From an uncultured Sphingomonadaceae bacterium (GTDB lineage Bacteria; Pseudomonadota; Alphaproteobacteria; Sphingomonadales; Sphingomonadaceae), in NCBI GenBank assembly GCA_964422665.1, contig CAYRCH010000001.1, positions 26,855 to 52,553 of the forward strand: a stretch of 25,699 nucleotides of DNA, written 5' to 3'. Below, in pieces: positions 1-25,699 of this stretch. Below the pieces are notes generated by a model. It was not told the origin of the DNA. It searched no databases and saw nothing but the letters and a program-made list of their open reading frames with translations. Every line of letters begins with the position of its first letter. Within the stretch, counting starts at the first letter, position 1. Both the position numbers and the translations under genes were made by a program.

Positions 1-1155
1 TACGACATGTTTTCCGAGCCGGTGCGCCGCGAAGCGATGGTCGAGGCGGAGCGAAATGCCCGGCCTACCGCCACCGGCAAGGTGGTTCTGGCCCAGGAAG
101 ACTCGGCGTCCGAATCCGGATTCCTCGTTTACATGCCGGTGTTTGGAGCGGGCACACAGGCGCGCGAGCTGAAGGGATTCATTTACAGCCCGATCAATGC
201 GCGCCAGTTCCTCGAAGCGTCGCTCGACACCGAGGCTGATGCGCCGCGCAATTTCGGAATGCGGTTGTATGATCGTTCGGCCTCTCCCGAAAACCTGCTG
301 GCCAGCGCGGGACCCCAGGAAGCGTCGGGCGAGGAGGCTCGGCTTACGATCAACATCGCCAACCGGCCCTGGGTTCTCGAAGTGCAGGCCTATCGTACCA
401 ATATCCTTTCGCAGCTCTCGCTTGTGACACTCGTATTCGGTCTTCTCGTCGCGAGCCTGCTGATGCTGCTGACTCGCATATTGACCAAGCAGGCGCTTGA
501 GGATGCGAGAACGCTCGCCTGGCTGGAGGAACAGGGCTCGATCCGCAATTCGCTGACCCGTGAGCTCAATCACAGGGTCAAGAACACCCTCGCCAATGTC
601 CTCTCCATCATCGCGCTCACCCGGCGGCGAGCGGAGAATGTAGATGAATTCGCGACAGGGCTCGACGGCCGGATTCGCGCTCTCTCGGCCACCCATGATT
701 TGCTGACGCGTTCGGACTGGGGCCTCACGCCGCTCCGCGATGTGATCGAGGCGGAACTGGCCCCTTATGTGCGATCGCAGGACCATACGGTGGAAGTGCA
801 GGGGCCCGATATTCGTCTTGCGCCCAGCGATGCCCTTTCCCTGGGACTGGCGATCCACGAACTTGCGACCAATGCAGCGAAGTTCGGCGCCCTCAGTCAG
901 CCCGGGGGCAGGCTCGACATTTCCTGGACACCGATCGCGGACAGTCTCGCGCGTGTGCAGTGGGTCGAATCGAACGGTCCGCCGGTGCCGCAGGAACGCA
1001 AGACCGGATTCGGAACGGATCTTCTCGAACGCATCGTCGCGCACGAACTGAAGAACCCGATCGATCTCGAATTCGCGCCGTCGGGCGTCCGCTGCACGAT
1101 GGTTATCCCGCTCCGCGAGCCTGCGGAATTCCGTATCCGTGACAAACGCAGGTGA
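1..1155 (+). CDS. CHASE-domain HWE-family sensor histidine kinase, 5' truncated by the window edge; likely GSR kinase
   Basis: The frame is open from base 1 (YDMFSEPVRREAM..., CHASE-like). A TM helix (LSLVTLVFGLLVASLLMLL) is followed by the HWE motifs ELNHRVKNTLA, HELATNAAKFGAL and WVESNGP. Convergent with phyR. Confidence 0.9.
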   Translation, partial: YDMFSEPVRREAMVEAERNARPTATGKVVLAQEDSASESGFLVYMPVFGAGTQARELKGFIYSPINARQFLEASLDTEADAPRNFGMRLYDRSASPENLLASAGPQEASGEEARLTINIANRPWVLEVQAYRTNILSQLSLVTLVFGLLVASLLMLLTRILTKQALEDARTLAWLEEQGSIRNSLTRELNHRVKNTLANVLSIIALTRRRAENVDEFATGLDGRIRALSATHDLLTRSDWGLTPLRDVIEAELAPYVRSQDHTVEVQGPDIRLAPSDALSLGLAIHELATNAAKFGALSQPGGRLDISWTPIADSLARVQWVESNGPPVPQERKTGFGTDLLERIVAHELKNPIDLEFAPSGVRCTMVIPLREPAEFRIRDKRR

Positions 1156-1187
1156 GCGGCGAAAGGCCGCCCCGATCGCTTAGGGAA

Positions 1188-1979
1188 TCAGTCTACTGGG
1201 CGGCCTGAACCGAAGAAAAGCGCCTGGCTGATCGCCGCGCGAACGGTTGCCTCGGCAAACGGCTTGGTCACCAAATAGGTCGGTTCCGGCCGGTCTCCGG
1301 TCAGAAGGCGCTCCGGATAGGCAGTGATGAAGATCACCGGTACGCTGTCGATCGCAAGGATGTCGTCCACCGCGTCCAGTCCCGACGATCCGTCGGCAAG
1401 CTGGATATCGGCGAGCACGAGGCCCGGCGTCTTCTCCGCCACGACCTGCTGGGCCTGGGTGCGGGTGGCGGCCGTGCCGCAGATATCGTGTCCCAGCGAA
1501 CGTACCAGGTCTTCGAGCTGCATCGAAATGAGCGGCTCATCTTCGATGATCAACACGCTGGTCGTGCTCTCGCGGTCGATTTCGGCGATCGCCTCGCGCA
1601 CCAGCGCGGCAACGCCCGCCTCGTCGGTATCCATGATTTCCGCGGCTTCGGCCTCGGTAAAATCCTCGACCGTGGTCAACAGCAATGCCTGCCGGTTGAG
1701 CGGAGTGATCTTCCTGAGCTGGTCTTGTGCGCCAGCTTCGTGTTCGCCGGTGGGCTGCTCTGCAGCCACTTCCAAATAGGCGCTCGACCACACTTTGTTG
1801 AACGCAGCGTATAGCGGCACGCGCCCGCCTTCGAGGCTGGCGCGAAGCGTTTCATCGGCGATCGCTGCTTCCAGCGTAGCCTGGACAAATGCATCACCTG
1901 TTGATTGTGAACCCGTCAGAGCTCTTGCATAACGCCTGAGATATGGAAGTTGTGCGGCAACCTGTGCACCAATTGGCAT
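1188..1979 (-). CDS. phyR: PhyR anti-anti-sigma factor / response regulator
   Basis: N-terminal sigma-like domain (LPYLRRYARALTGSQSTGD...LLLTTVEDF) and C-terminal receiver (IIEDEPLI, LADIQLADGSSG, FITAYPERLLTG, KPF). Start placed at ATG 1979 (MPIGAQ), downstream of an EcfG-type promoter; the track's TTG start at 2054 lies upstream of that promoter. Confidence 0.95.
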   Translation of the reverse strand: MPIGAQVAAQLPYLRRYARALTGSQSTGDAFVQATLEAAIADETLRASLEGGRVPLYAAFNKVWSSAYLEVAAEQPTGEHEAGAQDQLRKITPLNRQALLLTTVEDFTEAEAAEIMDTDEAGVAALVREAIAEIDRESTTSVLIIEDEPLISMQLEDLVRSLGHDICGTAATRTQAQQVVAEKTPGLVLADIQLADGSSGLDAVDDILAIDSVPVIFITAYPERLLTGDRPEPTYLVTKPFAEATVRAAISQALFFGSGRPVD

Positions 1980-2011
1980 AAGACCCTTTTCCCCTTCGGA
2001 TATTGGGGCTG

Positions 2012-2036
2012 AACGAATAGCGCTCCTCATGGTTCC
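2012..2036 (-). promoter_or_regulatory. sigma-EcfG (SigT)-type promoter for phyR
   Basis: The minus strand reads GGAAC-N16-CGTT (plus strand AACG 2012-2015, GTTCC 2032-2036), an exact match to the alphaproteobacterial EcfG consensus, 33 nt upstream of the phyR ATG. Confidence 0.85.
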
Positions 2037-2146
2037 GCCGGCCGCGGAAAGCAAGCAGGAGGATGCGGCGGTTCCGACTTTTACGGCACTTCGATGTCAG
2101 GACACGGCGTGATTTTTTGCGGAACTGAAAAAAATTGCACCGACCG

Positions 2147-2171
2147 GGAACCGGCGCTTTGCCCGGGCATT
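2147..2171 (+). promoter_or_regulatory. sigma-EcfG-type promoter for the candidate sRNA
   Basis: GGAAC (2147-2151)-N16-CATT (2168-2171), one mismatch to CGTT. It lies immediately upstream of a two-hairpin element ending in a terminator. Confidence 0.65.
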
Positions 2172-2176
2172 TAGTG

Positions 2177-2266
2177 ATTGTCACCGCCGAGACCCCCCCT
2201 CCCGTCCAAGCGGCCGGTGATACGATCCCGAAAGGCCTCCGCCCCGTCCAGGGTGGAGGCCTTTTA
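2177..2266 (+). ncRNA. Candidate EcfG-dependent small RNA with two hairpins and C-rich loops (GsrN-like concept)
   Basis: Hairpin 1: TCACCG 2181-2186 pairs with CGGTGA 2215-2220, with a C-rich loop. Hairpin 2: AAAGGCCTCC 2231-2240 pairs with GGAGGCCTTT 2255-2264, then a T-run. CCCGTCCA occurs in both loops. No credible ORF. The 5' end is estimated from promoter spacing. Confidence 0.6.
2231..2265 (+). terminator. Rho-independent terminator, possibly bidirectional
   Basis: Perfect 10-bp inverted repeat, extendable by GCCC/GGGT, ending in TTTT; AAA on the 5' side. It also lies downstream of the minus-strand receiver gene. Confidence 0.75.
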
Positions 2267-2322
2267 CGTATGGCCATCCTCTTCGGAAACGGACCGGCGG
2301 AAATTGACAGGCTGGCTTCTGT

Positions 2323-2754
2323 TTAGCTGAGCGCGTCGCGAAGTCGAGCGATCAGACCGGCGCCCTTGCGGGAGCGGATCGCGTCCACCAGCTTGGCCGG
2401 ATCGTAAGGCTTCTCGAAAATCGGTCCAAGCGCGGCGATGTCTTCAGGTATGTCGTCGGGCGCGCCGGTCGAAAACACGATCTGCACATTGCGCAGGCCG
2501 AGCTGCGGAATCAGTTCGGCAAGCGCCCAGCCATCGTCGGCATCGGACAGGTGGACGTCGAGGACGACCGTATCGGGCTTTTCGTTTTCCAGCGCGGCCA
2601 TTGTACGGGCGACAGTCGCGCACCAGCTCACGCGTTCGGCCCCCGCATCCTTCAGCGCGTCTTCCAGCGCCATTGCGAGCAACGCGTCATCTTCTACCAG
2701 CAATACATGCCCGATTCGGCCTGCCGCGCTGGCTCGTTTCCCTGTTTCGGCCAT
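2323..2754 (-). CDS. Single-domain response regulator (receiver), FATGUY-like, GSR-associated
   Basis: Receiver motifs LLVEDD, VVLDVHL (phospho-Asp), VFSTGAP (variant of FATGY) and EKPY; no output domain. Confidence 0.85.
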   Translation of the reverse strand: MAETGKRASAAGRIGHVLLVEDDALLAMALEDALKDAGAERVSWCATVARTMAALENEKPDTVVLDVHLSDADDGWALAELIPQLGLRNVQIVFSTGAPDDIPEDIAALGPIFEKPYDPAKLVDAIRSRKGAGLIARLRDALS

Positions 2755-2830
2755 GAAATATATTCCGAATAGTCCTGTCGTCGCGCAGTTTGGCCGAATT
2801 TGGCAGCGTGCATAATCCTGCTGCGACCCT

Positions 2831-2856
2831 AACGCAGATCAATTGGCGCAGGTTCC
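2831..2856 (-). promoter_or_regulatory. sigma-EcfG-type promoter for the single-domain receiver gene
   Basis: The minus strand reads GGAAC-N17-CGTT (plus strand AACG 2831-2834, GTTCC 2852-2856), 77 nt upstream of ATG 2754. Confidence 0.75.
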
Positions 2857-2858
2857 CG

Positions 2859-4046
2859 CTATTGCGCCGGTTCGGGCCTGTCCTGCGCCAGGATCGATTT
2901 ATGGTAGATAACGTATTCCTTGTTAATCGAGCTTTCGATCGCGTCGGCAATGGCCACCATTCCGCGATTGTCATCGAGGATCCAGCCGATCTCGCCACGC
3001 GTGGCGCCGAAATGCTCCACTGCATTCAGGCGGATCCGTTCGATCATCATGAAGGCGAGCTGGCTTGCCATGCGTGAGCTCTGAAGCCGCTGGACAACAC
3101 CCATCAATGGCACGCGCATGGTGGTCACACGCGGGCGCCACAGCCACCATAACAGTCGCGCCCAGCCGAAGGGGAACAACCGCCCCCGTATGGCCGCGAT
3201 CGGCTCGTTCAGGTTCGGCAGCGTCATCATGAAGGCCACAGGCTCACCATCGAGTTCGGCAATCATGTTGAGCCGGTTATGGATCAGCGGTTTCAGCTTC
3301 TTGCCGGCATAGGCGATTTCGGAATCGGTCAGCGGCACGAATCCCCAATTGCCCGACCATGCGTCGTTGAAGATCGCCATGATCGTGGCCGCCTCCTCGG
3401 CGAACCGGCTCTTGTCCACAGGGCGGACATTGATCCGGCTGTTCTTCTCACCGGAAGCGATGATCCGCTGGATCAGGGGCGGAAAGCCTTGCGTCACGTC
3501 GAGCTCGTAGGTGTAGAGGTGCTTGGCCGCGGCATAGCCGGTGCTCTCGATCCATTCCTGGAATTGCGGCGGGTGGTGACCCATCATTACCGCGGGCGGA
3601 TGGTCGTGCCCGCGAACCAGCAGGCCGGGTTCCTCCCACACCGACAGGCTGATCGGCGCCAGAACCCTGGTCATGCCCCTGCCGCGCAGCCATTCCTCCG
3701 CCGCTGCGATCAGCGCCTGGGCGGTTTCCCGGTCCTCGGCTTCCAGCAGGCCCCAATTGCCCGTCCCCGGCCCCATGCCCTGCTCGGGCGGCATTTCCAG
3801 TGCCAGCCTGTCGAAATGGGCCGATATGCGCCCCACTGCCTTGCCGTCGCGGCGCGCGAGGAACAGCTGCATTTCGGCATGCTCGTGGAACGGGTTGCGC
3901 CCGGGTGTCAGCAGTTCGACGACTTCCGAGCGGAGCGGCGGCACCCAGTTTGGGTCGCTGTCGTTCAGTCGATAAGCGAGATCGATAAATGCATTGAAAT
4001 CCGCCTTGTCCGCCACCCGGGCGATGCTTATCTGGCTATGCGTCAC
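2859..4046 (-). CDS. GNAT-fold N-acyltransferase (YghO-like); putative bacterial ceramide synthase
   Basis: Family motifs DPNWVPPL, FLARRDGKAVGRISA, GWILDDN. GTG start at 4046 with GGAAGG RBS; the track extends the ORF to 4169. The ceramide synthase call rests on family plus lptFG neighbourhood and is inference. Confidence 0.75.
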   Translation of the reverse strand: MTHSQISIARVADKADFNAFIDLAYRLNDSDPNWVPPLRSEVVELLTPGRNPFHEHAEMQLFLARRDGKAVGRISAHFDRLALEMPPEQGMGPGTGNWGLLEAEDRETAQALIAAAEEWLRGRGMTRVLAPISLSVWEEPGLLVRGHDHPPAVMMGHHPPQFQEWIESTGYAAAKHLYTYELDVTQGFPPLIQRIIASGEKNSRINVRPVDKSRFAEEAATIMAIFNDAWSGNWGFVPLTDSEIAYAGKKLKPLIHNRLNMIAELDGEPVAFMMTLPNLNEPIAAIRGRLFPFGWARLLWWLWRPRVTTMRVPLMGVVQRLQSSRMASQLAFMMIERIRLNAVEHFGATRGEIGWILDDNRGMVAIADAIESSINKEYVIYHKSILAQDRPEPAQ

Positions 4047-4180
4047 AAATCCCGCCTTCCAAGAGACCGGTCCTCGCCCTGCCTGTGGCTCTCGCCGATT
4101 GTCAAGGCGGGCTGGGCACAGAGGCGGCCCGATGGTAAGGCGGGGCAAACCGGCCCGGGCAGGGCGCATGAGACAAGGCG

Positions 4181-5269
4181 ATGACTGCGCAGCAGACGAT
4201 CGATATCCCCGCGGCTACACCGGCCCGAACGGTCGGAAAGCTCGCGATCCCCGACGATAAGGCCATGCTGCGCGCCGCGGTCGATCTCACCCGCGACATT
4301 GCCGAGGCGAAGCCGGGGATCTACTGGCCGGACATGCTCCTTTCTGCGGGAGCGGGTTATGCCGCGCTGGCGGGCGCAATCCTGCTTGACAGCACGCTTC
4401 TGGCCGTAGCCTGCGGCGTGGTCGCGGTGCTCGCACTTTATCGCGCGCTGCTGTTCATCCATGAACTGACCCACATCCACCGCAATGCCCTGCCGGGCTT
4501 CCGGACCGCATGGAACCTGCTGGTCGGCATCCCGATGCTGACGCCCTCCTTCATGTATGAGGGCGTCCACACGCTGCATCACAAGCGCACGCAATATGGC
4601 ACGGCGGACGATCCGGAATATCTGCCGCTGGCGCTGATGAAGCCCTGGTCGCTTCCGGCCTTCATCCTGATTTCCCTGCTGGCCCCGCCTGCGCTTCTGA
4701 TCCGCTTTGCGATCCTCAACCCGCTCAGCCTGGCCATTCCGCCGCTGCGCAGGCTGGTATGGGAGAGGGCATCGTCGCTCTCCATCAATCCCGCCTTCCG
4801 CCGCCGCGCGCCGGAAGGCGAAATGAAGCGGCGCGTGATCTGGCAGGAAGCCGCCGGAACGGTATGGGCCCTGGCACTTCTGGCAAGCACCCAATTCGTC
4901 GGCTGGTACCCGCTGCTCGTCGCGCTGGCCGTGTTTTCCATCGTGGCAGTGCTCAATCAGCTGCGCACGCTCGTCGCCCATTTGTGGGAGAATGACGGTG
5001 AGCCGATGACTGTGACGGCGCAGTACCTCGATAGCGTCAATGTGCCGCCGCCGGGCCTGATGGCGGAGATCTGGGCGCCGGTCGGGCTGCGCTATCACGC
5101 GCTTCACCACCTGATGCCATCCATGCCGTATCATTCGCTGCCCGAGGCCCATCGCCGCCTGCGCAAGGCCCTGGAGGCGGGAACGACGTTCGACGGTGCC
5201 AATCATGCGGGTATGTGGGTGCTGGTCGTGCGGATCGCGCGCAGCACCATGGTGAAGCGCCGGGCCTGA
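4181..5269 (+). CDS. Membrane fatty acid desaturase/hydroxylase family protein
   Basis: Three His boxes (HELTH, HTLHH, HALHH) and several hydrophobic segments. Confidence 0.85.
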   Translation: MTAQQTIDIPAATPARTVGKLAIPDDKAMLRAAVDLTRDIAEAKPGIYWPDMLLSAGAGYAALAGAILLDSTLLAVACGVVAVLALYRALLFIHELTHIHRNALPGFRTAWNLLVGIPMLTPSFMYEGVHTLHHKRTQYGTADDPEYLPLALMKPWSLPAFILISLLAPPALLIRFAILNPLSLAIPPLRRLVWERASSLSINPAFRRRAPEGEMKRRVIWQEAAGTVWALALLASTQFVGWYPLLVALAVFSIVAVLNQLRTLVAHLWENDGEPMTVTAQYLDSVNVPPPGLMAEIWAPVGLRYHALHHLMPSMPYHSLPEAHRRLRKALEAGTTFDGANHAGMWVLVVRIARSTMVKRRA

Positions 5270-5303
5270 AAACGAAACGGTCCCGCGCCGGAGCGCAGGA
5301 CCG
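5270..5303 (-). terminator. Probable terminator between the convergent desaturase and lipoprotein genes
   Basis: CGGTCC 5278-5283 pairs with GGACCG 5298-5303, with an inner GCGC/GCGC stem. The minus strand continues TTTCGTTTT. Confidence 0.5.
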
Positions 5304-5343
5304 CGAGGGGGCGCTGCAATCGCGCCATTCGTCTTCCGACTGC

Positions 5344-5613
5344 TTACTCGGTTTCCACGGTCATCGACGGATTGTCGTCGACATCGGCCGTGACGCTGGT
5401 GTTGCCGTCGTTGATCCGGGCATCGATCCCGTCCTCGCCGATCGTGACTCTGTCGCCGGTTTCTTCTGCCGGCATTGCGTCCACCGGATCCATGGATTCC
5501 ATGGCGGTATCGGACATCATTTGATCCTCGGCATGGACCGGTTCGGATTGTTCGCAGGCGGCAAGAGCGAGAAGAGCAGTGCCTGAAAGAGCGGCGAGGG
5601 CAAGCTTGTTCAT
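5344..5613 (-). CDS. Small acidic lipoprotein of unknown function (89 aa)
   Basis: ATG 5613 with GGAG RBS; signal peptide MNKLALAALSGTALLALAA|C with lipobox LAAC; Asp/Glu-rich mature part. Confidence 0.8.
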   Translation of the reverse strand: MNKLALAALSGTALLALAACEQSEPVHAEDQMMSDTAMESMDPVDAMPAEETGDRVTIGEDGIDARINDGNTSVTADVDDNPSMTVETE

Positions 5614-5682
5614 TGCGATTCTCCGTTTCGGAAATGTTGGCAATGAAGACTCCTGCCTCGCGTCAAAGTTCCGAAATCGCGA

Positions 5683-6780
5683 CTATTCCTCGGTTCGGAC
5701 CAGCACGGTCTCGCCTAGCAGGAGGAACAGGAAGAACGGCCCCCAGGCGGCCAGGAACGGCGGATAGCCGCCGAAATTCCCCATCGCCAATGCGGCATTC
5801 TCGATCACGAAATAGGCGAAGCCGAGGCTCATACCGATGACCGCGCGGAGGAAGAGCTGGCCGGAACGCGCGAGGCCGAATGCCGCGACCGATCCCAGCA
5901 GAGGCATCAGCACGGCCGCCAGCGGGCCGGAAATCTTGTGCCACCACTTGGCCTTCAGCTCCGCGGTCCGCCTACCGGCAGCTTCGAGCGCGCTGATCGA
6001 ATCCGCCAGTTCGAGCAGCGTCTGTGAATCCCCATCGACTCCGCCGATATCGACCTGGTCCGGCGCGAGCCCGGTTGCCACCACGATATCCCCGCCTTCG
6101 CGCGTGGTGGCCGAACGCACTTCGAAGATCCGCGTATCTTCGAGCTTCCAGCCGGGTCCGGCGAAGGTTGCGCGCGGCGCCCGCAATTCCTCGACGATGG
6201 CCGCTTCCGGATTGCGGCGGTAATAGGTCACGCCGCTCATCTGCAGCGCATCACCGCGTCCGCTGAGCAACTGGGCGGTCAGTATGTCACCGTCGACTTC
6301 GAAATAGACGTTGGTCCGGACCGCGGGATCGTCGGGGATGGGGCCGAATTCCGCTGCCGACCAGGCGTTCAGCGTCGCATTGGCGCGGGTCACCACGGTT
6401 TCGTTGAAGGTAAAGCTGATCAGCGCGACGACGCCGGCGGTGAGGATCAGCGGCGCCAGCACCTGGTGCGCCGACATGCCCGCCGCTTTCATCGAGACGA
6501 CTTCGCTGTTCTGGTTGAGTGTTGCCAAGGTGATGATCGTCGCCAGCAATACCGAATAGGGCAAGAACCGCTGCACCAGCTGGGGCACGCGCAGCGAGAC
6601 ATAGGTCCACAGCTCGGCTTCCCCGTTGCCGGGATAGCGCAGGATCTTGCCGCTCTGTGAAAGCAGGTCGAGCATCTGCAGGATCAGCACCAGCATCACC
6701 AGCACCGCCAGGATCCTGACGATGAACATCTTGCCGAGATAAAGGGTGAGTGTCCGCGAAGGGAGGAAATCAAGCCGCAT
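5683..6780 (-). CDS. lptG: LptG (YjgP/YjgQ family) lipid export ABC permease
   Basis: LptF/G topology (3 TM, periplasmic domain, 3 TM) with LNQNSEVVSMKAAGMS and PPFLAAWGP motifs; overlaps the end of lptF by 11 nt. Confidence 0.9.
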   Translation of the reverse strand: MRLDFLPSRTLTLYLGKMFIVRILAVLVMLVLILQMLDLLSQSGKILRYPGNGEAELWTYVSLRVPQLVQRFLPYSVLLATIITLATLNQNSEVVSMKAAGMSAHQVLAPLILTAGVVALISFTFNETVVTRANATLNAWSAAEFGPIPDDPAVRTNVYFEVDGDILTAQLLSGRGDALQMSGVTYYRRNPEAAIVEELRAPRATFAGPGWKLEDTRIFEVRSATTREGGDIVVATGLAPDQVDIGGVDGDSQTLLELADSISALEAAGRRTAELKAKWWHKISGPLAAVLMPLLGSVAAFGLARSGQLFLRAVIGMSLGFAYFVIENAALAMGNFGGYPPFLAAWGPFFLFLLLGETVLVRTEE

Positions 6781-8011
6781 CGGCGGTGCTCACCTCCATG
6801 CGCCGCAGCTGTTCCGACCGTATCCGGCGGCGGGTCAGAGCGCGAAGCTTCTTCGAGAGCTTGGCGAAGAGAGATTCGAGGGCGCCGATCGCCTGGGCGC
6901 CGGGCACATGGGCGGTGCGGTAATACATCCAGCCGATGATCGCGGCGAAGATGAAGAACGGCCCCCACAATGCAAGGAACGGGTCAATCCGGCCGATGCT
7001 GGCGACGCCCTGCCCGTATTCGTTCACCTTGTGATAGGCGACCACCATCACGATCGAGACGAAAACGCCGAGCGAGGAGGTCGATCGCTTCGGCGGGATC
7101 GCGAGCGAGACCGCCAGCAGCGGCAGCATCACCATCATGATCACCTCGACCATCCGGAAGTTGAAGCGCGCCTGGCTGGTCAGCCGCTCCTCCTCGGTCG
7201 ATGTCTCGCTCCATCCGATCCGCAGCAGTTCGGGCAGGATATATTCCTTGCCTTCCTCCGCGCCGCGCTCGCGGAACCGGTCCACCGCCGGCAGGTCGAT
7301 CGGCAGGTCGTGCTGGCTGAAGGAGAGGACGCGGGGCGTGATCCCGGCCGTGTCCTGCACAATGGTTCCGTCGCGCAGCCGAAGGATGATGGTGTTGCGG
7401 TTTTCCCTGCTCGCCAGGAAACGTCCTTCGGCCGCGGAAATCGACAGCACCTGTCCCTGGTCATCGGAAACCCGCGCGAATATGCCGATCAGTTCGCGCC
7501 CGTCGTCGCGGCTTTCCTCGATCCGCAGCGCCATCCGGTCCTGCAGCGTGGTGAATTCGCCGACCTTGATCGAGGCGCCCAGTGCGCCCGACTGCAATTC
7601 ATATTGCAGCTGCTCGTAATAATAGTGGGACAGGGGCTGGAGATAGCCCACGATCGCGAAATTGATCGCCATCATCACGCCCGTGATCATGTAGGGCACG
7701 CGCAGCAGCCGCCCGTAGCCGAGCCCAACCGCCCGCAGCACGTCGAGCTCGCTTGAAACGGCAAGCTTGCGGAAAGCGAGGAGGATTCCCAGCATCACGC
7801 CGAGCGGTATGGCGAGGCTCGCATATTCGGGAAGCAGGTTGGCCAGCATCTGGAACACCACGCCGATCGGCCCGCCCTCGGTCGCCACGAAGTCGAACAG
7901 CTTGAGCATCTTGTCGAGCAGCAGCAGCGACGCGGCGATCACGAAGACCGCGATCATCGGCACCAGCGTCAGCCGGAAAATGTATCGATCGATGGCGGTA
8001 ATCTTGAACAC
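6770..8011 (-). CDS. lptF: LptF (YjgP/YjgQ family) lipid export ABC permease
   Basis: IDRYIFR start, LAVSSELDVLRAVGLG motif, C-terminal TM bundle; GTG start at 8011. Confidence 0.9.
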   Translation of the reverse strand: MFKITAIDRYIFRLTLVPMIAVFVIAASLLLLDKMLKLFDFVATEGGPIGVVFQMLANLLPEYASLAIPLGVMLGILLAFRKLAVSSELDVLRAVGLGYGRLLRVPYMITGVMMAINFAIVGYLQPLSHYYYEQLQYELQSGALGASIKVGEFTTLQDRMALRIEESRDDGRELIGIFARVSDDQGQVLSISAAEGRFLASRENRNTIILRLRDGTIVQDTAGITPRVLSFSQHDLPIDLPAVDRFRERGAEEGKEYILPELLRIGWSETSTEEERLTSQARFNFRMVEVIMMVMLPLLAVSLAIPPKRSTSSLGVFVSIVMVVAYHKVNEYGQGVASIGRIDPFLALWGPFFIFAAIIGWMYYRTAHVPGAQAIGALESLFAKLSKKLRALTRRRIRSEQLRRMEVSTADAA

Positions 8012-8153
8012 GGATGCGGATCGGCCTCGTCTTGCCGCGTCTCCATAACTGGCCCGCTGGCAGGGCGAAAGGGCGAATGCGCCCTGCGTCTCAGGGGAGT
8101 CAGGGCCGGCTCAGTGGAACTGGAGAGCCTATCGGGCCGATGGCCGGGGCGGT

Positions 8154-8561
8154 TCAGGCCTTCTCCAGCGTGCATTGCAGCGGGTGCTGGTTCTCCCGCG
8201 CGTAATCCATCACCTGGTTCACCTTGGTCTCGGCAACCTCGTAGGGAAACACGCCGCATACGCCCACACCGCGCTGGTGGACGTGGAGCATGACCCGCGT
8301 CGCCTGCTCCATGTCCATCCGGAAGAAGCGCTTGAGGACCATCACCACGAATTCCATGGGCGTGTAGTCGTCATTGAGCAGCAGCACCTTGTACTGGCTC
8401 GGCTTCTTGGGGCGTGCGCGCGTCTTCGTCGCCAGGCCGAGCTGGCCTTCGCCTTCATCGCCGTGATGGTCGGGCGGCGAATCCTCGCCCGGGCCGCTGC
8501 CGATGGTCAGCAGTGCCTCTTCAGGCTCGGGCCTGATGGACGAAGGGCGATCTTGATCCAT
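8154..8561 (-). CDS. clpS: ATP-dependent Clp protease adaptor ClpS
   Basis: [17 protein letters not shown]...[24 protein letters not shown]...HPLQCTLEK. The start codon is uncertain (ATG 8561 chosen). Confidence 0.93.
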
Positions 8562-8642
8562 GCGCGGCTGAATATCGTGAATCGCCGCGAAACCGCAAGA
8601 TGCGCACGGCAAATTGAGGGTTAATGCGGGTCCGGAAACCAA

Positions 8643-8677
8643 ACGGGCCGCCCGGCGCAAAAAGCGGGGCGGCCCGT
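8643..8677 (-). terminator. GC-rich hairpin downstream of the phasin gene
   Basis: ACGGGCCGCCC 8643-8653 pairs with GGGCGGCCCGT 8667-8677; the U-tail is weak. Confidence 0.5.
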
Positions 8678-8733
8678 CGGTTGGCCGAGGAGGGGGGAGA
8701 GGAGTCCCTGCGTCGGCCGAAATCGTGCCCCGA

Positions 8734-9462
8734 TCAGGCGGCCTTGGAGATCTTCTCCGCGGCCACGCTCATGCGGCTGGAAATCGGGGCGAAGCTTTCA
8801 TTGGCGAGCTTCAGCATCGATTCGGTTTGCTTGGAGCTGAAAGCCACCATCGCGTCGAAATTGCGGCGTGCGAGCTTGCCTTGCAGCTGGAACAGCTCGC
8901 TCGGGCTCTTGACCGCGGTCACTTCCTTGAGATCGCCGGTCACGGTCTCGTAAGCGGACTTGGCGTCTTCGACATAGGTCTTGCCCATGTTCTGCATGCC
9001 GGCGGCAAGCAGCTTCCCGGCCTCGACCATGGCTTCGACATTGCCCTTGGCAAAGTCGGACATTTCGCCGGTGATCTCGGAGGATTTTTCGTAGGCAGTC
9101 TGAGCGCGCGACTGCATGTCGCTCATCATATCGCTCAGGGTCTTGGTGAAATCCGTGCTCTTGGAACTCGCCATGATTTTTTCCTTTAACTGTGTAATTG
9201 TGGGCTGGGCCGGCGGGGCCTGAGGGGTGAGAGCTTTCTTGGGCTTCGGTGCCGGCTTTGCTGAAACCTTGCTGCTGCTGGTCGTTTTCTTGGTCTTCTT
9301 CGACTTGGGCGCGGGCTTGACGACTGGCTTGGGCATGGCTTCTTGCGCCGCTACCTTGTCCTTCGCACTGGCCTGCGCCGGTGCGGCCGGCTTGGCCTGT
9401 GCAGATGCTTCTGCGTAGGCTTTCTCGGCGGAATCGGTGCCCTTGTCGGCAGCCTCGGCCAT
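8734..9462 (-). CDS. phaP: Phasin (PHA granule protein) with a 96-aa Ala/Lys/Pro-rich N-terminal extension
   Basis: C-terminal helical phasin-like domain ([14 protein letters not shown]...[20 protein letters not shown]), adjacent to phaC. GAGGA RBS before ATG 9462; second in-frame ATG at 9174 with AAAGGA RBS. Confidence 0.85.
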
Positions 9463-9498
9463 TTCGTTCCTCGCTTTCGCCCGTAACCGTTACGGGTA

Positions 9499-9563
9499 TG
9501 TTGCAGTGCACAAAATAGTGAAGCTGGTCACCGAGTCAAGGATTTTTGTGCAGCGCACAAAAA
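9499..9563. promoter_or_regulatory. Two PhaR-like operator boxes upstream of the phasin gene
   Basis: TGTTGCAGTGCACAAAA at 9499-9515 and the palindrome TTTTTGTGC-AGC-GCACAAAAA at 9543-9563. Both contain TGC-N3-GCA, the type of motif bound by alphaproteobacterial PhaR. Confidence 0.7.
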
Positions 9564-9600
9564 TTTCAACGAATACCGGTTTTCGTGCAAGGCGGCGCAA

Positions 9601-11502
9601 TCACCGCATCGCGACATAGCGGCCGGGTGCGTCCTCGATCACCTTGTCGCCCCGTCCGCCGGGCCTGCGCTTGCCCTTAGCGGGCACTTTGCCGGGCGCT
9701 TGCCTGGCGAGCCATTTGGCCCAGTCCGGCCACCAGCTTCCGGGATGTTCCTTCGCACCGGCGAGAAAGTCCTCGATACTGTGAGCGGTTTTGGCGCTGG
9801 TCCAGTACTGGTATTTGTGGGCCGCGGGCGGATTCACCACTCCCGCAATATGGCCCGAGCCGGCCAGCACGAACCGGACCGGGCCTGACACGATGTCCTT
9901 CAGACGAAACACGCTTTCGGGCGGCGCGATATGATCCTCTCGCCCGGCCTGGATATAGCAGGGCGTTTCGATCAGCCGCAGGTCGATCGCCGTTCCGTCC
10001 ACGCTCAGCGCATCGGGCTGCACCAGCAAATTGTCCCGGTAGAGGTCGCGCAGATAGGCCTGGTGCCATGCGGCGGGGAGGTTGGTGACGTCGCTGTTCC
10101 AGTGCAGCAGGTCGAAGGCCGGATAGTCCTCGCCCAGCAGGTAGTTGTTGACGACGTAGTTCCAGATCAGGTCGCTGCCGCGCAGCAGATTGAAAGTCGC
10201 GGCCATGTAGCGCCCGTCCAGATAGCCGCCCTGGCTGGCCTGCCGGACCATTTCCAGCTTGGCGTCGTCGATGAAGAATTTGAGCTCGCCCGCATGCCGG
10301 AAATCCACCTGCGCGGTGAAGAATGTGGCGCTCTTCACCCGGTCCGCTTCGCCGCGCCGGGCGAGCACCGCCAGTGTGGCAGCCAGCGTCGTTCCCGCAA
10401 CGCAATAGCCGATCGCGTGTACGGCCGGGACCTTGAGCCGATCACGCACATGGTTGATCGCCTCGATCTGGGCGCCGACATAGTCGTCCCAGGTGACATC
10501 GGCCAGGCTCTCGTCGGCGGACCGCCAGCTGACCATGAACACGGTAATCCCGTGGTCGACTGCCCATTTGACGAAGCTTTTCTTCGGGCTGAGGTCGAGG
10601 ATGTAAAAGCGGTTGATCCAGGGCGGAAAGATCACCAGCGGAACTTCCAGCACCTCCTCGGTGGAAGGGCTATACTGGATCAGCTGGAACAGCCGTGTTT
10701 CGAATACCACCTTGCCGGGTGTGGTGGCGAGGTTCCTGCCAAGCTGGAAGGCGTCTTCCTGCGTATGGGTCAGCTGCCCTTTCTCAAGGTCGTGCGCGAG
10801 CCGTTCCATGCCTTTGACGAGGTTCTGGCCATGGCTCTCGATGGTCTTCTCGAGCACCAGCGGATTGGTGAGCGGGAAGTTGGCGGGGCTCGCTGCCTCG
10901 ATGGCAGTGCGGGTGGCGAAGCGCAGGCTCTCACGCTGGTCTTCGTCGAGGCCTTCCAGTTCGTCGACCATCGCCTGCAGGCGCTCGGCCATCAGCAGGT
11001 AGGTCTGGTGGATCAGGGCGAAAACCGGCTGTTCGCGCCAGGCGGGATCGGCGAAGCGGCGGTCGGTGCGGGGCAGTTTCGGTTCCGCCGGCGCACCCTC
11101 CTTTGCCTTCGGCCCGATTCCATACTGGCCCAGCACTTCTTCCCAGAGCTCGTATCCCTCGCGCCAAAGCTCCTGTTGGCGGACAGGATCGGTCAGCGGC
11201 AGTTGTTTCTGCCAAGCCTGCATCATCTCCAGCCATTGCGTGGGGTCGGCCAGCAGAGGCAGTTCGAGTTTGCCGAGCTGCTGCTGGGTGAGGAACTCGC
11301 CCCACATCTCTTGCATCCGGGCGGCCGCGCTGTTCCATTCGCCCAACGCCTCGGTGGCGTCGTCCCCTTCTTCCGCTGCTTGCGCCGCGCAGCCCAGCAC
11401 GCCTTCGAAGGCAGCGCGCGCGGCATCGCTCTGCAGCTGGAGCATCTCGGCGAATATCTCGCCCGCGTCCTGCGCTCCCTTGTCGGTCCCGGTTTTGGCC
11501 AT
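9601..11502 (-). CDS. phaC: Class I poly(3-hydroxyalkanoate) synthase
   Basis: PPWINRFYILDL, lipase box GYCVAG, EDHIAP and GSGHIAG catalytic motifs, GSWWPDW; 633 aa. Confidence 0.97.
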   Translation of the reverse strand: MAKTGTDKGAQDAGEIFAEMLQLQSDAARAAFEGVLGCAAQAAEEGDDATEALGEWNSAAARMQEMWGEFLTQQQLGKLELPLLADPTQWLEMMQAWQKQLPLTDPVRQQELWREGYELWEEVLGQYGIGPKAKEGAPAEPKLPRTDRRFADPAWREQPVFALIHQTYLLMAERLQAMVDELEGLDEDQRESLRFATRTAIEAASPANFPLTNPLVLEKTIESHGQNLVKGMERLAHDLEKGQLTHTQEDAFQLGRNLATTPGKVVFETRLFQLIQYSPSTEEVLEVPLVIFPPWINRFYILDLSPKKSFVKWAVDHGITVFMVSWRSADESLADVTWDDYVGAQIEAINHVRDRLKVPAVHAIGYCVAGTTLAATLAVLARRGEADRVKSATFFTAQVDFRHAGELKFFIDDAKLEMVRQASQGGYLDGRYMAATFNLLRGSDLIWNYVVNNYLLGEDYPAFDLLHWNSDVTNLPAAWHQAYLRDLYRDNLLVQPDALSVDGTAIDLRLIETPCYIQAGREDHIAPPESVFRLKDIVSGPVRFVLAGSGHIAGVVNPPAAHKYQYWTSAKTAHSIEDFLAGAKEHPGSWWPDWAKWLARQAPGKVPAKGKRRPGGRGDKVIEDAPGRYVAMR

Positions 11503-11664
11503 GATGGTTCACTAGCGAACGAGTATTACGATTGGGAACAAGTTTTGCGTTCCAGTGCCTTTCGTCGGCGCCGCCGCGGCGATAGCCATTGCGCGGCCGG
11601 GCTGATTCCGCCACTATCGGCGTCCCTGCGCGGCGCTGTTGCCGCGCTTTTTGGATATGAGGTC

Positions 11665-12864
11665 ATGGAAGACGATTTCTACCGCATCAAGCGACTGCCG
11701 CCCTACGTTATCGCCGAAGTCAATGCGATGCGGGCAGCGGCACGCGCGAGCGGCAGGGATATCGTCGACCTCGGAATGGGCAACCCGGACCTGCCTCCGC
11801 CGCAGCACGTGATCGACAAGCTGTGCGAAGTGGCGCAAAAGCCGGACGCGCACGGATATTCGCAGTCGAAGGGTATTCCCGGCCTGCGCAAGGCCCAGGC
11901 AGGGTACTACCAGCGGCGCTTCGGGGTGGAGCTCGATCCCGAGAGTGAGGTGGTGGTGACGCTCGGCTCCAAGGAAGGGCTGGCGACGCTCGCCACTGCG
12001 ATCACCGCGCCGGGCGATACCGTTCTGGCACCTAACCCCAGCTATCCGATCCATACGTTCGGTTTCATCATCGCCGGTGCCACAATCCGCGCCGTGCCGA
12101 CGACGCCGGACGCGCAATATTGGGATGCGCTGGAAAAGGCGATGCGCTTCACCTCGCCGCGGCCGACAGTATTGGTGGTCAATTACCCCTCCAATCCCAC
12201 AGCCGAGGTTGTGGATCTCGCCTTCTATCAGCGGCTGGTCGACTGGGCGAAGGAGAACAAGGTCTGGGTCCTCTCGGACCTGGCTTATTCGGAACTTTAT
12301 TATAACGGCCAGCCGACCCCCTCGATTCTACAGGCGAAGGGGGCGAAAGACGTCGCGATCGAATTTACGTCGCTCAGCAAGACCTTCTCCATGGCCGGAT
12401 GGCGGATCGGTTTCGCTGTCGGCAACAAGACGCTGATCTCGGCCCTGACCCGGGTGAAGAGCTATATCGATTATGGCGCCTTCACCCCGATCCAGGCGGC
12501 CGCCTGCGCGGCGCTCAACGGCCCGCAGGACATCGTCGAGAAGAATCGTGAACTCTATCACAAGCGCCGCGATGTGCTGGTCGAGGCGTTCGGACGGGCC
12601 GGATGGGAAATCCCCGCGCCGCCGGCATCAATGTTTGCCTGGGCGCCGCTGCCACCGGCCCTGAAGCACATGGGCAGTCTCGAATTCTCCAAGCAGCTTC
12701 TGACCCATGCCGACGTCGCGGTGGCGCCGGGGGTCGGCTATGGCGAAGACGGCGAAGGCTTCGTCCGCATTGCGATGGTGGAAAACGAGCAACGGCTCCG
12801 GCAGGCGGCGCGCAATGTAAAGCGCTACCTGACCTCCATGGGCGTCAACACCAACGCTGCGTGA
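11665..12864 (+). CDS. alaC: PLP-dependent class I/II aminotransferase, AlaC/YfdZ-like (often annotated LL-DAP aminotransferase)
   Basis: RIKRLPPYV, DLGMGNPD, GSKEG, NYPSNPT, DLAYSEL, SLSKTFSMAGWRIG (PLP Lys). True start is ATG 11665 with GAGG RBS; the track's 977-aa ORF adds an antisense-phaC shadow. Confidence 0.85.
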   Translation: MEDDFYRIKRLPPYVIAEVNAMRAAARASGRDIVDLGMGNPDLPPPQHVIDKLCEVAQKPDAHGYSQSKGIPGLRKAQAGYYQRRFGVELDPESEVVVTLGSKEGLATLATAITAPGDTVLAPNPSYPIHTFGFIIAGATIRAVPTTPDAQYWDALEKAMRFTSPRPTVLVVNYPSNPTAEVVDLAFYQRLVDWAKENKVWVLSDLAYSELYYNGQPTPSILQAKGAKDVAIEFTSLSKTFSMAGWRIGFAVGNKTLISALTRVKSYIDYGAFTPIQAAACAALNGPQDIVEKNRELYHKRRDVLVEAFGRAGWEIPAPPASMFAWAPLPPALKHMGSLEFSKQLLTHADVAVAPGVGYGEDGEGFVRIAMVENEQRLRQAARNVKRYLTSMGVNTNAA

Positions 12865-12948
12865 ATGGTTTCGGGTGGCGCACTTGCCACCCGGCGCCTT
12901 GAAGCTGTAGCTCCCGTCGACTGACAATTTCGGCATAGGGGGGCGCAC

Positions 12949-13764
12949 ATGGACCAGTTGTCTTCCGACCGGGTGCTGTTGCTAATCGAGGACGGGATCG
13001 CTCATGTGCGGCTCAATCGTCCGGACAAGCTCAATGCACTCGACCGGGAAATGATTGCAGCGCTGATCGAGACGGGTGAGCATCTCCGCGATCAGCCGGA
13101 TGTCCGCGCGGTGATCATCGCCGGGGTCGGCAAGGCCTTCTGCTCGGGCCTCGACCTGGCGGAGATGGCGTCGCTCGCAGATGGTACCAGCGCGGCCTCC
13201 GACGAAATGGTGCAGCGCAGCCACGGCGATGCCAACGCTTTCCAGCGTATCTCGCTGATATGGCGGGACCTACCGGTTCCGGTGATCGCCGCCGTGCACG
13301 GCGTGTGTTTCGGCGGTGGGCTGCAGATCGCATGCGGGGCGGATATTCGCGTGGTCGATCCGGAAGCGCGGATGAGCGCGATGGAAACGGCGTGGGGCAT
13401 CGTACCCGACATGGGCGGCTTCGTCCTCTGGCCGACCATGATGCGCGACGATGCGATGCGCGAGATCGTGTTCACCGCGCGGGAATTTTCCGGCGAGGAA
13501 GGGGCCCTGCTCGGTCTCGTGACGCATCTGGCGGACGATCCGCTGATGCGTGCGGAAAGGCTTGCGCGGATGATCGCAAGGCGCAGCCCCGATGCGGTGC
13601 GAGCGGCAAAGAGGCTTGCCAACACTGCTTCGGCTGGCGCTTCCCGCCGCGCGATGCTGGAGGCCGAGACGGCCGAGCAGGAGAAGCTCATCGGCACTCC
13701 CGACCAGCGGGAGGCCGTGGCCGCCCGGCTGGCGGGGCGCGAACCGCTTTTCAGCAAACGGTAA
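12949..13764 (+). CDS. Crotonase / enoyl-CoA hydratase family protein
   Basis: LNRPDKLNAL, FCSGLDL, PVIAAVHGVCFGGGLQIA..ADIR, GIVPDMGG. Confidence 0.92.
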   Translation: MDQLSSDRVLLLIEDGIAHVRLNRPDKLNALDREMIAALIETGEHLRDQPDVRAVIIAGVGKAFCSGLDLAEMASLADGTSAASDEMVQRSHGDANAFQRISLIWRDLPVPVIAAVHGVCFGGGLQIACGADIRVVDPEARMSAMETAWGIVPDMGGFVLWPTMMRDDAMREIVFTAREFSGEEGALLGLVTHLADDPLMRAERLARMIARRSPDAVRAAKRLANTASAGASRRAMLEAETAEQEKLIGTPDQREAVAARLAGREPLFSKR

Positions 13765-13857
13765 ATCCGCCATCCTGCATCGGTGCTGGCCGAATCTTAG
13801 AAGGCGAAGTATTGCCGGCACCAGAAGCGCATACAAAGATTGCGGGGAGAGACGAGC

Positions 13858-15252
13858 ATGGCAAGCAGCGCACCGGCGCGCGCACTCGACGTTGCGGAAT
13901 ACCTGCAGAGCCTGAAATTCACGCGGTATCACCTGACCCTGCTGATCCTGTGCTCGCTGGTGACCTTCTTCGATGGGCAGGACTTTTCGGCCCTTGCCTA
14001 TGCGCTCCCCTATATTCGCGACGATATGGGGATTTCCGACGAAATGACGGGCTATGTCAGCTCGGCCGCCTTTGCGGGGCAGATGGTCGGATCGCTGTTC
14101 GGATCCTATCTCGGCGACATTTTCGGGCGCCGCCCCGTCATCATCGCCTGCACGATCGGCAGCGCTGTTCTGACGACGCTGGTCGGTTTTGCCGGGAACC
14201 CGGAACAGCTGATCGCGCTACGCTTCGTTTCGGGCCTGGCGATTGGCGGCTTGCTCGCCCCGGTCTGGGCCCTGAGCATCGAGAGCATGCCCAAGTCCAT
14301 GCGTGCGACCAGCGTCACGATCATCATGCTGGGCTTCTCGTTCGGTGCCTCGTCCGCGGCGCCCATAGCCAACTGGACCGCCCCTGTCCTCGGCTGGCAG
14401 GGCATCTTCTGGGTGTGCGGAGCGATGACGGGGGTGTTCTCGATACTCCTGCTCTTCATGCTGCCTGAAAGCACACGCTGGCTTGTTGCCACCGACAAGC
14501 CGCGCTCGCGCATCGTCCCGATGCTGGCCCGGTTCAATCCGGGGTTCGAGTTGCAAGCCTATGAGCGGTTCACGCTTTCGGACGAGCGGGAAGCGAGCAA
14601 GTCCGCCAACCCGCTGCTCAAGTTTCGCGAGCTGTTCGTCGGCGCGCTGCTGATCGTCACTCCGCTGATCTGGGCCGCCTATTTCTTCTCCAGCTTCGCC
14701 ATCTATCTCAAGTCCGCCTATGGCGTGATCTTCATGGAGAACCTCGGCATCACCCGGCAGAATGCCGCCTGGCTCGGCGGCGCGAGCGGCATGGTCGGCG
14801 CGATCGGCGGTGTTGTATTGCTGGCCCTGACCGAGAAGCGCGGGCCGGGGTGGATCTCGCTTGCCCCACTGGCCGGCATACCCTTCGTGCTGCTGGTCGC
14901 CCTCGGCTATGTTGCCGGCGGGACCGAGCTGGCCGTGATGCTGCTCATCGGGGCGATTTTCGTGGGCGCCGGCCATGCGGCGGTGATCTCGATCACCAGT
15001 ATCTATTATCCGAGCGCAGTGCGCGCGACCGGGGGCGGCTGGGCCAGCTTCATGGCCAAGTTCGCCGCGGTGGCCGCGCCGATTTACGGCGCGCAGTTCC
15101 TGGCCGGACGGCAGGGCGCGATGGACGGCTATCTCTTCACGGCCGGCTGCCTCGCCGGAATCGTGGTCTGCATCCTGGCCCTTGCCTGGTTCGCACGCGG
15201 GCTGCGCGGCGAGGACCGCGTGCCGGCCGCAAGCGCGCAGCCGGCTGAATAG
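13858..15252 (+). CDS. MFS transporter, aromatic acid:H+ symporter (PcaK/BenK-like) type
   Basis: DGQD in TM1, GDIFGRR loop, LPESTRW motif, about 12 hydrophobic segments; ATG 13858 with GGAGAG RBS. Confidence 0.88.
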   Translation: MASSAPARALDVAEYLQSLKFTRYHLTLLILCSLVTFFDGQDFSALAYALPYIRDDMGISDEMTGYVSSAAFAGQMVGSLFGSYLGDIFGRRPVIIACTIGSAVLTTLVGFAGNPEQLIALRFVSGLAIGGLLAPVWALSIESMPKSMRATSVTIIMLGFSFGASSAAPIANWTAPVLGWQGIFWVCGAMTGVFSILLLFMLPESTRWLVATDKPRSRIVPMLARFNPGFELQAYERFTLSDEREASKSANPLLKFRELFVGALLIVTPLIWAAYFFSSFAIYLKSAYGVIFMENLGITRQNAAWLGGASGMVGAIGGVVLLALTEKRGPGWISLAPLAGIPFVLLVALGYVAGGTELAVMLLIGAIFVGAGHAAVISITSIYYPSAVRATGGGWASFMAKFAAVAAPIYGAQFLAGRQGAMDGYLFTAGCLAGIVVCILALAWFARGLRGEDRVPAASAQPAE

Positions 15253-15262
15253 GAACATCACC

Positions 15263-16924
15263 ATGGCCGCAAACCTTCGCAGCAATTCCGCCAACTCGCC
15301 CGGACGCCGTGCCAACTGGCGCGCGCTCGGGCTGAGCAAGGAGGATATGGAGAAGCCCAAGATCGCGGTGGTCAATTCCTCCAGCGAGCTGGCGATCTGT
15401 TACGCCCATCTCGATTCCATCGCGAAGATCGTGAAGGAGGAGATCCGCAAGGCCGGCGGCGTTCCTTTCGAAGTGCGCACCTCGGCCCCGTCGGACTTCA
15501 TTACCGGCGCGGGCAAGAAGGGATCCTACATCCTTGCGGGCCGCGACATCATCGCCAACGATATCGAGGTGCAGGTGGAAGGCGCCCTCCTCGACGGGAT
15601 GATCTGCCTGACGAGCTGCGACAAGACGCCGCCGGGGCACCTGATGGCAGCGGCGCGGCTGAACATCCCGACGATCCTGGTCATCGGCGGATACCAGCCC
15701 GCGGGCGAGATCGACGGGCAGCCGGTCGATGTGGAGGACGTTTGGTCTGGCCAGGTCGGGGAGCGGTTCGGCAAGACGCCCAAATTCCCTGTGGCCGACA
15801 TGGCCGAGAACGCCATCATGGGGCCCGGCGTCTGCGCCGGCATGGCGACCGCCAATACGATGCATTCGGTGGTCGAGGCGCTGGGCATGGCGCTGCCGGG
15901 TCATGCGCCGGTGCGCGCCAATTCCCCGAAGATGCAGGACAATGCCCGCGAAGCGGCGCGGCGGATCGTCGAGATGGTGCAGGAAGATTTGAAGCCCCGC
16001 GACATCCTAACCGAAGGCGCGTTCCGCAATGCGGTGGCGACCGTGCTGGCCGTCTCCGGCTCGATCAACGCGATCAAGCACTTGCAGGCGACCGCGATCG
16101 AGGCGGAAAACGGCGTCGACGTCTATGCCATGTGGGAGGAAATGTCCCATGTGCCGGTGATCTCCGCCGTGCGCCCCACGGGCGAGGTGCGGATCGAGCA
16201 ATTCGAGGATGCGGGCGGCGCGCGTGCGGTGTTGAAGCGGCTCGAAGGCCTTATCGACACATCCGCGCTGACCTGCACCGGCAAGGCGCTGGCGGAGAAT
16301 CTCGCCGGTTACGAGATCCCCGGCCCGGACATCATTCGCCCGGTGGACGATCCGGTGGGACCGGGGCCGGCGATCGCCATACTGAAAGGGAACTTTGCCG
16401 AGACCGCCGTGGTCCGGCTCGGCATCCGGGACGGCTCGCGGCCGGAGGAATTCTCCGGCCCGGCCCGGGTGTTCGAGGATTCGATGGACTGCCTGCAGGC
16501 GATCGAGGACGGCAAGGTGCAGGCGGGCGAGGTGGTCGTGGCGCGCGGGCAGGGGCTCAAGGGCGGCCCCGCCATGGGCGGCGGCGCCTCGCTGATCCTG
16601 TTCGCGCTCGACGCCGCGGGCCTCGCCAAGACCACCGCCTTCGTCACCGACGGGCAGCTTTCGGGCCTGTGCCTCAAGGGCCTGACCGTGGCCGAAGTCT
16701 CGCCCGAGGCCGCGACCGGCGGCCCAATCGGCAAGATCCGCGACGGCGACGTGATCACCATCAGCGTGCAGCGCCGCGCGATCGAGGTGGCACTGACCGA
16801 CGGCGAACTCGAAAGCCGGTCCGCCCCGGGATATGCGGAAGCCGCGACAGGCTACCTCAGGAACTTCCGCGAGTCCGTCCGCCCGCTTTCGACCGGCGGG
16901 GTGCTGCTCCCGGAGCCGAAATAG
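15263..16924 (+). CDS. IlvD/Edd-family [Fe-S] dehydratase, divergent paralog
   Basis: Three Cys motifs (ICYAHL, SCDKTPPG, GVCAGMATANTM), GSINAIKHL, TDGQLSG, VSPEAATGGPI; ATG 15263 with AGGA RBS, 10 nt after the MFS stop. Confidence 0.88.
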   Translation: MAANLRSNSANSPGRRANWRALGLSKEDMEKPKIAVVNSSSELAICYAHLDSIAKIVKEEIRKAGGVPFEVRTSAPSDFITGAGKKGSYILAGRDIIANDIEVQVEGALLDGMICLTSCDKTPPGHLMAAARLNIPTILVIGGYQPAGEIDGQPVDVEDVWSGQVGERFGKTPKFPVADMAENAIMGPGVCAGMATANTMHSVVEALGMALPGHAPVRANSPKMQDNAREAARRIVEMVQEDLKPRDILTEGAFRNAVATVLAVSGSINAIKHLQATAIEAENGVDVYAMWEEMSHVPVISAVRPTGEVRIEQFEDAGGARAVLKRLEGLIDTSALTCTGKALAENLAGYEIPGPDIIRPVDDPVGPGPAIAILKGNFAETAVVRLGIRDGSRPEEFSGPARVFEDSMDCLQAIEDGKVQAGEVVVARGQGLKGGPAMGGGASLILFALDAAGLAKTTAFVTDGQLSGLCLKGLTVAEVSPEAATGGPIGKIRDGDVITISVQRRAIEVALTDGELESRSAPGYAEAATGYLRNFRESVRPLSTGGVLLPEPK

Positions 16925-17156
16925 TACTACACATATTGCACATTTAGTGCCTGAGACCTTTGCAGTATTATCCAGCGTTTTCAAACGCTTGCAGAATCAG
17001 CACCGTGACCTTTGGCGCCGGGCCTTTCCGGCCCGCTTTCCGGCCTTTGTTCAAGCGCCAGACCCGCTGGTCCGCACAGTCGAGCATAAATATCTCACAC
17101 TTGCCGGCCTGTAGGAAAGCGAAAACCGGCTCGCCCGCTTCCTCACCGCCGCCGCC

Positions 17157-18332
17157 CTACAGTGCCTGTGCGGCTGCCCAGGCGCTGGCCCAGGCCCACT
17201 GGAAATTGTAGCCGCCGAGCCAGCCGGTCACGTCGACCGCTTCGCCGATCACGTAGAGGCCGGGTACGCGCCGGGCTTCCATGGTCTTGGACGACAGTTC
17301 CGCCGTGCTCACTCCGCCGATCGTGACTTCGGCCTTGGCGAAGCCCTCCGTGCCGGTGGGCTGGAATGTCCAGTCGCCAAGCCGCTCTTCCGCCTGCCGC
17401 AATACCGCATCGGTAGAGTTCGCGAGCGGGCCTTCCAAGCCAACCCGATCGGCGAGCGTGTCCGCCAGCCGGCCCGGCAGGACGCCCCGCAGCAGGCTGC
17501 GCAGGGTCGCCCGCGGTGCATCATGCTTGACCCCCAGCAGCCATCCCTCTTCCGCCTGCGGCAGGAAATCGATGCTGACGGGGTTGCCGGGGCGCCAGTA
17601 GGACGAGATCTGCAATATCGCGGGGCCTGACATCCCGCGGTGGGTGAACAGCGCCGCCTCCCGGAAGGCCGCACTGCCGGTGCGCGCGATGACTTCCGTC
17701 GCCACGCCCGAGAGATCGCGGAACAGCACATCCTCGCCGCCAAGGGTCAGCGGCACGAGGGCAGGGCGCGGCTCGACCACTTTGAGGCCGAACTGGCGCG
17801 CAAGCTCGTAGGCGAAACCGCTCGCCCCCATCTTCGGAATGGAAGGGCCGCCTGTGGCGATCACCAGCGCGCGCGCCTCGGCCACCTGCCGGTCGGTCGT
17901 CACCGTGAAGCGCTCGTCGCCATGGGAGACCTGCCGGATCGTCTCCTCGCATGCGATTGTCACCCCACCTTTGGCGCATTCGGTAAGCAGCATGTCCACG
18001 ATCTGGCGTGCCGATCCGTCGCAGAACAGCTGGCCCAGCGTCTTTTCGTGCCAGGCGATGCCGTAGCTTTCGACCAGCGCGAGGAAATCCTGCGGCGAGT
18101 AGCGGTTGAGCGCCGACTTCGCGAAATGCGGGTTGGCCGAGAGGAAGCGATCGGGCGCGGTGTGGATGTTGGTGAAGTTGCACCGCCCTCCACCGGAGAT
18201 CAGGATCTTCTTGCCCGGCTTCTCGGCATGTTCGATCACCAGCACCTTGCGCCCGCGCGCACCCGCCTGTGCCGCGCACATCAGCCCGGCGGCGCCCGCG
18301 CCAAGGATGATGACGGCATAGGGGGAATTCAT
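17157..18332 (-). CDS. HI0933/YhiN (BaiN-like) flavoprotein, NAD(P)/FAD-dependent oxidoreductase
   Basis: GAGAAG, GKKILISGGGRCNFTN, LFTHRGMSGPAIL, AEVTIGGV, GEAVDVTGWLGGYNFQWAWASA. Confidence 0.93.
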   Translation of the reverse strand: MNSPYAVIILGAGAAGLMCAAQAGARGRKVLVIEHAEKPGKKILISGGGRCNFTNIHTAPDRFLSANPHFAKSALNRYSPQDFLALVESYGIAWHEKTLGQLFCDGSARQIVDMLLTECAKGGVTIACEETIRQVSHGDERFTVTTDRQVAEARALVIATGGPSIPKMGASGFAYELARQFGLKVVEPRPALVPLTLGGEDVLFRDLSGVATEVIARTGSAAFREAALFTHRGMSGPAILQISSYWRPGNPVSIDFLPQAEEGWLLGVKHDAPRATLRSLLRGVLPGRLADTLADRVGLEGPLANSTDAVLRQAEERLGDWTFQPTGTEGFAKAEVTIGGVSTAELSSKTMEARRVPGLYVIGEAVDVTGWLGGYNFQWAWASAWAAAQAL

Positions 18333-18420
18333 TCTTGGCGCGGTCCCGGCAGCTTCGGCGTGCCCTTAGCAGTTTCGCGCGGGCTTGCGAGGGGGATCGG
18401 GCGCGGGGCGACCGGAAGGA

Positions 18421-19896
18421 CTACTCCGCCGCTTCTGCCTGCCCTGCTGCGGCGACGGCATCGTCGTCCGAAAGGTGGGCGCCCTGCTCGCGCAGGATCC
18501 CGCGCACTTCGCTCACATCGACTTCCCGCGGTTCGATCCCGCGGTTTGCAGCGACGGCGGATGCCACGCCCGCGGCATGGCCGGTCAGCCAGCATTGCGG
18601 GATCTCGCGCATGAAGCCGTGGCTGTTGGCATCGCAGCTCACGTGACGCCCGCCCACGGTCAGCCCGTCGAGCGCGCGCGGGACCAGGCTTCCGAGCGGA
18701 ACCGAGACCACCGGGAATTTCGGGCTGATCGAGGGGCTGATGCCGACCTCGTCCGCCACCGGCGTCCCGTCACTCCAGTTGCCGCGCTCGATCCGGCCGA
18801 TGCCCGCCAGGCGGCGCGTGTGGCGCACGCCGAGCTGGCTGCCGCTCTGCAGGCTGTAGGCATTCTCGAAGCCCGGCGCATGTTCGCGGAAGAAGCGGCA
18901 GTGCCGCTCCATGAAGCGGTGACTGCGGATTTCGAGCTCGGTCTGGTCGTCCACGTCGAGCGCATTGAGCCCCGACTGGCGCGGGCCGAGGAACAGCGCG
19001 ATATCCGGCCGCCAGCTGACATAGGGTGGCTGGAAGAAGCCCATATCCTCGCGCCCGCGCTGCAGGAAGGCGCGGTGTTCCTCCGGGTTCTCCACCTTCC
19101 AGCGGATCCAGCGGTCCATGTCCACGCCGCCCAGCACCCAGCCCGTATTGGCCGAATGGTGGACGTCGCCTTCTTCGATATCGGTGTCGAAATCGGCGCC
19201 CGCCCGGGCGAACATGTCGCCGTCGCCGGTGGTATCGACCACTTGCTTCGCCAGCAGCGCCTGGCGCCCTTCCTTGCTTTCGAAGATCACCCCGCGCGCG
19301 GCGCCATCCTGCACCAGCGGCCGGGCGGCCCAGGCGTGGAATACGATCCGCACGCCGGCCTCGAGCAGCATTTCCTGCGCGTTGAGTTTCATCCGCTCCG
19401 GATCGAGCGTGGGCGCCCACTGGACGATTCCGTGGAAGGCAGTGGTGCGCTGACCCCAGTAACCGGCCTTGACGGGGTCCTGGCTGCCCCAGTCCTCGGG
19501 CGGCGGGCCGGCAACCGACTCGCGCGGCATGCGCTCGATGAAATGGCGGGCGAAGCCCTGGATCACATGGTTGCCCTGCCAGTCGGTCATCCGGTCGATC
19601 CAGATGACCAGCCCGCCGGTGGAGAGCCCGCCGAGGTGGTTGTAGCGTTCGACCAGCGTGACATCGGCCCCGGCCTTGGCGGCGGCCCATGCCGCGGCGC
19701 AGCCCGAAGGTCCGCCGCCGATCACGGCGACGTCGCATTTGTGGTAGATGGCGATGTCGCGCGCATCCTCGCGGATGGTTCCGCCGCCATTGCGGGGCGG
19801 GAGGGCGCGGCTGTCGGCGGCGAATACGTCGGAACCGAGGAAACGTTCTTCGCTATGGCCCTCGACCCGCTGAACCCTGACTTCGTTTTCCGACAT
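18421..19896 (-). CDS. FAD-dependent oxidoreductase (FAD_oxidored/PF12831-like), substrate unknown
   Basis: DVAVIGGGPSG, ERYNHLGGLSTGG, VVDTTGDGD, VPLGSLVP...GGRHVS, REIPQCWLTGHAAG; ATG 19896 with GGAGAG RBS. Confidence 0.85.
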   Translation of the reverse strand: MSENEVRVQRVEGHSEERFLGSDVFAADSRALPPRNGGGTIREDARDIAIYHKCDVAVIGGGPSGCAAAWAAAKAGADVTLVERYNHLGGLSTGGLVIWIDRMTDWQGNHVIQGFARHFIERMPRESVAGPPPEDWGSQDPVKAGYWGQRTTAFHGIVQWAPTLDPERMKLNAQEMLLEAGVRIVFHAWAARPLVQDGAARGVIFESKEGRQALLAKQVVDTTGDGDMFARAGADFDTDIEEGDVHHSANTGWVLGGVDMDRWIRWKVENPEEHRAFLQRGREDMGFFQPPYVSWRPDIALFLGPRQSGLNALDVDDQTELEIRSHRFMERHCRFFREHAPGFENAYSLQSGSQLGVRHTRRLAGIGRIERGNWSDGTPVADEVGISPSISPKFPVVSVPLGSLVPRALDGLTVGGRHVSCDANSHGFMREIPQCWLTGHAAGVASAVAANRGIEPREVDVSEVRGILREQGAHLSDDDAVAAAGQAEAAE

Positions 19897-20037
19897 GCGC
19901 CTCTCCAGTGCTGAGGGTGCTAACCTTCCCCGGGGCAGGGCACAAGTTCGCTTGGCCGCGCTGCCACCCGAACAGCGCCATTGCACCACATCCCCGCATT
20001 CGCTAGGGGGCCGGTTCCCTGCTTTCCGGCGGGGACC

Positions 20038-20111
20038 GGCCCGATGGCGGAGTGGTTACGCAGAGGACTGCAAATCCTTGCACGCCGGTTCGATTCCGGC
20101 TCGGGCCTCCA
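20038..20111 (+). tRNA. tRNA-Cys (GCA)
   Basis: Acceptor stem GGCCCGA/TCGGGCC, anticodon loop CTGCAAA, T-arm GCCGG-TTCGATT-CCGGC, encoded CCA; 74 nt. Confidence 0.97.
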
Positions 20112-20170
20112 CATCCTGCGCTTCTAAGCGATTGCGGGGATGGGCGCTGGCGGTTAAGGGCCGCTTCAGT

Positions 20171-20246
20171 GCCGCTTTAGCTCAGTTGGTAGAGCACATC
20201 ATTCGTAATGATGGGGTCACGTGTTCGAGTCACGTAAGCGGCACCA
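20171..20246 (+). tRNA. tRNA-Thr (CGT)
   Basis: Acceptor stem GCCGCTT/AAGCGGC, D-arm GCTC/GAGC, anticodon arm CATCA-TTCGTAA-TGATG, T-arm ACGTG-TTCGAGT-CACGT, encoded CCA; 76 nt. Confidence 0.97.
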
Positions 20247-20286
20247 TTTCCTGCACCCGGGGCGTATCCGCGGCGTTGAGCCTCTC

Positions 20287-20294
20287 TTAACCAT
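20287..20294 (+). promoter_or_regulatory. Possible CtrA half-site upstream of the PilZ gene
   Basis: TTAACCAT, 40 nt upstream of ATG 20334. The motif is short and could occur by chance. Confidence 0.35.
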
Positions 20295-20333
20295 CGCGGC
20301 CTAACCTGATCCCTGTTTCTGGGGAGGTCGCCT

Positions 20334-20639
20334 ATGTCCGACAGAAGCGAAGATCGACACCTGACGCTGATTCCGGGCCGGTACCGGATGGGCAAGGGTG
20401 TGGCGCACGCTGTCACCATCACCAATCTGTCGGAGCGGGGTTGCCGTTTCCACGACCGTTTCGGGCGCCTGACCCCGGGCGCCTTCCTGACGGTCAAGAT
20501 CGGCCCGGTCGGCCCGATCGAAGGCAATGTCGTGTGGCACTGCGACCACATGGCGGGGGTGGAATTCAGGGACAAGCTGCATCCCTCGGTGCTCGACCAC
20601 ATCCGCGCACATATCGACGAGCAGAAGGAAGCGGGCTGA
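20334..20639 (+). CDS. Stand-alone PilZ-domain protein
   Basis: RxxxR (RSEDR) and NxSxxG (NLSERG) c-di-GMP motifs, VVW...AGVEF; GGAGG RBS. Confidence 0.88.
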   Translation: MSDRSEDRHLTLIPGRYRMGKGVAHAVTITNLSERGCRFHDRFGRLTPGAFLTVKIGPVGPIEGNVVWHCDHMAGVEFRDKLHPSVLDHIRAHIDEQKEAG

Positions 20640-20649
20640 ACCGCACGCG

Positions 20650-20684
20650 AAAACGCCCGGCTCCGCAGGGGAACCGGGCGCTTT
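20650..20684. terminator. Probable bidirectional terminator between the PilZ gene and dhaK
   Basis: AAAA-CGCCCGG (20654-20660) pairs with CCGGGCG (20674-20680)-CTTT, between convergent genes. Confidence 0.6.
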
Positions 20685-20709
20685 GGTTCGCCTTACCTGA
20701 TCGCGCGGA

Positions 20710-21705
20710 TCAGAAGATGCGGCAGGCGCATTCCGCCGGCGCGGCGAGCAGCTCTTCGAGCTGGCCGTCGAGCTTGAGCATGGTCAGCGAGGCGCCGGCC
20801 ATTTCCAGCGAGGTGCAATATTCGCCGACATAGTTGCGGGCCACGGTCATGCCCTTGCCGGCGGCGAGTGCATGCGCCTTGTTGTAGATCACATAGAGCT
20901 CCGCCGGCGGGGTGCCGCCGAGCCCATTGACCATCAGCGCCACGCGGTCGCCACTGCCGAAGGGCAGGTCGCTGGCCACCGCATCGAACAGCGTCTGGGT
21001 GATCGAATCCGCATCGGTGATCTTGGCGCGTTCGCGGCCCGGCTCGCCATGGATGCCGACGCCGACTTCCATCTCGTCGTCGCCGATTTCGAAGATCGGC
21101 GTGCCCTTGGCCGGCGGGATGCAGCTGGTCAGCGCCACGCCCATCGTGCGGACATTGGCGTTCACCTTCTCGGCCACGGCGATCACCTCATCGAGGCTCG
21201 CGCCATTTTCGGCGGCCGCGCCGCAAGCCTTCATGACGAAGAAGTTGCCGGCCACGCCGCGGCGGCCGACCGTGTAGAGGCTGTCCTGCACGGCGACGTC
21301 GTCATTGATGATGAACTGCTTGACCTTGATGCCTTCGGCCTCGGCCATTTCGCAGGCCATGTCCCATGCCATGCGGTCGCCCTGGTAGTTGTTGACCAGC
21401 ACCAGCACGCCCGCATCGGAGGCGACGCATTTGATCGTCTCGAGGCAGGCATCGACCGGCGGCGCGGCGAAGACCGGGCCCTGGCAGGCGGCGGTCAGCA
21501 TGCCCGGGCCGACGGCCATGACATGCGCCGGTTCGTGGCCGGAACCCGAACCCTGGACGATCGAGACCTTGTCGGCCACGGGGCGGTCCTTGCGCTTGAT
21601 CAGCTGGAATTCCGGCAGGGCCTCCAGCAGGTCCGGGTTGGCAGCAACCACGCCGGCCATGAATTCGGGAACGAAGTTCTCGGGATTGTTGACGAATTTC
21701 TTCAT
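20710..21705 (-). CDS. dhaK: Dihydroxyacetone kinase subunit DhaK
   Basis: GSGSGHEP, NNYQGD, DDVA, GRRGVAG, GIHGEPG, NGLGGTP, YCTSLEMAGASLT. Confidence 0.93.
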   Translation of the reverse strand: MKKFVNNPENFVPEFMAGVVAANPDLLEALPEFQLIKRKDRPVADKVSIVQGSGSGHEPAHVMAVGPGMLTAACQGPVFAAPPVDACLETIKCVASDAGVLVLVNNYQGDRMAWDMACEMAEAEGIKVKQFIINDDVAVQDSLYTVGRRGVAGNFFVMKACGAAAENGASLDEVIAVAEKVNANVRTMGVALTSCIPPAKGTPIFEIGDDEMEVGVGIHGEPGRERAKITDADSITQTLFDAVASDLPFGSGDRVALMVNGLGGTPPAELYVIYNKAHALAAGKGMTVARNYVGEYCTSLEMAGASLTMLKLDGQLEELLAAPAECACRIF

Positions 21706-21733
21706 GGGTTATCCTCTCGCTTGATATTCGTTT

Positions 21734-22405
21734 TCAGGCGTCCTGGCGGTTGAGTTCGGCCGCCCTGGGCGTCCGTTCCACACCGAAATTGTTGCACCAG
21801 TCCTGCAGGATGGTGGCGATGGCGACAATGCCCGGATCGGGCGTATTCGCGCTGCGCGCACCCACCTGGCTGGCGCGGCCGCGATGGGCGACGAGCGAGC
21901 GGGTTGCATCGATCGCCTCGTCCGCCGCGTCGGCAGCTGCGGCCAGCGCGGCCTTGCCGTCGCCGGAGGGGGCATGCTGCTTCAGCGCCTCATGCACCGG
22001 GATCAGCGCGTCGAGCAGGGTCTTGTCGCCCAGCTTGGCGCCGCCGCGGGCCATGATGCCTTCGATCGCATTGCCGAGCATGTCGGAAAGATCGGCGAGG
22101 CTGATGGCGGACTTGCCCTTCGCCGCCATGCCGGCCTTCATGAAGCCCGTGCCCCAGATCGGGCCAGAGGATCCGCCGACATGCTTGGAGCAGAGCATCG
22201 AGAGCTTGAGCAGCTTGGCGCCGATATCGCCTTCGATCTGCGGCAGTTCGGCCTTGATGACCTTGAAGCCCGTGGCCAGCGAAGTGCCGAAATCGCCGTC
22301 GCCGGCGAGCCCGTCGAGGTCGGAGAAATACTTCTCGTTGCGAATGGCGGTGTCGGCGGTGATGTCCAGCGCCTGCTCGACTTGCGCCTGGCTGATTTCA
22401 CTCAT
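21734..22405 (-). CDS. dhaL: Dihydroxyacetone kinase subunit DhaL
   Basis: LDGLAGDGDFG, GGSSGPIWG, GDKTLLDAL, GRAS, PDPG. Confidence 0.92.
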   Translation of the reverse strand: MSEISQAQVEQALDITADTAIRNEKYFSDLDGLAGDGDFGTSLATGFKVIKAELPQIEGDIGAKLLKLSMLCSKHVGGSSGPIWGTGFMKAGMAAKGKSAISLADLSDMLGNAIEGIMARGGAKLGDKTLLDALIPVHEALKQHAPSGDGKAALAAAADAADEAIDATRSLVAHRGRASQVGARSANTPDPGIVAIATILQDWCNNFGVERTPRAAELNRQDA

Positions 22406-22425
22406 GTGCTTCTCTCCCGATCAGG

Positions 22426-23169
22426 TCATTTGCTTGCAGCGGCAATGCGCGCAAGGTCATCCAAAGTGAGGCGGGCGGGATTGTCGCCGAGTTCGGGCAC
22501 GATCTCGTCGGCCTCGGTGAAATCCTCGTCCACCGTGTAGGTGCTGGTGGTGATGGTGCAGGGCAGGCCTGCGCCCTTGGCGGCGAGCAGGCCGTTGCGG
22601 CTGTCTTCGATTACCATGCATTCATGGGCCTCGGGCCCGCCCTCGCCGATATCGAGCGACATTTTCGCCATCTCGTAAATCTCGGGATCGGGCTTCTTGG
22701 CCGCAACGCAGTCGCCGGCATGGACGAAAGAAAACTTCGCTTTCCGTTCCTCGCCGAACAGATCGAGCACCTTGTCGATGAAGGCCGGATTGGAAGTGGT
22801 GCACACGCCGAGCTTCACGCCGTTCGCGAGCGCCTCGTCCACGATGCGCGAAATGCCCGGCCGCAGCGGCAGCCCGCCTTCGCCGACCAGTTCGGAGACG
22901 ATCGCGGTCTTGCGCTTGTGCAGCGCGAGGATCAGTTCGTCCCGGCCGCCATGTTCGGCAACCTTGTCTTCGGGCCAGCCATATTCGTCAAAATAGGCGC
23001 GCATCCGCTCCTTGCCGCCGGCGACCAGCAGCAATTTGGCGTAAAGTTCGACGCTCCATTCGGCATCGATACCGAAATCCGCGAACGCGCGGTTGAAGCC
23101 GACCCGGTGCCCGTCGCGCTCGGTATCCACGAGCACGCCGTCGCAATCGAAAATCAGTGCCTTCAGCAT
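22426..23169 (-). CDS. HAD-IA hydrolase, CbbY-like sugar-phosphate phosphatase
   Basis: LIFDCDGVLVDTERDGHRVGFN (CbbY-type motif I), GGKERM, LRPG, KKPDPEIY, IEDSRNGL; ATG 23169. Confidence 0.88.
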   Translation of the reverse strand: MLKALIFDCDGVLVDTERDGHRVGFNRAFADFGIDAEWSVELYAKLLLVAGGKERMRAYFDEYGWPEDKVAEHGGRDELILALHKRKTAIVSELVGEGGLPLRPGISRIVDEALANGVKLGVCTTSNPAFIDKVLDLFGEERKAKFSFVHAGDCVAAKKPDPEIYEMAKMSLDIGEGGPEAHECMVIEDSRNGLLAAKGAGLPCTITTSTYTVDEDFTEADEIVPELGDNPARLTLDDLARIAAASK

Positions 23170-23185
23170 TCCCCCTGTCGCTCCC

Positions 23186-24073
23186 TCAGGCTGCCTGCTT
23201 GTAGGTATCGAGGAAGGGCTGGGCGCGGTTCTCGCCGCCGAACTTGGCGATGAAGCCGGAGAACATCTGTTTGCAGGCCTGATACTGTGCATCCATCACC
23301 CGCAGCGGTTCAAAATCCGTCGGGTTTTCCTTGTGGTAGTTCACGAAACTCTCGACGAAAACGTGCTTCAGATTGGTCGAGATATTCACCTTTGCCGCGC
23401 CGCGCGCGATCGCCCGGGCGAAGGTCTCGTCGGAAAGGCCGGTTCCGCCATGCAGCGCCATCGGCGTCTTGGTCAGCCGGTTGATCGCCTCGATCCGGTC
23501 GAAATCGACCTTGGGTTCGCCCTTGTAGAAGCCGTGCGCGGTACCGACGGCGCAGGCAAAGGCTGAGAGGTCCAGCGCATCGCAGAACTTCTTGGCATCT
23601 TCGGGATCGGTCAGCACCGAATCTTCCTCGGCCACCACCATGTCGTCTTCCACGCCCATGATCTGCCCGAGCTCGGCTTCCATGCCGACACCGTATTTCT
23701 CGGCAATCTCGCGCACCCGCTTCGACATTTCGAGGTTCTCCTCGAACGGCAGTTCGGACGCGTCGATCATGATCGAGGTCCAGCCGCTTTTCGCGCATTC
23801 CTCGATCATCGGGATGTCCTTGCAGTGGTCCAGATGGAGCACCACCGGCACCGGGGAATCCTCTGCCACCGTGCGCACCCAGGAGACGATTTCCTTGTGG
23901 CTGAAATATTTGATCGTCTTTGCGGAAGTCTGGCAGATCACCGGAGCGTTCAGCTCTTCTGCCGCTTTCACCATCGCCTTGGTGGTGTTGTAATCGACAA
24001 GATTGAAGGCAGCGACCGCGTAGCCATTGTCCATCGCGTCGCGCAGCAACGGTTTCATGTTCACCAGGGGCAT
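23186..24073 (-). CDS. Class II ketose-(bis)phosphate aldolase (Fba/GatY-like)
   Basis: YAVAAFN, LHLDH, SIMIDAS, EAELG, GTAHG, LHGGTG, KVNIST; GGAG RBS. Confidence 0.92.
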   Translation of the reverse strand: MPLVNMKPLLRDAMDNGYAVAAFNLVDYNTTKAMVKAAEELNAPVICQTSAKTIKYFSHKEIVSWVRTVAEDSPVPVVLHLDHCKDIPMIEECAKSGWTSIMIDASELPFEENLEMSKRVREIAEKYGVGMEAELGQIMGVEDDMVVAEEDSVLTDPEDAKKFCDALDLSAFACAVGTAHGFYKGEPKVDFDRIEAINRLTKTPMALHGGTGLSDETFARAIARGAAKVNISTNLKHVFVESFVNYHKENPTDFEPLRVMDAQYQACKQMFSGFIAKFGGENRAQPFLDTYKQAA

Positions 24074-24299
24074 TTCAGTCTCCTTGGCAACGCGCGAGGG
24101 GTGGCGCGTTGACTTTGTCTCGAATCACCGGCCCTTTCTTATAGGGCCTCTTGAGGGGTGGTGTCTCGCCCTGAACGGCGCTTGCCGATCATTCAAGGAT
24201 AAACAGCTTCCGCGTTCGCCCTTGGGACGCCATGATTGACATTCATGGGCAATTGCCGCCAGCGAGGCGCAGAATGGTTACAAGAGAAACCGGAGCGGG

Positions 24300-25699
24300 A
24301 TGAGCGACAAGGCCGACTGGCAGGCGAAAGCCGAAGCGGAAGCGAAGGGGCGCGACCTCACCTGGCATACGCCGGAAGGGATCGCGGTGCAGCCGCTCTA
24401 CACGGCGGAGGATACGCCTGCAGACGGCGCCGGCCTGCCCGGCTTCCCGCCTTTCACTCGCGGGCCATATGCCAGCATGTATGCCGTGCGGCCGTGGACG
24501 ATCCGACAATATGCGGGCTTCTCGACGGCGGAGGAAAGCAATGTCTTCTACCGCCGCAATCTTGCGGCAGGGCAGAAGGGCCTTTCGGTCGCCTTCGACC
24601 TTGCCACGCATCGTGGCTACGATTCCGACCATCCGCGCGTGGTGGGCGATGTCGGCATGGCCGGCGTCGCGATCGACACGGTGCGCGACATGGAAATATT
24701 GTTCGACGGCATCCCGCTCGACGAAATGAGCGTTTCGATGACGATGAACGGGGCGGTGATCCCGGTGATGGCGTTCTATATCGTCGCGGCGGAGCGGCAG
24801 GGCGTGAGCCGGGAGAAGCTCACCGGAACCATCCAGAACGACATTCTCAAGGAGTTCATGGTCCGCAACACCTACATTTATCCGCCCGAGCCGAGCATGC
24901 GGATCGTCAGCGACATCATCGCCTATTGCTCGGCGGAAATGCCGCGCTTCAATTCGATCTCCATCAGCGGCTATCACATGCACGAGGCCGGGGCGACGGC
25001 GGTGCAGGAGCTCGCCTTCACCATTGCCGACGGCAAGGAATATGTCCGCCGCGCGATGGAAGCGGGGCTCGACATCGATGCTTTCGCGCCGCGCCTGTCG
25101 TTCTTCTTCGGCATCGGGATGAACTTCTTCATGGAAGTCGCCAAGCTGCGCGCGGCGCGCCGGCTGTGGCACGATGTCATGGAGGGTCTCGGCGCCAGGT
25201 CGGACAAATCGAAGATGCTGCGCACCCACTGCCAGACATCGGGAGTCTCGCTGCAGGAACAGGACCCTTATAACAACGTCATCCGCACCACTGTGGAAGC
25301 GATGGCGGCCGCGCTGGGCGGCACGCAGAGCCTGCACACCAATGCGCTCGACGAGGCGCTGGCCCTGCCGACCGATTTCTCCGCCCGGATCGCGCGCAAC
25401 ACGCAACTGGTGCTGCAGGAGGAAAGCGGGATTACGCGCGTCGCAGACCCGCTGGGCGGCAGTTATTATGTCGAGGCGCTGACGGCTGCACTGGCCGAGG
25501 AGGCCGGGAAACTGATTGCCGAGGCCGATGCGGCAGGAGGGATGACCGAGTATGTCGCCACCGGCGCGCCCAAGCGCATGATCGAGGAAAGCGCGGCCAT
25601 GAAGCAGGCGCGCGTCGATCGCGGCGAGGATGTGGTCGTGGGCGTCAACAAGTATGCGCTGGACGAACATTCGCCGATCGAGACGCTCGACATCGACAA
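24300..25699 (+). CDS. scpA: Methylmalonyl-CoA mutase, 3' truncated by the window edge
   Basis: Translated by hand from ATG 24300 (GGAG RBS): MSDKADW...[11 protein letters not shown]...[62 protein letters not shown]. The frame runs off the end, so it is absent from the ORF track. Confidence 0.95.

Follow-up and report, generated by a model that had tools for sequence, protein, structure and literature searches.

Does the intergenic region beside phyR in an uncultured Sphingomonadaceae bacterium encode a small RNA of the general stress response, and does that RNA carry one conserved loop or two? The question was raised by a first-pass annotation of the stretch of DNA that we analyzed (25,699 nt, hereafter the window), which had proposed a GsrN-like small RNA (sRNA) beside phyR with the same motif in both hairpin loops. 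Our sequence comparisons support a conserved small RNA on the plus strand beside phyR, with its own promoter and terminator and one exposed C-rich loop. The GsrN-like part of the proposal stands, in its layout, its promoter type, and its exposed C-rich loop, but the duplicated seed does not. We consider it likely, at a probability of roughly 75%, that positions 2180-2265 (+) specify an ~86-nt trans-acting small RNA of the alphaproteobacterial general stress response. The gene has a defined anatomy and strand, is conserved and syntenic, and is present in a single copy. The features of the locus are as follows.

1188-1979, minus strand: phyR, encoding 263 amino acids (Pfam PhyR_sigma2, PhyR_sigma-like, and Response_reg) and reading away from the sRNA gene
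2012-2036, minus strand: phyR promoter of the canonical EcfG type, GGAAC-N16-CGTT
2127-2136, plus strand: A-tract GAAAAAAATT, at about -53 to -44; relatives carry an A-rich tract at an equal distance upstream of GGAAC
2147-2151, plus strand: -35 box GGAAC (GGGAAC from 2146), present in 133/133 distinct loci
2168-2171, plus strand: -10 box CATT, 16 nt past GGAAC
2180-2265, plus strand: predicted sRNA of ~86 nt, with both ends predicted (start at 2180-2182, end in the U run at 2262-2265)
2179-2222, plus strand: 5' hairpin from folding, with stem 2179-2189 paired with 2211-2222 and a loop of ~21 nt
2193-2208, plus strand: conserved C-rich loop core C7-UCCCGUCCA, near-invariant in 92 distinct sequences
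2222-2232, plus strand: single-stranded linker ACGAUCCCGAA, with 2222-2229 unpaired at a probability of 0.91 or more
2230-2265, plus strand: intrinsic terminator hairpin of 15 pairs, G+C-rich, with a U run at 2262-2265
2323-2754, minus strand: single-domain response regulator gene (143 amino acids, Pfam), convergent with the sRNA gene
2831-2856, minus strand: the response regulator's own promoter, canonical GGAAC-N17-CGTT

Promoter, gene neighborhood, and distribution

The first-pass annotation had read a GGAAC-N16-CATT promoter ahead of the transcript, and this reading was borne out among relatives. Promoter counts were made on 133 distinct loci with enough upstream DNA, 124 of them with a recognized -10 box. 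The -35 word is extended to GGGAAC in 103 of those 124 loci. Between GGAAC and the -10 box, the spacer is 16 nt long in 121/124 loci; its sequence varies, but its length is constant. The -10 box reads CATT in 109 loci, CGTT in 12, AATT in 2, and GGTT in 1, with CGTA or CTTT in nine further loci. The conserved block begins 8 nt past the -10 box in 119 of the 124 loci, and in the window conservation switches on at 2179/2180, which is the predicted start site. Boxes at a fixed spacing, a free spacer, and conservation from the start site onward are, as read from these alignments, the picture of a promoter and its transcript. A match to GGAAC-N16-CATT is not significant by itself, as 11 of 100 shuffled versions of the window also contained at least one. 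We judged the promoter and the element to be more than chance because of their conservation and not because of motif counts in a single window.

Upstream of the -35 box, the A-tract recurs in relatives at about -45 to -55 and is also found in the gsrN promoters of Caulobacteraceae. It is likely to be an UP-like promoter element, judged by sequence. A promoter scan found no sigma-70-like promoter near the sRNA gene. The motif and the location of the promoter point to control by EcfG, for which the consensus -10 is CGTT. A different ECF sigma factor with a GGAAC -35 may instead drive the gene, because the -10 box is CATT in 109/133 members, whereas the genuine gsrN promoters that we retrieved for comparison retain GTT at this position. 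CGTT is found in 12 members, and the location favors EcfG. The same intergenic region holds two more GGAAC words, at 2121-2125 (+) and 2073-2077 (-), neither of which has a -10 box at 15 to 17 nt; both are probably due to chance.

The sRNA gene lies within the stress response locus. Gene order in its own genome is ecfG, nepR (-), a CHASE-HWE kinase gene (+), phyR (-), the sRNA gene (+), and the response regulator gene (-), with ecfG and nepR ~3 kb from the sRNA gene on the same contig. The response regulator (2323-2754) probably modulates the stress response in the manner of SdrG. In nearly all loci with enough flanking DNA, a phyR homolog lies upstream on the opposite strand, separated from the sRNA gene by either 150 to 300 nt or about 1.0 to 1.5 kb. 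A response regulator homolog lies downstream and convergent in most sRNA loci, but not all.

We checked the content of the wide gap in two loci, those of Tsuneonella troitsensis (L020) and Novosphingobium hassiacum (L016). In both, a gene for a CRP/FNR-family regulator fills the gap on the sRNA strand (L020:5320-6072 [+] and L016:3993-4790 [+]), and the sRNA keeps its own GGAAC promoter despite the intervening gene. A gap of 1.0 to 1.5 kb also occurs in Qipengyuania and in other Novosphingobium loci.

The gene is widespread within one part of its family. Based on the exact pattern of loop plus linker, its carriers in the Erythrobacter group and in Novosphingobium number at least 119 species. 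Such bacteria are common in sea and soil, and some serve in aromatic and lignin conversion. Among the matches listed, carriers span about a dozen named genera and include Erythrobacter, Qipengyuania, Porphyrobacter, Citromicrobium, Croceicoccus, Altererythrobacter, Tsuneonella, Pelagerythrobacter, Alteraurantiacibacter, Croceibacterium, and Novosphingobium. By BLAST, 11 further genera of the family contain matching DNA. We built a covariance model, R1, from 12 sequences; it matched 99 loci at full length with scores of 70 to 110 bits. It found one copy each in 13 of the 37 sampled genomes of the source family and none in 113 genomes from nine other families of the order. In the genome of origin, the gene is likewise single copy. 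Used in annotation, a covariance model of the R1 type would add one gene in well over a hundred genomes.

Structure of the RNA and its likely mode of action

The region 2170-2270 folds on the plus strand as two hairpins with a free energy of -46.2 kcal/mol (z = -6.0, 200 shuffles). The minus strand of the same region gives z = -2.6, and hairpin 1 is absent from it. The first hairpin presents the very C-rich loop that the first-pass annotation had described, with the quoted loop located at 2190-2210. At loop bases 2194-2203, the probability of being unpaired is 0.96 or higher, and the GUC at 2204-2206 is predicted to pair with the GAC at 2191-2193 inside the loop. The length of the C run ranges from 5 to 7 among relatives; otherwise, the loop core is nearly invariant.

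Comparison of related sequences supports the two-hairpin structure, which fits 98.5% of cells in the alignment compared with 89.9% after column shuffling and 48 to 53% or less with slid partners. Hairpin 2, which had been proposed as a terminator, covaries: both partners have changed in 13 of its 15 pairs, with pairing kept in 98.2% of cells. Relatives have 6 to 9 T after this stem. The window itself has only four U (2262-2265), and the site was not called by a simple terminator scan; even so, 2230-2265 has the G+C-rich stem followed by a U run that defines a Rho-independent terminator.

The same comparisons fix the strand. Hairpin 1 has a single variable pair, which is G-U in 59 sequences, A-U in 19, and G-C in 17 and so is always paired on the plus strand. 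The basal pair of the terminator is G-U in 88 of 95 sequences. Both pairs would be A-C mismatches on the minus strand, which assigns the RNA to the plus strand, as do the T runs that follow the stem in relatives. The promoter points the same way.

The two halves of the RNA are conserved differently. Across a dozen genera, the 54-nt 5' domain is held almost unchanged, stem included, as the terminator drifts freely. Column identity in the 5' domain averages 97.5% over 92 distinct sequences and reaches 99% or more in 30 of 50 columns; for the terminator of these sequences, which covaries, it is 78%. The first-pass annotation had proposed to test the hairpins and the loop motif for conservation and the stems for covariation; the hairpins and the first loop are kept and the terminator covaries, but hairpin 1 has an invariant stem. 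Covariation would be expected if the scaffold did no more than present a seed, so a frozen 5' stem is odd. Invariant and not covarying, this stem appears from the alignment to be under more constraint than a seed-bearing scaffold needs.

The linker ACGAUCCCGAA shows similar constraint. Its alignment columns 44-52 are invariant in alignment A1 and at least 99% identical in alignment A2, better conserved than a mere spacer requires. It may bind Hfq or RNase E, or it may add to the pairing as a second site.

On the reading that we favor, PhyR would free the sigma factor EcfG, and RNA polymerase would start at the GGAAC-N16-CATT promoter with help from the upstream A-tract. The first 44 nt of the RNA would form a stem presenting the 21-nt C-rich loop, C7-UCCCGUCCA, followed by the invariant single-stranded linker and then the intrinsic terminator. 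The loop core, with its anti-Shine-Dalgarno-like CCUCCC, is the presumed seed. It would pair with G-rich mRNA leaders or ribosome-binding sequences, and pairing would change the translation or stability of the mRNA, probably with Hfq, as in Caulobacter GsrN. We infer both the base-pairing mode and the involvement of Hfq. An hfq gene was found in the genome of origin.

The Hfq gene of this genome (G000:C6:28268-28690 [+]) encodes a tandem pair of Hfq domains in a single 215-amino-acid open frame.

We searched the genome of origin for targets of the loop using a crude gene finder and RNAduplex with a 22-nt loop sequence. The best pairing sites genome-wide were mostly repeat hairpins, described below. 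Across 2,980 5' regions, the real loop paired no better than shuffled loops (mean, -13.2 versus -15.7 kcal/mol), and this search found no convincing or conserved target of the loop. The word GGACGGGAGGG lies on the Shine-Dalgarno site of a gene for an MFS transporter (G000:C234:71-1342) and also on that of a gene for a SnoaL-like lipoprotein (G000:C90:649-89). We rejected both as targets: the transporter has an ortholog in the same genus only, with a degraded site, and the lipoprotein has no clear ortholog. The katG leader was likewise rejected, as its G-tract GUCGGGGGCG at -36 makes only about 5 to 7 contiguous pairs with the loop. Feedback on phyR was unremarkable, with a mean duplex energy of -16.0 kcal/mol compared with -13.7 kcal/mol for shuffled leaders.

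Ribosome-binding regions of phyR, at 1980-2005 (-) in the window and in related loci, often read GGGAAGGGG, which leaves one A-C mismatch with the sRNA loop.

Part of the sRNA sequence occurs in 22 sequencing runs. In the four RNA-library runs that we compared, the metatranscriptome contigs with the conserved part carry promoter-side DNA or span 6.5 kb and delimit no transcript.

Other readings of the conserved block

The invariance of the 5' domain bears on how the RNA acts. It is possible, though unlikely, that this is a real RNA that works mainly by protein binding or mimicry, for example by titrating an RNA-binding protein or by competing with the C-rich arm of the CCCCTCCCGC/GCGGGAGGGG repeat hairpins of the genome. 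The identity of the whole 5' domain, stem included, at 97.5% against 78% for the terminator would fit such a role, and nine loop bases match, base for base, the 5' arm of a palindromic repeat that the genome of origin carries in 36 copies. Among relatives, the repeat is confined to the source family, where it is present in 9 of 12 sRNA-bearing genomes and 7 of 25 genomes without the sRNA. Against this reading, the repeat is missing from three genomes that carry the sRNA and present in seven that do not, and related genomes are non-independent samples. Furthermore, C-rich and G-rich words match easily at 64% G+C, and we know of no candidate for the protein partner.

The repeat has the form CCCACCCC-N3-4-CCCCTCCCGC-NN-GCGGGAGGGG-N3-4-GGGGTGGG and is REP- or MITE-like. 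This palindrome occurs at G000:C1:54588-54671 and in 34 other places, none of them inside the window, and is often paired at a distance of 40 to 90 nt. Its core, CCCCTCCCGC-NN-GCGGGAGGGG, has 36 copies in the 2.5-Mb assembly and none in a reversed control. In a set of 60 relatives, it was found only in the source family, at 1 to 15 copies per genome.

A specific form of this idea is that the sRNA is an arm mimic that opens repeat hairpins in transcripts, or a decoy for a protein that recognizes such hairpins. We think this rather unlikely; if true, it would link the stress response with a family of repeats. The 9-nt identity between loop and repeat is a lead, not a finding.

A second alternative concerns the 8-mer CCCGTCCA, which the first-pass annotation had placed twice in the window, each time at a hairpin apex. 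Both copies are where they were said to be:

2201-2208, plus strand: CCCGTCCA, copy 1, in the loop of hairpin 1
2243-2250, plus strand: CCCGTCCA, copy 2, at the terminator apex and peculiar to the genome of origin

The apical placement holds only in part, as the GUC of copy 1 is predicted to be paired, and the first two bases of copy 2 (2243-2244) lie within the terminator stem. The remaining six bases of copy 2 are the entire hexaloop (2245-2250). From this arrangement, the annotation had proposed a duplicated seed, with CCCGUCCA in both hairpin loops giving bivalent binding of targets or of a protein. Besides the presence of both copies and the hexaloop made of six of the eight bases, C-rich terminator loops occur in a few other members, such as CCUCCCG in L029, L033, and L111. 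We nevertheless consider the duplicated seed very improbable. Among 132 distinct family members, only that of the window has the second CCCGTCCA, and the same-genus relative (L003) has GTCCGAATGCGGAC in its place. Elsewhere, terminator loops are unrelated tetra- to heptaloops, including GAAA, AAAA, CAAGA, and many others. Of 131 members, two have a word of at least 8 nt common to loop 1 and the terminator, each a different word, and 4 more share a 7-mer. By a rough estimate, the chance of such sharing is ~0.01 per genome, so that ~1.5 cases would be expected across the family; with two observed where chance predicts one or two, the duplication fits chance. Nor is the count of CCCGTCCA significant by itself, as 11 of 100 shuffles contained at least three copies. 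With the terminator copy confined to its own genome, bivalent binding through two copies of the motif falls as well. Based on these comparisons, the second CCCGTCCA either arose by chance or is very recent in its own genome and stands outside the mechanism, and the sRNA has one conserved C-rich loop.

A third alternative denies an independent RNA: hairpin 2 would be the terminator of the response regulator gene, and the conserved block would be regulatory DNA upstream of phyR or a 3' untranslated region on the minus strand. Hairpin 2 has A on one flank and U on the other and could work in both directions; on the minus strand, it lies 58 nt past the stop codon of the response regulator gene, and a terminator-like site was also called on that strand at 2157-2137. 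Loci that lack a response regulator homolog, such as L019, L029, and L046, keep the hairpin with a full-length match to the sRNA model. Because loci without the response regulator still keep the full RNA, the terminator belongs to the sRNA. The minus strand has only UUUC after the stem, folds without hairpin 1, and would read the conserved G-U pairs as A-C mismatches. The "terminator" at 2157-2137 consists of the self-complementary GG-AA-CC of the -35 box plus the A-tract, both of which are also found at gsrN promoters in another context, and a DNA site would need no covarying stem. This reading is therefore highly unlikely.

The last alternative, a small protein encoded by an open frame at 2135-2326 (63 amino acids, TTG start) or 2178-2330 (50 amino acids), can be set aside: both frames are present in the window but break between close relatives, in which the C run is 5, 6, or 7 nt long and terminator loops vary by non-multiples of three, neither has a Pfam match, and conservation tracks base pairs and not codons.

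Comparison with known small RNAs

A trans-acting sRNA beside phyR invites comparison with the stress-linked sRNAs of other alphaproteobacteria. An Rfam search of 1900-2500 at E<=10 returned only sub-threshold, terminator-like matches and no family match, which agrees with the earlier suggestion of novelty. Literature searches found no description of this phyR-adjacent sRNA family.

SuhB/MmgR (ar8) is reported to be the only sRNA characterized in Sphingopyxis granuli TFA, where it is Hfq associated and needed for stress resistance; a LysR-type regulator is reported at its promoter, and most of its regulon reportedly does not depend on the general stress response (bioRxiv 10.64898/2025.12.09.693200). 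The Rfam suhB model gave no match to the sRNA in 1900-2500. The SuhB of Sphingopyxis is a different RNA from the phyR-adjacent sRNA.

The Cuckoo/CcsR/ar14 RNAs (RF02344) are also stress-linked alphaproteobacterial sRNAs with a C-rich, anti-Shine-Dalgarno-like loop motif. They have two or more hairpins with CCUCCUCCC loops, whereas the sRNA described here has one conserved loop with another word. CcsR-type RNAs are transcribed downstream of a small DUF1127 gene. Upstream of our sRNA, in contrast, are its own promoter and then phyR on the other strand, with no DUF1127 gene. The ar14 model scored the sRNA at 14.8 bits, compared with a gathering threshold of 58.8, and the first-pass annotation was right to place the RNA outside the cuckoo family.

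Closer parallels come from GsrN and GsrN-like RNAs. In Caulobacter, GsrN recognizes the katG leader by pairing through six tandem C in its 5' loop and is stabilized by Hfq (PMC5869019). Tien et al. proposed in 2018 that sRNAs under EcfG-type sigma factors are prevalent beside the alphaproteobacterial stress locus, and reported Erythrobacter litoralis as having "no apparent gsrN-like gene" (PMC5869019). A 2019 study of the E. litoralis stress regulon does not mention a small RNA. For Rhizobiaceae, Brucella, and Bradyrhizobium, GsrN-like sRNAs have been predicted (Tien et al. 2018, Figure 9) from an intergenic position, a near-consensus EcfG site, and closeness to ecfG-phyR, all of which we also found here in silico, and they share an exposed C-rich 5' loop. 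They differ in sequence and clade, and several have transcriptome support, whereas the present sRNA is known from sequence alone.

We retrieved gsrN genes from Caulobacter, Brevundimonas, and Phenylobacterium through the loop word implied by published target sites. The GsrN model RF01529 ("CC3552"; gathering threshold, 50 bits) scored 88 to 103 bits on the Caulobacteraceae gsrN loci (Caulobacter and Brevundimonas), which served as a positive control, and had no match in 1900-2500, even at E<=10. Conversely, R1 had no match at the gsrN positions.

In layout, the two RNAs are alike. Both have an A-tract and an ECF-type GGAAC-N16 promoter, which in gsrN reads GGGAAC-N16-CGTT. Both transcripts open with a stem closing an exposed loop of six or seven tandem C, and both continue through a single-stranded, C-containing linker to an intrinsic terminator. 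Each is usually beside ecfG/nepR/phyR, at one copy per genome. They differ in detail: GsrN is ~106 nt long compared with ~86 nt here, and has an inner hairpin in its 5' domain and a second exposed 3' region, whereas our sRNA has no inner hairpin and a linker of 8 to 11 nt. The loop word is GACGCCCCCCGACUUGA in GsrN and C7-UCCCGUCCA here, the -10 is mostly CATT here, and the 5' stem covaries in GsrN but is invariant in our sRNA.

By the tests run, the sRNA is therefore GsrN-like in design but not a member of the GsrN family. Because RF01529 misses the window, R1 misses gsrN, and the layout is shared, the sequence evidence describes a new family of a known kind, the GsrN-like kind; the first-pass annotation had suggested a possible undescribed family. 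The family opens no new principle. The alphaproteobacterial general stress response has a single well-studied post-transcriptional arm, GsrN in Caulobacter, and for the Erythrobacter group and Novosphingobium the sRNA family is a concrete, testable candidate for such an arm. The shared design, in which an A-tract and an ECF promoter precede a 5' stem presenting a C-tract beside phyR, would thus have arisen, or diverged beyond recognition, in another order.

Follow-up and report, generated by a model that had tools for sequence, protein, structure and literature searches.

Organization of the locus

The window (the whole 25,699-nucleotide stretch of DNA that was analysed) contains genes for a GNAT protein, LptG and LptF within 5.2 kb of each other, all on the minus strand, and all three genes are real. 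This arrangement agrees with the original prediction of a YghO-like GNAT gene and lptF-lptG sharing one strand over about 5 kb. The GNAT gene (positions 2859-4046, minus strand) encodes a YghO-like tandem GNAT protein of 395 amino acids that is a candidate ceramide synthase of the bCerS type; a longer reading of 436 amino acids, starting at position 4169, was rejected in favour of the 395-residue protein, as homologues are 383-397 amino acids long. The genes for LptG (5683-6780, minus strand; 365 amino acids) and LptF (6770-8011, minus strand; 413 amino acids) overlap by 11 nt and lie 1.6 kb from GNAT. Between GNAT and lptG, and divergent from GNAT, is a gene on the plus strand (4181-5269) for a 362-amino acid membrane protein of the di-iron fatty-acid desaturase/hydroxylase family. 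The original prediction had overlooked this gene, as it had the location of spt outside the window. Because the desaturase gene is on the opposite strand, GNAT and lptFG are not a single operon.

A strong terminator-like hairpin on the minus strand (5277-5304; 12 pairs, nine of them G-C, followed by a T-rich tail) is situated just past the stop codon of the desaturase gene and downstream of both lptG and a small open reading frame. The latter (5344-5613, minus strand), positioned between lptG and the terminator, would encode a small acidic putative lipoprotein of 89 amino acids with a signal peptide ending in LAAC. Its reality is uncertain; a search for a Pfam family gave none, and its sole match is in the nearest relative (79% over 38 amino acids, locus L067). 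Another reading frame (4043-5206, minus strand) shadows the desaturase gene and matches no family. A sigma-70-like promoter was sought between positions 2700 and 8800, and none was found.

Upstream of lptF the window carries clpS, a phasin gene and phaC. No lptA, lptB, lptC, lptD, lptE or lpx gene is present among the open reading frames scanned in the window (about 130 amino acids or more), so that the predicted lack of lptA/B/C and LPS genes nearby holds for every other lpt or lipid A gene. The window is also without spt. An aminotransferase gene at 11614-12864 was considered for this role and rejected, its product being similar to LL-diaminopimelate aminotransferase (734 bits).

The GNAT and desaturase-family proteins

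The GNAT protein has a weak match to PF00583 (22 bits, residues 94-170) and matches no NCBIfam model. It aligns over its full length with YghO of Escherichia coli K-12 (38% identity over 387 residues, E 3e-86), and the label 'YghO-like' is therefore correct. The protein is predicted to be soluble, with no transmembrane or hydrophobic segment in its 395 residues, and is similar in size to bCerS (~380 amino acids). The AF2 model predicts a tandem-GNAT fold with high confidence (pLDDT 88.5) and TM-scores of 0.6-0.7 to 7Q3A, 2WPW and MshD. In the GNAT tree the protein groups with Spt- or LptFG-linked homologues with 100/100 support, and E. coli YghO is included in this group of 21 sequences, all of which are linked to spt and/or lptFG except the IS5-disrupted copy of E. 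coli K-12. The gene is present in a single copy. Two properties expected of bCerS are found: genomic association with spt, acpR, cerR, aasR and/or lptF2G2, and a host that encodes the remaining ceramide pathway. The protein is a candidate member of the bCerS family, and its link to Caulobacter is an indirect one, running through the published 45% identity between Swit_3908 of Sphingomonas wittichii and CC_1154, together with an identical gene order.

The neighbouring desaturase-family protein matches PF00487 (99 bits) and possesses transmembrane segments and three His boxes (H94ELTH, H130TLHH and H306ALHH). Among 301 genomes, its homologues are confined to those that also bear the GNAT gene (11/11). 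In 51 of 70 Sphingomonadales loci the gene separates lptG from GNAT, and in one genome (G124) a homologue adjoins spt. A possible counterpart is the ceramide acyl hydroxylase of the DesA/FA_desaturase family (Caulobacter CCNA_00202 type), which would be expected to hydroxylate the amide-linked acyl chain. Co-occurrence with bCerS and conserved position make the window protein a candidate for hydroxylating or desaturating the acyl chain of ceramide.

The LptF/LptG pair

Both permeases match PF03739 over their full length (230 bits for LptG and 196 bits for LptF) and are encoded as an F-G pair near GNAT. LptG reaches 287 bits with TIGR04408, above the cut-off of 240, and LptF scores 218 bits with TIGR04407, just under the cut-off of 230. 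Since LptG passes the NCBI equivalog cut-off for LptG of the LPS system, its sequence alone is no proof of a change in substrate.

Phylogenies were built for both permeases from E. coli pairs and from alphaproteobacterial pairs other than Caulobacter's own. The two window proteins are placed in a sphingolipid-linked, type-2 (LptF2- and LptG2-like) clade, supported at 96/100 in the careful LptF tree, at 99-100 in quick LptF trees and by SH-aLRT values of 94-96 for LptG, and this clade is separate from an LPS-type clade with support of 100/99. In addition to the window pair, the type-2 clade takes in every GNAT-linked pair from the LpxC-negative genomes, as well as second pairs linked to GNAT in LpxC-positive Lacibacterium, Niveispirillum and Constrictibacter. 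The LPS-type clade consists of the remaining pairs, which are found only in LpxC-positive genomes. The clades also differ in charge. The LptG column that corresponds to K40 of E. coli is basic in 8/8 LPS-type sequences and non-basic in 16/16 type-2 sequences, with a Gly in the window protein, and type-2 pairs have new conserved basic residues at the columns of LptG T18 and of LptF K30, A240 and R292. The diverging positions of window LptG include G44 and R22.

Lipid A, Lpt and ceramide genes in the genome

The genome is an 83%-complete MAG of an LPS-free, Erythrobacteraceae-like bacterium, most closely related, among named genomes, to an Alteraurantiacibacter MAG. The assembly encodes one LptF and one LptG. 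Searches of the MAG at this level of completeness found no LpxC, LpxB, WaaA or LpxK, and searches of complete genomes from the same family (Sphingomonas sp., G295, and Qipengyuania sp., G146) found no LpxC, WaaA or LpxK. The suggestion that LptFG may extract (glyco)sphingolipids is supported by this gene count as well as by the placement of the pair in the trees.

With regard to partner proteins, a single LptB, encoded on contig C57, passes the TIGR04406 cut-off (357 bits, against 150 bits for the runner-up). There is no second lptB, and at the level of gene counts the type-2 pair has one LptB to use. LptD and LptE are present. Searches with Pfam and TIGRFAM models for LptC (PF06835) and LptA (PF03968, TIGR03002) hit only the N-terminal domain of LptD, and the reading frames upstream of lptB were rejected as lptA and lptC, one being an inorganic pyrophosphatase and the other appearing spurious.

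Spt is encoded beside an ACP on contig C78 and scores 688 bits against the S. wittichii enzyme (PDB 2X8U); CerR-like and AasR-like proteins are encoded on C54 and C130, respectively. Counterparts of the CerR-like, AasR-like and YghO proteins annotated in the sphingolipid locus of uropathogenic E. coli (UPEC) all occur in the genome. With spt, acp, cerR and aasR located on contigs other than that of the window, the block found there covers only part of the pathway.

Conservation across Alphaproteobacteria

The analysis covered 38 further alphaproteobacterial genomes, distributed over many GTDB families, and in 29 of them an LptF/G gene is within 10 kb of the GNAT homologue, which places the linkage far beyond chance. 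Of the 38 GNAT-bearing genomes, 19 are without LpxC, and exactly one LptFG pair is present in 18 of these 19, in comparison to two pairs in 14 of the 19 that are LpxC-positive. At least 11 GTDB families of Alphaproteobacteria that lack LPS and bear bCerS, with Emcibacter and Dongia among them, have kept the type-2 pair alone.

Among named Sphingomonadales the order lptF-lptG-desaturase-GNAT is seen in 51-59 of 70 loci, and proteins from the 59 loci with the same layout share 52-75% identity with those of the window. The spt gene is within 10 kb of GNAT in 12 of 20 loci sampled across the class. The corresponding figure for Sphingomonadales is 22 of 62 loci, and in 22 of the 62 acp-spt is directly upstream of lptF. 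The region is the usual sphingomonad block of ceramide synthase, lipid hydroxylase/desaturase and the cell's only LptFG.

Comparison with characterized systems

In Caulobacter crescentus, bCerS (CCNA_01212) is encoded next to LptG2 (CCNA_01213) and LptF2 (CCNA_01214), as stated in the original prediction (Uchendu, Isom and Klein, bioRxiv 10.64898/2026.04.12.717747; Olea-Ozuna et al., PLoS Pathog 2024, PMC11324152). Genetic and pull-down experiments support the role of LptF2/G2: the proteins bind LptB, and their genes tolerate deletion only in cells that do not make anionic sphingolipid. Published evidence for transport is for ceramide phosphoglycerate in Caulobacter and does not extend to glycosphingolipids. 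The two loci share a GNAT ceramide synthase gene adjoining an LptG-LptF pair without a dedicated LptB, and likewise a proposed role in sphingolipid extraction from the inner membrane. Caulobacter, however, has LPS, a second LptFG pair of the LPS type, and LptC2 and cpg genes in the locus, whereas the genome with the window encodes a single pair and is without lipid A genes, its spt is located elsewhere, and a desaturase-family gene separates GNAT from lptG.

Sphingomonas (Rhizorhabdus) wittichii RW1, like the window organism LPS-free and with a sole LptFG pair, shares the order lptF-lptG-[one gene]-GNAT (Swit_3905, LptF; Swit_3906, LptG; Swit_3908, bCerS). There, acp-spt (spt, Swit_3900) lies just upstream of lptF, where the window has clpS, the phasin gene and phaC. 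The UPEC locus (NZ_CP058596) comprises genes for a yghQ-like flippase, lptF, lptG, spt, acp, an epimerase/dehydratase, a fatty acyl-AMP ligase and yghO. The same set of gene functions is found in the window genome, and the GNAT proteins are 38% identical over their full length, but the UPEC locus has no annotated desaturase gene, and the second E. coli LptF/G pair falls into a different clade with K-12 LptFG and two alphaproteobacterial pairs. Canonical LptB2FG (E. coli b4261/b4262; PDB 6MIT) resembles the window pair in Pfam family and in having six transmembrane helices plus a periplasmic domain. F and G are translationally coupled in both systems, and LptB, LptD and LptE are likewise present in the genome. 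The window pair departs from it in the missing lipid A pathway, the LptF score under the TIGR04407 cut-off, the separate clade, and the replacement of a basic residue by Gly in the LptG K40 column.

A proposed function and its alternatives

The window is probably the sphingomonad form of a published 'make, modify, export' block for sphingolipids, with LptFG extracting a (glyco)sphingolipid in an LPS-free bacterium. Gene identities, copy numbers, the absence of lipid A genes from the assembly, tree placement and conserved linkage are observed, and the enzymatic and transport functions are inferred. In the proposed pathway, Spt, encoded elsewhere in the genome with a dedicated ACP, would supply a long-chain base that the tandem GNAT protein (bCerS) is expected, from orthology and linkage, to N-acylate. 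The His-box enzyme would most likely hydroxylate the ceramide and less likely desaturate it, the weakest link of the scheme. LptF and LptG, translationally coupled, would form an LptB2FG-type ABC extractor with the genome's single LptB that, by analogy with Caulobacter LptF2/G2, may pull (glyco)sphingolipid instead of LPS from the inner membrane towards the retained LptD and LptE. Counted against this proposal are the indirect nature of the orthology to the experimentally tested Caulobacter proteins, the separate transcription units of GNAT and lptFG, the failure to find LptA and LptC, and the 83% completeness of the MAG.

A much less likely reading keeps the GNAT protein as bCerS and regards LptFG as a broader lipid extractor for which sphingolipid is one substrate or none, the linkage reflecting co-regulation of envelope genes. 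Transport assays exist for no sphingomonad, the LptG score above the LPS equivalog cut-off fits such a reading, and Bacteroidetes and Myxococcus use other arrangements (bioRxiv 10.64898/2026.04.12.717747). Moreover, a bCerS-bearing, LpxC-negative Enhydrobacter (G074) is without any LptFG, implying that sphingolipid producers can manage without the pair. Yet the pair stays linked to bCerS and spt in many families, the type-2 pair is the only one that survives loss of lipid A genes, and deletion of lptF2/G2 in Caulobacter requires that the synthesis of anionic sphingolipid be off.

It is considerably more doubtful still that the GNAT protein acylates another amine (of an aminolipid, polyamine or small molecule) and is not a ceramide synthase. 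The weak Pfam match and lack of an NCBIfam model would accommodate this, as would database names that are uninformative or conflicting, including 'dATP pyrophosphohydrolase' and 'putative DNA-binding transcriptional regulator'. Against it, the gene is the single copy in a genome otherwise carrying the full ceramide gene set, homologues are directly beside spt in several distant families (genomes G013, G196, G074, G050 and G158), the UPEC homologue belongs to an spt-acp-reductase-ligase-lptFG locus, and published genetics shows that CC_1154 is required for dihydroceramide. That the pair is an ordinary LPS exporter, by chance next to an unrelated acetyltransferase, is effectively refuted: the full-length matches to the LptF_LptG Pfam family agree with it, but four lipid A genes are missing from the MAG and three of them from complete relatives, the pair is outside the LPS-type clade, and the adjacency to GNAT is a recurrent one.

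Implications for sphingolipid export

The route of sphingolipids to the outer membrane has come to light only recently. The idea that LptFG exports them is sound and supported, and has already been published, having been proposed in papers from 2021-2024 and stated for S. wittichii in a 2026 preprint, in addition to the work on Caulobacter. The window is one more instance and introduces no new principle. LPS-free sphingomonads lend themselves naturally to testing the idea, since LPS is not available as a cargo for their single LptFG pair.

The small additions made here are the co-inherited desaturase, the charge changes in the permeases and the LPS-free lineages that keep only the type-2 pair. 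They can be joined in a broader statement, to which slightly less than an even chance is given, that alphaproteobacterial sphingolipid-linked LptFG is a distinct clade with systematically shifted charges, is the sole pair kept in the LPS-free, bCerS-bearing families, and in sphingomonads travels together with a His-box enzyme restricted to bCerS-bearing genomes. Work on Lpt substrate selectivity may benefit from the clade structure, from the persistence of this pair alone in many families that have lost lipid A, from the differences in charge and from the desaturase-family enzyme inherited with the pair. If the charge swaps set the choice of substrate, they would offer direct access to the way in which Lpt machinery was retargeted from LPS to sphingolipid.

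Gene organization of the window

The original prediction of a ceramide synthase candidate clustered with lptF-lptG was borne out by gene calling. The GNAT gene (2859-4046, 395 aa), lptG (5683-6780) and lptF (6770-8011, overlapping lptG by 11 nt) are real, lie together on the minus strand and span 5.2 kb, and no further lpt or lipid A gene was found anywhere in the window. Between GNAT and lptG lies a PF00487 fatty-acid-desaturase-family gene on the opposite strand (4181-5269, plus), which the prediction had not included; GNAT and lptFG are therefore separate transcription units. A strong terminator-like hairpin (5277-5304) is found downstream of lptG. Between the two sits a small acidic ORF (5344-5613, minus) whose signal peptide is of the lipoprotein type and ends in LAAC; it matches no Pfam family and shows conservation in the nearest relative (locus L067) alone, whereas in other relatives the gap between lptG and the desaturase-family gene is merely a few bases.

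After LptF the minus strand encodes, in order, ClpS, a phasin and PhaC. The phasin and class I PHA synthase genes (8734-11502), directly upstream of clpS-lptF, occupy the site of acp-spt and ceramide kinase genes in many sphingomonads, and are followed by an LL-diaminopimelate-aminotransferase-like gene (11614-12864, plus) with metabolic genes beyond. At the other end, positions 1-2754 form a general-stress-response neighbourhood that includes a HWE histidine kinase with a CHASE domain (1-1155, plus), PhyR (1188-2054, minus) and a single-domain response regulator (2323-2754, minus). The GNAT-REC-PhyR order is seen again in about 16 of 80 Sphingomonadales loci.

The GNAT protein

The description of the protein as YghO-like holds, with 38% identity to E. 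coli K-12 YghO over 387 residues (E 3e-86). Homologues in Tsuneonella, Novosphingobium and Altererythrobacter are 383-397 aa long and about 70% identical, which supports both the start giving 395 aa and the placement of the organism in Sphingomonadales; the closest named locus for the window is from an Alteraurantiacibacter MAG (83%). AF2 gave a confident model (pLDDT 88.5, pTM 0.86) whose fold is a tandem GNAT, as in MAB_4324, clavulanate Orf and MshD (TM-scores 0.6-0.7). No hydrophobic segment was found in the sequence, in keeping with the cytoplasmic and peripheral location published for bCerS. The protein, single-copy in its genome, was placed by a careful tree in a 21-member group that is separated from two divergent, unlinked homologues with 100/100 support. 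All but one of the 21 adjoin spt and/or lptFG, the exception being the IS5-disrupted E. coli K-12 copy.

Conservation of the block

Eighty named Sphingomonadales loci were examined, of which 70 had at least 5 kb and 62 had 10 kb upstream of GNAT. LptF-lptG lies on the strand of GNAT, with lptG at most 3 kb away, in 59 of the 70, and in 51 of these 59 lptG and GNAT are separated by the desaturase-family gene in opposite orientation. Directly upstream of lptF is acp-spt in 22/62 loci and clpS, the arrangement of the window, in another 22/62. The arrangement published for S. wittichii (Swit_3899 acp, 3900 spt, 3905 LptF, 3906 LptG, 3907 unlisted, 3908 bCerS) matches this block; published identities are 45% for Swit_3908 with CC_1154, and 30% and 28% for Swit_3905/3906 with CC_1156/1155. 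The intact yghO locus of UPEC E. coli carries a flippase-like gene, lptF, lptG, spt, and genes for an acyl carrier protein, an epimerase/dehydratase and a fatty acyl-AMP ligase, the set published for bacterial ceramide synthesis.

LptFG copy number and lipid A genes

The source MAG (2.5 Mb, 308 contigs, 83% complete) encodes one LptF and one LptG, and LpxC, LpxB, WaaA and LpxK were not found in this 83%-complete genome. LpxC, WaaA and LpxK are likewise missing from the complete genomes of two members of the same family, Sphingomonas sp. S1-29 and Qipengyuania sp. Elsewhere in the MAG, contig C78 encodes Spt (688 bits against the S. wittichii enzyme, PDB 2X8U) with a small ACP adjoining, and CerR-like and AasR-like proteins are encoded on C54 and C130. 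LptB, LptD and LptE are all present; in the region C57 11896-13733, lptB is followed by rpoN as usual, and is preceded by inorganic pyrophosphatase instead of lptC-lptA. Neither LptA nor LptC was detected in the assembly, which is 83% complete.

Among 301 alphaproteobacterial genomes sampled, 44 carry a member of this GNAT family. Linkage was scored in 38, leaving out the window's own genome and the five most divergent matches, and in 29 of them GNAT has an LptF/G gene no more than 10 kb away. LptFG copy number tracks lipid A genes. LpxC is absent from 19 of the 38, and these have exactly one LptFG pair in 18 cases (two with an additional lone LptF) and none in one; WaaA is also missing from 18/19 and LpxK from 17/19. 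Two pairs are present in 14 of the 19 LpxC-positive genomes, and WaaA and LpxK were both present in 6/6 LpxC-positive controls.

Lipid A loss alongside sphingolipid genes looks to extend past the classical sphingomonads, since 15 bCerS-bearing genomes beyond the window's family, from about 10 GTDB families, lack LpxC, WaaA and LpxK (G216, G041, G252, G086, G205, G025, G036, G213, G244, G074, G067, G124, G278, G084 and G111, with Emcibacter, Dongia and Enhydrobacter among them). The Enhydrobacter genome (G074) has no LptF/G at all. Two LpxC-negative genomes belonging to a single genus have an extra, lone LptF-like gene that lacks an LptG partner (locus L062, G025:C2:2840341-2841411, and G205:C2:120047-120967); it branches within the sphingolipid-linked (type-2) clade described below, beside sphingomonad LptF.

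Phylogeny of LptF and LptG

Trees of 53-55 LptF and LptG sequences, plus one careful LptF tree, recovered three groups for each paralogue. The alphaproteobacterial LPS-type clade (support 100/99) contains only pairs from LpxC-positive genomes, never near GNAT. The type-2 clade (96/100 for LptF; SH-aLRT 94-96 for LptG) includes every pair linked to GNAT in an LpxC-negative genome and, from Lacibacterium, Niveispirillum and Constrictibacter, the second pair, which is the GNAT-linked one there. The window pair falls in the type-2 clade, apart from the LPS-type clade; by this placement it is of the sphingolipid-linked kind, and an LPS-type pair is absent from the genome. The third clade unites E. 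coli K-12 LptFG, the UPEC sphingolipid-locus pair (L158, E. coli UPEC_U013, 7316-9462) and the GNAT-linked pairs of Aliidongia (L064, genome G069) and genome G198 (L065). Because these pairs lie outside the type-2 clade, the sphingolipid-linked kind of LptFG pair seems to have originated, or been passed on by transfer, on more than one occasion.

An alignment scan found that charges differ systematically between type-2 and LPS-type permeases. The alignment position of E. coli LptG K40, a residue that we take to contact a lipid A phosphate, is basic in 8/8 LPS-type and 0/16 type-2 sequences (G44 in the window protein). Type-2 proteins have conserved basic residues at the positions aligned with LptG T18 and with LptF K30, A240 and R292.

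The desaturase-family gene

The three His boxes of membrane di-iron enzymes are present in the desaturase-family protein, along with several transmembrane segments. At E <= 1e-20, homologues were detected in the window's own genome and in ten more of the 301 sampled, and all 11 carry GNAT; in one distant genome (G124) the homologue adjoins spt. Sphingomonad glycosphingolipids carry 2-hydroxymyristate. In Caulobacter, the DesA-family desaturase/hydroxylase CCNA_00202 is reported to hydroxylate the amide-linked acyl chain of the sphingolipids. For these two reasons a candidate ceramide acyl hydroxylase is our best guess for the product, the alternative being a candidate desaturase.

A proposed route for sphingolipid export

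The sphingolipid reading of the GNAT-LptFG block is already in the literature. It has been noted that the sphingolipid region of S. wittichii contains the organism's sole LptFG and that an Lpt system is retained in Sphingomonas without LPS, and genetic and pull-down evidence for a role in sphingolipid extraction comes from Caulobacter LptF2/G2 only (Uchendu, Isom and Klein, bioRxiv 10.64898/2026.04.12.717747). In the proposed route, Spt would make 3-ketosphinganine with acyl-AcpR, and GNAT would N-acylate it at the cytoplasmic face. The lipid would then be flipped, reduced by CerR and decorated, after which LptB2 with the window LptF/G may extract it from the inner membrane, and LptD/E would insert it into the outer leaflet. 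The single pair, the lack of lipid A genes, the type-2 placement and the linkage to GNAT all support the original prediction of the window LptFG as a putative sphingolipid extractor.

What the first reader, a model, noticed from the sequence alone, without database searches (positions are those of the whole stretch)
20710..24073. Four-gene operon (class II aldolase, CbbY-like phosphatase, dhaL, dhaK) suggesting an unassigned ketose-phosphate/triose pathway
Seen: four tightly spaced co-oriented genes (gaps 16, 20 and 28 nt) with no transporter, sugar kinase, regulator or RuBisCO gene alongside. Known: class II aldolases interconvert ketose-1-phosphates with DHAP plus an aldehyde; CbbY removes xylulose-1,5-bisphosphate in RuBisCO-containing organisms; DhaK/L-type kinases act on DHA and glyceraldehyde, and some family members on erythrulose. 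Inference, alternatives: (a) ketose-1-P cleavage with salvage of the free triose; (b) metabolite-damage repair; (c) aldehyde capture (for example formaldehyde or glycolaldehyde) onto DHAP, then dephosphorylation and re-phosphorylation. I do not recognise this combination as a named pathway.
Basis: partly seen in the sequence, partly recalled or inferred. Interest (0 to 1): 0.7.

Follow-up and report, generated by a model that had tools for sequence, protein, structure and literature searches.

The report
Kinase, aldolase, CbbY-phosphatase sugar-building operon
Four tightly packed genes (a class II aldolase, a CbbY-type sugar-bisphosphate phosphatase and a two-subunit dihydroxyacetone-type kinase) form a mobile operon that recurs in many bacterial groups lacking RuBisCO. 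It probably turns a small carbonyl compound into a sugar phosphate by a route I found no paper for.

Summary
Four minus-strand genes, with gaps of 16, 20 and 28 nt, encode a class II ketose-bisphosphate aldolase, a CbbY-family HAD phosphatase, DhaL and DhaK.

Neither refuting condition holds:
- The genome has its own class I FBA (beside pgk) and a GlpX FBPase.
- The same four genes occur in the same order in all 17 family genomes I examined, in about 8% of the family (Erythrobacteraceae, by relatives' names), and in 16 of 44 informative metagenome loci.

The phosphatase is about 55% identical to Arabidopsis CbbYA. It keeps 37 of 42 near-invariant CbbY positions, yet no RuBisCO was found here or in two complete carrier genomes.

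The conserved core is aldolase plus CbbY-like phosphatase. Partner genes vary: DhaKL, ethanolamine uptake/kinase/HisC-like transaminase genes, FGGY kinases, or a PDH-like E1/E2 complex.

Best reading (about 0.5): an assimilatory route. The kinase phosphorylates a small hydroxy-carbonyl, the aldolase joins DHAP to a phospho-aldehyde, and the phosphatase removes the C1 phosphate irreversibly. The product is Xu5P via XuBP (favoured) or F6P via FBP. No substrate has been tested.

This scan noted the same module before on other DNA (Chloroflexota, Actinomycetes and others). I found no paper describing it. Interest is moderate to high.

The parts
24074..24299 (-). Divergent intergenic region between the methylmalonyl-CoA mutase gene (+) and the aldolase gene (-). 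It presumably holds the operon promoter and 5' leader. It contains a GATTCGA motif and a GC-rich palindrome (24088-24111) just before the AAGGAG ribosome-binding site.
   Evidence: Sequence read. The palindrome appears as a hairpin. A GATTCGA motif followed by a GCGC-rich hairpin recurs upstream of the aldolase in relatives (by eye). No consensus fold was obtained. No sigma-70 match was found.
23186..24073 (-). Class II (metal-dependent) ketose-bisphosphate aldolase, 295 aa. It is accessory, not the housekeeping FBA.
   Evidence: PF01116 at 7e-88. TIGR00167 scores 266.8, above its 215.6 cut-off. All FBA and TBP equivalog models score below their cut-offs. It is the only PF01116 gene in the genome, but a class I FBA lies elsewhere. 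It is 83-90% identical in related cassettes.
22426..23169 (-). CbbY-family HAD-IA phosphatase, 247 aa (xylulose-1,5-bisphosphate phosphatase type).
   Evidence: 4uav at 8e-68 and 4uar at 1.7e-38. 37 of 42 near-invariant CbbY positions are identical and the other 5 are conservative. It sits in the clade of eukaryotic-phototroph CbbY plus aldolase-linked bacterial proteins.
21734..22405 (-). DhaL, the nucleotide-binding subunit of a two-subunit Dha-type kinase, 223 aa. It has GDGDFG where E. coli has GDADHG.
   Evidence: PF02734 at 1e-43. TIGR02365 scores 147.7, above its 138.3 cut-off. E. coli DhaL matches at 2e-31, against 1e-7 for the C. freundii ATP-dependent kinase. The Phe replaces His in all 18 module DhaLs compared.
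20710..21705 (-). DhaK, the substrate-binding subunit, 331 aa.
   Evidence: PF02733 at 2.5e-120. TIGR02363 scores 416, above its 406 cut-off. L. lactis and E. coli DhaK match at 2e-83 and 2e-80, against 1e-50 for the ATP-dependent DAK. His56, Asp109 and His218 (E. coli numbering) are conserved. It is the only Dak1 gene in the genome.
20654..20680 (.). GC-rich hairpin between the convergent stops of dhaK and a small plus-strand ORF. It is probably a bidirectional terminator that closes the operon.
   Evidence: Read by eye: stems CGCCCGG and CCGGGCG, followed on the minus strand by TTTT. The scan tool did not flag it.

Best explanation
This is an accessory, horizontally spread four-gene operon. 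It most likely builds a ketose monophosphate from a small hydroxy-carbonyl compound in three steps.

1. DhaK-DhaL phosphorylates the carbonyl compound. Dihydroxyacetone to DHAP is the conservative reading. Glycolaldehyde or glyceraldehyde are open alternatives. The phosphoryl donor is unresolved, because no DhaM gene is present.
2. The class II aldolase condenses DHAP with a phospho-aldehyde to a D-threo ketose 1,n-bisphosphate.
3. The CbbY-type phosphatase removes the C1 phosphate. This makes the condensation irreversible and releases a pentose-phosphate-pathway or glycolytic intermediate.

My favoured version (about 0.3 of the total) is phosphoglycolaldehyde + DHAP -> xylulose-1,5-bisphosphate -> xylulose-5-phosphate. 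The self-contained alternative (about 0.2) is GAP + DHAP -> FBP -> F6P.

Shown: the gene families, the conserved catalytic residues, the conservation and spread of the module, and its independence from RuBisCO and from the housekeeping FBA and FBPase. Inferred: every substrate, the direction of flux and the phosphoryl donor.
For: - Unit of selection. The same four genes in the same order occur in 17 of 17 related genomes examined, while the flanking genes differ. The CbbY-like gene was found in 24 of 300 other family genomes and in 12 of 112 genera including the window's own. No close relative of the aldolase was found in 400 sampled genomes of the class.
- Metagenomes. Of 44 loci with both flanks, 27 have a class II aldolase directly upstream of the CbbY-like gene. 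Sixteen of these also carry DhaL-DhaK, and none has Dha genes without the aldolase.
- The aldolase and phosphatase are not housekeeping. A class I FBA sits beside pgk and a GlpX FBPase is present.
- The phosphatase is a true CbbY relative. It keeps 37 of 42 near-invariant positions, including the charged cap residues. It groups with plant-type CbbYA, which is a C1-specific XuBP phosphatase (PMC10212915).
- No RuBisCO was found in G000 or in complete carrier genomes G012 and G016. Its bisphosphate substrate must therefore come from elsewhere. The adjacent aldolase makes exactly the D-threo configuration that distinguishes XuBP from RuBP (established aldolase chemistry).
- C2 supply genes sit next to the aldolase-CbbY pair elsewhere. 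L171 has EutH plus a choline/ethanolamine-kinase-like gene. L141 has a HisC-like aminotransferase plus two alanine dehydrogenases. L143 and L148 have a DHDPS-family aldolase plus an FGGY kinase. These contexts point to a C2 phospho-aldehyde acceptor, and so to XuBP.
- Carbonyl-producing oxidoreductases sit next to DhaKL-type modules. Examples are PQQ dehydrogenases of the glucose/quinate/shikimate type (L198, L199, L202 on the same strand; L089), a GMC oxidoreductase plus ALDH (L180), and SDRs (L114, L155).
- DhaK keeps His56, Asp109 and His218.
- Contigs from RNA libraries of two studies bridge all three gene junctions. This is weak support for expression.
Against: - No enzyme of this module has been assayed, so every substrate is inferred.
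- Known CbbYs use FBP poorly (PMC9833046, citing Bracher 2015). This counts against the self-contained FBP version.
- For the XuBP version, no source of phosphoglycolaldehyde was found in this genome. tblastn with the L171 EutH and kinase queries found nothing in this 83%-complete genome. I also found no report of a Dha-type kinase acting on glycolaldehyde.
- DhaK and DhaL resemble the PTS-dependent type, but no DhaM gene is in the operon. The only EIIA-Man gene lies in the rapZ-EIIA-NPr cluster.
- L114 (SDR, sugar ABC transporter, RpiB, split transketolase) fits a tetritol/erythrulose reading as well.
- The frequent link to PDH-like E1/E2 genes is not explained by this scheme.
Confidence: 0.5

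Rival explanations
1. Tetritol or other small-ketose catabolism. DhaK-DhaL is an erythrulose (or similar) kinase. The product is isomerised to erythrose-4-phosphate. The aldolase and phosphatase then act as SBP aldolase and SBPase (E4P + DHAP -> SBP -> S7P).
For: L114 has an SDR, a sugar ABC transporter, GntR, the four-gene module, RpiB and a split transketolase in one block. L148 has RpiB after the aldolase-CbbY pair. The PQQ dehydrogenases next to some family cassettes are of the glucose/quinate/shikimate type. From my own knowledge, that type includes Gluconobacter polyol dehydrogenase, which makes erythrulose and DHA.
Against: The window and the 16 other family cassettes have no polyol dehydrogenase, transporter or RpiB as a conserved neighbour. 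DhaK passes the DHA-kinase equivalog model. From memory, the mycobacterial erythrulose kinases are fused ATP-dependent forms. SBP is one carbon further from XuBP than FBP is.
Confidence: 0.1
2. Catabolic reading. A ketose phosphate is cleaved by the aldolase to DHAP plus a free aldehyde or triose, and the Dha kinase salvages that product.
For: Class II aldolases are reversible. Dha-type kinases phosphorylate DHA and glyceraldehyde, which are typical cleavage products of ketose-1-phosphates (established knowledge). DhaK catalytic residues are intact.
Against: No kinase or transporter that would make the ketose phosphate is conserved with the module. The scheme gives the CbbY-type phosphatase no role. 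Yet the aldolase-phosphatase pair is the invariant core: 27 of 44 loci have it, and none has Dha genes without the aldolase. A C1 phosphatase would destroy the aldolase's substrate.
Confidence: 0.1
3. Detoxification or damage control. The operon removes reactive DHA or short aldehydes. The CbbY-like enzyme only clears an inhibitory bisphosphate (such as XuBP) that the aldolase makes as a side product.
For: CbbY is a damage-repair enzyme in phototrophs (PMC10212915). DHA and glycolaldehyde are toxic (general knowledge). The genome already has a complete FBA and FBPase set.
Against: The pair is embedded in uptake and catabolic clusters in several phyla, which fits carbon assimilation better. One CbbY-like protein is fused to lipoyl and E3-binding domains, which suggests a pathway enzyme. 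No RuBisCO target exists to protect.
Confidence: 0.1

Closest known systems
CbbY / XuBPase of CBB-cycle organisms (R. sphaeroides CbbY, Arabidopsis CbbYA; PDB 4uar, 4uav)
   Same: Same HAD-IA family. About 55% identity to AtCbbYA at E 8e-68. 37 of 42 near-invariant positions are kept, including the cap residues. It lies in the same clade as plant-type CbbY.
   Different: No RuBisCO or cbb operon in the genome or in complete carrier genomes. The gene is paired instead with a class II aldolase. Reviews state that CbbY orthologues are thought to be confined to photosynthetic organisms (PMC9833046). The substrate here is untested.
PTS-dependent dihydroxyacetone kinase DhaK-DhaL-DhaM (E. coli, Lactococcus lactis)
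   Same: DhaK and DhaL score above the NCBIfam equivalog cut-offs. They are closest to the solved PTS-type subunits. The DhaK catalytic His/Asp/His triad is kept.
   Different: No dhaM and no DhaR/DhaS regulator. DhaL has Phe where E. coli has His38 in the GDxDHG motif, in all 18 module DhaLs compared. The kinase is co-inherited with an aldolase and a phosphatase, not with glycerol dehydrogenase.
Dihydroxyacetone (xylulose-monophosphate) cycle of methylotrophic yeasts: DHA kinase, FBP aldolase, FBPase
   Same: Same order of reaction types: DHA kinase, then DHAP-dependent aldolase, then C1 bisphosphatase. The result is a ketose monophosphate (established pathway, from my own knowledge).
   Different: The enzymes belong to different families: an ATP-dependent fused DAK, and a class I/II FBPase rather than a HAD. 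No DHA synthase is linked here. Nothing in the window points to methylotrophy.
Non-carboxylating pentose bisphosphate pathway of haloarchaea (PMC9700705)
   Same: A pentulose bisphosphate serves as a real intermediate without RuBisCO. It is handled by a HAD-type bisphosphate phosphatase and a DHAP-forming aldolase, and glycolaldehyde is the C2 partner.
   Different: As I recall the paper beyond its abstract, that route runs catabolically (RuBP -> Ru1P -> DHAP + glycolaldehyde). It removes the C5 phosphate and uses a fuculose-type aldolase. The proteins are not orthologous.
In vitro DHA kinase / DHAP aldolase / phosphatase cascades used for rare-sugar synthesis (e.g. PMC5675407)
   Same: The same three activities in the same logical order.
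   Different: A man-made cascade that uses non-phosphorylated aldehydes and unspecific phosphatases. It is not a natural operon.

Membership tests
Class II ketose-bisphosphate aldolase (PF01116 / TIGR00167) | Full-length match above the curated cut-off | tested here: met
   PF01116 scores 295 bits over positions 1-276 of 277. TIGR00167 scores 266.8 against a 215.6 cut-off.
Housekeeping class II FBP aldolase (TIGR01859 / NF009497) or tagatose-bisphosphate aldolase (TIGR01858, GatY/KbaY) | Score above the equivalog cut-off | tested here: not met
   Scores against cut-offs: 290.9 vs 343; 289.3 vs 423; 263.1 vs 443.6; 277.4 vs 383.
Housekeeping class II FBP aldolase | Being the genome's only FBP aldolase | tested here: not met
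   A class I FBA (NF003784, 456 bits against a 392 cut-off) lies next to pgk on contig C102.
CbbY / xylulose-1,5-bisphosphate phosphatase | Sequence membership, and conservation of residues invariant among RuBisCO-linked CbbYs | tested here: met
   4uav at 8e-68 and 4uar at 1.7e-38. 37 of 42 positions are identical and 5 are conservative. The published list of XuBP-contact residues was not available to me.
CbbY / xylulose-1,5-bisphosphate phosphatase | Co-occurrence with RuBisCO / cbb genes | tested here: not met
   No PF00016 match in G000 (83% complete), G012 (99%) or G016 (100%).
CbbY / xylulose-1,5-bisphosphate phosphatase | Selective C1 dephosphorylation of XuBP | not testable with these tools
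   Needs an enzyme assay.
PTS-dependent DHA kinase DhaKLM | DhaK and DhaL subunits above equivalog cut-offs, with the DhaK His56/Asp109/His218 triad | tested here: met
   TIGR02363 scores 416.2 against 406.25. TIGR02365 scores 147.7 against 138.3. The residues are conserved.
PTS-dependent DHA kinase DhaKLM | DhaM phosphoryl-donor subunit encoded with DhaK and DhaL | tested here: not met
   No third Dha gene was seen adjacent in the window or in the roughly 35 module loci examined. The only EIIA-Man gene in the genome is in the rapZ-EIIA-NPr cluster. Whether it serves as the donor is unknown.
PTS-dependent DHA kinase DhaKLM | DhaL GDxDHG motif as in E. coli | tested here: not met
   GD(G/A)DFG in the window and in all 18 module DhaLs compared. 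The functional meaning is unknown.
Tetritol (erythritol/threitol) catabolic clusters with erythrulose kinase | Adjacent polyol dehydrogenase, sugar ABC transporter and RpiB/TIM-type isomerase | tested here: not met
   None is present in the window or conserved in family cassettes. All are present in one distant locus, L114.

The most novel reading that the evidence does not exclude
The DhaK-DhaL pair of this module is a glycolaldehyde kinase. The operon would then be a complete three-step route for assimilating glycolaldehyde: glycolaldehyde -> phosphoglycolaldehyde; + DHAP -> xylulose-1,5-bisphosphate; -> xylulose-5-phosphate. XuBP, known only as a RuBisCO misfire product, would be a regular metabolic intermediate in heterotrophs, and the aldolase-linked bacterial proteins would be the closest bacterial relatives of plant-type CbbY.
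Probability: 0.25. Interest if true: 0.85.

Novelty: new variant of a known kind. Interest (0 to 1): 0.62.

Why it matters
If the reading holds, CbbY-type phosphatases have a metabolic role outside photosynthesis, contrary to the stated view that they are confined to phototrophs. A widespread aldolase-phosphatase pair would then define an undescribed, irreversible C2/C3-to-sugar-phosphate entry into central metabolism. That entry would be fed by different upstream modules: Dha-type kinase, ethanolamine kinase plus transaminase, FGGY kinases, or PDH-like complexes.

It would also give natural parts for engineering glycolaldehyde, ethylene glycol or DHA assimilation. It would give a testable origin for plant CbbYA. 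The module is compact, cultured carriers exist (for example Altericroceibacterium xinjiangense and Croceibacterium aestuarii), and all candidate substrates can be assayed.

Tried and rejected
- Housekeeping FBA reading: rejected. A class I FBA beside pgk and a GlpX FBPase are present.
- Remnant of a cbb operon: rejected. No RuBisCO was found in this genome or in complete carriers. The aldolase is the short type, not the CbbA type (TIGR01521 scores 113 against a 496 cut-off).
- Replacement for a missing transaldolase: no signal. Transaldolase is present in relatives with and without the cassette. It was not found in G000, which is only 83% complete.
- A sugar-type E1/E2 complex in the carrier genomes: not found. 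The four PF00676 matches per genome are at the same four syntenic places in all four genomes and look like the ordinary housekeeping set, by size and position only.
- Ethanolamine permease, kinase, DHDPS-aldolase and FGGY queries from other loci against the genome: only an RpiB-like match.
- Conserved flanking genes in the family. One group shares valine and propionate catabolism genes (TauD, RidA, acyl-CoA dehydrogenase, ECH_2), which I judged to be chromosomal synteny. Only two genera have PQQ dehydrogenases next to the cassette.
- A conserved RNA structure in the 5' leader: no consensus fold and no Rfam family.
- Literature searches all returned nothing relevant: CbbY + dihydroxyacetone kinase; glycolyl-CoA + dehydrogenase complex + xylulose; glycolaldehyde phosphate + xylulose + aldolase; erythrulose kinase; 'glycolaldehyde kinase'; DhaK + DhaL + glycolaldehyde.
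- Bracher et al. 2015 could not be read, so the published XuBP-contact residues were not checked one by one.
- I did not analyse the aldolase's distal phosphate-binding residues, because I could not recall them reliably.
- One look-up failed on a wrong ORF end and was repeated.


Full report
**Observation**

- aldolase, 23186-24073;
- HAD phosphatase, 22426-23169;
- dhaL, 21734-22405;
- dhaK, 20710-21705.

All are on the minus strand, with gaps of 16, 20 and 28 nt. The phosphatase's true start is the ATG at 23169. Pfam and NCBIfam confirm the families.

The operon is bounded upstream by a 226-bp divergent region shared with a methylmalonyl-CoA mutase gene. Downstream lie a GC-rich hairpin, a small convergent ORF and two tRNA genes, Cys and Thr.

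The window lies in an 83%-complete metagenome-assembled genome. By the names of its nearest relatives it belongs to the Erythrobacteraceae (Croceibacterium, Altericroceibacterium).

Neither holds.
- The cassette aldolase is the only PF01116 gene. However, the genome has a class I FBA above its equivalog cut-off next to pgk and a GlpX FBPase. The cassette enzymes are therefore accessory.
- The cluster is conserved. The same four genes in the same order were found in all 17 family genomes I examined (the window itself), and in six further genome contigs, some cut by contig ends. The flanking genes differ between these genomes.
- In a census of the family, 24 of 300 other genomes carry the CbbY-like gene, in 12 of 112 genera including the window's own.
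- No close relative of the aldolase was found in 400 sampled genomes of the class.
- This patchy but genus-consistent spread, together with the varied contexts, fits horizontal transfer of a self-contained module.

**The phosphatase**

It is a genuine CbbY relative: E 8e-68 and about 55% identity to Arabidopsis CbbYA, and 1.7e-38 to R. sphaeroides CbbY.

I compared 42 positions that are nearly invariant in 19 CbbYs from phototrophic eukaryotes, cyanobacteria and other bacteria (mostly autotrophs by name) with 13 aldolase-linked homologues. Thirty-seven are identical and the other five are conservative changes. The polar cap residues are all among the conserved ones.

A quick maximum-likelihood tree separates cbb-operon and cyanobacterial CbbYs from a clade holding the eukaryotic-phototroph CbbYs and the aldolase-linked bacterial proteins (SH-aLRT 98).

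No RuBisCO was found in this genome or in two complete carrier genomes. A review states that CbbY orthologues are believed absent outside photosynthetic organisms, and that FBP is a much poorer substrate than XuBP (PMC9833046). Plant CbbYs remove the C1 phosphate of XuBP selectively (PMC10212915).

**The conserved core and its partners**

I looked at the nearest non-family homologues and at 80 metagenome loci. The invariant core is a class II aldolase directly upstream of the CbbY-like gene.

Of 44 metagenome loci with both flanks:
- 27 have this pair;
- 16 of those also have DhaL-DhaK;
- none has Dha genes without the aldolase;
- 17 have neither. I took these for cbb-type genes but did not annotate them.

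Other partners of the pair:
- A PDH-like E1alpha/E1beta/E2 set, in three phyla. The aldolase is sometimes inserted between E1beta and E2. In one case, lipoyl and E3-binding domains are fused to the CbbY-like domain.
- FSA/transaldolase, PfkB kinases, xylose-isomerase-like TIM barrels and FG-GAP proteins.
- Phosphopentomutase, Fe-ADH and nucleoside uptake genes.
- DeoC plus an FGGY kinase.
- A DHDPS-family aldolase plus an FGGY kinase.
- Ethanolamine permease EutH plus a choline/ethanolamine-kinase-like gene (L171).
- A HisC-like aminotransferase plus two alanine dehydrogenases (L141).

The last two contexts most simply supply phosphoglycolaldehyde. With DHAP and a D-threo-specific aldolase, that gives XuBP, the known CbbY substrate. 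The two loci above are my own check of that lead.

**The kinase**

DhaK and DhaL pass the NCBIfam equivalog models. They are closer to the PTS-type subunits than to the ATP-dependent fused kinase. DhaK keeps His56, Asp109 and His218.

No DhaM gene accompanies them here or in any module locus examined. The genome's one EIIA-Man gene lies in the rapZ-EIIA-NPr cluster.

All 18 module DhaLs compared have Phe in place of the His in the E. coli GDADHG motif. The phosphoryl donor is therefore unresolved.

Next to DhaKL-type modules I found enzymes that make small carbonyl compounds:
- PQQ dehydrogenases of the glucose/quinate/shikimate type, in two genera of the family;
- a GMC oxidoreductase with an aldehyde dehydrogenase;
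- SDRs.

In one genome (L105) DhaL is reduced to 76 aa and DhaK has Arg at position 218, while the aldolase and phosphatase are intact. The pair can evidently persist without the kinase.

**Mechanism**

The best-supported scheme is assimilatory:
1. The kinase makes a phospho-carbonyl.
2. The aldolase condenses DHAP with a phospho-aldehyde.
3. The CbbY-type enzyme removes the C1 phosphate and makes the step irreversible.

I put about 0.5 on this scheme. Within it:
- About 0.3 on XuBP -> Xu5P. This fits the phosphatase family and the C2-supply contexts. It needs either a glycolaldehyde-phosphorylating Dha kinase or another source of phosphoglycolaldehyde, and I found neither.
- About 0.2 on FBP -> F6P. 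This version is self-contained through triose-phosphate isomerase, but known CbbYs use FBP poorly.

Rivals, each at about 0.1, are a tetritol/erythrulose-SBP route (supported by L114), catabolic ketose-1-P cleavage, and detoxification or repair. The link to PDH-like complexes is unexplained by any of these.

**Expression and habitat**

Near-identical sequence occurs in compost, manure, soil and fungus-associated metagenomes from 12 studies. Contigs from RNA libraries of two studies bridge the aldolase-phosphatase, phosphatase-dhaL and dhaL-dhaK junctions. This is weak support for transcription, because DNA carry-over cannot be excluded and contigs do not prove a single transcript.

**Novelty**

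I found no paper describing this operon or a glycolaldehyde kinase. All four protein families are known; the combination and the RuBisCO-independent role for CbbY are not.

This scan noted the same module several times before on other DNA, in Chloroflexota, Actinomycetes and others. One earlier follow-up reached a similar 'builds sugar phosphates from a small carbonyl' reading. Those notes are leads, not independent evidence.

Noticed in passing
L015:2651-6820; L016:7119-12098; L017:3779-9427; L124; L179: In Sumerlaeota, Acidobacteriota and a Pseudomonadota MAG, the nearest CbbY-like genes sit inside operons with a divergent PDH-like E1alpha/E1beta/E2 set. That set scores below the PDH equivalog cut-offs. 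In L017 the class II aldolase is inserted between E1beta and E2, and an FSA gene follows. I cannot explain what a lipoate-dependent complex does next to an aldolase and a bisphosphate phosphatase.
   Followed up: partly
L106:1032-2246 (protein P0123): A 404-aa protein joins a lipoyl domain and an E3-binding domain to a CbbY-like HAD domain, in place of the E2 acyltransferase domain. FSA/TAL, a xylose-isomerase-like TIM barrel and FG-GAP proteins follow. It may be a real fusion or an assembly or frameshift artefact.
   Followed up: no
tree (proteins P0129, P0131, P0132 and others): CbbY proteins of eukaryotic phototrophs (oak, Porphyridium, Vitrella) group with the aldolase-linked proteins of heterotrophic bacteria, not with cyanobacterial CbbY (SH-aLRT 98 on a quick, unrooted tree). 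This hints at a non-cyanobacterial origin of plant CbbYA.
   Followed up: partly
window 20038-20111 and 20171-20246 (+): tRNA-Cys(GCA) and tRNA-Thr(CGT) lie just beyond the operon's 3' end. tRNA genes are common insertion points for acquired DNA, which would fit the cassette's patchy distribution. No repeats or integrase were looked for.
   Followed up: no
window 20334-20639 (+): A 101-aa ORF converges on dhaK. By eye it has RxxxR and NLSERG motifs like a PilZ (c-di-GMP-binding) domain. NCBIfam gave no match and Pfam was not run on it.
   Followed up: no
window 24088-24140 (-); upstream of the aldolase in L007, L089, L011, L014, L105: A GATTCGA motif followed by a GCGC-rich hairpin lies 20-60 nt before the aldolase start in most family cassettes. 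It could be a promoter or leader element, or an operator. No consensus fold or Rfam family was found.
   Followed up: partly
L105:8775-10102: In one genome (67% identical phosphatase) DhaL is reduced to a 76-aa ORF and DhaK has Arg in place of the substrate-binding His218. The aldolase and phosphatase are intact, so the kinase appears to be decaying.
   Followed up: partly
window 17157-19989 (-): Beyond the tRNA genes and on the same strand lie two flavoproteins: an FAD_oxidored family protein (PF12831) and an HI0933-like 'aminoacetone oxidase family' protein. Neither is conserved next to the cassette in relatives.
   Followed up: partly
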